IMG/VR virus record: IMGVR_UViG_3300042314_000891
Coordinates: 21,799-85,798 of that record
DNA from: a virus
Taxonomy: Duplodnaviria; Caudoviricetes
Strand: one strand, 5' to 3'
DNA: 64,000 nt
The notes under the pieces are model-generated. The model made no database searches and was not told where the DNA came from. It saw only the letters and a program-made list of their open reading frames with translations. Position 1 is the first letter of the stretch; each line of letters starts with the position of its first letter. Position numbers and translations under genes: made by a program. Of the stretch, positions 1-64,000 are shown piece after piece.

Positions 1-2
1 AT

Positions 3-1769
3 GTGGCAGATGAGTTTGGTAAAATAAATGCTCAAATAGGTGGTGGTTTTGCTCAATTGGTTGGTTTTAAATCACAACTTACAGCAATATCTTTAATATT
101 GGGTGAAGAAGCAGTTGGAGCAGTAACTGAATTTGGTGCTAGAATTGGTAATGTAAATAAAATATCAAATGAATTGGCATTTGATTTGGGATTACTACCA
201 GCCCGTTTGGGTGTTAGTGGACAAGAAGCTGGTGTTTTAGTAAATGAATTTGGTAATTTATCAAATTTATCAAATGAAGTAGCTTTAAATTCATTAGAAG
301 CAGCATCTCAATTAGCAGCTGCTAATGGTGCAATACCATCGCAGGTATTTAAAGATTTGGCTCAAAACACAGAGTTGTTTGCCGTATATTCAAAAAATGG
401 TGGTAAAAATCTACAAGATGCAGCTATAAATGCGGCAAGGTTAGGAGTTGATTTATCAACTGCTGGTAAGATTTCAGATAATTTATTAGATTATCAAACA
501 TCGGTTGCTAATGAAATGGAAGCATCTGTAATACTTGGCAGAAATTTAAATTTACAAAGAGCAAGAGAGTTAGCTTATGCTGGTGATATAAATGGTGCAA
601 TGAACGAAACGTTAAAAGCAGCTGGTGGTATTGCAGCATATGATAAAATGTCTCCAATTGAAAAAAGAGCATTAGCAGCTGCAATTGGTGTATCAAACCA
701 AGAGTTACTACAAATGATTGCTAATGAAAAAGAAGCACTAAAACCAGTTGGAGCAATGACGGCATCATTTAATACAATGAGTGCAATGGTTGACCAAATT
801 GGAACAACCGGTTTTGGAAAATGGCTTGGTATATTACCAGGTGTATTTAGCTTATTAGGAAATATAGGATTTGCTTTCAATACATTTGGAACTAGTTTAC
901 CACAAATATGGACAGGACTTAAAAAATGGGTTTCTGGATTATTTGCAGTAAAAGCTGCACAAGATTCCGTTAATGCATCAAGTGCAGGTTCTTCTTTAGC
1001 AGGTGGCGCGGGCTCTTTAACAAAAGCTAGAGATTCAGCAGGACGTTTTACATCAAATAAATCAATTGCACCAAAAATGGATACAAGCGGTGTTGATAAA
1101 ACAAGTAAATCAGTTGGTGGTGCAGGTAATAATGCTAGTGCAATGCTTAAAGGTGCAGCTGCATTATTAATAGCAGCAGCTGCTATATATGTATTGGGAT
1201 TAGCGTTACAACAATTTACAAAGATTGGTGCTAATGAAATTATATCATTGGCAGGTGCATTGGTTGTAGTTGGTTTGGCATTAGCAGCATTCGGCGCATT
1301 TGCTGCACCAATTATGTTAGGAGCAGTTGCATTAGGTTTTGCATCAATTGCGTTGGGTATGTTTGGCGCGGCATTGATGGTAGTTGGTAATGGTTTATCG
1401 AGTATTAGTAGCCCATTTGGAATGATTACTGAAAATTTATCAGTATTATCTTCATTAAACATTACACCAATATACGGAATGGCAACTGCATTAACTGCAT
1501 TGGCTACATCATTAGGATTAGTAGCGGCAAGTGGTGGTTTAGCATTGCCTATTTTAAGTGGATTAAATGAATTAGGTATAGCGGGTGTACCGGTAGGTGG
1601 AACTGCAACCACTACAACTCAAACAACTACGGGTGGTAGTACCAATGTAGCTGGATTAATTGAAGAAGTTAAAAAATTAACAAATGCTATAATGGGTGAA
1701 GAGTTAGTGGTGAATATAGATGGTAGAGAAATTGCAAGAGGAATGCGTAAATTTTTGAAAAATAGTTAA
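3..1769 (+). CDS. Tail tape-measure protein, C-terminal part (probably 5' truncated by the window)
   Basis: Long Ala/Gly/Leu-rich helical protein with hydrophobic stretches and terminal 'VVNIDGREIA' motif; lies upstream of baseplate-like genes. Confidence 0.75.
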   Translation: MADEFGKINAQIGGGFAQLVGFKSQLTAISLILGEEAVGAVTEFGARIGNVNKISNELAFDLGLLPARLGVSGQEAGVLVNEFGNLSNLSNEVALNSLEAASQLAAANGAIPSQVFKDLAQNTELFAVYSKNGGKNLQDAAINAARLGVDLSTAGKISDNLLDYQTSVANEMEASVILGRNLNLQRARELAYAGDINGAMNETLKAAGGIAAYDKMSPIEKRALAAAIGVSNQELLQMIANEKEALKPVGAMTASFNTMSAMVDQIGTTGFGKWLGILPGVFSLLGNIGFAFNTFGTSLPQIWTGLKKWVSGLFAVKAAQDSVNASSAGSSLAGGAGSLTKARDSAGRFTSNKSIAPKMDTSGVDKTSKSVGGAGNNASAMLKGAAALLIAAAAIYVLGLALQQFTKIGANEIISLAGALVVVGLALAAFGAFAAPIMLGAVALGFASIALGMFGAALMVVGNGLSSISSPFGMITENLSVLSSLNITPIYGMATALTALATSLGLVAASGGLALPILSGLNELGIAGVPVGGTATTTTQTTTGGSTNVAGLIEEVKKLTNAIMGEELVVNIDGREIARGMRKFLKNS

Positions 1770-1772
1770 AAG

Positions 1773-3962
1773 ATGGCAAAGCAATTAAAAGATTTATTGG
1801 GAGAATTTCAATTTAATAATTCTAACTTTGACCCAAATAAAGTTAAAGCTGATATGCTATCTTCCAAAGAAGTAGGACCAACAACTGGTAATATAAACAT
1901 CCCCGCTATTGGTTTAAACGTTGAAGGTGTAAAATTACCATATGATAGGCAATATCAAAAATTAGCAGAAAACGTTATTGAAATATATGGTGTAGATTCT
2001 GCTAGAATTTTAACTCGTGGTGCAGTAGAACCAATGCAATTGGCAAAACGTGGAGTAGATAGACTTTCAAGAGGTTTATTGGCTGGTACATTTGGTAATA
2101 ATACTTTGGTTGGTGGTTTTGTAAGAAACGCTTTAAATTCATTTACAAATCCACAATTTCCAAGTGATGAGGTAAATGATTTACCTTTCCTAGGTCTATC
2201 TACAAAAAATGGTTTATATACTAGTTTATATAATGGTGGCGTAAATAACAACAAAAATGCAATAGGAAATCTATTAACATCATTTGCAACACCAAAACAA
2301 ATTTCACAAAATATAGGTTCACCTGGTCAGGGTGGTAGAGTTAGGATAGGTGGCGCGGCGATTGATTTGGCATTAAATGTTGGATTTTCTGCTTTACAGG
2401 GTATTGGTAAAAAATTTGGATTAAGTTCTAAAAGAGGTGGTGGGAATGGTTCTTTACGTGAAATAAAAAATCCATTAAATAGTAAAGATAATGATTTACC
2501 AATATATCCATCCGATTACGCAACAAAAAGTTTTGGAAAAAGTAATGGAACATTAACGGGTATTGCAACTGGTGAAGACCAATTGATGCGAGAAGGAGAG
2601 CGTTTTTATACAAAATATGAAGGTATAAATGCAGAAAAACAACTTAATACAATCAGATTAGATGGTAAAAAATATACATCATTAAAACCTGCTTTATCAA
2701 ACTTTATAGGTTCATCCGGATTTAAAGGGTATATTACATACGATGAAGGAGCCAAAGATAACATACAAGGAATTAAATATAAATTTATTGATGTTGAAGG
2801 TTTAACAAAAGAAGATTTAAAAGAAGTTTCATTTTCAAAAAATGTTTATAAAGAACAGGGAAAAGGTGAAAGTACTTTATATAATGGCAAAAATGCAATT
2901 AATACAAAATTATTCGTAGGTGTAAAACGTCAAAAATCTGGAGCTAATATAACTCCAAGCGGTGCTACACCCGGTGGTGATTTGGAAGAAGTGGATGTAC
3001 TAAATTCAAAAAGACACACATCATTATCATCTTTGACACTTGATGGAAATACAAAAAAAAATTCAGATTTAATATCAATATATTTAAAAGATGTTAATAG
3101 TAAAGACTATATAATGTTAATGTCAAATCTAACTGGTTTAACTGATACACCCACACCAACTTGGGGAGATGTTAAACCGATTGGTTCTCCAAACAAATTT
3201 TATTTTTATGAATCATTTGAAAGGGAAATATCATTTAAAGGTCAATTGTATGCAAAAAATGAAAAACAATTAGTTCAACTTTGGCAAAAAGTAGAATTTT
3301 TACAAAATCTTACATTGGCTAGTTGGGGAGGTACTAATGGTATTCAGGGGAAAATATGTGAATTAAAAATAGGAAACTTTGTTGATTCATCCTATGGATT
3401 TTTAACAAATTGTACAATAACAATACCTGATAATTCACCTTGGGAAATACAAGAAAATTCACAAGTCCCATTTATATGTGAATTTGATATTACATATAAA
3501 GTTATACCAAGTGCTATGAGTGGGTTTAATGAAATGTTTAAATCAAATGAACCAATTTATGACTATAATCAACCATCATTACCAGGATTAAATTTTGGCA
3601 AAAAATTACAACCTGGAAATACGGATATTAAAAAGTTACAAGGACTTGGACCATTTTTTGGAAAACAAGGTTCTGACGAAGCCGGTATGGAAGGAACTAT
3701 AAACCAAAATTCATTTACCGGTGGTGAAACATCAACGAGCGAAGTACCAAATATATTAGACCCGGAAAAATGGCAAACCGAAGGTTCGGGTGAAGCACCA
3801 AATGGTAGTGGTATATTTAACACAATTGGCACAGATACTACGGACGAATTAATACCAACTTCTGAAAGAGGACGTGATTTAAATAGTAGTAATGAATTTA
3901 AAATAAATCCAACAAGTACACCAAAATCATCAACTGGAATGTTAGGTGGAGCACCACAATAA
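1773..3962 (+). CDS. Putative baseplate/tail-tube initiator protein
   Basis: Central-to-C-terminal segment 'LTDTPTPTW..IGSPNKFYFYESFEREISF...GFLTNCTITIPDNSPWEI' resembles contractile-tail tube-initiator proteins; follows tape measure. Confidence 0.55.
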   Translation: MAKQLKDLLGEFQFNNSNFDPNKVKADMLSSKEVGPTTGNINIPAIGLNVEGVKLPYDRQYQKLAENVIEIYGVDSARILTRGAVEPMQLAKRGVDRLSRGLLAGTFGNNTLVGGFVRNALNSFTNPQFPSDEVNDLPFLGLSTKNGLYTSLYNGGVNNNKNAIGNLLTSFATPKQISQNIGSPGQGGRVRIGGAAIDLALNVGFSALQGIGKKFGLSSKRGGGNGSLREIKNPLNSKDNDLPIYPSDYATKSFGKSNGTLTGIATGEDQLMREGERFYTKYEGINAEKQLNTIRLDGKKYTSLKPALSNFIGSSGFKGYITYDEGAKDNIQGIKYKFIDVEGLTKEDLKEVSFSKNVYKEQGKGESTLYNGKNAINTKLFVGVKRQKSGANITPSGATPGGDLEEVDVLNSKRHTSLSSLTLDGNTKKNSDLISIYLKDVNSKDYIMLMSNLTGLTDTPTPTWGDVKPIGSPNKFYFYESFEREISFKGQLYAKNEKQLVQLWQKVEFLQNLTLASWGGTNGIQGKICELKIGNFVDSSYGFLTNCTITIPDNSPWEIQENSQVPFICEFDITYKVIPSAMSGFNEMFKSNEPIYDYNQPSLPGLNFGKKLQPGNTDIKKLQGLGPFFGKQGSDEAGMEGTINQNSFTGGETSTSEVPNILDPEKWQTEGSGEAPNGSGIFNTIGTDTTDELIPTSERGRDLNSSNEFKINPTSTPKSSTGMLGGAPQ

Positions 3963-3972
3963 TTAAACTAAT

Positions 3973-4251
3973 ATGGGAAGATACGATAAACTCAATATAC
4001 AGAAAAAAGCAAATGGTTTAGTATTTCATTCAAATCTTATGCCGTATTTTAAAGCAGTTGATTCCGATGTGTTAATAATAACGGAAGAAGATGATAGATT
4101 AGATACGCTTGCATTTCAATTTTATAAAGATGCATCTTTATGGTGGGTTATTGCTGTATATAATAATATGACGGATGTTGATTTAAAATTGGAACCTGGA
4201 TTACAATTAAGAATACCGAATAATCCATCCAATGTTACAAATAAAATATAA
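3973..4251 (+). CDS. LysM-like baseplate wedge protein (gp53/tail X-like)
   Basis: 'DRLDTLAFQFYKDASLWWVIAVYN...PGLQLRIP' motif. Confidence 0.8.
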   Translation: MGRYDKLNIQKKANGLVFHSNLMPYFKAVDSDVLIITEEDDRLDTLAFQFYKDASLWWVIAVYNNMTDVDLKLEPGLQLRIPNNPSNVTNKI

Positions 4252-4257
4252 ATAGTT

Positions 4258-6387
4258 ATGAATCATTTTCCATTATTTGAACCTTTACCATCCTCTAAAA
4301 CGGCTGCAATATCAGGTACATCTGCTTATTTTAAGCAAACGTTCTCTGGTGCAATGCCGTTTGTTAGGTTTATATCTTATCAAAAGGGTTCATTTGTTAT
4401 AGGAAACGATTCAGATTATACATCATTTGTACCAGGACAAATGGGTTGGAGATTTCCACCAATGGTGGTTGGGCTTGAAGTAAAACCCGGTGGTAGTATG
4501 GGTGTATTGCGTGAGGGGCATATAACTATTAAATTCCCATCAATGGGAGCTATGGAATATCATAGCGAATTTTTTCGAATTGGTACTCCAAAGGCAATTA
4601 GATGGGGCTGGACAAAGAAAAGAAGTAGTGGTGCAGATTATTCAGTACCACAGGGATTAGATGCTCCAACCGCTAAAACATTGGTAGATAATATAGATAC
4701 GTGGGAAAAATTTTGTGGAGATGGTACGGAAGATGTAATGGTAGGACCACTTATTGATTTTAGTTATACCATAAATAATGATGCAAGTGTCGATGCTACA
4801 TTTGTAGTTGGTACAAAAAATGAAATACCTGCTTATTTGGGTACTAATAGACAGGATAAAAAAAATACTAACTCATCAACCAAAGATTCGGTAGCAGACA
4901 ATCGTTTGGCACGTGTATTAGAATTAGAAAATGGTCAATTTTTAGGATTAAAAAATGATATAGCAAAAAAGCATACTATAAATTATAATTTTTCAAATCA
5001 AGGATTCTTTTCTGCATTATTATCTAGAATTGGTACTCTTTTTAATCCAGTAATAGAATATGACCACGATGCATATAGTGATGATGTGTTTATTAGTATG
5101 GAATTTTTAGTAGATTATACTATAAACAAAGGAAAAGGAAAGCAACAAAATGATTATAAGTTAGATATATCAAATGCAGTAGCAGCTGCCCATCCAAATA
5201 TAATAAGTAATTCTGAAAATGTTATTTTTCCAAACGCAACAATGGCAAATCCAATAGTTGCACAGAATGTTGATGGCGCTACTTTGGTTTTGGATACTAA
5301 AAATACTCAAAATTTAAAATTACAATCTGGTAAAGAATTTCCAGAACAAATTGCAAGTAAAGGTATTTTAAAAATTTACAATGGAGATAGAAATAATTAT
5401 GAAAAAGGAAAATGGGGGTATATAAAAAATATATTTTTAAAGGTTGATTTTGTATTAGATGTTGCAAAAAGTATGGGTGAAAATGGTAAAATGGGTGATT
5501 TTATACAAAAATTATGCGATGAAATAAATGTTGCAGGAGCCGGATTAATGGAACTAGCACCACAAGTTCAATCGGATAGTAATGGTACTATGATTTATAC
5601 AATTGTTGATTATGCATTAATACCATCGGTGGTAGCTATGCCATCAACTATACATTTATTTAACGATAATACTACCATAACAAACATAAATTTTTCAGCA
5701 GATTTACCAAAGGAAATTATTGCAATGGCTATGCTTGGTAATCAAAAATCAAAAGAAATTGGAAAAAATTTATTTTTTAAATTTCAACAAGACCCAACGG
5801 ATATATTAAATTTAAAATCATATATACCTGATGCATCATTTGCAAACACAGGTGGATTTATTCCTGGAACTGGATTTGGTAATATTCCTGGTATAAATGT
5901 AAATGTCCCTACACAATTTCCAATGTCGGATGGAACTACTCCAAGAACACCAGCAGCTGCGGCTGGAGGCGCTGCAGCCGGAGGAACACCTCCTGCGGGA
6001 AACATTATTACTGGATTTAATACAGCAGGACCAATTACACCCACAAATACTTTAATTGATGATAATTGTATTGTAATTCATTCAGATGATGATATAATGA
6101 CAAACGGGTCACCAACAAAAGATGTTAGTGCTATATTAAAAGATACCGCATTGTGTAAAAATTTATACTTTGGCAATAGTGGATTAAATAAAAATAACCC
6201 ATTATTACCAATTGAATTGGAATTAACAGTATTAGGTATATCCGGAATTACTGTTGGAAAAGTTGTAAATATAGATAGAGTACCATTTGATAAAAGTGGA
6301 GTATTTCAAGTAACGGAAGTAACACATAAAGTTTCTGATACTTGGGAAACAACGATTAAATTCAGATATAGACCTACTAACGTTTAA
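4258..6387 (+). CDS. Putative baseplate hub protein
   Basis: C-terminal 'LELTVLGISGITVG...FQVTEVTHKVSDTWETTI' typical of hub proteins; gene context. Confidence 0.55.
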   Translation: MNHFPLFEPLPSSKTAAISGTSAYFKQTFSGAMPFVRFISYQKGSFVIGNDSDYTSFVPGQMGWRFPPMVVGLEVKPGGSMGVLREGHITIKFPSMGAMEYHSEFFRIGTPKAIRWGWTKKRSSGADYSVPQGLDAPTAKTLVDNIDTWEKFCGDGTEDVMVGPLIDFSYTINNDASVDATFVVGTKNEIPAYLGTNRQDKKNTNSSTKDSVADNRLARVLELENGQFLGLKNDIAKKHTINYNFSNQGFFSALLSRIGTLFNPVIEYDHDAYSDDVFISMEFLVDYTINKGKGKQQNDYKLDISNAVAAAHPNIISNSENVIFPNATMANPIVAQNVDGATLVLDTKNTQNLKLQSGKEFPEQIASKGILKIYNGDRNNYEKGKWGYIKNIFLKVDFVLDVAKSMGENGKMGDFIQKLCDEINVAGAGLMELAPQVQSDSNGTMIYTIVDYALIPSVVAMPSTIHLFNDNTTITNINFSADLPKEIIAMAMLGNQKSKEIGKNLFFKFQQDPTDILNLKSYIPDASFANTGGFIPGTGFGNIPGINVNVPTQFPMSDGTTPRTPAAAAGGAAAGGTPPAGNIITGFNTAGPITPTNTLIDDNCIVIHSDDDIMTNGSPTKDVSAILKDTALCKNLYFGNSGLNKNNPLLPIELELTVLGISGITVGKVVNIDRVPFDKSGVFQVTEVTHKVSDTWETTIKFRYRPTNV

Positions 6388-6391
6388 TACT

Positions 6392-6748
6392 ATGACTAAT
6401 ATAGATATATATAAATCTTTACAGAGTAATGTGAAATTAGTTGAAACTGGTTTTCCAACATTTGAAGCTCAACCAAATGAGCAAGATTATAACATTGGTT
6501 TTATTTATCGGTATTTTGTAAGAAAAAGAAACGAACCATTTGGTGTTATTTCTGAAATAAACAAAGAATTATACGATAAATTTACAAGTAGTCCTTTTTA
6601 TTTACAATTAAAAATGCGTTGGAAAATAACTGGTACAAACAAATTTGAAGTAGAACAACTAAATCAGCGTTCAATCAACTACGCACAAGAAACTATGGGT
6701 AACATAGATACTTATGTAAAAAATCTTACAAAATTTTATAGAGGATAA
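6392..6748 (+). CDS. Hypothetical phage protein
   Basis: 118-aa ORF closing the baseplate operon. Confidence 0.6.
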   Translation: MTNIDIYKSLQSNVKLVETGFPTFEAQPNEQDYNIGFIYRYFVRKRNEPFGVISEINKELYDKFTSSPFYLQLKMRWKITGTNKFEVEQLNQRSINYAQETMGNIDTYVKNLTKFYRG

Positions 6749-6780
6749 TTTGGATATACCAAATCTTTTTGTTATATTTG
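6749..6780 (+). promoter_or_regulatory. Bacteroidota-type housekeeping promoter
   Basis: TTTG-N20-TATATTTG upstream of the PolA-like gene. Confidence 0.75.
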
Positions 6781-6784
6781 TAAG

Positions 6785-8128
6785 ATGGTTATATACATAG
6801 AGGATTCTAAATCGTTTAATGATTTCTTATTGGAGTTTAATACTCGTCCAAGTAGAATATACATTCAACTTTCGGATGTGGACAAGCATGCTCTAAACAA
6901 TCGTATATCATTTATTGTAGTTTGCTGTATGCAAAAATTCTATGTAATCAATCTAAACCACACCGATGGTTTGAGTTTAAGAGAAGATGCGTTAAAACTA
7001 TTAGAAGAATCGCCACGAAGTAAAGCACTAATAAATGGTAAGAGTGTGGGACATTTGATTGGATTAAAACAATCGGTTGACATAGATTTATACAGATTCA
7101 TTACAGATGTAAAAAACGAAGAAGAACCATTTAGAGAAATACAATCATTCTACAAACGAAGTACACCACTACAATATCAAAACAACTTAAACGATAGTAT
7201 TCCATTATCAAAGCAAGTTGGTATAATAAAAAACATATTACAATATGAATTAGAAGATGGAGTTGGTGAATCTGTATTTAATTTTGTAAAAGATGCAACC
7301 AAAGTATTCCAATGGATAGAAAAATCAGGCATATTTGTAGATGAAAAATTAAGAGATTTACTACCACAAAAACATATCAATAAAGATGGGTTAGTATTCA
7401 CCGAATACAACCTCCATACTTCCACACTACGTCCATCAAATAGACATGGTGGGATAAACTACTCGGCTATACCAAAAAAGAGTGATATGCGTAAAGCATT
7501 CGTTAGTAGATTCAAAGATGGTAAGTTAGTGAGTATAGATTATTCGGCATATCACCCACATTTACTTATTGATTTAATAAAAACACAAATTGGAACTAAA
7601 GAATGGATGAGTAAATTCAATTCTCAATTAGATTTTTATGATTGGGTTGCTGCTATATGTGGTGTAGCTGATTTGGATGGTGCAAGAGATGGGGCTAAAC
7701 AATTAGTATTCCAATCCATATATGGTGGTGTAAGTTCTGAAATGCAAGAGTTACCATTTTTTAATGAGGTAAATTTATTAGCATTAAAATACAAAGCAGA
7801 TTTAGATAGATATGGGTTCGTAATGACTCCGCACTATAACATACAAATCAAAAAGGAAAAGTTTGGTGAAGATAATCCACCACCGGCAAAAGTATTAAAC
7901 TATGTAATTCAAGCATATGAAACGGAACGAAACATTCAAATCCTAAAACAAATAAAAGAAAAGTATAAAGGATTGGGAAAACTGATAATGTATAACTATG
8001 ATGCATTTGTTTTTGATGTTCCTAATTACGAAATTACATATTTATATGAACAGATATATGAAAAAATAATAGACTCAAAAGAGTTTCCAGCAACAATAGT
8101 AACGGGTGAAAATTATGATTTTAGATAA
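6785..8128 (+). CDS. Family A DNA polymerase-like protein (short, divergent)
   Basis: Motif A 'SIDYSAYHPHLL', motif B 'AKQLVFQSIYG', motif C 'YNYDAFVFD', plus 'T.RPSN..GGINYSAIPK'. Confidence 0.75.
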   Translation: MVIYIEDSKSFNDFLLEFNTRPSRIYIQLSDVDKHALNNRISFIVVCCMQKFYVINLNHTDGLSLREDALKLLEESPRSKALINGKSVGHLIGLKQSVDIDLYRFITDVKNEEEPFREIQSFYKRSTPLQYQNNLNDSIPLSKQVGIIKNILQYELEDGVGESVFNFVKDATKVFQWIEKSGIFVDEKLRDLLPQKHINKDGLVFTEYNLHTSTLRPSNRHGGINYSAIPKKSDMRKAFVSRFKDGKLVSIDYSAYHPHLLIDLIKTQIGTKEWMSKFNSQLDFYDWVAAICGVADLDGARDGAKQLVFQSIYGGVSSEMQELPFFNEVNLLALKYKADLDRYGFVMTPHYNIQIKKEKFGEDNPPPAKVLNYVIQAYETERNIQILKQIKEKYKGLGKLIMYNYDAFVFDVPNYEITYLYEQIYEKIIDSKEFPATIVTGENYDFR

Positions 8129-9707
8129 TTTAGATGAGATTTATCAAGAAGTTTTAGAAGAACTTTCTTATAGAGTAGGTATAGTAAATTTACGAAATAA
8201 AAATCACGTAGATATTTTAAGTGAAATATTAGATACTACCGAACTTGCGGAGTACAAATCCGATATTTTGGGTGAGTTGTATAAAAATGTAATAGCTGAA
8301 CTTGATTTTCCAGATAAAGATGCACTTGCTGATTATAAATCTCAACACAAAATGCGTTCAGATACACCCGTAACAATTGCGGGTAAGGAAACAACGGTAG
8401 GTGCAGTAAGTGATACATCTAAAGAAAAACAAAATAAACAAAAAGAAGATTCTAAAAATTCTCAAAAACAACCACCTAAAAGCGATAATTTAAAAAAATT
8501 CTCAAAACCAATGGTTGTGGATAGAACTAATAGATTAGTAAAACTTGCCGAAAAAGTTAAAAATAGCGATAAAGATACACAAAAAAGAGCAGCAATTCTT
8601 ATTAAAAATTGGAATAAATTTATGAATGCTACAACTGAAAAAGAAAAAGTTGAAGCAATGCGTGAAATGGCTGAATATAATCTAATACAAGGACACGCTG
8701 GTGGTAAAAAAGTATATGTTAGTAATTCATTGCCGGTAGATGAAAAATATCTTACAGGTGATAGTGGGGATGAAATAACCAAAGAGATGAATAGGGTTAT
8801 GAAAGAAAATGATATTTACATTCCAATGCGTGGTTCTACTCTAGATAGACAAAAAGCTGATTTAAGTGGAAAACATAACGAAGCTGGTGTAGTTGCTGAA
8901 TTAGATGCATCAAATGAAAATATAAAAAATAGAGATGAAGTTGCAAAAAAATATTCAGAAGTAGGTGGAGATGTAAAAAAATCAGATGAAGATAATAAAA
9001 AAGCTGCAAATGCTGTAAAAGAAAGTATATTACAAAATTTTCCAAATTCAAAAATTATAAAAGCAACTCAAGTTGGTGGTAGAGGTTCAACTGCTTTAAA
9101 TAAACTTGGTATAGACCCAAAAACAGACCCAACTGATATAATGGTTGAAATACAAACGGAATCTGGAGAAACTGTATTTGTAAAATATTCTCTTAAAGTT
9201 TACGATGACCCAAGAAATATAACCATGAAAAATTCGGGTGTAAATAACGCCGGTGAAGTATATCTTGGTGGAGATGCGGGAAATCAAATTGATACATTTA
9301 AGCGTGAATTGGATAAAAAGTATAGTTGGACAAACGAAATGAGTTCAGCTGAACAAAATAAAAATAAAACAGCATACAGACAAGAGTATTTGAAAAAATA
9401 TGCAGAAGAATTGGAAAAAATATCAAAAACACCAGAGGGACAATCTCAATTATTAAAAATGTGGCAATCGGTACATGGGTGTGGTAAAGGTGTAAGTACA
9501 TTGATTACAAACAAAAGAACAGGTGAATCTGTGGTACACTCGCCAGAATACTATTGTAACCCAAAACAACCATTTAAAATAGAATATGATGGGGTAAAAA
9601 TTGTTGTAAATATGAGTGGTAAAGATGATTCTACATATCTACAATTAGACTTGAAAACTGAAAAGAATAATTCTAAAAAATTATTATTCAGACATAGAAT
9701 AAAATAG
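8106..9707 (+). CDS. Hypothetical protein, possible PD-(D/E)xK nuclease-like C-terminal domain
   Basis: 'PTDIMV...KYSLK' resembles a PD-(D/E)xK core; start may be ATG at 8115. Confidence 0.4.
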   Translation: MKIMILDNLDEIYQEVLEELSYRVGIVNLRNKNHVDILSEILDTTELAEYKSDILGELYKNVIAELDFPDKDALADYKSQHKMRSDTPVTIAGKETTVGAVSDTSKEKQNKQKEDSKNSQKQPPKSDNLKKFSKPMVVDRTNRLVKLAEKVKNSDKDTQKRAAILIKNWNKFMNATTEKEKVEAMREMAEYNLIQGHAGGKKVYVSNSLPVDEKYLTGDSGDEITKEMNRVMKENDIYIPMRGSTLDRQKADLSGKHNEAGVVAELDASNENIKNRDEVAKKYSEVGGDVKKSDEDNKKAANAVKESILQNFPNSKIIKATQVGGRGSTALNKLGIDPKTDPTDIMVEIQTESGETVFVKYSLKVYDDPRNITMKNSGVNNAGEVYLGGDAGNQIDTFKRELDKKYSWTNEMSSAEQNKNKTAYRQEYLKKYAEELEKISKTPEGQSQLLKMWQSVHGCGKGVSTLITNKRTGESVVHSPEYYCNPKQPFKIEYDGVKIVVNMSGKDDSTYLQLDLKTEKNNSKKLLFRHRIK

Positions 9708-9753
9708 TATTTATACCATTTTCTTATACTTATAAGGAGTATAAAATGAAGAT

Positions 9754-10167
9754 ATGATAAAGACGCAGTTACTATGTACGTTCTCAACAAAAAAAGATAT
9801 TGAGAATAATTTGGATTTTATAAAAAAAAGTTATAAATTAGCATATAATTACATTTATGTTTTACAAAATAAAAACGTCCCTAACGATTTGTTTGTAACT
9901 TATAATGTGGTGGTGGAAGGACAACATCCAGAAAGCGAGTTAAAGACTATTTTAGTACATAGAAAAAAACAAACTAATACCTTATATACAATCAACGCTC
10001 TAAACCAATTAATAATGGAAAAGACGGGTGGTATGTTGGATGAAAAGTATGAGGTAGATTGGGAAGAGTACAGAAATTGTATATTACTTACAAATGCAGA
10101 AGGAGTTAGAAAAATAACAACAAGAGTATTTGATGTGATTGAGATTGAAGGATTGCAAATTAATTAA
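9754..10167 (+). CDS. Hypothetical phage protein
   Basis: 137-aa ORF with genome-typical codon usage. Confidence 0.6.
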   Translation: MIKTQLLCTFSTKKDIENNLDFIKKSYKLAYNYIYVLQNKNVPNDLFVTYNVVVEGQHPESELKTILVHRKKQTNTLYTINALNQLIMEKTGGMLDEKYEVDWEEYRNCILLTNAEGVRKITTRVFDVIEIEGLQIN

Positions 10168-10180
10168 AACCAAAATAAAT

Positions 10181-10540
10181 ATGTTACAGAACGATTACAC
10201 AGACCCACAAATAGTGGCTCAAGCGGAAAAAGATTATCCAGAAACTACTGCGGAATACAAACGCATTATGGTAGAACAATACGAACTATTCTGCCGAAAA
10301 CAATCAAACTATGGACCAGGTAACATTTCAGTAGGAACTGAATGTAGAACTGATGCAGATATTAAACTATCTCTTACTGGATTATGGTTTCGTATCAACG
10401 ATAAAATCAACCGCTTAAAACAAATGATTATTATTGGTGCACAAGATAATGTAGGCGAATCACTTACGGATACATATCAGGACTTATCAGTCTATGGAAT
10501 CATAGCACAAATCGTACAAAACAAAAAATGGGGTAAATAA
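10181..10540 (+). CDS. Nucleotide-modification-associated domain protein (DUF1599/Nmad1-like)
   Basis: 'KQSNYGPGNI...RINDKINRL...ESLTDTYQDLSVYGII' pattern; ATG at 10181. Confidence 0.65.
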   Translation: MLQNDYTDPQIVAQAEKDYPETTAEYKRIMVEQYELFCRKQSNYGPGNISVGTECRTDADIKLSLTGLWFRINDKINRLKQMIIIGAQDNVGESLTDTYQDLSVYGIIAQIVQNKKWGK

Positions 10541-12075
10541 TGGAAATAGTAATAGCTGGTGGTGGAACTGCAGGATGGTTGACTGCTTTATATGCACAAC
10601 ACATATGTCCAAAAGATAATATAACACTTATAGAAAGCGAAGATATTGGTATATTGGGCGCGGGAGAAGGTTCTACCCCACAACTACCTTGGATATTATT
10701 TGCATTGGGCATTAGTGAAAATGAGCTTATAAAGTATGCAAACGCAACTTTAAAAATGGGTATTAGTTTTGAAAATTGGAGGGGTGATGGTAAAAAGTAT
10801 ATGCATAGTTTTGGAATTTCCGATTCAAATTTAAGTCCTTATAATTTTACAAAAACAAAAAATACATTAGTAAGTGGTTTACCCGATAATGGACAGCAAT
10901 ATGCGTATATAAATGCTATTGCGAATGGTGAAACGATGGATGATATTAGTTTGGTTTCTAAACTTGCTTACAATAATAAATCACCATTTATCAATGAAAA
11001 CGGAAAAGTAAGTTTTGTTTCAAATTATAGTTACCATTTTGATGCAAGTTTATTGGCTAAATTTTTAAGAATGAAAGCCGAAGAGCGTGGTGTAAAAAGA
11101 ATTGAAGCCAAAATAACCGATATTATATCAAATGAAAATGGTGGAATTGGTTCAATAAAATGTGGTGATGTTGAAATAAAATCAGATTTTGTTTTTGATT
11201 GTACCGGATTTGCAAGATTATTTATTGGAAAACATTTTGGTGTAGAATGGAAATCGCATCAGGATAAATTAAAAGTAAATACTGCTATACCATTCTTTTT
11301 ACCAAAATCAGATACTCTACCACCATACACTAAAGCGGTAGCAATGAAATATGGTTGGATGTGGCAAATACCTTTACAGAATAGATGGGGTTGTGGATAT
11401 GTATTTGATGACAAATATATTAACGTAGAAGAAGCAAAGAAAGAGGTTGAAGAAATGGTAGGACAGGAAATAAAAATCAATAAAGTTATACCATTCGATG
11501 CTGGAAGATATGTTACATCTTGGGTTAAAAATTGTATAGCGGTTGGTTTAAGTTCAACATTTACCGAACCAATTGAAGCAACATCCATTTGGTTGATAAT
11601 AACACAATTGAGAAATCTAACATCTGATAATATACATAATATAGATGAAGATGAGATTGATGATTACAACAAACTAATAGGAGATACTTGCGAAACAATA
11701 ATTGATTTTTTACAATTCCATTATATTACGGATAGAAATGATACTGATTTTTGGAGAGATTACCAAAAAAGAACCACATTAAGTCCAAAAATGAAAAGAC
11801 GTTTAAATAGTTGGAAAAAAAGAACTGTAAACATTAATGATAGCGATTTTTTATTTACTCAATTTGAAGAACATAGTTGGTTTGCAGTTGCATATGGTAA
11901 TGGTGTAATTGATAAATCGGTGTATGAACGTGAAAATGAAGAATACGATTTAGATAATAAATTAGGAAATTGGTTTATAAAATATGATAATGATATAAAT
12001 TATGCAGAATCTCTAGCATATACACATGAAGAGTTAATTGAGTTAGTTAAATCAAATGATATTATCCTCAATTAA
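10540..12075 (+). CDS. Flavin-dependent tryptophan-halogenase family protein
   Basis: GGGTAG FAD motif, 'GEGSTP', WxWxIP ('GWMWQIP'), 'EPIEATSI'. Confidence 0.85.
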   Translation: MEIVIAGGGTAGWLTALYAQHICPKDNITLIESEDIGILGAGEGSTPQLPWILFALGISENELIKYANATLKMGISFENWRGDGKKYMHSFGISDSNLSPYNFTKTKNTLVSGLPDNGQQYAYINAIANGETMDDISLVSKLAYNNKSPFINENGKVSFVSNYSYHFDASLLAKFLRMKAEERGVKRIEAKITDIISNENGGIGSIKCGDVEIKSDFVFDCTGFARLFIGKHFGVEWKSHQDKLKVNTAIPFFLPKSDTLPPYTKAVAMKYGWMWQIPLQNRWGCGYVFDDKYINVEEAKKEVEEMVGQEIKINKVIPFDAGRYVTSWVKNCIAVGLSSTFTEPIEATSIWLIITQLRNLTSDNIHNIDEDEIDDYNKLIGDTCETIIDFLQFHYITDRNDTDFWRDYQKRTTLSPKMKRRLNSWKKRTVNINDSDFLFTQFEEHSWFAVAYGNGVIDKSVYERENEEYDLDNKLGNWFIKYDNDINYAESLAYTHEELIELVKSNDIILN

Positions 12076-12076
12076 A

Positions 12077-12108
12077 TTTGGAGATACGAAAAAATATTCG
12101 TATCTTTG
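12077..12108 (+). promoter_or_regulatory. Bacteroidota-type promoter
   Basis: TTTG-N20-TATCTTTG upstream of SSB. Confidence 0.75.
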
Positions 12109-12206
12109 TTTCAACATTTTAAGAATCCGATATTTATATGTGTAAGATTTATCGCGATAATCTTAAAATCTAAAATAAATAAAACTTAAAAACAAAAACG
12201 TACATT

Positions 12207-13067
12207 ATGGACATTAGTGCAATCAAGCAGCGTCTCAATTCGTTGCAAAACACATCCAAAAAGACAGATGCTTTATGGAAACCAAAACCAGGAAAATATG
12301 TATTACGCATAGTTCCTTATAAGTTCAACAAACAAAATCCTTTTATTGAACTTTTATTTCATTACAACATTAACAACAAAACTTATTTATCACCAGCTTC
12401 TTTTGGAAGACCTGACCCGATTTTAGAGTTTGCCGAAAAGTTAAAACGATTAGGTGATACTGAAAATTGGAAAGCAGGTAAGAAGATGGAGCCGAAATTG
12501 CGTACATTCGCACCTGTGGTTATTCGTGGACAAGAAAGCGAAGGAGTTAAGTTTTGGGGATTTGGTAAAACTGTATATCAAGAGATTCTTGCAATCATTG
12601 CAGACCCTGATTATGGTGATATTACCGATGAGAACGAAGGTCGTGATGTGGTAATCGAAATCGTAGAAGAAGCTGGTAAAACATATCCAGAGACTCGTAT
12701 CAGAGTAAAACCAAATGTAACAAAACTAACTGAAAACCCAGAGTTAGAAAACAAATTACTAAATGAGCAGACGGAAATTACTGACATTTATAGTGAGTTA
12801 TCTTACGCTGAATTGAAAGGTGTTTTAGAAAATTGGTTAAACCCAACTGCACAACATGAGGATGAAGAATCACCTGCACCATCGGTTGCATCTGAAACAT
12901 TAGCACCTAAACCACAATCGGTTCAGGAGCAAGTAGCACCTCAACCTGTTTCAGTACCTAAATCAACAGAGCCAATTACAGAGTTACCTTGGGATGTAGC
13001 AGAAGAAAAACCTGCTTCTACAAAGGTTGATGTAGCATCGGCATTTGAAGATTTATTCAATTCATAA
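12207..13067 (+). CDS. Single-stranded DNA-binding protein (T4 gp32-like)
   Basis: 'WKPKPG..LRIVP', 'GVKFWGFGKTVY', 'DYGDITD..GRD', acidic tail 'AFEDLFNS'. Confidence 0.8.
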   Translation: MDISAIKQRLNSLQNTSKKTDALWKPKPGKYVLRIVPYKFNKQNPFIELLFHYNINNKTYLSPASFGRPDPILEFAEKLKRLGDTENWKAGKKMEPKLRTFAPVVIRGQESEGVKFWGFGKTVYQEILAIIADPDYGDITDENEGRDVVIEIVEEAGKTYPETRIRVKPNVTKLTENPELENKLLNEQTEITDIYSELSYAELKGVLENWLNPTAQHEDEESPAPSVASETLAPKPQSVQEQVAPQPVSVPKSTEPITELPWDVAEEKPASTKVDVASAFEDLFNS

Positions 13068-13084
13068 AATAAAAAGGAGTTATA

Positions 13085-14212
13085 ATGGCAAAAGTTCAAG
13101 CAGATTTAGCACAACAAATTGCCGATAATCTAAATAAGAAATACAAAGACCAAAAGGTTGCTTTCTTTTTAGATGATGACTCGGAGGATGCACCCACCAA
13201 TATAACGGGGTGGGTGTCCTCTGGGGCAACTATGTTGGATGTTGCAGTTTCCAATAGACCATTTGGAGGTTTTCCAATTGGTAGAATTACGGAAATTACG
13301 GGATTAGAGCAGAGTGGTAAATCATTACTATCAGCACACGTGTTAGCGGAAACGCAAAAGCAAGGTGGTGTTGCAGTGTTGATTGATACCGAAACTGCGG
13401 TAAGTAGAGAGTTCTTTGATGCGATTGGTGTAGATGTATCTAAACTATTATATATTACGGCAGATACCGTAGAGGATATATTTGAAACAATTGATACAAT
13501 CATTGAGCAAGTAAGAAAAGGTGATAAAGATAAGTTAGTAACTATCGTAGTTGATTCAGTAGCAGCAGCATCTACAAAGAGAGAGCTGGAAGCTGATTAC
13601 GATAAGGATGGATACGCAACTGATAAGGCAATCATTATTTCAAAGGCAATGCGTAAAATCACAAATGTGATTGGTAGACAAAAGATTACATTAGTATTCA
13701 CAAACCAATTACGCCAAAAGATGAACGCAATGGCATTTTCAGACCCTTGGACTACATCGGGTGGTAAAGCAATTGCTTTCCACGCTTCGGTTCGGTTGCG
13801 ATTAGCATCAACCGGTAAAATCAAAGCAAAGGATGAAAAAGGTAATGAGAGAATTGTTGGTATCAAAGTAAGAGCCAACGTTATTAAGAATAGATTAGGA
13901 CCACCATTACGTTCAGCAGATTTTGATATTTTCTTTGATAGAGGTATTGACAACTATGGAGCATGGTTGGGAGCAATGAAAGATTATAACTTTGTTAAGC
14001 AAGGTGGAGCGTGGTACACATATGTTGATACTGAAACTGGTGAAGAATTTAAGTTCCAAGCCAAAGAGTTACAAGAAATATTGGAAAACAACCCATCTGT
14101 AAAAGAACAAATCTATAAACGAATTTGTGAATTTACTATTCTACAATACAAAAAGGATTCATTAGATACTGATAATCTGGTAGTAGATGCGAGTGTATTA
14201 AGTGATGAATAA
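13085..14212 (+). CDS. recA: RecA/UvsX recombinase
   Basis: Walker A 'GLEQSGKS', 'VVDSVAA', 'FTNQLR', 'TSGGKAIAFHASVRL'. Confidence 0.92.
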   Translation: MAKVQADLAQQIADNLNKKYKDQKVAFFLDDDSEDAPTNITGWVSSGATMLDVAVSNRPFGGFPIGRITEITGLEQSGKSLLSAHVLAETQKQGGVAVLIDTETAVSREFFDAIGVDVSKLLYITADTVEDIFETIDTIIEQVRKGDKDKLVTIVVDSVAAASTKRELEADYDKDGYATDKAIIISKAMRKITNVIGRQKITLVFTNQLRQKMNAMAFSDPWTTSGGKAIAFHASVRLRLASTGKIKAKDEKGNERIVGIKVRANVIKNRLGPPLRSADFDIFFDRGIDNYGAWLGAMKDYNFVKQGGAWYTYVDTETGEEFKFQAKELQEILENNPSVKEQIYKRICEFTILQYKKDSLDTDNLVVDASVLSDE

Positions 14213-14220
14213 ACAAACAT

Positions 14221-15276
14221 ATGAACGAGTTATATAAAAGGTTATTAGATGAGGTTAGCGATGAGCATACAAAAGTAAAAAAACAATCCTTAAACTCAAA
14301 AGTTCTATTAGTAGATGGATTAAATACTTTTATCAGAGCATGGACGGTAAATCCCACAATGGATGATAATGGTGACCACATCGGTGGTATCACTGGATTC
14401 CTAAAGAGTATAGGTTACGCAATCAGAGAATACAAAGCAACTCGTTGTATCATTGTATTTGATGGTAAAGGTGGTTCGGATAGCCGTAAAAAGATATTTA
14501 GTGGATACAAAGCTGATAGAGGTAAAAGCCGTTTTAGAGTAAATCGTCAATATGAAGATATGATGTCCAAGGAAGATGAGAGTGTTTCTATGAAACGCCA
14601 GATGATTGGCTTAATAGAACTGCTTGAATATCTTCCTGTGGATATTATGTTGTTTGATAATATAGAAGCAGATGATGTGATTGGATATATTGCATCACAA
14701 TTAGTTACAGAAGATGAAGGAGCGATAGTAATGTCATCCGATAAAGATTTTTTACAATTAGTTAAATCAAATGTTGAAGTTTACTCGCCAAGCAAAAAGA
14801 AATTATATACGGAGCAAAAGGTTGTTGAGGAGTTTGGCATCCATCCCAACAATTTTATGGTATATCGCTGTCTTGATGGTGACACCTCTGATAATATCAA
14901 TGGTATTAGTGGGTGTGGTCTTAAAACAATTATTAAGAGATTTCCGGAAGTGGTGGAATCGGAAAGAGTAGAGTTTGATAAACTATACGAATTATGCGAA
15001 GAACGTGGAGCCGGAAAAGGACCTAAAATCTACAAAGATATTTTAGACGGAAAACCAATTGTAGAAAGAAATTTCAGATTGATGCAATTAGAAAACCCTG
15101 AAATATCATCTAATACAAGAATGAAGATTAACGCCAAATATAAGGAAAATGTATCTAAATTAGATAAATTATCTTTTATTAAAAAGGCAATGAGTATAAA
15201 AGTTATTGATGCACTTGGAGATGTGAATAGCTGGGTGGTAAAAACTTTTGCAACAATAAACAAATATAGTAAATAA
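14221..15276 (+). CDS. 5'-3' flap exonuclease (T4 RNase H-like)
   Basis: 'LLVDGLN', 'YKADR', 'EADDVIG', 'SSDKDFLQL', 'GDTSDNINGISGCGLKT'. Confidence 0.9.
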   Translation: MNELYKRLLDEVSDEHTKVKKQSLNSKVLLVDGLNTFIRAWTVNPTMDDNGDHIGGITGFLKSIGYAIREYKATRCIIVFDGKGGSDSRKKIFSGYKADRGKSRFRVNRQYEDMMSKEDESVSMKRQMIGLIELLEYLPVDIMLFDNIEADDVIGYIASQLVTEDEGAIVMSSDKDFLQLVKSNVEVYSPSKKKLYTEQKVVEEFGIHPNNFMVYRCLDGDTSDNINGISGCGLKTIIKRFPEVVESERVEFDKLYELCEERGAGKGPKIYKDILDGKPIVERNFRLMQLENPEISSNTRMKINAKYKENVSKLDKLSFIKKAMSIKVIDALGDVNSWVVKTFATINKYSK

Positions 15277-15300
15277 CAATTAAACACGGAGATAAAATCT

Positions 15301-15513
15301 ATGAAGTGCATTAAAAGTAAAGAAGGAGAAATCCGAAGAGTAGTAGAAACGGAAGCTGACCAAAAGGTAGCAAATTACGGATGGGTGTTCGTTCCCAAAT
15401 CAGAGTGGAAAGCCCTACGTCCAAAGAAAGAGGACAAACCAAAAGTTGAAGTAGACGCAAATTTATCAATTGAAGAAAAAAGATTAGCTAGAAAGAAGAA
15501 GGATAAAAAATAA
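15301..15513 (+). CDS. Small basic hypothetical protein
   Basis: 70-aa ORF translationally coupled to the helicase (TAATG). Confidence 0.6.
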   Translation: MKCIKSKEGEIRRVVETEADQKVANYGWVFVPKSEWKALRPKKEDKPKVEVDANLSIEEKRLARKKKDKK

Positions 15514-16880
15514 TGGAAGCAATAGATAATCTACAAAAGTTCGGACAATCGTACCAAGCTAAAGTAGTTGCATCATTATTGGAATCCCAACCTTTCTTAA
15601 ATCAAGTTTCAGATATAACCAAAAAAGATTTTTTTGAAACAGAAGCAGATAGATGGATAGTTGGAGAAATTGTATCCTATAATCAAACAAGTAATGCTGC
15701 ACCTACATTGGATGTATTCAAAGTTAAATTGAGTACAATAGAAACAGATGCGCAGAAGAAAATGATTGTAGATAGATTACAACAAATCTACGATTTATTT
15801 GGTTCACCTGATGCTGATTTTGTTAAGAAAGAATATCTACAATTTTGTAAAAGACAAAAACTTAAATCTGCAATTTTCCAATCCGTAGACTTATTACAAA
15901 GTGGTAAGTACGATGAAGTAGGAACAATCATTCAGGATGCATTAAGAGCTGGTTTAGAAAACAATTTAGGACACGATTACTTTTTAGATATTCTATATCG
16001 TTTAGAAGATGTAAAGAGAAATTCCGTACCTACCGGTTGGAAACCAATCAATGAGTTAATGGATGGTGGTTTAGGACCTGGTGAGTTAGGTGTTGTAGTA
16101 GCACCATCGGGTATTGGTAAAACTTGGTTGTTATGTAAGTTGGGTGCAGATGCAGTAGCAATGGGTTTTAATGTTTTGCATTATAGTTTGGAGTTAAGTG
16201 AGAACTATGTGGGGTGTAGATACGATACAATCTATACAGGTATTCCTTTAGCTGATTTAAAGAACAACAAAGAGGAAATCCAACGTAAGTTGAAAAACTA
16301 TACATCTCGTTTGATGATTAAAAATTATCCAAACAGAGGTGCGAGTGTTAAAACTATGAAGGCACATATAGATAAGTTGAGAGCAACTGGTTTTATCCCA
16401 CATCTTATCATTGTTGATTATGCGGATTTACTTAAACCTGTAAACAAACGTGATGGTTTATATGCAGAATTAGGTGGAGTGTATGAGGAACTGCGTGGTA
16501 TGGGTGGTGAAGTTGGTGTTCCAATTTGGACAGCATCACAAACCAATAGAGGTGCATTAGAAGATGAAGTAATCCACGCAGATTCAATTGCAGATAGTTA
16601 CGCTAAAGTAATGACAGCCGATTTTATTATGAGTGTATCTCGTAAGGATAAAGATAAGTTGGCAAATACTGCAAGGGTTCACGTGATGAAAAACAGATTT
16701 GGACCAGATGGTTTAACGTTCCCAACAAAGATGGATACGATGAAAGGTGAGATAGAAATATACGATGCTCAATCATCAAATGGTATTATGGCAACCAAAG
16801 AAAGTAATAACGGAGTTCAGATTGAAAAGAAATTATTACACAAAAAGTACTTGGAAACGATGCCAACTGATATGGGATAA
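15513..16880 (+). CDS. Replicative DnaB-like helicase (T4 gp41-like)
   Basis: Walker A 'APSGIGKT', 'IIVDYADLL', 'WTASQTNR', 'KNRFGPDG'. Confidence 0.9.
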   Translation: MEAIDNLQKFGQSYQAKVVASLLESQPFLNQVSDITKKDFFETEADRWIVGEIVSYNQTSNAAPTLDVFKVKLSTIETDAQKKMIVDRLQQIYDLFGSPDADFVKKEYLQFCKRQKLKSAIFQSVDLLQSGKYDEVGTIIQDALRAGLENNLGHDYFLDILYRLEDVKRNSVPTGWKPINELMDGGLGPGELGVVVAPSGIGKTWLLCKLGADAVAMGFNVLHYSLELSENYVGCRYDTIYTGIPLADLKNNKEEIQRKLKNYTSRLMIKNYPNRGASVKTMKAHIDKLRATGFIPHLIIVDYADLLKPVNKRDGLYAELGGVYEELRGMGGEVGVPIWTASQTNRGALEDEVIHADSIADSYAKVMTADFIMSVSRKDKDKLANTARVHVMKNRFGPDGLTFPTKMDTMKGEIEIYDAQSSNGIMATKESNNGVQIEKKLLHKKYLETMPTDMG

Positions 16881-16991
16881 TATCCTAAAATACTACCACA
16901 CTTACATAGAAAAATCCTATGAAAAGTTGGGTTGAAAAGGGGATATATACAATACTTATCTATACCTAAAATTAAAATTGGATAAAAAACT

Positions 16992-18005
16992 ATGAGCAAA
17001 TTATTTACAGAAAGGGTAGCATATAAACCATTTGAATACCCTGTTTATTATACGGAAGGTTGGTTACTACAAGCTCAAGCGTTTTGGTTACATACGGAAA
17101 TACCGATGCAAGGTGATGTTAAAGATTGGAACGAAAATCTATCACCTGCTGAAAAGAATTTAGTTGGAAATATTCTTTTGGGCTTTGCTCAAACAGAATG
17201 TGCGGTTTCCGATTATTGGACAGGGATGGTTACTAAATGGTTTCCAAAGCATGAAATAAGACAAATGGCTATGTTGTTTGGTTCACAAGAAACAATCCAC
17301 GCAGTAGCATATTCTTACTTAAATGAAACATTGGGGTTAGATGATTTTGAAGGATTCTTACACGATGATGCAATGAGAGCAAGATTTGAGATGCTAACAC
17401 AAACTACGGCAGATTGGACACCAGAAGACATAAGAACAAACTCAATTGCAAGAAAAGAGGTAGCACGTTCATTAGCAATCTTTTCAGCATTTGCAGAAGG
17501 TGTAGCACTATACTCTTCATTTGCAGTTCTATATTCTTTCCAAATGAGAAATCTATTGAAAGGAATTGGACAACAAATGAAGTGGAGTGTAAGAGATGAA
17601 TCACTACATTCTAAAATGGGTTGTCAATTATTCAGACATATGTGTGATGAGTATCCTGAATTGTTAGAAGAAGCAAAATCTTCTATATATGAAGCAGCAC
17701 ATATAATGCAAGGTTTGGAACATAAGTATATTGATAAGATATTTGAAAGAGGTGATTTAGAAAATCTTAAAAAAGATGATTTAAAACACTTCATTACAAA
17801 ACGAATCAATGAAAAGTTAGGAGAATTAGGTTACAATCCATTCGTAGGTGGAGATGATTATTTTCAATACAATGAAAAGAAAGCAAGTGAATTAGATTGG
17901 TTCTACCATCTTACAGGTGGAGTAACACATACTGATTTCTTTGCAATGAGACCAACGGATTATTCAAAAGCAGGTGAAGGGGAAGATTGGGGAGATATAT
18001 TTTAA
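16992..18005 (+). CDS. nrdB: Ribonucleotide reductase class I beta subunit
   Basis: 'QETIHAVAYS', 'AEGVALYSSF', 'RDESLH' metal ligands. Confidence 0.93.
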   Translation: MSKLFTERVAYKPFEYPVYYTEGWLLQAQAFWLHTEIPMQGDVKDWNENLSPAEKNLVGNILLGFAQTECAVSDYWTGMVTKWFPKHEIRQMAMLFGSQETIHAVAYSYLNETLGLDDFEGFLHDDAMRARFEMLTQTTADWTPEDIRTNSIARKEVARSLAIFSAFAEGVALYSSFAVLYSFQMRNLLKGIGQQMKWSVRDESLHSKMGCQLFRHMCDEYPELLEEAKSSIYEAAHIMQGLEHKYIDKIFERGDLENLKKDDLKHFITKRINEKLGELGYNPFVGGDDYFQYNEKKASELDWFYHLTGGVTHTDFFAMRPTDYSKAGEGEDWGDIF

Positions 18006-18012
18006 TTAAATT

Positions 18013-19794
18013 ATGAGAAATTACGGAGAAGAATTTGGTTGGGAAGTTGATGTAGACTTCCCACAATGGGGAAATAATGAGATATATGTAAAGACTATAT
18101 CTAAAGGTTACTTACAAGATGGTGAAAAACCAAAGGATGCGTATTGGCGTGTATCTACAAAGGTAGCACAACGATTGGGTAAACCTCAATTGGCTACAAA
18201 GTTTTTTGATTACATTTGGAAAGGGTGGTTATGTTTAGCAACACCCGTATTATCGAACACGGGTACAGATAGGGGATTACCAATTTCATGCTTTGGTATT
18301 GATGTAGGTGATAGTATCTATGAGATTGGTTCAAAGAATTTAGAACTAATGTTGTTAGCAAAGCATGGTGGTGGTGTTGGTATTGGTATAAACCAAATCA
18401 GACCAGCTGGTGCAAAGATTACTGGTAATGGTACATCGGATGGTGTAGTTCCATTCTGTAAAATTTATGATTCAACTATACTTGCTACAAATCAAGGTTC
18501 AGTTCGTAGAGGCGCAGCTTCGGTAAATATGAACATTGAGCATAAAGATTTTGAGGATTGGTTGGAGATTAGAGAACCAAAGGGCGATGTGAATCGTCAA
18601 TCATTAAATATGCACCAATGTGCAGTAGTGGGTGATAAGTTTATGCGTAAGTTGCAGGATGGTGAAACCGAAGCTCGTAGAAAATGGGGTAAGTTATTAC
18701 AAAAAAGAAAAGCAACGGGTGAACCATATATTATGTATAAGGGTAATGTAAACAAACAAAACCCAGAAGCATATAAAAAGAATGGTTTGAAGGTGTATAT
18801 GACAAACATTTGTAGTGAGATTGTATTACATACTGACGAATCCCATTCATTCGTATGTTGCCTTTCATCACTCAATCTTGCTAAATACGATGAGTGGAAA
18901 AATACTGATTTAGTATATACTGCTACTATGTTTTTAGATGGTGTATTAGAAGAGTTTATACAAAGAGCTAAAGGTTTAGTTGGATTTGATAATTCAGTTC
19001 GTTCAGCAGTAAAAGGAAGAGCATTAGGGTTGGGTGTATTAGGGTGGCATACATACCTACAACAAAAGGGTATTCCATTTGAAGGTTTGCCAGCACAATT
19101 TGAAACTCGTAAGATTTTCTCTCAAATGAAAATTGAGAGTGAAAGAGCAAGTAGAGATATGGGAGCAGAGTATGGTGAGCCATTGTGGTGTAGAGATACT
19201 GGTTTCCGTAATACACATTTGAGAGCAGTGGCACCAACAGTATCAAACTCTAAATTGAGTGGTAATGTTAGTAGTGGTATTGAACCTTGGGCAGCAAATG
19301 TATTTACAGAGCAGACATCAAAAGGAACATTCATTCGTAAGAACCCAGAGTTAGAAAGAGTGTTAAGAAAGATGACCAAAAACACCAAAGAGGTATGGGA
19401 TAAAATCCTTGCAGATGGTGGCTCTGTACAAGATTTAGATTTCTTGGATGAGTGGTGTTTCTTTGAAGGTAAATTAGTTCAATGTAACGAAGTAACTACT
19501 GAAGACCATATGCATAAATGTAGTTCAGTTAAAGATGTATTTAAAACATTTAAGGAAATAAACCAATTAGATTTAGTAAAGCAAGCTGGTGTTAGACAAC
19601 AATATATAGACCAGGCTGTTTCTCTTAATTTAGCATTCCCTGCAACCGCAGAACCAAAGTGGATTAATCAGGTTACTATGGAAGCATGGAAAGAGGGTGT
19701 AAAAACTCTATACTATATGAGAACAGAATCAGTATTAAGAGGAGATATTGCGGCAAGAGCAATGGACCCTGATTGTGTTTCGTGTGAAGGATAA
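18013..19794 (+). CDS. nrdA: Ribonucleotide reductase class I alpha subunit
   Basis: 'TNICSEI', 'VAPTVSNS', 'KTLYYMR', C-terminal 'CVSCEG'. Confidence 0.93.
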   Translation: MRNYGEEFGWEVDVDFPQWGNNEIYVKTISKGYLQDGEKPKDAYWRVSTKVAQRLGKPQLATKFFDYIWKGWLCLATPVLSNTGTDRGLPISCFGIDVGDSIYEIGSKNLELMLLAKHGGGVGIGINQIRPAGAKITGNGTSDGVVPFCKIYDSTILATNQGSVRRGAASVNMNIEHKDFEDWLEIREPKGDVNRQSLNMHQCAVVGDKFMRKLQDGETEARRKWGKLLQKRKATGEPYIMYKGNVNKQNPEAYKKNGLKVYMTNICSEIVLHTDESHSFVCCLSSLNLAKYDEWKNTDLVYTATMFLDGVLEEFIQRAKGLVGFDNSVRSAVKGRALGLGVLGWHTYLQQKGIPFEGLPAQFETRKIFSQMKIESERASRDMGAEYGEPLWCRDTGFRNTHLRAVAPTVSNSKLSGNVSSGIEPWAANVFTEQTSKGTFIRKNPELERVLRKMTKNTKEVWDKILADGGSVQDLDFLDEWCFFEGKLVQCNEVTTEDHMHKCSSVKDVFKTFKEINQLDLVKQAGVRQQYIDQAVSLNLAFPATAEPKWINQVTMEAWKEGVKTLYYMRTESVLRGDIAARAMDPDCVSCEG

Positions 19795-19810
19795 ACTAAA
19801 CAATAATGTT

Positions 19811-20539
19811 ATGGGTGAGAATGTATCAAATAAAAACAAAGAATTGACCGAAAAGATAAAAGAAGAAATTATTGAGAAGCCGAAAGGACCAATTAAATTT
19901 CAAATTCAACTTAACGAAGAACAAAAAGAAGCAAAGGAAAAAATCCTAAATAACGCAATTACAATATTAAGTGGTAAAGCAGGTAGTGGTAAAACACTAC
20001 TTGCCTGCCAAGTAGCATTGGATATGTTATTTAAAAAGACGGTTCACAAAATCATCATCACTCGCCCAACGGTAAGTAAAGAAGAGATTGGTTTCTTACC
20101 TGGTGATTTGAGAGAGAAAATGGAACCTTGGATGCAACCTGTTTATTCTAATTTTTATCAACTATATAATAAAGAAAAGATTGATAAGATTTTAGAAAAC
20201 GGACAAGTGGAAATTGTACCTTTGGCATTTATGAGAGGTAGAACATTTTTGGATTCATTTATTATTGTAGATGAAGCACAGAATTGTACAAACGACCAGA
20301 TGGAAATGATTACATCTCGTTTGGGATTAAGAAGTAAAATGGTTGTTTGTGGTGATTCACAACAAGTAGATTTAAAGTATAAAGGAGAAAGTGGATTTAA
20401 GTTTTTAGTAACTGCAGCAAAAAAGATTAAAGATATGGATTCACAAACTCTATTAACAAATCACAGACATCCAGTAGTAGATGCATTATTGGATGCATAT
20501 GATGAATTTAAAGAAAAACAAAATAAAGAAGGAAGATAA
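19811..20539 (+). CDS. phoH: PhoH-family ATPase
   Basis: 'GKAGSGKT', 'IGFLPGDLREKMEPW', 'FMRGRTF', 'DEAQN', 'GDSQQVDL'. Confidence 0.92.
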   Translation: MGENVSNKNKELTEKIKEEIIEKPKGPIKFQIQLNEEQKEAKEKILNNAITILSGKAGSGKTLLACQVALDMLFKKTVHKIIITRPTVSKEEIGFLPGDLREKMEPWMQPVYSNFYQLYNKEKIDKILENGQVEIVPLAFMRGRTFLDSFIIVDEAQNCTNDQMEMITSRLGLRSKMVVCGDSQQVDLKYKGESGFKFLVTAAKKIKDMDSQTLLTNHRHPVVDALLDAYDEFKEKQNKEGR

Positions 20540-20541
20540 AA

Positions 20542-20802
20542 ATGATTAGTGTAAAGAAATTTTCAGCTAGCTGGTGTGGACCATGCAAAACTCTAAAACC
20601 AATTTTTGAAGAAGTTAAACAATCCGTTAGTGGTGTTAAGTTTGAAGAATATGATGTAGATGAAGCATTTGAATTAGCAACTAAATATAATATCCGTTCA
20701 GTTCCTACTGTAATTATTGAAAAAGATGGTAAGGAAGTACAAAGATTCGCTGGTGTATCTTCAAAAGTTGCATATGTAAACGCTATAAACGAAAGTTTGT
20801 AG
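20542..20802 (+). CDS. Thioredoxin
   Basis: WCGPC active site. Confidence 0.92.
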   Translation: MISVKKFSASWCGPCKTLKPIFEEVKQSVSGVKFEEYDVDEAFELATKYNIRSVPTVIIEKDGKEVQRFAGVSSKVAYVNAINESL

Positions 20803-20846
20803 TAAAAAATTAGGTTATATAAAAAAGTTTTATTATCTTTGTAACT

Positions 20847-21611
20847 ATGAAAGTAGAAGGTAAGGAGTATTGTAATACATCCAAACTCATAGTTAGACCT
20901 GTGAACAAATCCGTTGCAAAGGATATTATTGTAAATAACCATTATAGTGGTATATGGACAAAGGTATCCTATGCATTGGGTTTGTTTTATCAATCAGAGG
21001 ATGAGCATCAATTTTTTAGTGGAGTAAATGAAAAGCTAATAGGTGTAGCTTGTTATGGTGACCCTATTGGTAGAAATACCGGAGCATCTATTTCCGATAT
21101 GTTGGATAGAGATACAGTATTAGAATTGACTCGTTTATTTGTATTTGATGGATATGGTTCTAATATAGAGAGTTGGTTTGTAGCACAAACATTTCAATGG
21201 TTACGAGATAATACACCAAAGATTAGAGCACTAATTTCATATTCAGACCCAAAGGTTGGACACAAAGGAACTATTTACCAAGCTACTAATTGGATTTATC
21301 AAGGTAACAAAATTAGGTGGAGTGATAGTTGGAGTTTTAAGTGGAGTGAAATAGATGAGTGGCAACATGGTAGAACTATATTTCCATATTATGGTACTAA
21401 TGACCCAAAGAAAATACAAACAATGGTAACATCGCCATTTTGGATTAAACGAGAACCGCAAAAACATCGTTATGTGTATTTCCTAACTAAAGATAAAAAG
21501 GTTAGAAAGCAATTAATTAAATCCTTAAAGCATGAAACTTTCCCATATCCAAAAGAAAGTGAAGAGCATGTTGATGAAATATATAAATTAGAACCAATTG
21601 AAAGAAGCTAA
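20847..21611 (+). CDS. Mom-like DNA adenine-modification protein (GNAT fold), copy 1
   Basis: 'NHY', 'LELTRL', 'LISYSDPKVGHKGTIYQATNWIYQG', 'KHRYVY'. Confidence 0.75.
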   Translation: MKVEGKEYCNTSKLIVRPVNKSVAKDIIVNNHYSGIWTKVSYALGLFYQSEDEHQFFSGVNEKLIGVACYGDPIGRNTGASISDMLDRDTVLELTRLFVFDGYGSNIESWFVAQTFQWLRDNTPKIRALISYSDPKVGHKGTIYQATNWIYQGNKIRWSDSWSFKWSEIDEWQHGRTIFPYYGTNDPKKIQTMVTSPFWIKREPQKHRYVYFLTKDKKVRKQLIKSLKHETFPYPKESEEHVDEIYKLEPIERS

Positions 21612-22401
21612 CAAAAATTATTGTGATACAACCAAAGTATCCGTTAGGGAGATTAGTACATCTATTGCAAAAGAAATTATTGTAAAGAAACACTATACTC
21701 ACGCTTGGACTGCTTGTAGATATTCGTTGGGTATATTCTATAAAACGGATACTGAAAATGCTTTGGGTGATGCAGAAAAACTGATAGGTTGTTTAATCTA
21801 TGGGTTTCCAGTTGGAGCTAAAGCACCTACATCTGTATGCGATGGTTTGACTAAAGATAATATTTTAGAATTGACTCGTTTATATTGCGATGATGGGTAT
21901 GGTTCTAACATTGAGAGTTTTGCTTTAGGGCAATCTTTTAAGTGGTTGAAGGAAAATGATAAGGCAATCAAAGTTTTGCTCTCATACGCTGATAATGGAC
22001 AGGAACATTTGGGTGGAATATACCAAGCAACCAATTGGATTTATCAAGGATTAAATACTGATATTGCACTAATGCCAAATTATGGTATCTCAATCCAAAA
22101 AGACCCATACAAATGGATACATAGTAGAAGTGTATTTACTAAATGGGGAAGTGGTAATTTGGAACATCTTCGTAGAGAAATTGGTAAAGATGGATATACT
22201 GAATTTTGGAGAAGAGAAGAACCACCAAAACATAGATACATTCAGTTGATACCACAAGATAAACGTGAGAAGAAAGATTTGATGAAACGATTAAAACATC
22301 CAATCAGAGAGTATCCAAAAAATGCAAGAGAGTATAATAAGGGAATTGAACACCATACTACAATAGAACCAAGTACGGAAATAGCTAAAAACTTTTGGTA
22401 A
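21598..22401 (+). CDS. Mom-like DNA adenine-modification protein, copy 2
   Basis: Paralog of the upstream ORF: 'LELTRL', 'LLSYADNGQEHLGGIYQATNWIYQG', 'KHRYIQ'. Confidence 0.75.
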   Translation: MKEANKNYCDTTKVSVREISTSIAKEIIVKKHYTHAWTACRYSLGIFYKTDTENALGDAEKLIGCLIYGFPVGAKAPTSVCDGLTKDNILELTRLYCDDGYGSNIESFALGQSFKWLKENDKAIKVLLSYADNGQEHLGGIYQATNWIYQGLNTDIALMPNYGISIQKDPYKWIHSRSVFTKWGSGNLEHLRREIGKDGYTEFWRREEPPKHRYIQLIPQDKREKKDLMKRLKHPIREYPKNAREYNKGIEHHTTIEPSTEIAKNFW

Positions 22402-23525
22402 TGAACACAGAATTAGAGAAATTATATACGGCAGGACATGGTGATGACTTTTCTATGGGCAAATACATTGCCTTAAAGACTGGTAAATTGTATAACACCA
22501 CAAAGTTTTCAAATGATATAAAATTTGATAAGAAGGTTTTAGCATTAATAGAAAATGCAGGATTTAATCAAATTCAGCAATCGGAGTATTTTATATCAAC
22601 AAAGGATTCAAAACGTAATTCAACTTACGAAAAGAGGCTTGATGGTATGGATTTAATTTTAATAAATGTATCGGAGATTTCAGGTGATTTCTTTGAGGAA
22701 CCTGATTATATAGAACCAGAGGCAAAATCAATAAAGAAAAATCAATATAGATTATCATTTGCATACACTTGTTCAAACGATGTATTAAAGAACATTATAT
22801 TAAATGATGTTACAAAACTATCCAAACAAAATAAAGAGGGTAAGATACATTTATTGAAAGCAACATCCTATGGGTTTGAAACGGAAGAGTTTAAATTACC
22901 AAAACCAAAGATTGATTTAGAATTAAACTATGGTAAGGATTTTGTTAAGATAAACGATTCAATTGTAACCGCACTTACATCCAAAAAGGAACAACGAGGT
23001 AGATTAGTTCTACTACACGGATTACCAGGTACGGGTAAAACTACATACATCAAATGGTTGGCAAATCATATGAAGAGAAAGGTATTATTTTTACCACCAA
23101 TTTTGGCAGAGAGTATTGTGAATCCTGATTTTGTTCCATTCTTAATGGATAATAAAGATTGTATTTTGGTGATTGAGGATGCTGAAAAGATTATTGGTGA
23201 TAGGAATAATTCACACTCATCTACTGGTGTATCCAACATTCTTAATTTAACCGATGGTATATTGGGTGATATTCTAAACATTAGTATTATTGCAACATTC
23301 AATATGGATAAGGAGAAGATTGATTCTGCTCTATTAAGAAAAGGTAGATTGATTGCGGAACATAAGTTTGATAAACTAAATGTAGATGATACTAATATTC
23401 TTATTAAACATTTGGGTATGGATAATGTAGTAACGGAAGGAATGACATTAGCTGACATCTACAACATCAACACAGAACAATTCAAAACAGAAATCCAAAA
23501 GGGTAAAATCGGTTTTGGTAGGTAA
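22401..23525 (+). CDS. AAA+ ATPase
   Basis: 'LHGLPGTGKT', 'VIEDAE', 'DSALLRKGRL', C-terminal 'IGF'. Confidence 0.85.
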   Translation: MNTELEKLYTAGHGDDFSMGKYIALKTGKLYNTTKFSNDIKFDKKVLALIENAGFNQIQQSEYFISTKDSKRNSTYEKRLDGMDLILINVSEISGDFFEEPDYIEPEAKSIKKNQYRLSFAYTCSNDVLKNIILNDVTKLSKQNKEGKIHLLKATSYGFETEEFKLPKPKIDLELNYGKDFVKINDSIVTALTSKKEQRGRLVLLHGLPGTGKTTYIKWLANHMKRKVLFLPPILAESIVNPDFVPFLMDNKDCILVIEDAEKIIGDRNNSHSSTGVSNILNLTDGILGDILNISIIATFNMDKEKIDSALLRKGRLIAEHKFDKLNVDDTNILIKHLGMDNVVTEGMTLADIYNINTEQFKTEIQKGKIGFGR

Positions 23526-23564
23526 AATAATAATTTATTATATTTATTAGTATAATAATATAGA

Positions 23565-24272
23565 ATGGAAAAATTTCATAAATTAGACGAAGCATCATTA
23601 GCACGGGCATATCAACACGTGGTAGATAAAAAAGTTCCTAGTTGGGGAATGGCAAGTGCATATCGTTACGCCAATACACCTGCTGAAAATAAAAAATTAA
23701 ATAAACAATTAGAAGCGGATTGCAGAAAAAGGGGTTTAGGGTTTTTTAAAGTAAGTGGACATTGGAGAGAGTGTCAAGATTCAGCCATACCATATGCAAA
23801 GTGCCCATCTGATAAATTGGTAGACGCAGTAGAAGAAACTTTGTTTATACCAGGTGCACCAAAAGAATTTATGGAACATATTGTAAAAAAGTATAACCAA
23901 GATTCTGTTATATATGGTGGTAAGGATACAAAAGGAAATGCACATTTAATTTTTAGAGAAGGTGGTGAGGAAAACATAGGTAAGTTTCACCCAAATCAAA
24001 TAGGCCAAGCGTACTCTAATTTTAGAGATAAAGAAAAAACGATGATGTTTAAGACTGGAAAAAAAGCACAAAGTGGAACAAAAGCCGGTGCAGAAAAACA
24101 ACAAGCCAATATTAAAAAATTATCATCTATGATACCGGTAGGTGCATTAGATAAGAGAATAAAGAATCCAGAAACAGGTAGAAACATTAAAGTTAAAACT
24201 GCATTGGGTTACGATAAAACATCACCCGCATATAAGACGGCATTTGCAGCAATAAAAAAACCTAAAAAATAA
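23565..24272 (+). CDS. Hypothetical protein, possibly virion-internal
   Basis: 235-aa ORF; C-terminal 'IKNPETGRNIKVKTALGY'; preceded by TATTTAT motif. Confidence 0.55.
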   Translation: MEKFHKLDEASLARAYQHVVDKKVPSWGMASAYRYANTPAENKKLNKQLEADCRKRGLGFFKVSGHWRECQDSAIPYAKCPSDKLVDAVEETLFIPGAPKEFMEHIVKKYNQDSVIYGGKDTKGNAHLIFREGGEENIGKFHPNQIGQAYSNFRDKEKTMMFKTGKKAQSGTKAGAEKQQANIKKLSSMIPVGALDKRIKNPETGRNIKVKTALGYDKTSPAYKTAFAAIKKPKK

Positions 24273-24338
24273 TTTACAAAACGCTTGACTTTTTAATTTA
24301 TTTTACTTATCTTTACTATATAACAAAACGATAAAGAT

Positions 24339-24704
24339 ATGGAAAATTTAATAGGTCAAATGGTTCACGTAGTAGTTTCCAAAGATGGTAAAAAGGGAAC
24401 TAAATTCCTTAAAGTTTGTAAGGTCAAAGCTCGTTCAGTTCTATTCATCGAAGTAGATAAAGAAAATCGTAAGAATATCTTCCGTAAGGTTGCTAAAAAG
24501 GATATTAACCCTATGGGAATTATTGGTGATTCTCAATCTTTTTATATAACAGAGGGTGTATTGCCTGATAAATGGGAATCAGATTGGGATGCGATTGGTA
24601 ATACCTCTCGAATGGCAGCAGGTTCATTTGCTTACACCCCCCGTCCAACATATAGTAATCACTCCAAAGGATGGGCATCAAACGGAGCACACTTTAGAAC
24701 ATAA
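24339..24704 (+). CDS. Hypothetical early protein
   Basis: ORF behind TTGACT...TATCTTTA motif. Confidence 0.6.
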   Translation: MENLIGQMVHVVVSKDGKKGTKFLKVCKVKARSVLFIEVDKENRKNIFRKVAKKDINPMGIIGDSQSFYITEGVLPDKWESDWDAIGNTSRMAAGSFAYTPRPTYSNHSKGWASNGAHFRT

Positions 24705-24821
24705 TAATATGTATAGAATAGCAAAAGATATTTGGATGGTTTCAATCATCATTGTATTTTCAGTAGTGTGTTTAGCTGAATTTATTTTTTTAGAAACTTA
24801 TGAAAAGTTTTTTAGAAAAGA

Positions 24822-24892
24822 CTAGGAAATGTGAAAACTTTTACCTATCTTTATAGAGTAATAAGAGTTAAACATAAAACAACAAAGATATG
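24822..24892 (+). promoter_or_regulatory. Repeated early promoter/5'-UTR unit
   Basis: TAnCTTTA followed by 'TAGAGTAATAAGAGTTAAACATAAAACAACAAAGATATG'; near-identical copy near 62452-62498, related copies near 25250 and 62130. Confidence 0.6.
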
Positions 24893-25210
24893 AAAAACTA
24901 CAATAACCCAATCGTTGACGCATTTATTGCCAAAGTTAATTTAGAAATTGCAGAATACTACGCAACTAGTTTATCAAACTTAACTGTGCCAGTATTAGAG
25001 ATGCGAGTTGGTACTAAATTTATTAAATTGATTAAGGATGGCTCGGTGTGGGGTTTTATCTCTCGTTACGAAGGTGAATACAAAGGAGTACCAATTAAGA
25101 AAGGTGATTTAATGAAAGCCGCTTCTCGTGACTCTCCTGCCAAACATAGTAGAGGAAACATCATTGATGGAACTGCAGCATACGGCGTATGGGGTGTAAA
25201 TTATTTGTAA
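24890..25210 (+). CDS. Hypothetical early phage protein
   Basis: 106-aa ORF 'SVWGFI...GDLMKAAS...PAKHSRGNI'. Confidence 0.65.
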   Translation: MKNYNNPIVDAFIAKVNLEIAEYYATSLSNLTVPVLEMRVGTKFIKLIKDGSVWGFISRYEGEYKGVPIKKGDLMKAASRDSPAKHSRGNIIDGTAAYGVWGVNYL

Positions 25211-25289
25211 AATAAATGGTTAAAAATTAGGAAATGTGAATTTTTTTGCTTACCTTTATAGAGTAGTGAGAGTTAAACATTAAAAAGAT

Positions 25290-25670
25290 ATGAAAAGAGA
25301 ACAAAATTACAAAACAATTTTTAGTGATATAGATGGGACTTTGATTGAGCAAGTTCGTTTTGAAGATTTAAATCCAAATGTGGTAAATGTTTTACCAGGT
25401 GTTGCGGAGAAAATGAATGAATGGTATGAAGCCGGACATCACATTGTATTAACTACTGCTAGGCCGTGGAACTTGGAACTAATCACTAAACAACAAATGG
25501 AAACCGCAGGTATTCGTTATCACCAAATCGTAATGGGTATCGGACGAGAAGAAAGAATTTTAATCAACAACAATTCAAAGGGTGAGCCCGAAAACGCACG
25601 TGCTATGGCAGTTGCCGTTGGTAGGGATGCTGGGTTCATCAATTCGAATTGGGAAAATGTAGGACTTTAA
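25290..25670 (+). CDS. HAD-superfamily phosphatase
   Basis: 'FSDIDGTL' motif I and 'LTTAR' motif II. Confidence 0.8.
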   Translation: MKREQNYKTIFSDIDGTLIEQVRFEDLNPNVVNVLPGVAEKMNEWYEAGHHIVLTTARPWNLELITKQQMETAGIRYHQIVMGIGREERILINNNSKGEPENARAMAVAVGRDAGFINSNWENVGL

Positions 25671-25673
25671 TAA

Positions 25674-25847
25674 ATGTTAAAAGGCGAACAACATCCAAAC
25701 CACAAACTAACGGATGTACAGGTTATATCTATCAGACACCTATGGGAAATAGGACATCGTAATTTGAAAGTAATTGCAAGAAACAATGGAGTATCAACTA
25801 CCAATGTTCGTAAGATAGTTAAAAGGCAAATTTGGACACATATTTAA
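25674..25847 (+). CDS. Small helix-turn-helix protein (resembles the C-terminal domain of phage HNH endonucleases)
   Basis: 57-aa ORF missing from the track: MLKGEQHPNHKLTDVQVISIR...IARNNGVSTTNVRKIVKRQIWTHI. Confidence 0.65.
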   Translation: MLKGEQHPNHKLTDVQVISIRHLWEIGHRNLKVIARNNGVSTTNVRKIVKRQIWTHI

Positions 25848-25884
25848 AAAAAATATATATTTATACTATATAAACAATTAAACT

Positions 25885-26685
25885 ATGTCTAAACATTTAT
25901 TGAACGAAGCGGTAGATGAACTATCTACGTTAAGTATATACTTACAAAGAACAAAGCAAAAGTTGCAAGAGCAAATGATTGCAGAGGGTGTTGATGACCC
26001 TGGTATCTTTAAGTGTGTATTTTTAGCAGGTGGAGCCGGTAGTGGTAAGGGTTATATGGCAAAAGAAATATTTGGTGTATCTGATTATACAAAATTCGCA
26101 CCGGCTGGTTTAAAAGTAGTTAATTCAGATGCTGCATTTGAAGCTGAATTAAAAAAGAATGGCATCAGTCCAAAAGATTTATCAAAAATTGAGAAGGAAG
26201 ACCCTCAATTGTGGGATAAGATACAAGGAAACGCACCAGATTCGATGCGTAATGTGGCTAAAGGTATAACAAAACAATTAAAAGATTTCTATGAGGCTGG
26301 TAGATTGGGAATGATTATTGATGGAACTGGACATGATTATAGTAAAATAGCTAAACAAAAAGGACACGCAGAAGAGTTGGGGTATGATTGTTATATGGTA
26401 TTTGTAAATACATCTTTGGAAGTAGCAAAAGAAAATAATAGAAAAAGAGCAAGAACATTATCGGATGAACTAGTTTCAAAGACTTGGAAAGATGTTCAAG
26501 AAAATCTTGGTAAGTTCCAACAATTATTTGGTGGATATAAATTTTCAATTGTTGATAATTCAGTAAAGGGCGTTAAGCATGGTGATGTAACAAAAGCAGC
26601 ATCTAGATTTTTAGCACAACCAATAACAAATCCAATTGCTAAAAAATGGATAGCAACTGCAAGAGCATTAAAAAGTATGAAATAG
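25885..26685 (+). CDS. P-loop kinase (zeta-toxin/AAA_33-like)
   Basis: 'FLAGGAGSGKG', 'VVNSD', 'IIDGTG', 'VFVNTSLEVA...NRKRAR'. Confidence 0.7.
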   Translation: MSKHLLNEAVDELSTLSIYLQRTKQKLQEQMIAEGVDDPGIFKCVFLAGGAGSGKGYMAKEIFGVSDYTKFAPAGLKVVNSDAAFEAELKKNGISPKDLSKIEKEDPQLWDKIQGNAPDSMRNVAKGITKQLKDFYEAGRLGMIIDGTGHDYSKIAKQKGHAEELGYDCYMVFVNTSLEVAKENNRKRARTLSDELVSKTWKDVQENLGKFQQLFGGYKFSIVDNSVKGVKHGDVTKAASRFLAQPITNPIAKKWIATARALKSMK

Positions 26686-26699
26686 GAGAATAATAAGTT

Positions 26700-27302
26700 A
26701 TGATTAGTTACGAAGAAATTGGTTTTTTAAATCATAAAATTTACAAAATACCTATAAGTGGTATTGATAATAAAAAGGTTATTACTGAAGTCCAAATTGA
26801 TAGGGATTTGTGGATGCCAGATAAGAGATTCAATGATACTCGTATGAGAGCACCTGGTTTACAAATGGATGGCCAAACTCTATGTGGTGATGAGACACGT
26901 AATATGTTTTCATTGTGTTATAATAAAGTAAGAGATTTTTTTACGGAGTTAAATAATGAAAAGTATTTAAGTGGATACCAAAGAACTTGGATATACATAG
27001 CAGTACCCGAATTAAAGGAAGCACATTATCACAATCATTTAAAATTTCATCCAGATTTCGATACATTTACAGATTGGACTTGGGTATATTATGTACAAGT
27101 TCCTAATAATTGTAAAGGACCAGAAGGTAAATTGTTTTTTAGAGATGATAAAGACCATAGTATAACACATACATTTTTTCCAGAAGAAGGATACATCTAT
27201 GCATTTGATGCAAATTTGGAACATCTACCATCTCTAGCACCTACATCTACAAAAGAAAGAATAGTAGCAGCTGGAAATGTTATTTTAAATTTTGAAAATT
27301 AA
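26700..27302 (+). CDS. Putative 2OG-Fe(II) oxygenase
   Basis: HxH 'YHNH', 'WVYYV', distal H 'LEH', 'RIVAAGN'. Confidence 0.7.
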   Translation: MISYEEIGFLNHKIYKIPISGIDNKKVITEVQIDRDLWMPDKRFNDTRMRAPGLQMDGQTLCGDETRNMFSLCYNKVRDFFTELNNEKYLSGYQRTWIYIAVPELKEAHYHNHLKFHPDFDTFTDWTWVYYVQVPNNCKGPEGKLFFRDDKDHSITHTFFPEEGYIYAFDANLEHLPSLAPTSTKERIVAAGNVILNFEN

Positions 27303-27305
27303 ATT

Positions 27306-27866
27306 ATGATTAAAGGGATTGAATGTCCATATATCATTTCCAAACTATCGGAGCATGATTTAATAAAGGAAGATGTTTTAGATTTAATTAATGATGCTGA
27401 ATCAAATCGTTATACATACGCAGAAGATTATACTGATATAACGAGAACTGATTGGAATATTAGTAGAGATATTGAAAGAGAATACACAAAAATTGCAATG
27501 CCTCCTATTGTGGCATTAATGCAAAACAGATTTTTAGAATTGGGTTATAATGAAATGAACATACATAATGTATGGTTTCAACAATACAAAAAAGGTTCAG
27601 AGCATGGTTGGCATGTTCACTTAAATTGCCAATTTACCAATGTTTATTATTTAGATTTACCAGAAGGGGCCCCTAAAACGCAACTTTTAAATCCAATGAA
27701 CCAAAAAGAGATTATAGAGTTAGATGTAAATGAAGGTGATGTTTTAACATTCCCAAGTTTCATTTTACATAGAGCACCAAATGTGGAAAGTAATATAGTA
27801 AAAACTATTATATCATTTAATTCAGATTGTAATATTAAATCAGTTGCTGGTTTATACGATTTTTAA
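27306..27866 (+). CDS. Putative 2OG-Fe(II) oxygenase
   Basis: 'WFQQY...HGWHVH', 'VYYL', 'FPSFILH', 'KTIISFN'. Confidence 0.75.
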   Translation: MIKGIECPYIISKLSEHDLIKEDVLDLINDAESNRYTYAEDYTDITRTDWNISRDIEREYTKIAMPPIVALMQNRFLELGYNEMNIHNVWFQQYKKGSEHGWHVHLNCQFTNVYYLDLPEGAPKTQLLNPMNQKEIIELDVNEGDVLTFPSFILHRAPNVESNIVKTIISFNSDCNIKSVAGLYDF

Positions 27867-27896
27867 AAAAGTTATAATAAACTTAAAAGATTAGAT

Positions 27897-28433
27897 ATGC
27901 AAAGTATTGATATTTTTCCAATAAGAATATTTGAAAATTATATAGAAGTTCCAGATTCTTTAACCGATGGTATTAGGGAAGATATAAAAGATGATACCAA
28001 ATACGATACTCCAATTGATTGGGATGGCGGTGTGTATTCATCTTTTAATTATGAAAGCAAACTATTATATGGTACTAAAGAGCATAATCAAATAATAGAT
28101 AATGTTATAGAAATAGTTAAAACTACACCACCTTACAATGGATTTGGTGATAATTTTATTTATGAATATAATATGTGGTGGAATTATTATACGGCGGGAA
28201 AGTATCAAGAATACCATAGCCATGCTAACAATATACTTTCTGGAGTTTGGTATTTGAATGATTCAAATGCACATACCGTATTTTGTGATAGGGGTCTTAA
28301 ACACAAAGTTTTACCAACGAAAGGTAAAATAGTTTTCTTCCCATCGTACCTACCACACTATGTAGAACCATCCGATGATGAAAGAATGACAGTAGCATTC
28401 AATTTTCAATTATCAAAGCGGAACGTAAAATAA
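27897..28433 (+). CDS. Putative 2OG-Fe(II) oxygenase
   Basis: 'QEYHSH', 'SGVWYL', 'FPSYLPHYV', 'RMTVAFN'. Confidence 0.8.
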   Translation: MQSIDIFPIRIFENYIEVPDSLTDGIREDIKDDTKYDTPIDWDGGVYSSFNYESKLLYGTKEHNQIIDNVIEIVKTTPPYNGFGDNFIYEYNMWWNYYTAGKYQEYHSHANNILSGVWYLNDSNAHTVFCDRGLKHKVLPTKGKIVFFPSYLPHYVEPSDDERMTVAFNFQLSKRNVK

Positions 28434-28451
28434 AAAAAAAGATATATATAA

Positions 28452-28483
28452 TTTGGAATTACGAAAAAAGTTTCGTATATTTG
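28452..28483 (+). promoter_or_regulatory. Bacteroidota-type promoter for tmRNA
   Basis: TTTG-N20-TATATTTG. Confidence 0.75.
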
Positions 28484-28502
28484 TAAACGTTATTTGAAAT
28501 AT

Positions 28503-28888
28503 GGGGATGACCGGCTTTTGACAGGTATGAAGACTGGTTGTATTGATGCAAGTAAGGTTAGATGGAAACCTTTGAAGACCTATCAAACAATAAGTGCAAA
28601 CGTAGAATTATCTACAATGACGTTCGAAGATGCTATGGCATGGATGAACTCATTCGATTACGCAGTAGCTGCCTAATCAATCCCGCATCACTCGTGGGAC
28701 TTAAAAAGAAGTGAACAATTTAAGGTCTCGTTTGAGGTTCTACCTATTAAAGTGAATCTTCCACATTTGAGAGTGGCAATGGCAAAATAGAAACTCTATA
28801 TTTTTTCAGTTTAGAAAAATTGAATAAACTTGTGAACGATTTACATTAGAAACTTATTTGGACTTGGGTTCGAATCCCAACATCTCCA
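28503..28888 (+). ncRNA. ssrA: tmRNA; tag ANVELSTMTFEDAMAWMNSFDYAVAA* (28596-28676)
   Basis: GGGGATG/CATCTCCA acceptor with G3-U70, 5' '...TTTGACAGG', T-arm GGTTCGAATCC, internal frame ending YAVAA-stop. Confidence 0.92.
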
Positions 28889-28891
28889 CAA

Positions 28892-29082
28892 AAAATAAAT
28901 GAGAAATCATTTGGATATATGAAAAAAGTTTCGTATATTTGTATCATAATAAATCGCGGGGAGGATGTTGGTTTCCCACCGGTCTCATAAGCCAGGTCTA
29001 CGATAGTTCGATTCTGTCTCCCGCAACCAAAAATAAATGAGAAATCATTTGGATATATGAAAAAAGTTTCGTATATTTGTAT
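28892..29082 (+). repeat. Direct repeat (~53 bp, two copies) carrying a promoter, flanking tRNA-Met
   Basis: 'AAAATAAATGAGAAATCATTTGGATATATGAAAAAAGTTTCGTATATTTGTAT' near 28892 and 29030; a related promoter copy at 29193-29223. Confidence 0.85.
28955..29029 (+). tRNA. tRNA-Met(CAT), initiator-like, atypical
   Basis: C1:A72 mismatch, CTCATAA loop, encoded CCA; anticodon stem imperfect. Confidence 0.7.
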
Positions 29083-29299
29083 TATAGAAAATGAGGTTAG
29101 TATGCCGGTGTGGAGAAGTCCGGTGTTAAGAGGACCCGAGAGGTAGAAATACCATCCCACTACTCATCCAACAAAAAAAAAGTAAAAATAATTTTGATAT
29201 ATGGAAAAAGTTTCGTATATTTGTATTATAGATTTGAGACCAATAGGTGATGAAAGATACTCGGTTAATCAAATTAAAAATGTTCTTTAAAATATAAGC

Positions 29300-30135
29300 A
29301 CATAGTAGACTAGTTCTACATAGTGTACATCGGCCGCCTATGGTCGTGAAATAAACTACGAAAGTAGGATAAAGTGAATCATTTGGTTTAAGTGATTTGC
29401 GGCTTCGAAAGGAGCTTGAGTAGGCAAGTGGAATATCATTTCACCTTTAGTATTGAGGGTAACACTGTAAAGAGGGTGGTGAAATGACTGGGCTAAAGTA
29501 GATAGTTCAGTTGAGGTGGGAACACCAATAAGAATAATCCATAGAGTTATTGCGAGAAACTGAAACTTAATCCCTTTCAACAATTGCGTGATTCAATATT
29601 AGAGTTTGCTTAAAACCGAAAGGTAAGATAAAGTACGAGTGGTGTCGTTATTATCCTTACTCTTCACCTACCAAGGTAGGAGTTATGAAGCAAACTTAAA
29701 GTATGGTGTTAGGGATAACACATCGAGTAGTTCAGTATTCTGTTGTTCAAAAGATAACGGAGCAGGTTGGCGAACCACTACTTGAAACCATCTACAAACC
29801 AAACTCAATTTGCCGGTTAGTGCAAACTATAAACAAAAAGAGCAAAAGTGTTCGTCAGTTGCAAACGAAAGGTGCGTACATAGTAGGGAGTTGTTCCTTG
29901 CCACGATACCTCCGCAAGAGGTCTGTGATTCTTTCGAAAAACTTCTAACACCGCAAGTGTGAATCTGTTCGGCAGAGTAGAAGAAGCGGAGTAAAGAGAG
30001 AGTAGTTTGTAACTTTATGAGTGGTTGGCTTAACTAACCCGCATTGAATCGGTACTATCCAAAAGATAGTGGAAAAGTTGGGAAACAATAATCCAACGAA
30101 AGCTGGTTCTTTTACGTGAGTATTCTCATCCGTAA
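29300..30135 (+). ncRNA. Giant structured ncRNA, GOLLD-like (boundaries approximate)
   Basis: ~800 nt without a credible ORF, raised GC, many GNRA-type hairpins (CTAC-GAAA-GTAG, ACC-GAAA-GGT, ACACCGCAAGTGT), own promoter, abuts tRNAs. Confidence 0.6.
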
Positions 30136-30143
30136 TAATATAA

Positions 30144-30217
30144 GCGAGATTGGTGTAATGGTAGCACATCGGCCGTCCAGGTCGGAGGAGGGGGTTCAAT
30201 TCCTTTGTTTCGCTCCA
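30144..30217 (+). tRNA. tRNA-Gly(TCC), atypical (G33)
   Basis: GCGAGAT acceptor, U73-CCA, anticodon loop CG-TCC-AG. Confidence 0.65.
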
Positions 30218-30220
30218 TAA

Positions 30221-30293
30221 GCGGAGAAAGTGTTCCGGTAGCATGTGTACATTCCTGTACAATGAGGTGGTTCGATTCCATCTCTCCGCTCCA
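30221..30293 (+). tRNA. tRNA-Gly-like, 6-nt anticodon loop
   Basis: GCGGAGA/TCTCCGC, U73-CCA, stem TGTAC/GTACA enclosing ATTCCT. Confidence 0.6.
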
Positions 30294-30378
30294 AAATTTA
30301 AATTATAAAATAATAACCAATATTACTATTTTTAACTTAAAATAAAAAAAAGTTATATATATTAAAAGAAAAAAGAAA

Positions 30379-30522
30379 ATGAAAACTCTTAACCTACATA
30401 CGATAGCTTATCAACCGACATCAAATTTGATGTGGGCAGGCAATCGCGTGTGTGATTTTAGTTCGAAAGGAATTAAAAATCAGTTAGGGGCAACAATATT
30501 AAACGATGTAGACTTGGGATAA
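30379..30522 (+). CDS. Putative attenuator leader peptide (47 aa) MKTLNLHTIAYQPTSNLMWAGNRVCDFSSKGIKNQLGATILNDVDLG
   Basis: A-rich Bacteroidota-type initiation region, extreme codon diversity, contains a strand complementary to the downstream terminator. Confidence 0.7.
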   Translation: MKTLNLHTIAYQPTSNLMWAGNRVCDFSSKGIKNQLGATILNDVDLG

Positions 30523-30549
30523 AACCAAACTACATACTTAAATTAAAAC

Positions 30550-30582
30550 AACCCCTGACTCAAAAAGTTAGGGGTTTTTTTA
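30550..30582 (+). terminator. Intrinsic terminator (attenuator) upstream of tRNA array
   Basis: ACCCCTGACT-CAAAA-AGTTAGGGGT followed by a T-run. Confidence 0.85.
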
Positions 30583-30595
30583 TGTTTAAAAATAA

Positions 30596-30667
30596 GTTGA
30601 TGTGGCGCAGTGGTAGCGCAGTAGACTGTTAATCTATTGGTCGTAGGTTCGAATCCTACCATCAACG
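30596..30667 (+). tRNA. tRNA-Asn(GTT)
   Basis: Cloverleaf, loop CT-GTT-AA. Confidence 0.9.
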
Positions 30668-30675
30668 CAAGAATA

Positions 30676-30687
30676 AGTTCTTTGACA
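30676..30687 (+). promoter_or_regulatory. boxA-like antitermination element
   Basis: AGTTCTTTGACA resembles rrn boxA (E. coli TGCTCTTTAACA); second copy TGTTCTTTAAAA at 29281. Confidence 0.5.
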
Positions 30688-30699
30688 TAATGGTGAAAT

Positions 30700-30772
30700 A
30701 GTGGGTTAGCTCAATTGGTAGAGCGCCGTCTTTACATGGCGGATGTTGGGGGTTCAAGTCCCTCACTCACTA
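30700..30772 (+). tRNA. tRNA-Val(TAC)
   Basis: Cloverleaf, loop TT-TAC-AT. Confidence 0.9.
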
Positions 30773-30780
30773 CAATAGAT

Positions 30781-30854
30781 GTCCGTATGACGTAATTGGC
30801 AACCGTGCTGGTTTTAGAAACCAGATTGTGTAGGTTCGAATCCTACTATGGACA
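30781..30854 (+). tRNA. tRNA-Leu(TAG), short variable loop
   Basis: CTGGT-TT-TAG-AA-ACCAG, T-arm GTAGG-TTCGAAT-CCTAC. Confidence 0.8.
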
Positions 30855-30893
30855 CAGGTAGTTCCCGATGCTACATATCAAAATCGGACTTGG

Positions 30894-30970
30894 GGAGTAG
30901 TGGCAGATGAGGTTCATTGCGCTGGACTGAAAATCCAGAGGAACAGGTTCGATACCTGTCTGCTCCACCA
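30894..30970 (+). tRNA. tRNA-Phe(GAA)
   Basis: CTGGA-CT-GAA-AA-TCCAG, encoded CCA. Confidence 0.88.
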
Positions 30971-30972
30971 AT

Positions 30973-31045
30973 GAACTCGTAGCTCAATTGGTAGAGCACT
31001 ACACTTTTAATGTAGGGGTTTTGGGTTCGATTCCCAACGGGTTCA
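30973..31045 (+). tRNA. tRNA-Lys(TTT)
   Basis: Cloverleaf, loop CT-TTT-AA. Confidence 0.9.
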
Positions 31046-31051
31046 CAATAT

Positions 31052-31124
31052 AGGGTGGTATATCAATGGTTAGATTACTTGCTTTGGGAGCAAGAGGCTG
31101 TGAGTTCGAGTCTCGCTCACCCTA
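31052..31124 (+). tRNA. tRNA-Pro(TGG)
   Basis: CTTGC-TT-TGG-GA-GCAAG. Confidence 0.85.
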
Positions 31125-31127
31125 CAC

Positions 31128-31201
31128 AGAGATATAGCTCAATTGGTTAGAGCACCGACCTGATACGTCGGGGGTTATAGGTTCGAGTCCTATTTTCTCT
31201 A
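31128..31201 (+). tRNA. tRNA-Ile(GAT)
   Basis: CCGAC-CT-GAT-AC-GTCGG. Confidence 0.9.
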
Positions 31202-31271
31202 CACTTTTTCAACTTTTAGATAAAGGTTGGAAAATTTTTTGAAGGTAATTTTTTACTTTGGAAATAAATAC

Positions 31272-31342
31272 ATGTCTTTGGTGCAATGGTAGCATATCGG
31301 TCTCCAAAACCGCAGATGAAAGTTCGAATCTTTCAGGACGTG
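31272..31342 (+). tRNA. tRNA-Trp(CCA)
   Basis: Loop CT-CCA-AA, G73. Confidence 0.85.
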
Positions 31343-31346
31343 CAAT

Positions 31347-31418
31347 GGTTCTATGGTGTAATGGATAGCACCTGACACTACGGATGTCAAAGTTGGAGTT
31401 CGAGTCTCTATGGAACTA
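31347..31418 (+). tRNA. tRNA-Arg(ACG)
   Basis: TGACA-CT-ACG-GA-TGTCA. Confidence 0.9.
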
Positions 31419-31424
31419 CATTAT

Positions 31425-31495
31425 GGTGAATTGTCCGAGTGGTTAGGGAGTGCTCTGCAAAAGCATTTACATTGGTTCGAATCCAATATTCACCT
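31425..31495 (+). tRNA. tRNA-Cys(GCA)
   Basis: Loop CT-GCA-AA, U73. Confidence 0.88.
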
Positions 31496-31496
31496 C

Positions 31497-31573
31497 GTTG
31501 TTTATAGTGTTAATGGTCAGCACGTCAGTTTGTGGTACTGATAGTATGGGTTCGAATCCCATTAAACACCCCA
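31497..31573 (+). tRNA. tRNA-His(GTG)
   Basis: TCAGT-TT-GTG-GT-ACTGA, C73-CCA. Confidence 0.85.
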
Positions 31574-31576
31574 TAT

Positions 31577-31649
31577 TGCGTGGCTTGGTGGAAAAGAGCT
31601 ATCTCTCATAAGGAAAGCCAAGTGGGTTCGAACCCCACACACGCAACCA
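31577..31649 (+). tRNA. tRNA-Met(CAT), degenerate D and anticodon arms
   Basis: TGCGTG/CACGCA acceptor, CTCATAA loop, T-arm, ACCA end. Confidence 0.55.
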
Positions 31650-31727
31650 TAAAATAAAAAAGTAAAAAATGTTAGGAAATATAAAATAAATGTTGTATAT
31701 TTGTTAAATAAAATCTAAAAGTTAAAT

Positions 31728-33917
31728 ATGAAAAAGTTACAAATCACTCTAATAGGTATTTTCCTATTATTAGGTTGTGCAAAGGAAGAAGCACTACAAC
31801 CAACAATAATTGATACTCCACCATCTGTATTCACAGAGGATGCAATCAATGTTACACTAAAATCTGCATTTGTTGTAGGTAAAGTACAAGATGTTGCATA
31901 TTCACCTACAATTGAACGTGGGTTTATTTATGCAAGTAATGCAGATGTGAATGGATATGGTAATACCATTAAATTAGATACGAATATTACAATATTCAAA
32001 TCACAACTAACCAAACTAACCCCCAATAAAACTTATTACTATAAAGCATACGCCAAAAACAAATATGGTACTGCTTATGGTGAATTGAAGAATTTTACAA
32101 CGGGAGATTATCTTTTACCAACTTTAACTACCGATAGTTTAGGCAATATAACTCTTACATCGGTAAAACTATATGGTAATATCACAGATGATGGCGAAAC
32201 GCCCATATTAAAGCGTGGATTCTGTATTAGTACTAACCCAACACCAACAACTACCGATAGCACATTCAATACGGGTAATGGGATGGGTTTATTTGATTTA
32301 GTTGTAATCAAACTAAAAGCAGGTACAAAGTACAATGTTCGTGCCTTTGCTACAAATGCTATGGGTACATCCTATGGTAAAGAAATCAGTTTTTCAACAT
32401 TAGATTATAAACTACCTACAATCCAAACAAATTCAGTAACGGATATTGGATTAAATGTAGCAACATTAAGTGGGAATGTAAAAGATTTAGGTAGAGGTGA
32501 GTTAAAGGAACGTGGGATAGTTTTATCCAAATCACAAAACCCAACTATTGATGATATGAAATTCAAATCATCGGTTACGGATTTGGGAGAGTATAAGATT
32601 GTAGTTACTAAATTAGAAGTAAATACTAAATACTACGCAAGAGCATATACGCAGAATGAAGCAGGTATTGTATATGGTGATGAAGTAAATTTCTCAACAT
32701 TAGATTATACATTTGCAAAAATATCTACCAACGATATTGGGAATATCTCATTTAGGAGTGCAAGAATTGGTGGTGAGGTTACAAACGAAGGTAATACACC
32801 CGTAACTGAAAGAGGTGTAGTAATTAGTAGAGAGAAAACACCTACAATTTCAGATAGAAAACTTACAGTAGGAAATGGTTTGGGTGGATATATGGTAGAT
32901 GTAAATGAACTGATACCTAATTCAACATACTATATTAGAGCATATTGTATAAACTCAAAGGGTATAGTTTATGGTAATGAACGAAATTTCAGAACTTTGG
33001 ATGATACACCTCCACCAGCTCCAATAGTATCTATACCTACTATACCATCATCGCCTACAACACCACCACCAACAACATTTGTACCTGGACCTGTTGTAAC
33101 AACACCACCACCAACACTATCGGCATTGCCGGAGTATGTGAGTGTACCTGATAGTAGATTTGAACAGGCACTAATAGATAGAGGATACGATTTTGTATTG
33201 GATGGTAGAATAAGAACTGCACCAATCGCAAATGTAACTACAATTGAGATATTAGATAATATGAATATCAGTAATATCAGAGGTATAGAAGCATTCCCTA
33301 ATCTACAACGATTGCGTATTATTCACAATCAAATTAGTAGTGTAGATTTATCTAAAAATCCTAACTTAACTTGGGTTTCCTTTTGGGATAATAAATTGAC
33401 AAGTATTGATGTGAGTTCATTGTATAAGTTAGAGTATTTTGGAGCAGGTGATAATGATATTGTAACATTTGATGTTTCCAGAAATTACAATCTAAATGAA
33501 TTGGATTTTGGTAATACGGAAGGTAGAGCTGGATATGGAACAACTCGAGGTGTAACATCTATTGATATTTCACACAATCCAAAAATGCGCAGATTATATA
33601 TGCAAAACAATAGATTGACAAGTTTGAATATTAGTAGAAATAAATTGATTGAAGATGTTTGGGCGCATGATAATAAAATTGAATCTTTGGATTGTAGTAA
33701 TAACCCGAATTTATCATTTATAATAATGTGGAATAATAATTTAAGATACTTAAATATAAAAGGAACATATCAGGGTGGAGTGCCAGCACGTTTATATACA
33801 AAAAATAACCCTAATTTAGCAGAAATTAAAGTTACAAATGCAAGTAATATTTTAGCAAGAAGACAATTTTGTGAATATTGTTTCGTAATAGATAGTTGGA
33901 CAAAATATGTAGAATAA
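31728..33917 (+). CDS. Lipoprotein with fibronectin-III-like repeats, Pro/Thr linker and leucine-rich repeats
   Basis: Lipobox 'LLLGC'; four repeats ending 'YYxRAYxxNxxGxxYG'; LRRs 'NxLTSLDVSxN'; own TAnnTTTG promoter at 31696. Confidence 0.8.
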   Translation: MKKLQITLIGIFLLLGCAKEEALQPTIIDTPPSVFTEDAINVTLKSAFVVGKVQDVAYSPTIERGFIYASNADVNGYGNTIKLDTNITIFKSQLTKLTPNKTYYYKAYAKNKYGTAYGELKNFTTGDYLLPTLTTDSLGNITLTSVKLYGNITDDGETPILKRGFCISTNPTPTTTDSTFNTGNGMGLFDLVVIKLKAGTKYNVRAFATNAMGTSYGKEISFSTLDYKLPTIQTNSVTDIGLNVATLSGNVKDLGRGELKERGIVLSKSQNPTIDDMKFKSSVTDLGEYKIVVTKLEVNTKYYARAYTQNEAGIVYGDEVNFSTLDYTFAKISTNDIGNISFRSARIGGEVTNEGNTPVTERGVVISREKTPTISDRKLTVGNGLGGYMVDVNELIPNSTYYIRAYCINSKGIVYGNERNFRTLDDTPPPAPIVSIPTIPSSPTTPPPTTFVPGPVVTTPPPTLSALPEYVSVPDSRFEQALIDRGYDFVLDGRIRTAPIANVTTIEILDNMNISNIRGIEAFPNLQRLRIIHNQISSVDLSKNPNLTWVSFWDNKLTSIDVSSLYKLEYFGAGDNDIVTFDVSRNYNLNELDFGNTEGRAGYGTTRGVTSIDISHNPKMRRLYMQNNRLTSLNISRNKLIEDVWAHDNKIESLDCSNNPNLSFIIMWNNNLRYLNIKGTYQGGVPARLYTKNNPNLAEIKVTNASNILARRQFCEYCFVIDSWTKYVE

Positions 33918-33949
33918 TTTGGATATATGAAAAAAGTTTTGTATATTTG
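33918..33949 (+). promoter_or_regulatory. Bacteroidota-type promoter for second tRNA block
   Basis: TTTG-N20-TATATTTG. Confidence 0.75.
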
Positions 33950-33956
33950 TAGAGTT

Positions 33957-34039
33957 GCTCGAATGTTGGAATGGTAGACAAGACAGACTTAAAATCTGTT
34001 GTCCGTATGGGCGTGTGGGTTCAAGTCCCTCTTCGAGTA
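33957..34039 (+). tRNA. tRNA-Leu(TAA)
   Basis: Loop CT-TAA-AA, long variable arm. Confidence 0.9.
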
Positions 34040-34045
34040 CATAAT

Positions 34046-34122
34046 GGGGATTTAGTTCAGTTGGCTAGAACGCTTGATTTGCATTCAAGAGGTCGTGGGT
34101 TCGAATCCCACTTTCTCCACCA
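34046..34122 (+). tRNA. tRNA-Ala(TGC)
   Basis: GGGG start with G3-U70, loop TT-TGC-AT, CCA. Confidence 0.9.
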
Positions 34123-34132
34123 AAAGAAATAT

Positions 34133-34240
34133 GCCGGAGTGGCGGAACAAATGGGAAGTACAACCATTAGACGTGCCTGATTCGAAGTGGTGCAGTAACC
34201 GAAAAGGACTGCGTGTGGGTAGCCAATCCCTCCTCCGGTA
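34133..34240 (+). ncRNA. tRNA-like RNA with enlarged D-loop and irregular anticodon/T loops
   Basis: GCCGGAG/CTCCGGT acceptor, Leu-like 'TGGCGGAA...AGACG', variable-arm hairpin GCAGT/ACTGC. Confidence 0.55.
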
Positions 34241-34296
34241 CCTTATTTATCGTTGAAAGAAACGATATTAGATTTTATCGTTAGATTAAACGATAT

Positions 34297-34370
34297 GGAC
34301 TTGTAGCTCACTCGGTTAGAGCAGTTGACTCATAATCAAAAGGTAGTAGGTTCGATTCCTACCTGGTCCA
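34297..34370 (+). tRNA. tRNA with CAT anticodon, probably Ile2
   Basis: Cloverleaf, loop CT-CAT-AA, Ile2-like 5' end GGACTTGTAGCTCA. Confidence 0.8.
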
Positions 34371-34590
34371 CAACGAGTAAGAGATACTCGGTAGTCTTTA
34401 ATCCAAGACTCATTTAACAATGGATAGGGTATTGGACCGGACATCCTTAAACGCCGGTGTCGTGGGAATAAAGGAGAACGACACATCTCCTCCCCGTAGT
34501 GTTGACTTTTTAAGCAGTAAGATGCATTGGGTTTTTGAAAGGAAAAACTATAAATAACTACTCACAAGTAATCTCAATGTGGGGAAATTT

Positions 34591-34665
34591 GCAGGTATAG
34601 CACAGTGGTTAGTGCTCTGGTCTTCCAAACCGGAGACGTCAGTTCGAATCTGACTACCTGCTCCA
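34591..34665 (+). tRNA. tRNA-Gly(TCC), canonical
   Basis: Loop CT-TCC-AA, U73-CCA. Confidence 0.92.
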
Positions 34666-34780
34666 TAAGGAGCTCCCGCTTTAAGGTGAAGGACACGCGG
34701 GCGAATAACTTTCAGAGTAAGTTGTAAAAGAACTCGAAACCTTAAGTCTAGTGTGGGATGAGACTCCTACCCACACATTT

Positions 34781-34864
34781 GGGAGTATCGCATAGTGGCA
34801 ATTGCGGGTGACTGTAAATCACTTCTCTACGAGTTCGGAGGTTCGAGTCCTTCTACTCCCACCA
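34781..34864 (+). tRNA. tRNA-Tyr(GTA)
   Basis: Loop CT-GTA-AA, long variable arm, CCA. Confidence 0.9.
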
Positions 34865-34880
34865 AATAATCCCAATAAAG

Positions 34881-34912
34881 TTTGGAATTATAAAAGAAAA
34901 TACTTATATTTG
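34881..34912 (+). promoter_or_regulatory. Bacteroidota-type promoter upstream of tRNA-Glu
   Basis: TTTG-N20-TATATTTG. Confidence 0.75.
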
Positions 34913-34917
34913 TAAAT

Positions 34918-34991
34918 GCTCCGTTCGTCTAATTGGTTAGGACATCCGCCTTTCACGTGGAAGCTTACGGGTTCGATTCCCGTACGGAGTA
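34918..34991 (+). tRNA. tRNA-Glu(TTC)
   Basis: Loop CT-TTC-AC, D-arm CGTCTAA..AGGAC. Confidence 0.9.
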
Positions 34992-35089
34992 CAAAAGATT
35001 AACGTAAGTCGCCTATGTGGGTGAAACTAATTCCTCATTTGGGGAAGAGAAGATGTGATTTCTTTAATAGGTGTAGTTAATCTTTAATT

Positions 35090-35162
35090 GCTTCCGTAGC
35101 TCATATGGTAGAGCAGCTGACTTGTAATCAGCAGGTGGTTGGTTCGAGCCCGACCGGAAGCT
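35090..35162 (+). tRNA. tRNA-Thr(TGT)
   Basis: GCTGA-CT-TGT-AA-TCAGC. Confidence 0.9.
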
Positions 35163-35253
35163 CCGATTGATGTTTCGTTTGATGGTATGTTTTTAAGTTG
35201 CCAAAGTGCCGAAAGGATTACTTGATAAGTAAAAAGGATAAACCATCGTATTT

Positions 35254-35403
35254 GGCTCTATAATTGTTGAGGTAGCACCAAAGACAATGAGTGGGTGAAT
35301 GATGATTAAATGTAGGTGACACTCCTTAATACTAGGATTGGAGAGAAGAGTTGGTGCATTTAGTAAGTAGTTCATAAGATGGGTTCGATTCCCATTAGAG
35401 CTA
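35254..35403 (+). ncRNA. 150-nt tRNA-like RNA (acceptor and T arm with a large internal domain)
   Basis: GGCTCTA/TAGAGCT acceptor, ATGGG-TTCGATT-CCCAT T-arm, no recognisable anticodon arm. Confidence 0.6.
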
Positions 35404-35594
35404 CAAAACAAACGAAGACTATGGTGTAACCCCATGGTATATAAAATCCAAAATGGTCCTGTTGAAGCCGGAATAGTCATACAGGTCAGGAGAGAGTTAC
35501 TATAAGTGGGGAGTAATTAACCCAATACGAAATGTAACCACCAATGAAAATTGGTTATGATGTGTAGAAGGACACAAAAAGTTTGTTTTAATTT

Positions 35595-35668
35595 AGTTCG
35601 TTGGTGTAGAGGCCCAACATGCTTCCCTGTCACGGAAGAGACCACGGGTTCGAATCCCGTACGAACTG
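35595..35668 (+). tRNA. tRNA-Asp(GTC)
   Basis: CTTCC-CT-GTC-AC-GGAAG, G73. Confidence 0.9.
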
Positions 35669-35673
35669 CGAAT

Positions 35674-35744
35674 TGCTCGATGGTGTAGCGGTAGCACAAC
35701 TGTTTTTGGTGCAGTTAGGGTTGGTTCGAATCCAGCTCGGGTAA
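35674..35744 (+). tRNA. tRNA-Gln(TTG)
   Basis: Loop TT-TTG-GT, U1-A72. Confidence 0.88.
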
Positions 35745-35761
35745 CATTAAATAATATTATT

Positions 35762-36103
35762 ATGAAAGAATTAGGAATGTCTATTATGCTTTTATTCAAC
35801 ACATTGGGTGGTTCAATTGACCCAAAGTTTAGTGATGAAGCACCTTTGGTTGAAACTATAAAAATTGAAATCAGAGAATTACAAAGAAAAATCCAATGGG
35901 TTGATGCAACCGATGAGGATTATGCAAGTAAGTATGTTCGTATAGAAAAATTATCGAAAGATATTATAAAGAAAAAAGAACAACTTAAAAATATGGAGAA
36001 ACGTGCCAAACTTAAACAAAAGTGGGCATTGGAAGATTCATTGGAAATCCGTAAGAAATATCCACCAATTGTTTTGGATACTTTAAAGTCAGAACAAATT
36101 TAG
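35762..36103 (+). CDS. Hypothetical coiled-coil protein
   Basis: 113-aa ORF within the tRNA island. Confidence 0.6.
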   Translation: MKELGMSIMLLFNTLGGSIDPKFSDEAPLVETIKIEIRELQRKIQWVDATDEDYASKYVRIEKLSKDIIKKKEQLKNMEKRAKLKQKWALEDSLEIRKKYPPIVLDTLKSEQI

Positions 36104-36108
36104 TAAAA

Positions 36109-36194
36109 GGAGGGTTGGCAGAGTTGGTCTATTGCACCGGTCTTGAAAACCGGAGTCTGTAACAGGACCGTGAGTTCGAATCTCACACCCTCCT
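36109..36194 (+). tRNA. tRNA-Ser(TGA)
   Basis: CCGGT-CT-TGA-AA-ACCGG, long variable arm. Confidence 0.9.
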
Positions 36195-36199
36195 CATCT

Positions 36200-36271
36200 G
36201 GCTCCATAGGTAAACGGATATACCGTCGCTCTTCTAAAGCGAATTTCCAAGTTCGATTCTTGGTGGGGCTA
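36200..36271 (+). tRNA. tRNA-Arg(TCT)
   Basis: TCGCT-CT-TCT-AA-AGCGA. Confidence 0.88.
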
Positions 36272-36277
36272 CAATAT

Positions 36278-36366
36278 AGAGGGTTGGGTGAGTGGCTTAA
36301 ACCAGCAGTTTGCTAAACTGTCGTGGGGGTAATTCTCCACCAGCGGTTCGAATCCGCTATCCTCTA
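36278..36366 (+). tRNA. tRNA-Ser(GCT)
   Basis: GCAGT-TT-GCT-AA-ACTGT, long variable arm. Confidence 0.9.
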
Positions 36367-36394
36367 CATTTGTTATAAGTTAATATTTATAGGT

Positions 36395-36721
36395 ATGATA
36401 AAGTTAAAACACATATTGAAAGAAGAATTGGTAAAAGATACTGATTTTTTAGATTTTGCAGATAACAGATTGGGTGGAGCTACAAAAATAGCACAAACTG
36501 CTAAAGAAAAAGGTGGAGATGCATTACTAACATACCATCACTTTGCTGTTAAGCTACCTTATTATGAGAAAGCAAAAAATGGTGAACTAGATATTGATAC
36601 CGCTAAAAAAGAGTTTATAGAAACATTGGGTAAAATATCATTAGATATGGACCAAACTACATTTCAAATTGAAGTAGGTAGATTGGAAGTATTGGGTGAA
36701 CTATTCATAAAAAATAAATAA
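36395..36721 (+). CDS. Hypothetical protein (N-terminus MIKLKHILKEE)
   Basis: ATG at 36395 after ATATTTATA; the track's upstream extension overlaps tRNA-Ser. Confidence 0.65.
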   Translation: MIKLKHILKEELVKDTDFLDFADNRLGGATKIAQTAKEKGGDALLTYHHFAVKLPYYEKAKNGELDIDTAKKEFIETLGKISLDMDQTTFQIEVGRLEVLGELFIKNK

Positions 36722-36753
36722 TAAAAATATAAGGTTACACAAACCTTAAAAAT

Positions 36754-36914
36754 TGTGATGTGGCGAAATTGGCAGACGCACCCTCCTGTCTCGGGGGCGG
36801 GGATAAATAAATAAAGTAAGAATAATAAAGGGGTTGACCACCTAGCTTCCGGAAGCGCCAAAAATTGTTCTTTACCTAATTACCTTATGGATGGTTCGAA
36901 TCCTCCCATTACAG
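36754..36914 (+). ncRNA. tRNA-Asp(GTC)-like RNA with ~85-90-nt variable-arm insertion
   Basis: TGTGATG/CATTACA-G acceptor, D-arm, CCCTC-CT-GTC-TC-GGGGG, GGTTCGAATCC T-loop. Confidence 0.65.
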
Positions 36915-36931
36915 CAATTAAACCAAACAAA

Positions 36932-37462
36932 ATGAAACTGCGTAAGATATTAAAAGAAATACAAAAGACACCATATCAGTATGGGTGTGCAATGTTATAC
37001 ATAGATTTTGATGAATCTATATTGACAAGTACAATTAGTAATGTTGATGTATATGATGATGAGAATGGTCACTATGGTTTAGAAACAGAACCACACGTTA
37101 CATTACTATATGGTTTACATACAAATGTACCAGATGGTGTAGTTTCTCAAATTATCAACCAAGTTCCGTTTGGTGATATTAAACTAACAAACCCATCTAT
37201 TTTCGAAGGTAACCCAGATTACGATGTATTAAAGTTTGATGCAAGTGGTGAGGGATTACAAAGAGCAAATGAGTTATTAAAAAAGCTACCACATTCAAAC
37301 GATTACCCAGAATACAATCCACATATGACTGTGGCTTACTTAAAGAAAGGTAAGTGGCAACAATATACAAATAAGTTTATGCAGATGCAATTTGAAGTTT
37401 CACCATTATATGTCATTTATAGTAAAAGCGATGGTAGTAAACACAAATTTAAAATAAGGTAA
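36932..37462 (+). CDS. 2H phosphoesterase (T4 gp57B/Acb1-like or 2'-5' RNA ligase-like)
   Basis: Two HxT motifs: 'EPHVTLLYG' and 'YNPHMTVAY'. Confidence 0.8.
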   Translation: MKLRKILKEIQKTPYQYGCAMLYIDFDESILTSTISNVDVYDDENGHYGLETEPHVTLLYGLHTNVPDGVVSQIINQVPFGDIKLTNPSIFEGNPDYDVLKFDASGEGLQRANELLKKLPHSNDYPEYNPHMTVAYLKKGKWQQYTNKFMQMQFEVSPLYVIYSKSDGSKHKFKIR

Positions 37463-37466
37463 GGAT

Positions 37467-37931
37467 ATGGAAAAGGTATTCAGAAGATTAATTGACAGAA
37501 AAAAAGTAGAATTAGTAACATATATATCTGAATACCTATCTAATAACGATGGTATTGAAATACTCATTGGATGTGATTCACAAGTATTCAAAACAAAAAC
37601 AATCTATGCAATTGTAATTGCACTTTACACTCCCGGCAAAGGAGCTCACTTACTTTTCACTCGTTGGAACACTAATAGAGAGAACTATTCAGGTAATCGT
37701 TTGATACATGAAGTATGGTCTTCTATTGAGGTAGCAGAGTATTTAAGAGAAGCGGGATTACCAAAGGCAACATATATTGACGTAGATTTAAACCCAGACC
37801 CACAATTCAAATCAAATGAAGTGTTCCGTCAAGCAGTAGGAATGGTAGAAGGAATGGGTTACAAATGTAGACACAAAGGAACAAATGCAGCAGTAACATA
37901 TGCGGCAGATAGTTTAGTAAAAATGTACTAA
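37467..37931 (+). CDS. RNase H-like YkuK/DUF458 family protein
   Basis: 'ILIGCDSQ', 'EVWSSIEVA', 'IDVDLN', 'AADSL'. Confidence 0.75.
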   Translation: MEKVFRRLIDRKKVELVTYISEYLSNNDGIEILIGCDSQVFKTKTIYAIVIALYTPGKGAHLLFTRWNTNRENYSGNRLIHEVWSSIEVAEYLREAGLPKATYIDVDLNPDPQFKSNEVFRQAVGMVEGMGYKCRHKGTNAAVTYAADSLVKMY

Positions 37932-37935
37932 ACTA

Positions 37936-37967
37936 TTTGTTCTTTTGGTTTATATTTCGTATCTTTG
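37936..37967 (+). promoter_or_regulatory. Bacteroidota-type promoter for PolB
   Basis: TTTG-N20-TATCTTTG. Confidence 0.7.
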
Positions 37968-37989
37968 TAAAAATTAAACCAATAATAAG

Positions 37990-40518
37990 TTGTATCAAAA
38001 TATATTTTATCAAAAGGGCAAAAACAAAGTACATTTGTGGGATGACCTTACGGGCTATCACGTTTTAGATTTCAAACCATATGCTTGGAGAGCTGACCCA
38101 TTTGGGGATGCAACATCGTTGAGTGGGGTTAAAGTTTCCAAAACGTATGAGTTTACAAAGGATGACCCAAATCTATTCGAATCGGATGTACCCGAAACAA
38201 CTCGTATATTGGTAGATTTATATAATTCAAGCGATATTCCATCGGTTGGACACGTTATAATGACATTCGATATTGAGGTAGAAATGTTATCAGGACTACC
38301 GGATACTCAAAAAGCAAAGAATGAAATTACAGCAATTGCACTACATGATAGTGCAACGGATGTATATTATGCTTTGGTTTTGGATAAGGATGATAAAGTT
38401 AAAAACACTACAACTGGAAACAGAATTGTTAAATCTTATAGTAATGAAAGAGATTTGTTGAGAGCATTCTTAACAATCTACGAAGAAATACACCCATCAA
38501 TTATCACAGGTTGGAACATTGACTCATTTGACGTTCCGTATTTATTCAATCGTATTACAAACGTATTGGGTAGAAGTAACGCAACTCGTCTTTCACCAAT
38601 TGGTGAGTGTTTCTATTCACCATACAGAAATCGTTGGAGTTTTGCTGGGGTAAGTGCATTGGATTATATTCACTTATATAAGACATACACATATACATTA
38701 GAACCATCTTATACCTTAAACTATATTGCAACCAAAGAGTTGGGTAAAGGTAAGTTAGAATACAAAGGTAATTTGGATGATTTATTCAGAGAAGATATAA
38801 ACAAATACATTGATTACAACATAGTAGACGTTGAGTTAGTGGTTGGTTTAGAAAAGAAACTACAATTCATTGAACTATGTAGAGCAATCTGCCATGCGGG
38901 ACACGTTCCGTATGAGGATTTTGTGTATTCATCAAAGTATTTGGAAGGTGCTTGTTTGAACTACCTTAAACAAAAGAATTTAGTAGCACCTAACAAACCT
39001 GCGGATAGAAGAGAAAGGATGCAGGAAATCAATGATAATAATCAAGAGAAGTTCATTGGAGCATATGTAAAAGAACCTATCGTTGGTAAGTATGATTGGA
39101 TTTATGACTTGGACTTAACATCTCTATATCCATCAATCATTATGACCCTAAACATCTCACCTGAAACAAAAATGGGTAAGATTGAAAATTGGGATGCAGA
39201 AGAGTGGATTAGAGGTACGGATAAAACATACGATGTAACATCAGCTGGAAGTACTGAAACTTATAGTAAGAATGAAGTACAACAAATGATTAAAGAGCAC
39301 GGATTGGGTGTAGCCGCCAATGGGGTTCTGTATGACCAGAGTAAACCTGGACTTATTGCAGATATTTTAGATTTATGGTTTTCACAAAGGGTTGAATTTA
39401 GAAAATTAGAAAAACAATATGGTGAAGCGGGTGATACGGAGAAATATGAATTTTATGCTAAAAGGCAGTTGGTTCAGAAGATTCTTCTTAACTCTATGTA
39501 TGGTGTTCTTGGTCTTCCTGCCTTTCGGTTTTACGATATTGATAATGCAGAGGCAGTTACGATTACGGGTCAAACTGTTATTAAGAAAACGGCAGAGATG
39601 GCAAACATTAAGTACCAAAAGGAATTAGGTACTAAAGAAGATTACAACGTGTATATAGATACAGACTCAATCTATATGCTGGCAGAACCTTTGGTAAAAC
39701 ATAGGTTTCCGGAGTATAAAACATTTGATGAGAAACGAATGGCTTCGGTAGTAAACGATATTGCAGAAGAAACACAACTATTTCTTAATAAGTTCTATGA
39801 TATATTAGCCGAAAGGTTCTTCTTTATATCAAAGGATAAGCACAGATTTGAAATTAAAAAGGAATACATTTCTAAAGCAGGATTTTGGGTAGCAAAGAAA
39901 CGATATGCACAATGGATGATTTTAAAGAATGGTATTCCATGTGATAAACTTGATGTAAAGGGGTTAGATGTAGTTCGTTCATCATTCCCAAAAGCATTTC
40001 AAGACTTTATGAGTGGTATTCTTCGTGATATTCTTACGGGTAAAACGAATGAAGATGTTGATAAAGAATTAAGAGAGTTTAAATTAAGTTTATCTGGATT
40101 GGATGTATCAGTTATAGCAAAGGGTGGAGCAGTAAAAGAGATTAGTAAATATGATACCAAAACTTTAGATAAACGTATTGGTTCATTTGAAAAAGGAACA
40201 CCTGCACACGTTAAAGCAGCAATCACATATAATCGATTACTCAAACACTACAATTGTGCATTTATGTATGAACCAATTAGAGATGGTGATAAGATTAAGT
40301 GGGTATATTTAAAACAAAATCCATTTGGATTAGATACGGTAGCATTTAAGAACTATAATGACCCGGATGAAATTATGGATTTTGTTAAAAAATACATTGA
40401 TGTAGATAGAATTTTCGAAGCAGAGTTGGAGAATAAGATGAATGACTTTTATAGAGCATTGAAATGGGAGAAGGTAAACCACGCAGAAAAAAAACTCTCA
40501 CAATTTTTTGGATTCTAA
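37990..40518 (+). CDS. Family B DNA polymerase (T4 gp43-like)
   Basis: Exo 'FDIEV', 'GWNIDSFDVPY'; pol 'DLTSLYPSII', 'KILLNSMYG', 'YIDTDS', 'KKRYA'. Confidence 0.95.
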   Translation: MYQNIFYQKGKNKVHLWDDLTGYHVLDFKPYAWRADPFGDATSLSGVKVSKTYEFTKDDPNLFESDVPETTRILVDLYNSSDIPSVGHVIMTFDIEVEMLSGLPDTQKAKNEITAIALHDSATDVYYALVLDKDDKVKNTTTGNRIVKSYSNERDLLRAFLTIYEEIHPSIITGWNIDSFDVPYLFNRITNVLGRSNATRLSPIGECFYSPYRNRWSFAGVSALDYIHLYKTYTYTLEPSYTLNYIATKELGKGKLEYKGNLDDLFREDINKYIDYNIVDVELVVGLEKKLQFIELCRAICHAGHVPYEDFVYSSKYLEGACLNYLKQKNLVAPNKPADRRERMQEINDNNQEKFIGAYVKEPIVGKYDWIYDLDLTSLYPSIIMTLNISPETKMGKIENWDAEEWIRGTDKTYDVTSAGSTETYSKNEVQQMIKEHGLGVAANGVLYDQSKPGLIADILDLWFSQRVEFRKLEKQYGEAGDTEKYEFYAKRQLVQKILLNSMYGVLGLPAFRFYDIDNAEAVTITGQTVIKKTAEMANIKYQKELGTKEDYNVYIDTDSIYMLAEPLVKHRFPEYKTFDEKRMASVVNDIAEETQLFLNKFYDILAERFFFISKDKHRFEIKKEYISKAGFWVAKKRYAQWMILKNGIPCDKLDVKGLDVVRSSFPKAFQDFMSGILRDILTGKTNEDVDKELREFKLSLSGLDVSVIAKGGAVKEISKYDTKTLDKRIGSFEKGTPAHVKAAITYNRLLKHYNCAFMYEPIRDGDKIKWVYLKQNPFGLDTVAFKNYNDPDEIMDFVKKYIDVDRIFEAELENKMNDFYRALKWEKVNHAEKKLSQFFGF

Positions 40519-40559
40519 ATTAAATTTCCGTATATTTGTAAAAATTAAAACAATAAATT

Positions 40560-41279
40560 ATGAACAAAGTAAGATTAAATCGTTTCATTCAAAAGTACAA
40601 CTTGGCTGGACTTATTGAAAGTGTTGCTTGGAAAACAGATGGTAGTACATTAACTACAAAGTTTATTTCCGATGATAAAACTTTATTAGGTGAGGTTGAA
40701 TTAGCAAATTTCACATTTGATACCGCAGAGTTGGGTGTTTACACTACATCAAATCTAAATCGTATGTTATCTGTAATGGGTGATGATATTGAATTGGAGG
40801 TTGGTAAGATGGAAGAAAAGAGTATTTCATTAAACATCAAAAGTGACAAGACAAAGGTAAACTATCAGTTGGCTGAATTAGCAGTTATTCCAGCGGTACC
40901 TGATTTGAAATCATTGCCTGATTTTGATATTCAAATTGAATTAGATAATGCATTCATTGACCGTTTTATCAAAGGTAAAAACGCATTATCGGATGTAGAT
41001 ACATTTACAATTCTTACAGAGAAGGGTGATTTAAATTTGGTGTTGGGTTACTCAAATGTAAACTCTAACCGAATTACATACACTGTACATTCATCGTATG
41101 GTGCAGAAGTTAAAGCAATTTCATTTTCCGCTAAATATCTTAAAGAGGTATTGGTAGCAAACAAAGATGCAAATTCAGCTAAATTACAAATTTCAACACA
41201 AGGATTAGCACACGTTGCATTCCAAATTGATGACTTTACATCAAAATACTATTTAGTTGAAGTTCAAGCTGGAGCATAA
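40560..41279 (+). CDS. Sliding clamp (gp45/PCNA-like)
   Basis: 239 aa, two-domain beta-rich pattern, directly after PolB and near the clamp loader; promoter at 40507-40538. Confidence 0.7.
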   Translation: MNKVRLNRFIQKYNLAGLIESVAWKTDGSTLTTKFISDDKTLLGEVELANFTFDTAELGVYTTSNLNRMLSVMGDDIELEVGKMEEKSISLNIKSDKTKVNYQLAELAVIPAVPDLKSLPDFDIQIELDNAFIDRFIKGKNALSDVDTFTILTEKGDLNLVLGYSNVNSNRITYTVHSSYGAEVKAISFSAKYLKEVLVANKDANSAKLQISTQGLAHVAFQIDDFTSKYYLVEVQAGA

Positions 41280-41291
41280 TAAATTACATAT

Positions 41292-42512
41292 ATGAAATTT
41301 TGGGATACCGAAGAACCAAAGGAGGTTTTTAATTACGATGAGATGAAACGTAAGTTCATTGAGAACTTGGATTATCTTAAAGAAATGTCCGTTGAAGAAC
41401 AAACACTATACAAAAAGTGGATGGAATGGAATGCGGACTTAAAGACAACGTTTCCTAAAAAATCATATTTAGGTCAATACTACGATGTGTTGTGGAGACC
41501 AACTGATATATACAATAAGGAGCTAACTCTGAAAGAATTAGATGAGTTAGACCCTTATGTGGAAATTGTTGAAGATGACCCAAAGCAATCAACTCGATGG
41601 ACGGATATTCGTAGACTTATCCATACGATGGAGTTTTCAGCTAACCCAGGTCGTAATGTTAAGATTTACGCCAAAGATAGAACGAGTGGTAAGATATTAG
41701 GGCAGATTTGTTTAGGTTCTGATATTACATCTTTGGGAGTTAGAGATGCATATATCGGTTGGAGTAAAGATGATAAGTTTAAGAAGGGTAAATTGAATTG
41801 TACTGCTATTGCAACTACCATCGTATCAACACAACCATTTGGTTACAATTTTTTGGGTGGTAAACTAATCGCAGCATTAGCAACCGCACCGGAGATACGG
41901 GATTATTGGAAACGCAAGTATAGTAATCCATTAGTTGGTATAGGTACAACATCCCTGTATGGTATTCACTCACAATATAATGGTATCCCACATTTCAAAA
42001 CATTAGGCGAATCTAAAGGTAAAATTTCTACAAAGCCAGATGATTCGGTTTATGACCCTTGGCATCAATGGATTAAAGAAAATCGTTCAGAATGGTATAG
42101 TAAAAATATCACACAAGAACGTGAAAGGAATGGTGCTAGTATGGGTTATGAAAAGAATGGACCTGTAAGTGGTATTAAGCAAAAGATTATTCAATCAATC
42201 TATAAAGAGTTGGGAATTAAATCAGATGCTTATGACCACGGATTCCAAAGAGGTGTGTATTTTGCACAAATGTATGAGAATGGTCATGAGTTTCTATGTG
42301 ATAAAATTACCGAAGAGGAATTGGTATTGAAGGATAAGTTTAAGAATGGTATTCAATACACAATGGATTGGTGGAAAAAGAAAGCCAAAAATCGTTACAT
42401 TAAATTATACGATGAGGGTAAGATTAAGCCAGAGGTTCTATTTTATGTAGATGCAATTGGTATTAGTTGGGAGAAAATGAAAGAACTTTATTTATCAGAG
42501 GTAGGAAGGTAA
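41292..42512 (+). CDS. DUF4338/DruA-like protein
   Basis: 'PGRNVK', 'LGVRDAYIGW', 'QPFGYNFLGGKLIA', 'TTSLYG..SQYN', 'LGESKG'. Confidence 0.6.
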   Translation: MKFWDTEEPKEVFNYDEMKRKFIENLDYLKEMSVEEQTLYKKWMEWNADLKTTFPKKSYLGQYYDVLWRPTDIYNKELTLKELDELDPYVEIVEDDPKQSTRWTDIRRLIHTMEFSANPGRNVKIYAKDRTSGKILGQICLGSDITSLGVRDAYIGWSKDDKFKKGKLNCTAIATTIVSTQPFGYNFLGGKLIAALATAPEIRDYWKRKYSNPLVGIGTTSLYGIHSQYNGIPHFKTLGESKGKISTKPDDSVYDPWHQWIKENRSEWYSKNITQERERNGASMGYEKNGPVSGIKQKIIQSIYKELGIKSDAYDHGFQRGVYFAQMYENGHEFLCDKITEEELVLKDKFKNGIQYTMDWWKKKAKNRYIKLYDEGKIKPEVLFYVDAIGISWEKMKELYLSEVGR

Positions 42513-42513
42513 G

Positions 42514-43635
42514 ATGCAATTTTGGGAAGGACAAATAAGTAATAAAGCTAGAAAGGTATTGGTGATACCAAATATCACTAACTCCAGCAATATAGAAAAA
42601 GACTCTTTTGTGGATGTAATTTACAATCACATTAAGGGGTTAGAAAACTATGGAGAATACTTTTGGAATATCATATTACCTAAACCCGTACAAAAGCTTA
42701 ACTTATTAAATGTTAAGCAGCATATACTACCATTCTCTGGTGATATGATAAAGATGCGTACATATCCACCTGATATGAATAAAGTGTTGGAGAATGTTGA
42801 ATACGATGTAATTTATTCCCATTTACCAGATTGGCCGCAAGTGGGTAGATACAAAAACTCATTTGATACTAAAATCATTGGTTACGCACATTGGTGGGAA
42901 ATGAAATCGTGCAACGCAGAGGATAGAAAGAACAAATGGAGATGGATGCCCATAGAATTATTAGGTGTATCTCAAATGGATACTTGCTTCTTAAATACAC
43001 AAGACCAAAAGAATAGGGTATTGGAAGAAGCTAGTGCTTGGTATAGTGATGGGTTTGTAGGTAATTTGGATAAAATTCTTACAGTATGGAATCTTGGTAT
43101 AGATAATACTAAAATAATTCTAACACCATCCACAGAAAAAACCAAAACTATTGTATTCAATCACAGAGCAGCAGCTTATAAAGGGTATCCAACTTTCATT
43201 AAACTAATGGAAGAGTATAGAGGACAAAGACAAGATTTCAATGTATGGGTGCCTCAATTAGATGGTACACCCGAACATAGTTGGATTGATAATACAAAAG
43301 TACCAAAGCACGAATACTATAATAGATTACAAAGATGTTTAGTTGGTATCCAAATGAGACAAACCAATTATGGGTGGAGTGTAGCAGCTACGGATTGTAT
43401 GATGAATGGTACACCAATGATATATCAGGAATCAGATTGTTATAGAGAAATTGAGCCTGATGGTATGTTCTTCAAATTCAAAAAAGATTTATTTGAGATG
43501 TTGGATAAGTTATTGGATAATGAAGAGTTCAGACAAGAAAGAGAGGTTATGGCTATAAATCGTTGTGGTGAGTTATCAAAAAACAATGATGTTATGTTAC
43601 AACTATTGCATAATAAACTAACAGATAAACAATAA
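42514..43635 (+). CDS. GT-B glycosyltransferase
   Basis: 'IVFNHR...YKG', 'YGWSVAATDCMMNGTPMI' GT-B C-terminal motif. Confidence 0.7.
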   Translation: MQFWEGQISNKARKVLVIPNITNSSNIEKDSFVDVIYNHIKGLENYGEYFWNIILPKPVQKLNLLNVKQHILPFSGDMIKMRTYPPDMNKVLENVEYDVIYSHLPDWPQVGRYKNSFDTKIIGYAHWWEMKSCNAEDRKNKWRWMPIELLGVSQMDTCFLNTQDQKNRVLEEASAWYSDGFVGNLDKILTVWNLGIDNTKIILTPSTEKTKTIVFNHRAAAYKGYPTFIKLMEEYRGQRQDFNVWVPQLDGTPEHSWIDNTKVPKHEYYNRLQRCLVGIQMRQTNYGWSVAATDCMMNGTPMIYQESDCYREIEPDGMFFKFKKDLFEMLDKLLDNEEFRQEREVMAINRCGELSKNNDVMLQLLHNKLTDKQ

Positions 43636-43641
43636 AATATA

Positions 43642-44601
43642 ATGGCATTTTTTGAAACAGAAAAAGTAAATAATGTAGAATCCACTCATAGTTTATGGGT
43701 TGAAAAATATCGTCCAAAGGTATTGAATGAATATATTGGTAATGATTTATTAAAAGAAAAGGTAGAGGGTTATTTAGAAAGAAATGATATTCCACATCTA
43801 TTACTTTATGGTAAAGCTGGTACTGGTAAAACTACATTAGCCAAAATCATAGCAAACACAATTAAATGTGACTTTATGATTATCAACGCATCGGATGAAA
43901 ATGGTGTAGAAACTCTACGTGTTAAAATTAAAAACTTTGCAAGTGGTGTTGGTTTTGGTGGTTATAAGATTATTATTTTAGATGAGGCGGATTATTTAAC
44001 ACCAAATGGCCAGGCGATTCTTCGTAATGTAATGGAAACGTTTAGTGCACATTGTCGTTTTATCTTAACGTGTAACTACCACGAAAAGATTATTGAACCA
44101 ATTATTTCTAGATGTCAAACATTTGCAGTAATCCCACCATCAAAGAAGGATGTTGCAGTTCATGTTAGTAATGTATTAACCAAAGAGGGCATTACGTTTG
44201 ATATTAAAAATTTGGCAGAAATTATCAATCAGTATTATCCTGATATTCGTAGGGTTATAAATACTTGCCAACTACAATCATCGAAAGGTGAATTAAAAAT
44301 TGATACTCAAACTTTAATTCAATCGGATGTTAAATCCAAATTAGTTGATTATTTAAAAGCTAGTGATGATAAACGTAATACATATTTAAATATTAGACAA
44401 TTGGTATTGGATAACAGATTAAATGATTTTACGGAGTTATATGCATATTTGTATGAAAAGGTAGATGATTATGCAGCTGGTAATACGGCTAGTGTGATTC
44501 TATCATTAGCAGAAGCTCAATATAGAGATTCTATGGTAGTAGATAAAGAAATCTGCTTTATGGCAGGAGTTATAGGTATAATTGGAATTATTAAAAAATA
44601 A
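43642..44601 (+). CDS. Clamp loader large subunit (gp44/RFC-like)
   Basis: 'LWVEKYRP', 'GKAGTGKTT', 'INASDENG', 'ILDEADYL', 'SRC'. Confidence 0.93.
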   Translation: MAFFETEKVNNVESTHSLWVEKYRPKVLNEYIGNDLLKEKVEGYLERNDIPHLLLYGKAGTGKTTLAKIIANTIKCDFMIINASDENGVETLRVKIKNFASGVGFGGYKIIILDEADYLTPNGQAILRNVMETFSAHCRFILTCNYHEKIIEPIISRCQTFAVIPPSKKDVAVHVSNVLTKEGITFDIKNLAEIINQYYPDIRRVINTCQLQSSKGELKIDTQTLIQSDVKSKLVDYLKASDDKRNTYLNIRQLVLDNRLNDFTELYAYLYEKVDDYAAGNTASVILSLAEAQYRDSMVVDKEICFMAGVIGIIGIIKK

Positions 44602-44604
44602 ATT

Positions 44605-44910
44605 ATGGAAAACACAGAAACAGCAAAGCCTATCGGTGATAGAGTTTTAATTGAGATTGAAAAGCAGGAAAAAACAGTAGGTGGTATTATCCTACCAGAA
44701 ACCGCACAATATGGTGAAAACAAATTGGGTAAAGTAATATCAGTAGGGCCTGGTGTATTTACACAAAACGGAACTCGTATCCCTATGACATTGGAGGTTG
44801 GTAATAAAGTATTACTACCACATAATAGTTACGATACACAAACTATTAAATTGGCTGGTAAAGATTATATTTTATTGCGAGAGCAAGAAGTTTTAATGGT
44901 GATACGATGA
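44605..44910 (+). CDS. groES: Co-chaperonin GroES
   Basis: 'KPIGDRVLI...TVGGIILP...VISVGPG'. Confidence 0.9.
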   Translation: MENTETAKPIGDRVLIEIEKQEKTVGGIILPETAQYGENKLGKVISVGPGVFTQNGTRIPMTLEVGNKVLLPHNSYDTQTIKLAGKDYILLREQEVLMVIR

Positions 44911-45170
44911 TAGGTGGTAATTTAGGAAAACCAAATATATCACAAGCAAAGGATATGGCTTGTGGGAATTGTGGAGGTGATACTTTTGCAATTGGGTATA
45001 AGTTTAAAAAGATGAGTAAGTTACTCACAGGAGCAGCATCGGATGAGATTATCCCATTTGAAATCTATTTATGTGTAGAATGTGGAGAACCATTAGAAGA
45101 GTTGTTACAACCTGAATTAAGAAAACCAAAAGAAAATGGCGAAGGAAAAAATCCGCTTGGGCTTATTTGA
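44907..45170 (+). CDS. Small zinc-ribbon protein
   Basis: CxxC...CxxC. Confidence 0.65.
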   Translation: MIGGNLGKPNISQAKDMACGNCGGDTFAIGYKFKKMSKLLTGAASDEIIPFEIYLCVECGEPLEELLQPELRKPKENGEGKNPLGLI

Positions 45171-45600
45171 CCACATATCGGCAGTAACGGAGAAGCAATA
45201 CCCTAATTATTTTAATACAATATCGGTAGAAGATAAAAAGACTTGGACTAATTATCTTATCTTCCGTTACTTATCAATGAATTATGAATTTGTAGAATTT
45301 TTGGCTGAAATACAACCATTGGTTGAAACATTAGAGGCTGAACAATTCTACAAAGTTATGATAGATGTAATACCAAAGAAAAAATATTATCTAAAATATA
45401 TGAAGGGTAAGAAATCTGCTGATTATGAAAAATGGTTAATTGAATTAGTAGCAAAAGATAATCAGGTATCTACATTGCAAGCCGAAGAATATTTGGATAT
45501 TTTATATTCTACCAAAAATGGGAAGGGTGAAATACTAAACCTTTGCCAAAAATACGGAACATCCGAAAAGGAAATCACTTCCTTAAAACTTAAAATTTAA
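45136..45600 (+). CDS. Clamp loader small subunit (gp62-like)
   Basis: 'YLIFRYLSM', 'IPKKKYYLKY', 'QAEEYLDIL'; near gp44. Confidence 0.65.
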   Translation: MAKEKIRLGLFDHISAVTEKQYPNYFNTISVEDKKTWTNYLIFRYLSMNYEFVEFLAEIQPLVETLEAEQFYKVMIDVIPKKKYYLKYMKGKKSADYEKWLIELVAKDNQVSTLQAEEYLDILYSTKNGKGEILNLCQKYGTSEKEITSLKLKI

Positions 45601-45631
45601 TATCGTTTTATGATTTCTCCTATATTTATTT

Positions 45632-46126
45632 ATGGGAGAAATTATGAGACTAATTACATCAATATTGTTGGTGCTATTACCTATTATGGGTATGGCACAA
45701 AATACAGAGCCAGTTTTTGTTGAAAAAGTTGTTAATAGTGTTCAGATAGGACCTTTAACCGGCAACAAAAACCTGGCTTTTGGTGTAAAAAACATCCTAC
45801 AAGAATTAGTACAAGAGAACCATCCTTTGATGGAAACCATAGATGAGAACACAATCGTTCTTAAAACAGAAATCGTTTTCTTCGATATTCTAACAACCAA
45901 AAAAAATATATCAGTTTTTCATTCAGACGAAACTGAAGTAGTTATACGAATCAAGGGTACGCTTTACAAAAACGGCAAGAAATTAAAACAATTTTTAGCA
46001 GAAGAAAGTTCATCCGAAGTATCTACTAGTACATTATTAGTTAATGAAGGTGGACAATTCAACCAACAATCTGCACGAAATGCGATTAAAAAGAATTGTG
46101 AAACCTTAATCAAAAAACTATTATAA
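45632..46126 (+). CDS. Secreted hypothetical protein
   Basis: Signal peptide ending 'GMAQ'. Confidence 0.6.
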   Translation: MGEIMRLITSILLVLLPIMGMAQNTEPVFVEKVVNSVQIGPLTGNKNLAFGVKNILQELVQENHPLMETIDENTIVLKTEIVFFDILTTKKNISVFHSDETEVVIRIKGTLYKNGKKLKQFLAEESSSEVSTSTLLVNEGGQFNQQSARNAIKKNCETLIKKLL

Positions 46127-47751
46127 TGAAAAACTTATTATTCGGATTGGTGTTTATATTAGCATCATTTACATCTTTTGGGCAATTGATAATAAACCAA
46201 GAAATCGTAAACTCAAAACCTTATAGAGTTGGGGATACTCTAACTATGAGATACAATGTTGTTAAAGGAACTACAAATCCAAGATACCTATGGATGCGTT
46301 ATCAGTATTCAAACAAGCACCTACAAAAATTAGGTCCTACTGTATTCTCACAAGGACAAACTGCTCAAAACTTTGAAGCAACTTGGCCAAACTATATGTT
46401 TACACAAAATCCTATAATTGGAGTTGGTGAATTGGATAAGCAATACGCTTCAACACCTTGGAACTATTCACAGAATGGTGATTGGATAGCAAAGCAATTT
46501 ACAACACAAAGAGCAGATGCAGTAATTGATGGTTTATGGGCAACTGAAAAGTTTATCTTATTAGAAAACTCAACGTATCAAGCCATACACAAATTGGATT
46601 TGGCAACTGCTAATGGAACAAATGATGCAGCAATCACACCAATTGGTTCTCAAGTTCTTCAATTATCTTTTGCAGATGCAGATGTAAAGCACGTTTCCGC
46701 ATTTAGAGTAAGAGTTGCATATCCAGGTAATTTTGATGTTACATCATTATCAGTTCTAATCCAACCATTAAACGCAGATGGAACTACTAATTTTTCTGCT
46801 CCACAAATAGCAAAGACACCATTAAACTCTGCGGGAATGGTAGATTTCGCACAATTTAATATTGGTGATAAATTTGGAGTATATATTGTTCCAACTACTG
46901 GAGCAGGTTATTTAAACAATGTAGTAACTGTTACCGATGCTTATAGAGCATTTTTAGCAGTAACCGATGTTGGATTAAATGGTACATCATCTATATTTCA
47001 ATACCCTGCAATCGAAAAGGCAATTGGTAATGTAACAATTGGTGATGGTGATTTTAACAACAATGATGCTTATTATTTATTTGCACACATTTTAGGACAA
47101 GATGTTGCTTCGAAGGCAAACATAACTAGACAAGGTGCAAATCCATTACAATTTATATCGGTAAAGCAATCGGCATTTCCAAACTTTGCAGCGGCACCAA
47201 CTAACAATTCAGTAACCATAACATCGGCAAATCAAACGGAGATTTTCTCTTACGCGTTTAGTGGTGATTTGGATTTCTCACACTCTTCTAATCCTGGTAA
47301 TCCAATAACTGCAAATAGTGTTGGTGGACAAGGTACAATGAATAGAACAATAGCTAACAAAGGTATCTACGCAAATCAAGTTACTAAAACTGCAACATTA
47401 AGTTTATCATCTAAAATTGAAAACAACAAAGTTATATTAAGTGGTAACTTAACGCAAGCAGGATTAGCAGGATTAGAAGTTATTTTGAAATATGATAATT
47501 CTAAATTAACTTTGGATGGTATTGTATTTGATGCAGGTTCATCTATAACTAACTTTTCAACAGATAAAGATGGTAGATTAACATTTGGTTCAATGGACCA
47601 AATTAAAACTGCTAGAATTAAAACTGGTACACCATACAAATTAACTTTCACATCTAATGTTCCTTTAACAAATACTTCTGGTTTATTCTATACTGAATTA
47701 GCAGATGCAGTTGATGGAAACGGAAATAAGATTGGTTTAAATGTAGAGTAA
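46126..47751 (+). CDS. Secreted protein with dockerin-like and C-terminal cohesin-like segments
   Basis: Signal peptide ending 'SFGQ'; 'VTVTDAY', 'DGDFNNNDAY', 'GDLDFSHS'; C-terminal 'AGLEVILKYDNSKL...DAVDGNG'. Confidence 0.55.
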   Translation: MKNLLFGLVFILASFTSFGQLIINQEIVNSKPYRVGDTLTMRYNVVKGTTNPRYLWMRYQYSNKHLQKLGPTVFSQGQTAQNFEATWPNYMFTQNPIIGVGELDKQYASTPWNYSQNGDWIAKQFTTQRADAVIDGLWATEKFILLENSTYQAIHKLDLATANGTNDAAITPIGSQVLQLSFADADVKHVSAFRVRVAYPGNFDVTSLSVLIQPLNADGTTNFSAPQIAKTPLNSAGMVDFAQFNIGDKFGVYIVPTTGAGYLNNVVTVTDAYRAFLAVTDVGLNGTSSIFQYPAIEKAIGNVTIGDGDFNNNDAYYLFAHILGQDVASKANITRQGANPLQFISVKQSAFPNFAAAPTNNSVTITSANQTEIFSYAFSGDLDFSHSSNPGNPITANSVGGQGTMNRTIANKGIYANQVTKTATLSLSSKIENNKVILSGNLTQAGLAGLEVILKYDNSKLTLDGIVFDAGSSITNFSTDKDGRLTFGSMDQIKTARIKTGTPYKLTFTSNVPLTNTSGLFYTELADAVDGNGNKIGLNVE

Positions 47752-49685
47752 TGAGAAAACTACTTGTTGTAATATTAATATTATTATCCAGTAGTATATC
47801 CATAGCACAATCCATTACACAACCTGCCTCCAAAAAGTTTGAATTAAACGTAAGTGGGCAGGCGTGTAGTGGATTTGTTTTGAATGGGTTTACTTCTACT
47901 GATATATTATTGGCATCAATAGGGTTTATCAATCCACCAGCAGGTACAACATTCAATTTAACCACAACAACAGGTTTAACACCCGCATCTGGTTTTACTT
48001 TAACCGGTAATAAAGCTCGTTTAGTATTTACGGGAACTCAAACAAACATAAATAACGCATTAGCATCTCTAAAAATAAATACAGGTGCAACTGCCGGTAA
48101 TGTTCAAATATCCGTATCAGCAACTTTAAATCCAACCGGATTTTATTACAATCCAATAAACGGACACTTTTACAAACCAGTAACTCCTGGAGATACATAT
48201 ACGGGAGCAAGAGCAGCATCGTTACTAACAACATTCAAAGGACAGACAGGATATTTGGTAACGATTACTTCTGCCGATGAAAATGCATTTATATTTGCCA
48301 ATGTACCACAAGCTAATATATGGTTTGCAGCAACGGATGAGGTAATTGATGGTAGATGGGTGATTGATGCGGGACCTGAAAAAGGAACGGTAATGAAAAC
48401 ATCAAATGGACAAACTGCCGGAAATATACCGGGTGTGTATAATAACTGGGCACAGGGTGAACCAAATGGTAGTAATGGTAGTGAGAATTATGCAGTAACC
48501 AATTGGAATGGACAATCAACTTGGAATGATTTATCAAACAATTGGACTAATCCATACATAATTGAATATGGAACTTGGACTAATCCCGATTCACAAACAT
48601 TTACAAATTTCTATTCGGCAAACGTAATAAACCCAATAGATGTTCCATCATCAAAAGTTAATTTTTACTTTGGTGGAGGTATAAACCCATCTCAATGGTC
48701 AGTAAAATCTTATACCGCAAATGGTGCAACTCAAGTTAGTACAACAACCGGTTTAACTTTGGGAACAAATGGTAGTGTAGTTAATACTAGTGATTTTGTT
48801 AAAAGTAAAACGGATATGGTTATGTATTTATCCAAACTACCATCAACTACTTTGTTCAATTTATATGGGAGTGTATTAACTGTGGGAGATGCTTATATGG
48901 CATTTCAAGAGTTAGCAAATAGAGGATTGAGTGGAACTGAAAGTAATTCATTTTCAAATGGGGTACAATTTTTAAATGCAGATGTAGATGGTAATAATGT
49001 ATTTAACGAAGTAGATTCATATAAAATACTACAACACGTAATAGGTGGTACTCAAATAGTTTCTACTTGGAGTGAAGATAATTTATTCAGATTGGTAAGA
49101 AAAAGTACATTTGATGCCATAACTAAAGCAAATTGGGCAACAACAAATACACCATATAAAGCAAACTATCCATTAGCAGTTGATGCTTCTATAAATGATT
49201 ATGTGTACCATATAGTAGTAGCATTAAAAGGTGATGTAAACTTATCACATACACCCGCACAAAACACACAAACTACCGCAAGTACAAATCGTACTATGAG
49301 TTTAACTACACCAATGGAAATTTCTACTTATGTATCAAGTGAAAATATTGGTGGTAAGGTTGTAGTAAGTGTAAAAGTAAATACATTAGGACAATCATTA
49401 AAAGGTATTCAGTTAAAGTTAAATTATGATAAAGATATATTAAAATATCAAAGTACGGAATATACTACCGATGGAAATCCTACAAACTTTTCAAATGATA
49501 CTGGTAATTACATAAACTTTGGTTCTTTGATTTATAGTGGAAACGGATTACTAACTGATAATACTGAATACAAAATAACATTTTTACCAAAAATTGGTAT
49601 TGAAGGTGTATTGGGATTAACATCAATTTCAGCAACAGATGCGGTAAATAAAGATGGTAAGCAACTAAAAATAAATCTAAATTAA
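47751..49685 (+). CDS. Secreted C-type lectin-domain protein with dockerin/cohesin-like C-terminus
   Basis: 'GYLVTITSADENAFI', 'NWAQGEPN', 'WNDL'; 'ADVDGNNVFNEVDSY', 'GDVNLSH', 'GIQLKLNYD'. Confidence 0.7.
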   Translation: MRKLLVVILILLSSSISIAQSITQPASKKFELNVSGQACSGFVLNGFTSTDILLASIGFINPPAGTTFNLTTTTGLTPASGFTLTGNKARLVFTGTQTNINNALASLKINTGATAGNVQISVSATLNPTGFYYNPINGHFYKPVTPGDTYTGARAASLLTTFKGQTGYLVTITSADENAFIFANVPQANIWFAATDEVIDGRWVIDAGPEKGTVMKTSNGQTAGNIPGVYNNWAQGEPNGSNGSENYAVTNWNGQSTWNDLSNNWTNPYIIEYGTWTNPDSQTFTNFYSANVINPIDVPSSKVNFYFGGGINPSQWSVKSYTANGATQVSTTTGLTLGTNGSVVNTSDFVKSKTDMVMYLSKLPSTTLFNLYGSVLTVGDAYMAFQELANRGLSGTESNSFSNGVQFLNADVDGNNVFNEVDSYKILQHVIGGTQIVSTWSEDNLFRLVRKSTFDAITKANWATTNTPYKANYPLAVDASINDYVYHIVVALKGDVNLSHTPAQNTQTTASTNRTMSLTTPMEISTYVSSENIGGKVVVSVKVNTLGQSLKGIQLKLNYDKDILKYQSTEYTTDGNPTNFSNDTGNYINFGSLIYSGNGLLTDNTEYKITFLPKIGIEGVLGLTSISATDAVNKDGKQLKINLN

Positions 49686-50575
49686 TGAAAAAATTTACAC
49701 TAATAATGTTATTACTTTGCGTAGGATTTATTTCAAACGCACAAATACCCGCACCTGATACATTGCAACTATCACCAAAAGAATTATTTGGGGAAAGTAA
49801 TGATTGGAACAATGTGGGTATATTACAATCCTATGTTAATTTTTCAAAAGATGTTCTTTCATCATCAAACCTTTCGGTAGGTATTATCGGAAGACAGGTA
49901 TCCACCACACTTAATTTGGGGTATAATAAATCATCTTCAAATGGACAATGGGGAAATACATTTGCAGTATCAATAAATCCTATATGGAAGTATTATGGTG
50001 CAGGTTATGGTTTAAGTAAAAACACAGAAAAAAGAACAACCACATTACAGACATTTTATTCAACTGATTTTGATTTTCAAAAAGATATTACTCTATCATT
50101 TATTGATGTACACAGAACTGAAAAATGGGGGACATTTGGATATAGTTTAATTGCATCGAAATCATTTTGGGATAGTTACCAGGGTGAGTGGGAAGGAAAA
50201 TATACAGTAGATGCAAATGGTGATTTTAAAGATTTAATATATCCACAAATACCTGCATCAAGTGAATTGAGTTATAGGGGTATGGTGATGTACACATATA
50301 CATTGAAAACAAAGAGAGTAAACATATCACCACAAATATTTACAATGAGTGATGTATATAAAGTATATAAAGATAGTGAATTGGATATATCATATTTTAA
50401 TGATTTCAATTTGGACTTATATTATGGTACATCTATTGATTGGAAAATAACTAAAAGATTTGTGTTAAATACAAATATTAGGTACAACACAACTTTTGAT
50501 AAAGAAAGTGAATCGGTTGGATATAAAAAAAGTAACCCAATCTTATTTATGATAGGAACAAACTTTCAATTTTAA
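49685..50575 (+). CDS. Putative outer-membrane beta-barrel protein
   Basis: Signal peptide, alternating aromatic strands, C-terminal Phe ('GTNFQF'). Confidence 0.6.
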   Translation: MKKFTLIMLLLCVGFISNAQIPAPDTLQLSPKELFGESNDWNNVGILQSYVNFSKDVLSSSNLSVGIIGRQVSTTLNLGYNKSSSNGQWGNTFAVSINPIWKYYGAGYGLSKNTEKRTTTLQTFYSTDFDFQKDITLSFIDVHRTEKWGTFGYSLIASKSFWDSYQGEWEGKYTVDANGDFKDLIYPQIPASSELSYRGMVMYTYTLKTKRVNISPQIFTMSDVYKVYKDSELDISYFNDFNLDLYYGTSIDWKITKRFVLNTNIRYNTTFDKESESVGYKKSNPILFMIGTNFQF

Positions 50576-50919
50576 TGAAAAAATTATTATACATATCGTT
50601 TTTATTTTTAGTTGGATGTAGTGGTCCTGAATTGGAAATGCCAGAAGGATTATCAATTGATGATATATTTAGTGTAAGTGAGAGTAATGTTACAAATGGT
50701 GAATCTATACACTTTGATTTGCCAGAAAAAGGAACTTATACATTAACTTTAATAGATAAAGAAAGTGGACAAGTAATCGGTAGAGAAAAGTTTATTGGAC
50801 AAGGTGGAGAAAATGTAAAAAAGATTTATACGAAATCGTTACAAAGTAGATATTTATATCTGTTATTAGAAGATGTTACTAAAAAAGAATTAGGAAAAAC
50901 AACAATAATAATAAAATGA
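50575..50919 (+). CDS. Lipoprotein
   Basis: Lipobox 'LVGC'. Confidence 0.65.
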   Translation: MKKLLYISFLFLVGCSGPELEMPEGLSIDDIFSVSESNVTNGESIHFDLPEKGTYTLTLIDKESGQVIGREKFIGQGGENVKKIYTKSLQSRYLYLLLEDVTKKELGKTTIIIK

Positions 50920-51290
50920 AAAAAATAGTAGCATCAATATTGGCAATTGGATTATTAGTATCTTGTCAAAACGAAGAATTATTATTACCACCACCAACAA
51001 TGGAAGTAACTGAAAAATTACAAATAGTTGGTAATATGGGTATTAAAGTAGAAACTCCATTTGTAAAAAATGAAGTTGCTATGAATGTAAAAGCTGAAAC
51101 TGCTGGAACATATGTAGTAAAAATATTAAACATATCAAACAAATCAGTATCAAAAGAAGAAGTAACTATAAAAGCAGGAAACAATCTATTAAAGATTTAC
51201 GCAAACGCTTTACCATCTTCAGCATACAGAATTGGTTTGTTCGATTTAGAAGGAAACCTATTAGGAATAGCAGATTTTAATAAATTATAA
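50916..51290 (+). CDS. Lipoprotein, paralog-like of the upstream ORF
   Basis: Lipobox 'LVSC'; shares 'GTY...I...K....G.N..KIY...L.S..Y' pattern. Confidence 0.65.
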   Translation: MKKIVASILAIGLLVSCQNEELLLPPPTMEVTEKLQIVGNMGIKVETPFVKNEVAMNVKAETAGTYVVKILNISNKSVSKEEVTIKAGNNLLKIYANALPSSAYRIGLFDLEGNLLGIADFNKL

Positions 51291-51314
51291 TAACAAATTA
51301 CAAAAAAAAAGATT

Positions 51315-51635
51315 ATGTCAGAAGAAAAAGAAAACGGCGGTGGTTCATTAAAGAGCATCCTTATTGGTTTAGCAAGTACAGTTGCATTGGGCGTTGGTGG
51401 ATATGTAACCAAACAATTAACTGGTGAAAAGGATGAGCCGGCAGCAGCAGTATCAGCACCTGCACCTGTAATCAATATCACTAATTCACAAACTCAACAA
51501 CAATCTGCTGGTGGTAAAACTATCATCATTAACAAAGGTGGAAACGGTGGAACAGCTAAACCAGCTCAACCAGCACCTGCTCCTAAACCTAAAAAAGAAG
51601 CAGACGAGTTTAAGGAAAAGCCAGCAGCTTGGTAA
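51315..51635 (+). CDS. Single-pass membrane protein with Pro/Gln-rich tail
   Basis: N-terminal hydrophobic helix. Confidence 0.6.
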   Translation: MSEEKENGGGSLKSILIGLASTVALGVGGYVTKQLTGEKDEPAAAVSAPAPVINITNSQTQQQSAGGKTIIINKGGNGGTAKPAQPAPAPKPKKEADEFKEKPAAW

Positions 51636-51641
51636 TATAGT

Positions 51642-51992
51642 ATGGAACATCAGCAACCAGACGGATTTAAGCAACTCTTAAATCAGATGATGAAAAGAAG
51701 GTGGTTAATTACATTAATTGTATTAATTACTTTTATGTTTACTACATTTGGGATTCTTATTTCTATACACGTAGATACGATTGTAGGACAAGAGTGGAAA
51801 GAATTGTTGTTATTGCTTTTAGGAGCATTCATTGGTTCTTATGGTAAGATTATTGATTATTGGTTCTCTGATACAGACAAAGATAAAATGTTAGTTCAAA
51901 AAATGGACGAGGAAGACGGTGTATCCTTATCAAACACAGGCGGAGCATCTGCACCAAATGAAAGTGATGAAGCACACCATAATATAGATTAA
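51642..51992 (+). CDS. Two-helix membrane protein
   Basis: Two hydrophobic segments, 'IIDYWFS'. Confidence 0.6.
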   Translation: MEHQQPDGFKQLLNQMMKRRWLITLIVLITFMFTTFGILISIHVDTIVGQEWKELLLLLLGAFIGSYGKIIDYWFSDTDKDKMLVQKMDEEDGVSLSNTGGASAPNESDEAHHNID

Positions 51993-52013
51993 TTAAAAAT
52001 AAGGGGAGTAACT

Positions 52014-52313
52014 ATGGGTTTTTTTAAAGATTTGTTTGATGATGATAATAACATCAACGAAAAATCAGTTGTAGGATTTGCATCATTTGGAATAATGGTT
52101 GTTGCAATAGCAGTTGATTTAGTAACAGGATATATGGGTAAGGAATTACTTATCAATGAGTATATCTTTAATGGTTTCTTAACCATAACATTGGGTTCAT
52201 TTGGTATAGCATCGGTTGACAAGTTTGTTAATAAAAAAGCCGAAAATGATAAGCTAAATCATTTGGATAGTATTAAGCCAGAACCAATGAAGGAAGAAGA
52301 GGAATTAGGATAA
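52014..52313 (+). CDS. Two-helix membrane protein (holin-like)
   Basis: Two hydrophobic segments, charged C-terminus. Confidence 0.5.
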   Translation: MGFFKDLFDDDNNINEKSVVGFASFGIMVVAIAVDLVTGYMGKELLINEYIFNGFLTITLGSFGIASVDKFVNKKAENDKLNHLDSIKPEPMKEEEELG

Positions 52314-52321
52314 TGTATTGA

Positions 52322-52353
52322 AAAGGGAAGAACGAAAGTTTTTCCCTTTTTTT
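52322..52353 (+). terminator. Intrinsic terminator
   Basis: AAAGGGAAGAAC-GAAA-GTTTTTCCCTTT plus T-run. Confidence 0.75.
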
Positions 52354-52385
52354 ATATACTTATAGGAAAGAAAAAACTATAAGAT

Positions 52386-53105
52386 ATGAAGAATATATTT
52401 CTAATTTTAGCAATGGGATTATTGACCTTTATTGCAAAGGGACAGGTAGTTGGAAAGACTACTACGGAAAACTACAAAGCGAGTTTTGAAACAAAAGTGG
52501 ACATAAGTGAGTTGATGGATTACGATGGTCCAACAATTCCAATTCAAATCTTAAAATGTGGAATAAGTGATGAAATTTTGGAACAATATCCGGAACTTAA
52601 AGAAAAGAAGGTGGGTCTTGGTGTGGCGAATATATCTATGGAATACCTTGAAAATCTTAACCGTTTTACTTTTACAGAGGACAAAACCGAAATCAAAAAT
52701 CGAATGGTTAAACAATTTCAAGCTTCTCAAGCGGGCATTTCCCAAGATAAGTTAGATGGTAGAGGTAAGATTAGATTAGCACATTATTTTGTATCTATTG
52801 AGGTATATGATTTCTCTATTAGTGAGGATGAAACAATCAATTTAAAAGATGGTGTTAAAAATAAAATGGTTACTCGTTTAGGTTTGCAAGTTCGTTTCAC
52901 AGATGCTGAAACAGGTGAGGTATTTGGTGCATCTGGTTTAGGTGATGCAACTACCACAAGAGAATTATCACTATTAAATGATGATAACTTATCAGATGTT
53001 AAATTCAATCAATCAACGATAGGAACATCTACAAAGAAAGCATTAGATATTGCTTGTGCAAGAATATTGTTGCGTATGATTAAGAAAGGTAAATTTACAA
53101 AATAA
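52386..53105 (+). CDS. CsgG/HfaB-like secreted protein
   Basis: Signal peptide; 'LENLNRFTF', 'LQVRFTDAETGEV', 'KKALDIA' resemble the CsgG/TolB-N fold. Confidence 0.6.
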   Translation: MKNIFLILAMGLLTFIAKGQVVGKTTTENYKASFETKVDISELMDYDGPTIPIQILKCGISDEILEQYPELKEKKVGLGVANISMEYLENLNRFTFTEDKTEIKNRMVKQFQASQAGISQDKLDGRGKIRLAHYFVSIEVYDFSISEDETINLKDGVKNKMVTRLGLQVRFTDAETGEVFGASGLGDATTTRELSLLNDDNLSDVKFNQSTIGTSTKKALDIACARILLRMIKKGKFTK

Positions 53106-53107
53106 TT

Positions 53108-53845
53108 ATGACAAGAAACGAAGCATTATATAACTCAAAATTAGCAGTACTAGCTTATTCAAACAAAGACCAAATCAATTGGGATGAGAATGGATTAGAG
53201 TTAGTAAAGTGGATTGAGGATAAAAAATCAGATACACAAGGATTTGTAGCAACAAAGGATAAAACTATATATGTAGTTTGGAGAGGTAGTGAATCAAAGA
53301 AGGATTTCCAAAATGATGCTTCAATTGATAAAGTACCATTTATAGAAGAGAATGAAAAAGTTCACATTGGATTTAAAAGTTCTTGGGAATCGGTAGTGGG
53401 TGATACATATGATGCAATTGATACTGCATTAGAAAACCTACAAGGTGAAACTACTGATATTGTAGTTAGTGGACATAGTTTGGGTGGAGCAGTAGCAACA
53501 TTATATGCATACTCAATTAAGAAACACTATCCTCACTACAATGTTAAAGCAACAACAATTGGTAGCCCGCGTGTTGGTAATAAAGCATTCAAAGAAAACT
53601 ACGATAAAAGTGGTATAGATACTTTACGAATAGTACACAACAACGATTTAGTAACACATACACCATATATAGGATTTCATCATGTAAACTACCAAGTAAG
53701 ATTAGATACGGCTGGTAATAGATTACAAAATGATAAATCACTAAAATCGCTTTGGTTGTACCTAAAATCATTATTTTCAGGTAAAACTATTAAAGACCAT
53801 ATGGGTGATGGTTATATGAAAGCATTAGAAAATTGGGTGAATTGA
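53108..53845 (+). CDS. Lipase class 3
   Basis: 'VWRGS', 'VHIGF', GHSLG nucleophile elbow, 'GSPRVGN', 'DLVTHTP'. Confidence 0.9.
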   Translation: MTRNEALYNSKLAVLAYSNKDQINWDENGLELVKWIEDKKSDTQGFVATKDKTIYVVWRGSESKKDFQNDASIDKVPFIEENEKVHIGFKSSWESVVGDTYDAIDTALENLQGETTDIVVSGHSLGGAVATLYAYSIKKHYPHYNVKATTIGSPRVGNKAFKENYDKSGIDTLRIVHNNDLVTHTPYIGFHHVNYQVRLDTAGNRLQNDKSLKSLWLYLKSLFSGKTIKDHMGDGYMKALENWVN

Positions 53846-53851
53846 TAATAT

Positions 53852-54160
53852 ATGTCATCAATAAGAGTTACATTATATGAAGATGAAGATGTATTGGTGG
53901 AATGTGATTATTTACTTAATCGTACCAAAGTTGCAATGCATATAAGTTTTAATGAGGAAGTATGGTCACATTCTTTTTTTAAGAGAATGGTATATATATA
54001 CGTTGGTATACTTGATAACTTTAAAAAAGAAGGATATACAGAAATATATGGAGCACCCCCAAAGGGAAATATTAAAGCAAAGAAATTAGCACAAATGTTT
54101 GGATTCAAAGATTGGTTTGAAAACAATGAGTTATACTTAATGAAAATGGAAATAAATTAA
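53852..54160 (+). CDS. Hypothetical protein (possibly GNAT-like)
   Basis: 'KAKKLAQMFGF' ending. Confidence 0.5.
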   Translation: MSSIRVTLYEDEDVLVECDYLLNRTKVAMHISFNEEVWSHSFFKRMVYIYVGILDNFKKEGYTEIYGAPPKGNIKAKKLAQMFGFKDWFENNELYLMKMEIN

Positions 54161-54180
54161 ACAACTAAACAACTAGAATT

Positions 54181-54981
54181 ATGGGAAGCGCTGGAAAAGC
54201 AATTGAACAGGCATTTGTAGATGCCGGAAACGCAATTAATGATAATGTTATTCAACCAATTGGTAACGCATTTGTAGATGCGGGAAATGCAATTAATGAT
54301 AATGTTATTCAACCAATTGGAAGTGGTATAAACACTGCAATAGGTAGTGTAGAAGATGCATACAACTATTCAGTAGCATTTGCTACCGATAGTGCACACA
54401 GAGTAGAAAGTGCAGCTTGTACTATTGCAAGTACTACCGAAGAATTTGCAAAGGTAGGATTTGATGTAACTCAAAATGAGTTTGTTCAATTATCTAAACA
54501 AGCCGAACAACAAATTGTTGCGGGTGTTGAAATAGTGGCAGCAGGTGCAGTAGCTGCATATAATTGGGCAGATGCAAATGCTTGTACAATTGGAATAACT
54601 GCAGCAATCTCTACGGGTTGTGTTTTAGCATTTACACCGGCACAACCTGCTGGAGCAGCAACTTCAACTACATTATCATTGATGGCTACGCCGGTTCTTT
54701 ACGTTGCAGATATGGCAGCTAAAATGGCAGTATCAACGGCAATGGGTGTAATAGTGGCAGATGGATTTTTAGCAATACCTGGTGTTGGTGGAAATGTTGA
54801 CCCACAATTATTAAGAAATGTATGTTCAAATTGTATCTATTATAGTTTAGATTCGGCTGCATTATGGGCAACGCCTGCTGGAGTTGGTATCGCAATCGGA
54901 GCTGCAGTAGCACCAGTTGTTGCATCTTTGGTATGTACTAGAACTTGTCCTAATGGATTCAGTAAAGCATTGGGTGCATAA
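54181..54981 (+). CDS. Ala-rich hypothetical protein with N-terminal tandem repeat and hydrophobic Cys-containing C-terminus
   Basis: AFVDAGNAINDNVIQPIG twice (57-bp period, 54211-54320). Confidence 0.6.
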   Translation: MGSAGKAIEQAFVDAGNAINDNVIQPIGNAFVDAGNAINDNVIQPIGSGINTAIGSVEDAYNYSVAFATDSAHRVESAACTIASTTEEFAKVGFDVTQNEFVQLSKQAEQQIVAGVEIVAAGAVAAYNWADANACTIGITAAISTGCVLAFTPAQPAGAATSTTLSLMATPVLYVADMAAKMAVSTAMGVIVADGFLAIPGVGGNVDPQLLRNVCSNCIYYSLDSAALWATPAGVGIAIGAAVAPVVASLVCTRTCPNGFSKALGA

Positions 54982-54988
54982 TATATAT

Positions 54989-55006
54989 TTAACAATTTCG
55001 TAACAT
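54989..55006 (+). promoter_or_regulatory. Pho-box-like direct repeat
   Basis: TAACA repeated with 11-bp period (TTAACAATTTC-GTAACAT) upstream of the TonB receptor. Confidence 0.35.
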
Positions 55007-55064
55007 ACGAAATGGTATTTTAATGAGATAGTTTCCTACTTATTGTTGAACTAAAAAAACAATA

Positions 55065-57548
55065 ATGAGGAAACTATTTTTATTATCAATTCTGTTACTT
55101 TCACATCAAATTTTCTCTCAAAACCTTTCAGGTAAAGTAAAAACAAACAAAGAAGAACTTATAGGTGTAACAATTTGGCTTACCAATGATACAACAAATA
55201 AGAAAGTAGGAACAACATCTGATATTGAATCCAAATATCAATTTACCAATATAGCAAAAGGAAAGTATTCAATCAAAGCATCTTTCGTTGGATACAAAGA
55301 ATACACTAAAGATATTACAATTGATACTACAACTAACCTTGATATTCAGTTAGAAGAAGATACGAAAGTATTACAAGAAGTTGTAGTAAAGCAAGTAGCA
55401 AAGAAAGAAACTGCAACTGCACTTATCAACACACTTAAAGCATCTTACATTGTAGCAGATGGTTTATCAATTGAATCCATAAAGAAAACACCAGATAGAA
55501 CTGTTGGAGATGCACTTAAAAGAGTAAGTGGTGTAACAATCCAAAACGATAAGTTTGTTTTAGTTAGAGGTTTAGCTGATAGATACAACTCGGCTCTACT
55601 AAACAAATCAATCTTACCATCAACCGAACCCGATAGAAGGGCATTCTCATTTGATATTATCCCAACATCACTTATAGATAATATCATCATCAACAAAGGA
55701 GCATCTGCAAACCTACCGGGTGATTTCGCAGGAGGTTTAGTACAAATAACAACAAAAGAAGTTAGTGGTGATTTCTTTAATATATCATTGGGAGGAAGCT
55801 GGGGTTCATTATCAACAGGACAGGATTTTAAGTTGGTAGACCCTATACAATTCCCAACATCATTCCCATCAACAAACACATATAGAATTGCTGGATTAGG
55901 TGATAGGAGAGCATACACTAAACTAATAGGTTCACCACAAACCGAAACATCAACATCTATTCCAAACTTAAATGGTAACTTATCATTTGGTGTTGTGAAA
56001 AACAAATGGAACATCTTATTCAGTTCAACTGCAAGAAACACATACTCTGCTAATACAACTGAAAGAATAGATTACCAATCATCTACCGAATTAGCATACA
56101 ACTATAAAGACCTAAATTACTCAAATGTACAATCATTAAACGGATTATTAAACATAGTGTATTTGGGAGAGAATCGTTATAGTTGGAAAACACTTGCTAA
56201 CTACCAAAACGAAAAATCATTTTTAAGTAGAGTTGGTGAAAACTATGATAATGTTCAGTATGTAGATAGTAAATCATCTAACTCAATTCAAAAGTTAGTA
56301 TTCAACACACAATTTGAAGGTAAGTTTAAAACATTAGATTTTAATCTAGGGTACAATCTTATGTTGAGAGACCAACCCGATTATAGAGTAACACCTTATA
56401 TATCATCTTTATACACATCAACTCCCTACTCAATAGCATGGAGAGATACCTATCGTTTTTGGAGTGTAATGGATGAAAACTCATTCAATGGGGGATTAAA
56501 CAAATCCATAGGAGATATTCGTTTAGGAGTGGGTTATTTAAAGAAATTGAGAAACTTCAAAGCAAGAATATTCAGATACGAATCAACTGATTTGTTAAAT
56601 GAGATTACAAACAACACCGATAGATATACTGCCGATTTTGATTTGGCAAACGGATATGTAATGTATGAAAAAGAAATTGATAACCTAAAATTAAACACAG
56701 GTTTTAGAACGGAATATAATTTATTCAAAGTTCAAACATCGGATTTCGGTGGACAGAGGATTTCAGTAGATAGAGAATATTTGGATATACTACCATCATT
56801 AAACGCAACATATTCAACATCGGAAAAAACAAAGGTTAGATTATCCGTAAGTAAAACATTAGCAAGACCAGAGTTTAGAGAGGTAGCTAATTTTGCGTAT
56901 TATGACTTTGTTAGAAACGCACAACTATTAGGAAATCCAAACTTACAAAAAACGGATATATTCAATTCAGATATAAAGTTCGAGTTGTATCCTAAATCAG
57001 GTGAGAATATATCAATCGGTTTCTTTGGTAAAAAGTTCTTCAATCCAATTGAGCAAGTTGTAGCAGATGGTTCAGTTCCATCTAATTTATTACTAACATA
57101 TAAAAACCCAAAAGAAGCATTGGTATATGGAGTTGAGATTGAACTTCGTAAAAAAATAAATGATTGGATAGATTTATATTCAAACACATCGTTTATCAAC
57201 TCGGAAGTACAAATCGGTTCAGTAAAAAGACAATTGCAAGGACAATCAAACTATGTAGTAAATGGTGGATTGAACTTACATAAAAACAACAATACATTCA
57301 ACATATCATACAATAGAGTTGGAGATAGAATATCAGCAGTAGGATTTCAAGGATACCCTGATATATTTGAAAACTCTCGTGATGTAGTTGATATTGTTAT
57401 TCTTCGTAAAATTAAAAACGGAGAAATTAAATTAGCAGTATCGGATATATTCAGACAACCATTTGAGTATTACCAAAAACCAAATAGAACTTTAATTAAA
57501 ACAAACAACGAAACAACAGTTTCACTAACACTAAATTACAACCTATGA
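55065..57548 (+). CDS. TonB-dependent outer-membrane receptor
   Basis: Signal peptide, CarboxypepD-like N-domain 'ASFVGYK', plug 'DALKRVSGV..VRGLADRYN', barrel 'ARPEFRE', 'GNPNL'. Confidence 0.92.
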   Translation: MRKLFLLSILLLSHQIFSQNLSGKVKTNKEELIGVTIWLTNDTTNKKVGTTSDIESKYQFTNIAKGKYSIKASFVGYKEYTKDITIDTTTNLDIQLEEDTKVLQEVVVKQVAKKETATALINTLKASYIVADGLSIESIKKTPDRTVGDALKRVSGVTIQNDKFVLVRGLADRYNSALLNKSILPSTEPDRRAFSFDIIPTSLIDNIIINKGASANLPGDFAGGLVQITTKEVSGDFFNISLGGSWGSLSTGQDFKLVDPIQFPTSFPSTNTYRIAGLGDRRAYTKLIGSPQTETSTSIPNLNGNLSFGVVKNKWNILFSSTARNTYSANTTERIDYQSSTELAYNYKDLNYSNVQSLNGLLNIVYLGENRYSWKTLANYQNEKSFLSRVGENYDNVQYVDSKSSNSIQKLVFNTQFEGKFKTLDFNLGYNLMLRDQPDYRVTPYISSLYTSTPYSIAWRDTYRFWSVMDENSFNGGLNKSIGDIRLGVGYLKKLRNFKARIFRYESTDLLNEITNNTDRYTADFDLANGYVMYEKEIDNLKLNTGFRTEYNLFKVQTSDFGGQRISVDREYLDILPSLNATYSTSEKTKVRLSVSKTLARPEFREVANFAYYDFVRNAQLLGNPNLQKTDIFNSDIKFELYPKSGENISIGFFGKKFFNPIEQVVADGSVPSNLLLTYKNPKEALVYGVEIELRKKINDWIDLYSNTSFINSEVQIGSVKRQLQGQSNYVVNGGLNLHKNNNTFNISYNRVGDRISAVGFQGYPDIFENSRDVVDIVILRKIKNGEIKLAVSDIFRQPFEYYQKPNRTLIKTNNETTVSLTLNYNL

Positions 57549-58747
57549 AAAAATTATTAGTATTGTTCGCAAGTTTAACAATGTTTGCATGTTCCAAAGA
57601 TTTAGGTGGAGATGTAGCACCTGTAAATGTACCAACATCAACAACTTTGAGTGGTAATATCACATCAACTACAACTCTTACATCGGATAAAGAGTGGGTA
57701 TTAAAAGGATATGTTTATGTAACCGATGGTGCTAAACTTATCATTCAACCTGGCACAACAATCAAATCTGATATAAGTGAGAAAGGTGCATTGTGTATTG
57801 AAAGAGGAGCACAAATTGTAGCAGAAGGTACTGCATCAAAACCAATCATATTCACATCTGGTAGACCAGTAGGTGAAAGAACTCCTGGTGATTGGGGTGG
57901 TATTGTGATATTGGGTAGAGCAAAAACCAATAGAACATCAGAACCAACTATCGAAGGTGGTATTGGTAGAGCGTTTGGTGGAACAAACGATTTAGATAAT
58001 AGCGGTATCTTAAAATATGTTCGTATTGAATACGCAGGTATTGCTGCAATGCCAAACTCTGAAATCAACGCATTAACATTGGGTGGTGTTGGTAGTGGAA
58101 CAATCATTGAGAATGTTCAAACTATCTACGCTAATGATGATGCATTTGAGTTCTTTGGTGGAACTGTAAATGCAAAAAACTTATACGCATACGGAACTGC
58201 GGATGATGATTATGATTTTGATTTTGGATATAGAGGTAAAGTATCTAATTCAGTTTCTAAAAGAGACCCACAATTTGTAGATAATGGCGATGCAGGAAAT
58301 GGTGTAGAGTGTGATAATGATGGTACAGGTTCAACCGCAGAACCATTCACACATCCTATTTTAGATAATATGATTTTAGTTGGACCAAACGATGTGGCAT
58401 CTTTACCAAACCATAATTTAGCAATGAGATGGAGAAGAGCAACTCAATTTGAAGTATATAATTCTACAATCATTGGATATATGAAAGGTGGTTTCTCAAT
58501 GGAAAGTAATGAAACTGCACAATTCTACAAAGATGGTGTAAGTAAGTTTCAAAACAATAAAATTGGTTCATACAACTTATTAAACTTTATCAGTAAGGCA
58601 ACTACCATTATTACATCGGATGCAGTTAAAACAAAAGCATTAAGTGAAGGTAATACTGAAATAACTTTAACTGCAGCTGAAATTGAAACTTTATCTAAAC
58701 CAACTTGGACAGCAGGTTGGACTAAATTCCCAACGAAAGGAAACTAA
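57545..58747 (+). CDS. Beta-helix lipoprotein partner of the TonB receptor
   Basis: Lipobox 'MFAC'; 'GDWGGIVILG', 'YVRIEYAG', 'GVGSGT', 'DDAFEFFGG'. Confidence 0.75.
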   Translation: MKKLLVLFASLTMFACSKDLGGDVAPVNVPTSTTLSGNITSTTTLTSDKEWVLKGYVYVTDGAKLIIQPGTTIKSDISEKGALCIERGAQIVAEGTASKPIIFTSGRPVGERTPGDWGGIVILGRAKTNRTSEPTIEGGIGRAFGGTNDLDNSGILKYVRIEYAGIAAMPNSEINALTLGGVGSGTIIENVQTIYANDDAFEFFGGTVNAKNLYAYGTADDDYDFDFGYRGKVSNSVSKRDPQFVDNGDAGNGVECDNDGTGSTAEPFTHPILDNMILVGPNDVASLPNHNLAMRWRRATQFEVYNSTIIGYMKGGFSMESNETAQFYKDGVSKFQNNKIGSYNLLNFISKATTIITSDAVKTKALSEGNTEITLTAAEIETLSKPTWTAGWTKFPTKGN

Positions 58748-58748
58748 A

Positions 58749-59462
58749 ATGAAAGATAAATTAACTATCATCATTCCATCAAAAAACGAAAGCGATACTT
58801 TATATGATTGCTTACAATTTTTGTATAATCAAACGGATATAGATGGTGTTAGAGTTATAGTAGCAGATATATCGGATGACCCGTATTCGGTTGGTATCTT
58901 ATATAAGGCAAGAAGTTATTTCAAAGATAAATTAAAAATTGAAGTAATAAAAGGTGGGTATCCATCGGAGGGTAGATTGGCAGGTTCTAAACTTGCCACT
59001 ACTCCTTACATTCTTTTTTTAGATGCAGATGTAATGGTTATGAATACCAATCTATTAAGTGATATATTCAAAAAATTAGAAGCAAAGAAAATACAATTAT
59101 TAACTACACCATTTAAAACTGCAAAAAGATGGGATTGGGTATTTCGTATTTTTGATATATTCCAATGGTTGAGTGTAAAGATAAACACACCATTCGCAGT
59201 AGGTGGATTTCAGTTATGGGATAGACAAGCATATTGGTATGTGGGTGGATATGTAAAAGATGAATTGTTTGCGGAAGATTATTCACTTTCATCAAAATCA
59301 AATCCAAAGTATTTCCATATTCATAAAACAAAAGGAGTTTGGACATCACCTAGAAGATTTGAAAAGAAAGGTGTATTCTATATGGTTTCTTTAATGATAC
59401 AAAGTTACATCAACAGAAATAATCCTGAATTTTTCAAACAACATCACAATTATTGGACTTAA
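58749..59462 (+). CDS. Family 2 glycosyltransferase
   Basis: 'IIIPSKNE', DxD 'FLDAD', 'AEDYSLS', 'TSPRRF'. Confidence 0.85.
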   Translation: MKDKLTIIIPSKNESDTLYDCLQFLYNQTDIDGVRVIVADISDDPYSVGILYKARSYFKDKLKIEVIKGGYPSEGRLAGSKLATTPYILFLDADVMVMNTNLLSDIFKKLEAKKIQLLTTPFKTAKRWDWVFRIFDIFQWLSVKINTPFAVGGFQLWDRQAYWYVGGYVKDELFAEDYSLSSKSNPKYFHIHKTKGVWTSPRRFEKKGVFYMVSLMIQSYINRNNPEFFKQHHNYWT

Positions 59463-59558
59463 TATGGGTACTATATTTCCTTTTCTTTTTGGATTCGCAG
59501 TTGTTATAGCAGGTTGTATTGTTATGATGATTGTAGACCAAATTTCTAAAAAAAGATA

Positions 59559-60272
59559 ATGTATAAATACATAATCGCATCCGATTTACATTTAGGTACA
59601 AAACATAGTAAAGCAAAGGAGTTCTTACAATTCATAGAAGAAAACCCCTGCGAACAACTTATTCTCAATGGGGATATAGTTGATGGGTGGGCATTACAAA
59701 GAGGAACTAAATGGAGAACATCTCACACAAAGGTAATTGCTAAACTAATTAAATTATCTACAAAACAAAAGGTAGTTTGGATAAGAGGTAATCACGATGA
59801 TTTTCTAAAAGATTTTACGGGTACTAATTTGGGTAATATAAAAATCAGAGAAGATTATATTATCACCGCAGATAAAAGATACTTTATATTTCATGGAGAT
59901 ATTATAGATGTTTTTATTACAAAATACAAATGGTTATCACAAATAGGAGCATTTGGATATGATTTTGCTTTATTGCTAAATGATGTGTATAATCGGTATC
60001 GTAAGTGGAGAAACCTACCATATTATTCAATCTCACAAAGAATAAAAGAGGGTGTTAAGATAGCAACAAACTATGTTAATGATTTCGAAACAACTGCAAT
60101 TAAAATGGCAAGTGATAAGATGTGTGATGGGGTTATTTGTGGGCACATACACCAACCTGCAGATAGAATGATTGGTAAAAAACACTATCTTAATTCAGGT
60201 GATTGGGTTGAGAATATGACAGCAATTTGTATAAAATTGGATAATACAATTGAGGTTAAATCTTTTAAGTGA
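59559..60272 (+). CDS. LpxH/PlcP-like metallophosphoesterase
   Basis: 'SDLHLG', 'GDIVDGW', 'GNHDD', 'HGD', 'CGHIH', 'NSGDWVE'. Confidence 0.85.
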   Translation: MYKYIIASDLHLGTKHSKAKEFLQFIEENPCEQLILNGDIVDGWALQRGTKWRTSHTKVIAKLIKLSTKQKVVWIRGNHDDFLKDFTGTNLGNIKIREDYIITADKRYFIFHGDIIDVFITKYKWLSQIGAFGYDFALLLNDVYNRYRKWRNLPYYSISQRIKEGVKIATNYVNDFETTAIKMASDKMCDGVICGHIHQPADRMIGKKHYLNSGDWVENMTAICIKLDNTIEVKSFK

Positions 60273-60302
60273 TATTTATATAAGTAGAAAATATCATAAT
60301 GA

Positions 60303-61901
60303 TTGAAAAAGTTAAGAATACTATTAAGTGTATTATTCATATTCTGTCTAGCTTTCAAAGCTAACGGACAAACAACATTTACACAAACATTCATAGATAA
60401 GTGCAGTGGTGAGGTAAAGCTTGCCACTACTACCTATGTCAATGGAAATGCCTTTGTATCATTCTATGACCAAATGAAAGTATTTACACCCGATGAAGTT
60501 CAAAGTGGTGCAATGCGAATTTGGTTACAATCGGTATATATTGCATACTCTAATAGAGGATGTGCTGTAACAGTAGTTCAACAAACAGTTCAACAAACAG
60601 TAAATCAGGCAGTTCAGCAAGCGGCAGCGGCGGCAGCAACGCAAGCGGCGGCGGCAGCTGCATCGAAAGCTGCGGAGGCGGCGGCTTCAGCAGCTGCATC
60701 GGCGGCGGCTTCAAAAGCGGCGGAGGCGGCAGCCTCAAAAGCCGCAGAAGAGGCGGCAGCAAAAGCGGCGGCAGAAGCGGCCTCAAAAGCTGCGGCAGCA
60801 GCTGCATCGGCGGCGGCTTCAAAAGCAGCTGGTTCGGCGGCGGGTGGAGCCGCATCATCGGCAGCTGGTTCGGCGGCTGGTGGGGCAGCTTCATCGGCAG
60901 CAGCTTCCGCAGTTCCACCCCCACCACCAACTCCATCAGCACCAACCCCATCCGCTCCTGCACCAGCAGCCAATAACACACCTGCGCCAGCAAGTGGTGG
61001 TTCATCACAAAGTGGGGGAGGAGGAGCTGCTCCAAAAGCCGAAGCAAAAGCTGAAGCAAAAGCAGAGGCAAAGGCTGAAGCTAAATCGGAAAGTAAGAGT
61101 GAATCCAAATCTGAATCTAAATCCGAATCAAAAGAAGAATCCAAATCAGAAAGTAAGAGTGAGGAAAAGAAAGAAGAATCTAAATCCGAATCTAAAAAAG
61201 AAGAAAAGAAAGAGGAGAAGAAGGAAGAAAAGAAAAAGGCTGCAATAATAAACCCATTACTATTTGCATCCGATTTAAGTGTAGTTCAATCCGATACTGC
61301 TAATTGGGATGCTATCATAACACTGGGTGTATCTCGTTCATCGGCAGCAGGTAATGTTAGTTATTCAGGAACATCTATGATATGGTCTAGCTTAAAGCAA
61401 TTTGCTTTGAGTGGTGGTATTACTAAAATGAACTTAAAGGATGGTGCATTAGTATCTATGAACTCCTATTCAGTTACTACTGCATATTTAAGTGGAACTT
61501 TAATGGGATTGGCTGGATTTACTTGGATTAAACCACATCCTAAATTTGGTGTATATGGTTACAATGTGGGTTTGGTTAATTTACTATCACCACAAGAAAC
61601 TGGTGGGTATTCGTATAGTATGAGTAGTTCAACAGTTGCGTTTTGGACTAAACCATATCAAATGAATAAAAAACTAACTCTATCACCACAGATATTTACA
61701 ATGATGCCAGGTGCTAATTGGGATACTTCAAATGGGGATATAAAAATGGGTAAAGACTTTGGATTTCTATTAGGAACATCCGTAGATTATAAATTATCCA
61801 AAAAGTTTGGTTTGAGTTTCAACTATAAGATAAATACATCAACTGCTTCAGGAGCACCTATATTAAGTAATTTCTTAATAGGTTCTAGATTAATGCTTTA
61901 G
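60303..61901 (+). CDS. Secreted protein with Ala-rich and Glu/Lys/Ser-rich linker and C-terminal beta-barrel-like domain
   Basis: Signal peptide ending 'ANGQ'; low-complexity region ~60570-61240; amphipathic beta strands at C-terminus. Confidence 0.7.
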   Translation: MKKLRILLSVLFIFCLAFKANGQTTFTQTFIDKCSGEVKLATTTYVNGNAFVSFYDQMKVFTPDEVQSGAMRIWLQSVYIAYSNRGCAVTVVQQTVQQTVNQAVQQAAAAAATQAAAAAASKAAEAAASAAASAAASKAAEAAASKAAEEAAAKAAAEAASKAAAAAASAAASKAAGSAAGGAASSAAGSAAGGAASSAAASAVPPPPPTPSAPTPSAPAPAANNTPAPASGGSSQSGGGGAAPKAEAKAEAKAEAKAEAKSESKSESKSESKSESKEESKSESKSEEKKEESKSESKKEEKKEEKKEEKKKAAIINPLLFASDLSVVQSDTANWDAIITLGVSRSSAAGNVSYSGTSMIWSSLKQFALSGGITKMNLKDGALVSMNSYSVTTAYLSGTLMGLAGFTWIKPHPKFGVYGYNVGLVNLLSPQETGGYSYSMSSSTVAFWTKPYQMNKKLTLSPQIFTMMPGANWDTSNGDIKMGKDFGFLLGTSVDYKLSKKFGLSFNYKINTSTASGAPILSNFLIGSRLML

Positions 61902-62056
61902 ATTCCTAAAACATCATCCATTTCTTCAATAACTTGTTTGGTAATATCAGTTTGACCAGCAAGGTTTAATCCTGCCATAGTAATACTAAATACCGCAGCC
62001 GAAACTACAATTGTTCCAATTGAATAAACTAATGCTTTTGTAAAAAATGTTTTCAT
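61898..62056 (-). CDS. Small membrane protein
   Basis: MKTFFTKALVYSIGTIVVSAAVFSITMAGL...; the only plausible minus-strand gene seen. Confidence 0.5.
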   Translation of the reverse strand: MKTFFTKALVYSIGTIVVSAAVFSITMAGLNLAGQTDITKQVIEEMDDVLGI

Positions 62057-62174
62057 ATAACCCCCGAATGTATATATAAATATATTAAAAAAATATTTTG
62101 GAAAAGACTTGACTTTCTTATTTATTTTGCGTACCTTTACTATGTAATAAAAGTTAAACATAAACAATAAAAAT

Positions 62175-62405
62175 ATGAGAAACGGATTAAGTATTTCAAC
62201 ATTAAAAGAAATTGAAGCAGAGTTTGGTGACTTTGAAATCAAACAAGTTTTTGGTGGTAGTTATGATGTGTTTTTCCGATTTGGTTATTGGAGAAGCGTT
62301 GATGTGGCTAAATTGCAGGACATCATCGGTGGTATGAATGAGGTGGTTGAAGATGCAGATTACGATGAGGATTGCGGATATTTATTTATGTATCGTCTAA
62401 AATAA
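62175..62405 (+). CDS. Hypothetical early protein
   Basis: Behind TTGACT...TACCTTTA unit. Confidence 0.65.
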   Translation: MRNGLSISTLKEIEAEFGDFEIKQVFGGSYDVFFRFGYWRSVDVAKLQDIIGGMNEVVEDADYDEDCGYLFMYRLK

Positions 62406-62495
62406 TTAAAAAATATTTGAGAAAAGACTTGACTTTCTCATTTATTTTACTTACCTTTATAGAGTAATAAGAGTTAAACATAAAACAACAAAGAT

Positions 62496-62726
62496 ATGAA
62501 CACAATTAGAGAGTATTATGTAGAGAATTTCCCAACCGATGATTTGGGATTAGAACTTAACGAAACCCCTACCTTTTCCGGCCTATTAAATCAACTGATT
62601 GTAAATGGTGATGTTTACCGATACATAGGTGTTACTGATAGTGTAATCAGAGAGAGATTGTTTGAAAGGTTAGCTGAAGAGCTTGAAGTGAGTTACGATT
62701 ATGTATATAACCTTTGGTTAAACTAA
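62496..62726 (+). CDS. Hypothetical early protein
   Basis: Behind repeated promoter/UTR unit. Confidence 0.65.
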   Translation: MNTIREYYVENFPTDDLGLELNETPTFSGLLNQLIVNGDVYRYIGVTDSVIRERLFERLAEELEVSYDYVYNLWLN

Positions 62727-62738
62727 AATATAAAAGTT

Positions 62739-62915
62739 ATGAAAAATTACCAATTTAATTACTACGGCTGGGTGCCAGGTTACAATGATTTCGATGATGA
62801 GCAAATCCTCATCACTGCTCCCACAAAAGAGGAGGCAATCCAAATCTTCAATTCCAGAAAGCGGTTCATCAAATACGGACCAGAAATTATTGAGTTAGAC
62901 ACTTTAAATAAATAA
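62739..62915 (+). CDS. Small hypothetical protein
   Basis: 58-aa ORF MKNYQFNYYGWVPG...ELDTLNK filling the gap; not in track. Confidence 0.55.
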   Translation: MKNYQFNYYGWVPGYNDFDDEQILITAPTKEEAIQIFNSRKRFIKYGPEIIELDTLNK

Positions 62916-62918
62916 GAT

Positions 62919-63158
62919 ATGAGTTACATAAAATTTGATAGACACGCCAATATGACTTCAACAACACGAGGTGAAATTATGGATATTTTAAAAGAGGTTG
63001 ATTTCAATACTGGTTTTGACCTTATGAATATGTTATACGGATTATTTGACGGCTACCTTTACGATGATTTACTTGAAGTAGCTAGAGGTGCAAAAATAGA
63101 TAAAGCACTTTACAATAGAATAGAAAATGTAGTTTCAGTTATTAAAAATTATTTATAA
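62919..63158 (+). CDS. Hypothetical protein
   Basis: 79-aa ORF in early operon. Confidence 0.6.
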   Translation: MSYIKFDRHANMTSTTRGEIMDILKEVDFNTGFDLMNMLYGLFDGYLYDDLLEVARGAKIDKALYNRIENVVSVIKNYL

Positions 63159-63176
63159 ACTTTAAAAGATAAAACA

Positions 63177-63629
63177 ATGGGATTAGACATGTATTTAGAG
63201 AAGCGTACCTATGTTAGACAATGGGAGCATCAAACACCGGAAGAGCAGTACAATGTAGAAGTAACCAAAGGTGGTCAACCTGTAAAGATTGACCCAAAGC
63301 GTGTTACTTATGTGATTGAAGAGATTGGTTATTGGCGAAAGCAAAACCAAATCCACCAATGGTTCGTTGAGAATGTACAGAATGGTGTAGATAATTGTGG
63401 TGAGTATTGTGTTAGTAAAGGTCAGTTGGAAGATTTGTTGGAAATATGTAAGAAAATCCTAAACGATAATTCACGCGCAGAGGAATTATTACCAACTGCA
63501 AATGGTTTCTTCTTTGGTGGAACTGAATATGATGAATGGTACTTTGATGGTATTGAAAACACTATTGAGATTTTAGAAGAAGCATTATATGATACGAGTG
63601 CTGACTACTATTACTCTTCATCTTGGTAA
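63177..63629 (+). CDS. Conserved phage hypothetical protein
   Basis: 'MGLDMYL', 'YWRKQNQIHQWF', 'LLPT..GFFFG', 'YYYSSSW' pattern familiar from many phages. Confidence 0.75.
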   Translation: MGLDMYLEKRTYVRQWEHQTPEEQYNVEVTKGGQPVKIDPKRVTYVIEEIGYWRKQNQIHQWFVENVQNGVDNCGEYCVSKGQLEDLLEICKKILNDNSRAEELLPTANGFFFGGTEYDEWYFDGIENTIEILEEALYDTSADYYYSSSW

Positions 63630-63630
63630 T

Positions 63631-63906
63631 ATGAAACGGATACTAACATTTTATACGATTATCATAGTACTAGGTGCTATGATTTTCGGAGCTTGTTCAA
63701 ATGACCCAATGTCAAAAGAACGATTGGGTAAAGATGATGGGTTTGAGGTAGAATACCTTTTTGAGAAAGATGGTGTAAAAATGTATCGTTTTTATGATGC
63801 ACCGCATTATCATTATTTTACAAGTAGAGGTGAAACTATAACAACACAAACAAGTGGTAGTGGTAAACACGAAACTCGTCACGAAGAAAACATAAAATCT
63901 TATTAA
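63631..63906 (+). CDS. Small lipoprotein
   Basis: Lipobox 'FGAC', 'VEYLFEKDGVKMYRFYD...HYFT'. Confidence 0.65.
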   Translation: MKRILTFYTIIIVLGAMIFGACSNDPMSKERLGKDDGFEVEYLFEKDGVKMYRFYDAPHYHYFTSRGETITTQTSGSGKHETRHEENIKSY

Positions 63907-64000
63907 TATGGAACTAACATTAGGAGATTTACAACAAATTGAATTGATTTGTGTAGAAGCATCTGCTTGGGGATTGCGAGATGAGGTAGTGGATGCAGCG

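What the first reader, a model, noticed from the sequence alone, without database searches (positions are those of the whole stretch)
30355..30600. Pan-codon leader-peptide attenuator gating the phage tRNA array
Seen: an unannotated 47-codon ORF (30379-30522) with an A-rich start. Its first 27 codons encode 19 of the 20 amino acids (only Glu is absent), and 27 of the first 29 codons are distinct, including GC-rich codons rare in this genome (ACG, CCG, CGC, GGC, GTG, TCG). Codons 35-37 contain AGTTAGGGG (30482-30490), an exact copy of the terminator 3' arm, so it can pair with the terminator 5' arm CCCCTGACT (30552-30560) as an antiterminator. A hairpin ATGTAG..TTGG/CCAA..CTACAT over the stop codon would bring these two strands together. 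The terminator ends ~14 nt before 12 tandem tRNAs (Asn, Val, Leu, Phe, Lys, Pro, Ile, Trp, Arg-ACG, Cys, His, Met), and all 12 amino acids occur in the sensor segment. tRNA-Glu, the one amino acid not sampled, sits directly behind its own promoter (34881). Established: trp/his-type attenuators use runs of one codon type. Inference: a ribosome stall at almost any codon in the first ~29 leaves the antiterminator free, so phage tRNAs would be made when host tRNAs are depleted or cleaved, for example by anticodon-nuclease defences or starvation. I know of no described all-codon sensor of this kind.
Basis: partly seen in the sequence, partly recalled or inferred. Interest (0 to 1): 0.92.

Follow-up and report, generated by a model that had tools for sequence, protein, structure and literature searches.

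The report
Leader-peptide attenuator gating phage tRNAs
A lake-water phage places a tiny translated gene that uses nearly every amino acid, wired to a switchable transcription stop, directly in front of a block of its tRNA genes, so it probably makes those tRNAs mainly when ribosomes are reading slowly.

Summary
The window has a 47-codon ORF (30379-30522), a 9-nt copy of the terminator's 3' arm inside it, a hairpin over the stop codon, and a strong intrinsic terminator 14 nt before tRNA-Asn. Only the twelfth "tRNA-Met" is not called by ARAGORN or Rfam.

I found 29 distinct DNA versions in uncultured phage contigs. All keep the ORF, four mutually complementary segments (1:2, 2:3, 3:4) and the terminator. 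A tRNA array follows all 29, starting with tRNA-Asn in 28.

- The helices show compensatory changes, and the four segments change together.
- The frame stays open (about 3e-5 by chance) while amino-acid identity is weakly constrained (pN/pS 0.64).
- 34 of 46 distinct peptides encode all 20 amino acids. That is more than a relatedness-aware drift model expects (33 observed against about 15).

Best reading: a translation-speed-sensing transcription attenuator for phage tRNA genes. The mechanism is inferred, not shown.

Two side claims failed. Glu's absence is a single A/G polymorphism, and leader content does not track the downstream tRNAs. The mycobacterial whiB7 uORF is a published many-amino-acid sensor, so the kind is known. 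Its use by a phage, for tRNA genes, beside GOLLD RNA, appears undescribed.

Earlier agents of this scan reported the same family on other DNA.

The parts
29194..29227 (+). Nearest upstream host-type promoter-like site (before GOLLD); likely start of the transcript that reaches the leader
   Evidence: Repeat families D1/D2. The regex for the full consensus hits 29194 and five other places, and none lies between here and tRNA-Asn. That it is the promoter in use is inference.
29723..30132 (+). GOLLD RNA, conserved 3' domain (context, upstream neighbour of the leader)
   Evidence: Rfam RF02032, 292.6 bits against a gathering score of 150. GOLLD lies upstream of the leader in 14 of 16 relatives' loci scanned.
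30330..30378 (+). A/T-rich conserved block and A-rich translation start region of the leader
   Evidence: Conserved among relatives whose further upstream context differs. Contains no host-type promoter consensus.
30379..30522 (+). Leader ORF, 47 codons plus stop
   Evidence: Open in 29 of 29 distinct relatives. Other frames carry 4-6 stops each. Chance of keeping it open about 2.7e-4 x 0.12.
30386..30393 (+). Segment 1 (codons 3-5), pairs with segment 2 (helix P1, anti-antiterminator)
   Evidence: MFE. 96.0% of cells paired in 22 distinct rows. Predicted independently by RNAalifold.
30395..30452 (+). Hairpin P2 inside the ORF
   Evidence: MFE. In the tip helix, 6 of 8 pairs have changes on both sides and 93.8% of cells are paired.
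30453..30482 (+). Hairpin P3 inside the ORF
   Evidence: MFE. Tip helix: 93.9% of cells paired, 3 of 6 pairs with changes on both sides.
30482..30490 (+). Segment 2, identical to the terminator 3' arm; pairs with segment 1 or with segment 3 (antiterminator)
   Evidence: For 2:3, 91.9% of cells paired. Present in 29 of 29.
30506..30535 (+). Hairpin P4 over the stop codon (30520-30522); apical part of the antiterminator
   Evidence: MFE. 84.1% and 77.4% of cells paired in its two helices, with some changes on both sides.
30550..30581 (+). Intrinsic terminator: segment 3 (30550-30560), loop, segment 4 (30566-30576), T run to 30581
   Evidence: Terminator scan. -16.0 kcal/mol. 90.8% of cells paired, 6 of 16 pairs with changes on both sides.
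30596..31573 (+). Gated block of 11 tRNA genes (Asn, Val, Leu-TAG, Phe, Lys, Pro, Ile, Trp, Arg-ACG, Cys, His)
   Evidence: ARAGORN and Rfam. Same position in relatives.
   Evidence: Acceptor stem and T arm readable. Not called by ARAGORN or Rfam.

Best explanation
This is a ribosome-mediated transcription attenuator that decides whether transcription continues into the first block of phage tRNA genes. Transcription probably comes from upstream, most likely from the GOLLD promoter. The leader RNA has four segments. Segment 1 (codons 3-5) pairs with segment 2 (near the end of the ORF) and closes a three-way domain (P1, P2, P3). Segment 2 can instead pair with segment 3, enclosing hairpin P4, which gives the antiterminator. 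Segment 3 otherwise pairs with segment 4 to form the terminator. If no ribosome is present, or one runs quickly to the stop codon, segment 2 is held by segment 1 or covered, P4 is melted, 3:4 forms and transcription stops 14 nt before tRNA-Asn. If a ribosome lags anywhere in roughly the first 30 codons, segment 2 is free when segment 3 emerges, 2:3 forms first and RNA polymerase reads on into the tRNAs. Because the leader holds (nearly) every amino acid rather than a run of one, it would report general decoding speed, that is, shortage of any charged tRNA. Shown here: the anatomy, its conservation, the covariation, the selection to keep the frame open and to keep all amino-acid types, and the lack of a host-type promoter after the terminator. 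Inferred: translation, termination, and the direction of the response.
For: - Anatomy. The fold of 30340-30590 gives -65.5 kcal/mol against -36.6 +/- 3.9 for shuffles (z = -7.35), with P1, P2, P3, P4 and the terminator.
- Family and context. 29 distinct DNA versions exist (23 complete ones, and 6 more). All have the ORF, a segment-2 copy and a terminator. A tRNA array follows all 29: it begins with tRNA-Asn 3-19 nt after the T run in 28, and with tRNA-Tyr about 28 nt after it in L048.
- No promoter after the terminator. No host-type promoter consensus lies from -120 to the tRNA in 23 of 23, while the same pattern hits six known sites in the window.
- Structure counts. 85.1% of cells are paired against 79.4% in shuffles and 33-49% when slid. 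22 pairs have changes on both sides against 13.6 in shuffles (0 of 500 shuffles reach this). P1 is 96.0% paired, the P2 tip has 6 of 8 pairs compensatory, and the terminator is 90.8% paired. The antiterminator 2:3 is 91.9% paired. RNAalifold on its own predicts P1, P2, P3 and the terminator, and 14 of 33 pairs are compensatory.
- Coordinated change in all four segments in divergent members (L041, L045 and L047 types). Cognate duplexes beat permuted ones for 1:2, 2:3 and 3:4 (0 of 5000 permutations each).
- Energies. Before segment 4 exists, the 2:3 form is 1.8-7.6 kcal/mol better than the 1:2 form in 22 of 23. With segment 1 masked, the terminator form is 1.3-17.9 kcal/mol better once segment 4 exists, so the choice is kinetic.
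- Translation. Frame 1 has 0 stops against 4-6 in each other frame in 8 of 8 sequences. The chance of creating no stop at the substituted sites is 2.7e-4, times 0.12 for 26 inserted codons. pN/pS is 0.64.
- All-20 property. 34 of 46 distinct peptides of 30-55 residues hold all 20 amino acids. On a minimum-spanning tree, 33 of 45 children hold all 20 against about 15 expected (sd 1.9). Fisher p is 1e-3 to 1e-5 on the 30 deep edges.
- Transcripts. RNA-library contigs of two studies cover the leader, and one (X15, 30329-30621) bridges the terminator by 40 nt.
- Precedent. Single codons in the whiB7 uORF suffice for sensing (PMC10274678, section 7).
Against: - There is no direct evidence of translation, termination or regulated read-through.
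- The RNA evidence is contigs only, at low depth (about 5). These cannot show ends or strand, and DNA carry-over cannot be excluded.
- In 14 of 23 sequences the equilibrium MFE of the whole leader is not the terminator form. It is a 2:3 plus 1:4 form within 0.3-4.3 kcal/mol of it, so the default state depends on folding kinetics that I could not model.
- One member (L012) has a weakened 2:3 pairing (-11.2 kcal/mol, shuffle p = 0.2).
- Segment 2 lies 12-28 nt upstream of the stop, so a ribosome at the stop covers at most its edge. A ribosome stalled in mid-ORF does not physically mask segment 1, so 'any codon' sensing is plausible but not assured.
- The all-20 test was not significant with my first 15 peptides (Fisher p 0.24-0.34). 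Part of the codon diversity follows from the RNA stems.
- 12 of 46 peptides lack 1-3 amino-acid types, and this window's own leader lacks Glu.
- Leader content does not track the gated tRNAs.
- A non-consensus or phage-specific promoter overlapping the leader was not excluded.
Confidence: 0.65

Rival explanations
1. A small protein gene with its own terminator that merely sits between GOLLD and the tRNA array. The tRNAs would be made by constitutive leakage through the terminator or from an unrecognised promoter, and the peptide itself would be the product that matters.
For: The ORF is conserved and gene callers predict it in public data (3 clusters; 34 representative clusters at E <= 0.001, three of them long proteins with partial matches that I left out). 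The N-terminal 8 residues and one Trp are near-invariant.
Against: pN/pS is 0.64-0.74 and length varies from 30 to 55 residues with many in-frame indels. The invariant residues coincide with RNA helices (segment 1, the P2 base, and the CC/GG of the P2 tip). There is no Pfam match above cut-off. This reading does not explain why a copy of the terminator arm inside the ORF co-varies with both terminator arms. It also does not explain why the terminator abuts the first tRNA with no promoter consensus between them.
Confidence: 0.12
2. An RNA-only element whose open frame is incidental: a structured 3' domain or terminator of the GOLLD transcription unit, or a switch that binds a factor or a tRNA directly.
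For: The structure signal is very strong and shows clear covariation. The element always follows GOLLD (14 of 16 loci). Much of the peptide's conservation is explained by RNA pairing.
Against: The frame is open in 29 of 29 versions, while the other frames have 4-6 stops each. The chance of that under substitution at the same sites is about 3e-5. Indels keep the frame. An A-rich start region is conserved. The all-20 property is retained beyond drift. No Rfam family, T-box included, reaches its threshold here.
Confidence: 0.1
3. A classical single-amino-acid attenuator specific for Asn (the first tRNA downstream) or for a small subset of amino acids.
For: tRNA-Asn is the first gene in 28 of 29 versions. 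Asn is codon 5, inside segment 1, in this window, and Asn makes up 5 of 47 residues here.
Against: There is no run of Asn or of any other codon. Codon 5 is Thr, Ser, Ile, Ala or Phe in many family members, and some leaders have a single Asn. L048 has the leader but no tRNA-Asn after it. Leader composition does not track the tRNA set that follows.
Confidence: 0.05

Closest known systems
Leader-peptide transcription attenuators of enterobacterial amino-acid operons (trpL, hisL, leuL, pheL, thrL, ilvL); textbook knowledge, recalled. The pheL paper PMC3082878 was seen only as a search listing.
   Same: A short translated leader, four segments with 1:2, 2:3 and 3:4 alternatives, and an intrinsic terminator just before the regulated genes. 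A lagging ribosome favours the antiterminator.
   Different: There is no run of one regulatory codon; (nearly) all 20 amino acids occur instead. The stop codon lies after segment 2, not between segments 1 and 2. Two extra hairpins lie inside the 1:2 domain. The output is tRNA genes, not biosynthetic enzymes. It is encoded by a phage whose promoters look Bacteroidota-type (motif recalled). No sequence similarity: the Rfam Thr_leader match is 23.6 bits against a gathering score of 55.
whiB7/wblC uORF attenuator of actinobacteria (PMC10274678; abstract and section 7 read)
   Same: Stalling in a uORF gives antitermination. It senses many amino acids through single codons: the M. smegmatis uORF encodes 19 of 20 amino acids, and hits for 18 of 20 amino acids activate it. 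The uORF sequence and length vary between species.
   Different: Its output is a transcription factor for stress and drug resistance. The uORF is enriched for Ala. It is chromosomal and actinobacterial. There is no sequence relation. The phage leader shows no enrichment for one amino acid and feeds back on tRNA supply itself.
T-box riboswitches (recalled)
   Same: They link tRNA charging to read-through of a terminator by an antiterminator, and control genes of the translation supply chain.
   Different: T-boxes bind uncharged tRNA directly and need no ORF. No T-box match appears in the Rfam scan at E <= 1. Here an open frame is under selection.
Antibiotic-responsive leader-peptide attenuators of ABCF and erm genes (vmlR PMC9226507, msrD 10.1101/2021.11.29.470318; search listings only)
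   Same: A stalled ribosome on a short leader ORF switches terminator and antiterminator.
   Different: They respond to drug-bound ribosomes at specific peptide motifs and control resistance proteins.

Membership tests
Leader-peptide (ribosome-mediated) transcription attenuator | Short ORF upstream of the regulated genes that is kept translatable | tested here: met
   Open in 29 of 29 versions. 0 stops against 4-6 in each other frame. P about 2.7e-4 x 0.12 for keeping it open. A-rich start context conserved. Translation itself was not observed.
Leader-peptide (ribosome-mediated) transcription attenuator | Intrinsic terminator between the leader and the regulated genes, with no promoter after it | tested here: met
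   11-bp stem plus 7 T. Present in 29 of 29 versions. 3-19 nt to the first tRNA and no host-type promoter consensus in 23 of 23. Other promoter types were not tested.
Leader-peptide (ribosome-mediated) transcription attenuator | Antiterminator mutually exclusive with the terminator (2:3 against 3:4) | tested here: met
   91.9% of cells paired, 3 of 9 pairs changed on both sides. Cognate duplexes beat permuted ones in 0 of 5000 permutations. 2:3 is in the MFE up to segment 3 in 22 of 23.
Leader-peptide (ribosome-mediated) transcription attenuator | Segment 1 within the ORF that sequesters segment 2 when no ribosome is there | tested here: met
   P1 has 96.0% of cells paired, is predicted by RNAalifold, and co-varies in L041 and L045 types.
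Leader-peptide (ribosome-mediated) transcription attenuator | Run or enrichment of codons for the regulating amino acid | tested here: not met
   No run is present. 27 of the first 29 codons are distinct, and 34 of 46 peptides hold all 20 amino acids. This is the point where it departs from the classical type and resembles the whiB7 uORF.
Leader-peptide (ribosome-mediated) transcription attenuator | Read-through rises when the ribosome stalls in the leader | not testable with these tools
   Needs reporters, Term-seq or in vitro coupled transcription-translation.
T-box riboswitch | Match to the T-box covariance model (specifier loop and T-box sequence) | tested here: not met
   No T-box hit at E <= 1 in 27500-37500.
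Rfam Thr_leader (RF00506) | Score at or above the gathering threshold | tested here: not met
   23.6 bits against 55, covering only the terminator region 30519-30583.

The most novel reading that the evidence does not exclude
The leader is a purpose-built sensor with about one of each amino acid, kept complete by selection. It lets the phage switch on its own tRNA block whenever any host tRNA or charged tRNA pool fails, whether from starvation, phage-induced host shut-off or host anticodon-nuclease defences. That would make tRNA supply a feedback-controlled counter-measure, coupled in one transcription unit to GOLLD RNA.
Probability: 0.4. Interest if true: 0.85.

Novelty: new variant of a known kind. 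Interest (0 to 1): 0.78.

Why it matters
Phage tRNA genes are common, but how their expression is controlled is largely unknown. This element suggests one answer: a phage measures decoding speed with a test peptide and feeds the result back onto its own tRNA supply.

If true, it would be the first leader-peptide attenuator reported for tRNA genes and for a phage. It would also be a second, independent example, after the whiB7 uORF, of a sensor for many amino acids.

It gives a concrete handle on two open questions. One is why large phages carry near-complete tRNA sets. The other is what GOLLD RNA, whose function is unknown, has to do with tRNAs, since the switch sits exactly at the GOLLD/tRNA boundary in 14 of 16 loci scanned.

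The compact 200-nt module could also serve as a general translation-stress reporter. I found no paper describing it in six full-text searches. Paper supplements were not consulted.

Tried and rejected
- GenBank phages. Searches with 621 nt (distant mode) matched only tRNA-Asn in unrelated phages. With 2.5 kb (near mode) there was no match at all, so no annotated relative exists in that collection.
- Pfam. On three leader peptides, the only hit was a sub-threshold DUF732 match (14.6 bits against 22.4), which I took as chance.
- First all-20 test. With only 15 peptides, the relatedness-aware test was not significant (Fisher p 0.24-0.34). It became significant only with the 46-peptide set.
- Leader content against the gated tRNAs. 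L014 was left out because only 2 tRNAs precede a gap. The covered fraction was 0.53, equal to the proteome expectation, with shuffle p = 0.08. Not supported here.
- Asn-specific sensing: rejected.
- A host-type promoter inside or after the leader: none in 23 of 23. Other promoter classes were not tested.
- MAFFT alignment A5. The 25-sequence alignment puts segment 1 of the divergent members out of register, so I did not count pairs on it. I used per-sequence duplexes instead.
- RNA runs. Only contigs were available. Stretches without cover, and relative depths of GOLLD, leader and tRNAs, are not used as evidence.
- Covariance model. I did not build one, because the model length would probably exceed the calibration limit.
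Full report
**Setting**

The window is part of an 85.8-kb IMG/VR viral contig, estimated 39% complete, from lake water. Around the finding lies a dense block of RNA genes:
- a phage tmRNA (28503-28889);
- GOLLD RNA (29723-30132; 292.6 bits);
- two odd tRNA-Gly-like genes (30144-30293);
- the ORF and terminator in question;
- 11 tandem tRNAs (30596-31573);
- a 729-codon ORF with its own promoter-like site;
- 13 further tRNAs.

A 40-nt promoter-like repeat occurs at 28453, 28911, 29049, 29194, 33919 and 34882. It has a TTTG box and, about 20 nt later, a TAnnTTTG box. From memory, this is the Bacteroidota housekeeping promoter type.

**Observation**

- the 47-codon ORF;
- 19 amino-acid types in the first 27 codons, with Glu missing;
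- 27 distinct codons among the first 29;
- AGTTAGGGG exactly twice in 64 kb, at 30482-30490 and 30566-30574, against 0.40 expected;
- the complementary CCCCTGACT at 30552-30560;
- an 11-pair terminator with seven T;
- a hairpin over the stop codon;
- tRNA-Asn 14 nt after the last T.

The diversity statistics are unusual. P is 5.4e-4 and 8e-5 against the phage's own long ORFs. P is 1.25e-3 and 3.4e-3 against random open frames with the leader's own base composition. The cut-offs 27 and 29 were picked after the fact, however, and the rare GC-rich codons lie in RNA stems.

The twelfth "tRNA-Met" is not called by ARAGORN or Rfam. The stretch 31577-31650 has an acceptor stem and a T arm, but I found no anticodon stem in it by eye.

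**Structure in the window**

The 251 nt around the ORF fold far better than shuffles: -65.5 against -36.6 +/- 3.9 kcal/mol, z = -7.35.

The fold shows a fourth player. Segment 1 (30386-30393, codons 3-5) pairs with segment 2 (30483-30490). This closes a three-way domain with hairpins P2 and P3, both inside the ORF. The element therefore has the full 1:2, 2:3, 3:4 layout of a classical attenuator, with hairpin P4 over the stop codon as the apical part of the 2:3 antiterminator.

**Relatives**

GenBank phages hold no relative. Scans of IMG/VR and of metagenome contigs with DNA patterns and peptide alignments gave 34 loci with 25 distinct sequences, 23 of them complete. A second scan for a divergent subfamily gave six more distinct versions.

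- All 29 complete versions have an ORF of 31-53 codons, a copy of the terminator's 3' arm near the end of the ORF, and a terminator of -12.8 to -25.0 kcal/mol.
- In 28 of the 29, tRNA-Asn follows 3-19 nt after the T run. In L048, tRNA-Asn is missing and tRNA-Tyr comes first.
- The tRNA blocks hold 8-16 genes where the locus is long enough. L014 has only 2 tRNAs before a gap.
- GOLLD lies 55-495 nt upstream of the leader in 14 of 16 loci scanned. Of the other two, L002 is cut short and L037 shows no GOLLD.
- What lies between GOLLD and the leader varies: nothing in L003 and L016, two tRNA-Gly-like genes in the window and L014, and a protein gene directly before the leader in L002.
- No host-type promoter consensus lies from 120 nt before the start codon to the tRNA in any of 23 versions.

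So the first tRNA block has to be transcribed through this terminator, most simply from the GOLLD promoter.

**Is the RNA structure real?**

On the 23-sequence alignment (22 distinct rows), 85.1% of cells pair. This compares with 79.4% in column shuffles and 33-49% when partners are slid. 22 pairs have changes on both sides against 13.6 in shuffles, and 0 of 500 shuffles reach this. By helix:

| Helix | Cells paired | Pairs changed on both sides |
|---|---|---|
| P1 (1:2) | 96.0% | 1 of 8 |
| P2 tip | 93.8% | 6 of 8 |
| P3 tip | 93.9% | 3 of 6 |
| Terminator (3:4) | 90.8% | 6 of 16 |
| Antiterminator (2:3) | 91.9% | 3 of 9 |

RNAalifold, which did not know my structure, predicts P1, P2, P3 and the terminator, with 14 of 33 pairs compensatory.

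The divergent subfamily is the most telling. In L041 the core of all four segments has changed together. In L045 and L047, segments 1, 2, 3 and 4 all carry the matching change. Over 22 distinct combinations of the four segments, cognate duplexes are more stable than permuted ones:
- 1:2: -9.7 against -8.2 kcal/mol;
- 2:3: -14.5 against -12.3;
- 3:4: -16.6 against -13.7.

In each case 0 of 5000 permutations did as well. Related sequences share arms, so these are not exact probabilities.

**Energetics**

- Before segment 4 is made, the 2:3 form is 1.8-7.6 kcal/mol more stable than the 1:2 form in 22 of 23. L012 is the exception.
- With segment 1 masked and the whole leader made, the terminator form is 1.3-17.9 kcal/mol more stable than the antiterminator form.
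- With nothing masked, the terminator form (1:2 plus 3:4) and a second form (2:3 plus 1:4) lie within 0-4.3 kcal/mol. The second form is the MFE in 14 of 23.

The element is thus bistable, and the outcome must be set by the order of folding, as in known attenuators. I could not model that.

**Is the ORF translated?**

There is no direct evidence. Indirectly:
- Frame 1 has no stop, while the other two frames have 4-6 each, in 8 of 8 sequences checked.
- Along a minimum-spanning tree of 15 peptides, random substitutions at the same 294 sites would have left the frame open with probability 2.7e-4. The 26 inserted codons would all be sense with probability 0.12.
- Indels keep the frame, and the region before the start codon is A-rich in all versions. 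From memory, that is the usual start context in Bacteroidota.
- pN/pS is 0.64, or 0.74 without the first eight codons. Multi-base codon changes turn out to be compensatory changes in P2.
- The near-invariant residues map onto RNA helices.
- The peptide has no Pfam family.

This is the signature of a leader whose translation matters more than its product.

**The all-amino-acid property**

The window's leader has 19 types. Its nearest relatives differ by one A/G at 30475 and have Glu there, with the same tRNA order.

A profile search of 1.84 billion representative proteins gave 34 clusters at E <= 0.001. Three are long proteins with partial matches, which I left out. Together with my loci, this makes 46 distinct leader peptides of 30-55 residues after trimming N-terminal extensions called from upstream ATGs:
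- 34 hold all 20 amino acids;
- 8 hold 19;
- 2 hold 18;
- 2 hold 17.

For one sequence the chance of all 20 is only about 0.4-4% (phage proteome) or 1-8% (leader composition).

To allow for relatedness, I redrew the residues of the columns that differ on each edge of a minimum-spanning tree. With 15 peptides this was not significant (Fisher p 0.24-0.34). With 46 peptides, 33 of 45 children hold all 20 against 14.7-15.5 expected (sd 1.8-1.9). Fisher p is 0.004-0.04 over all edges and 1e-3 to 1e-5 over the 30 edges with 12 or more changed columns. Rare residues move between positions; for example, Cys sits in different alignment columns in different lineages.

The tree is only a proxy for a phylogeny. 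Still, the result says completeness is retained more than drift allows.

The content does not follow the tRNAs in the gated block. Leaders hold 4-12 types with no tRNA there, and the covered fraction equals the proteome expectation. Asn-specific sensing is excluded by members with another residue at codon 5, by members with a single Asn, and by L048.

**How it most likely works (inferred)**

Assume a footprint of 15 nt before and 12 nt after the first base of the A-site codon.
- A-site codons 2-10 mask segment 1.
- Codons up to about 31 leave segment 2 free. The range in relatives is 28-42, which follows the position of segment 2.
- Later codons cover segment 2 or P4.
- A ribosome at the stop never reaches segment 3, which starts 22-54 nt after the stop.

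A lagging ribosome therefore favours 2:3 and read-through. A fast ribosome, or none, favours 1:2 plus 3:4 and termination. Whether a ribosome stalled in mid-ORF prevents 1:2 from closing around it is not certain.

**RNA data**

In four metatranscriptome runs held as contigs, GOLLD is covered. Contigs of two studies also cover the leader: X15 over 30329-30621 and X16 over 30328-30601, at depth about 5. These are variants that match relatives L016 and L025. The X15 contig bridges the terminator by 40 nt into tRNA-Asn. Contigs cannot show ends or strand, and DNA carry-over is possible, so this is only a weak hint that read-through transcripts exist.

**Comparison with what is known**

The layout is that of the enterobacterial leader-peptide attenuators, but without the defining run of one codon. 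The closest functional precedent is the whiB7 uORF. Stalling there gives antitermination. [quoted passage not shown] Genes for 18 of 20 amino acids score as activators. Removing the single Trp, or the His codons, removes sensing of that amino acid (PMC10274678, abstract and section 7).

This shows that single codons can suffice, and that a sensor for many amino acids is not new as a kind. New here are:
- the owner (a phage);
- the output (tRNA genes, a direct feedback on decoding capacity);
- the apparent selection for completeness rather than for one amino acid;
- the fixed place between GOLLD RNA and the tRNA array.

Six full-text searches found no description of it. Supplements were not consulted.

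Earlier agents of this scan reported the same family on other DNA. I took from them the lead to the whiB7 paper, which I then read. I also took the claim that leader content tracks the tRNAs, which my test does not support.

**Verdict**

The attenuator reading is well supported by comparative evidence but untested at the bench (confidence 0.65). It is a new variant of a known kind, of high interest to people who work on phage tRNAs, GOLLD RNA and translation-coupled regulation.

Noticed in passing
window 29723-30132 (promoter-like site at 29194-29227): GOLLD RNA: Rfam 292.6 bits for the conserved 3' domain. The 5' part probably starts soon after the promoter-like repeat. GOLLD lies upstream of the leader in 14 of 16 relatives' loci and is covered by RNA-library contigs in all four runs laid.
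   Followed up: partly
window 28503-28889: Phage-encoded tmRNA (Rfam 87.5 bits) with a 26-residue tag ending in AVAA, directly behind a promoter-like repeat. tmRNA is also present in relatives L003, L010 and L011.
   Followed up: no
window 28888-29236: Three tandem promoter-like repeats about 140 nt apart (families D1/D2). The first two are each followed by a short stretch with a T-arm-like sequence, for example 29006-29037. These may be small tRNA-like RNAs with their own promoters.
   Followed up: no
window 30144-30293: Two odd tRNA-Gly-like genes just before the leader. One scores only 37.9 bits in Rfam, and ARAGORN gives the other a two-base 'anticodon'. They are absent in L003 and L016, where GOLLD runs straight into the leader. 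In L002 a protein ORF lies directly before the leader.
   Followed up: no
window 31577-31650: tRNA-like sequence after tRNA-His. It has a 7-bp acceptor stem, a perfect T arm and an encoded CCA, but I saw no anticodon stem by eye. ARAGORN and Rfam do not call it.
   Followed up: partly
window 31728-33917: A 729-codon ORF with its own promoter-like site, in the middle of the tRNA region. It has four internal repeats of about 300 nt (family D11) and a signal-peptide-like N terminus.
   Followed up: no
L048 1501-1760: A relative in which the leader and terminator are intact but tRNA-Asn is missing. The spacer that normally follows tRNA-Asn comes straight after the T run, and tRNA-Tyr is the first gene.
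   Followed up: partly
L005, L009 and L006-L008 (upstream of tRNA-Asn): Other phage contigs share the same tRNA-Asn core but have no leader. In L005 and L009 a promoter-like site lies directly before the tRNA. In L006-L008 a long structured-looking RNA and a T run come before it.
   Followed up: no
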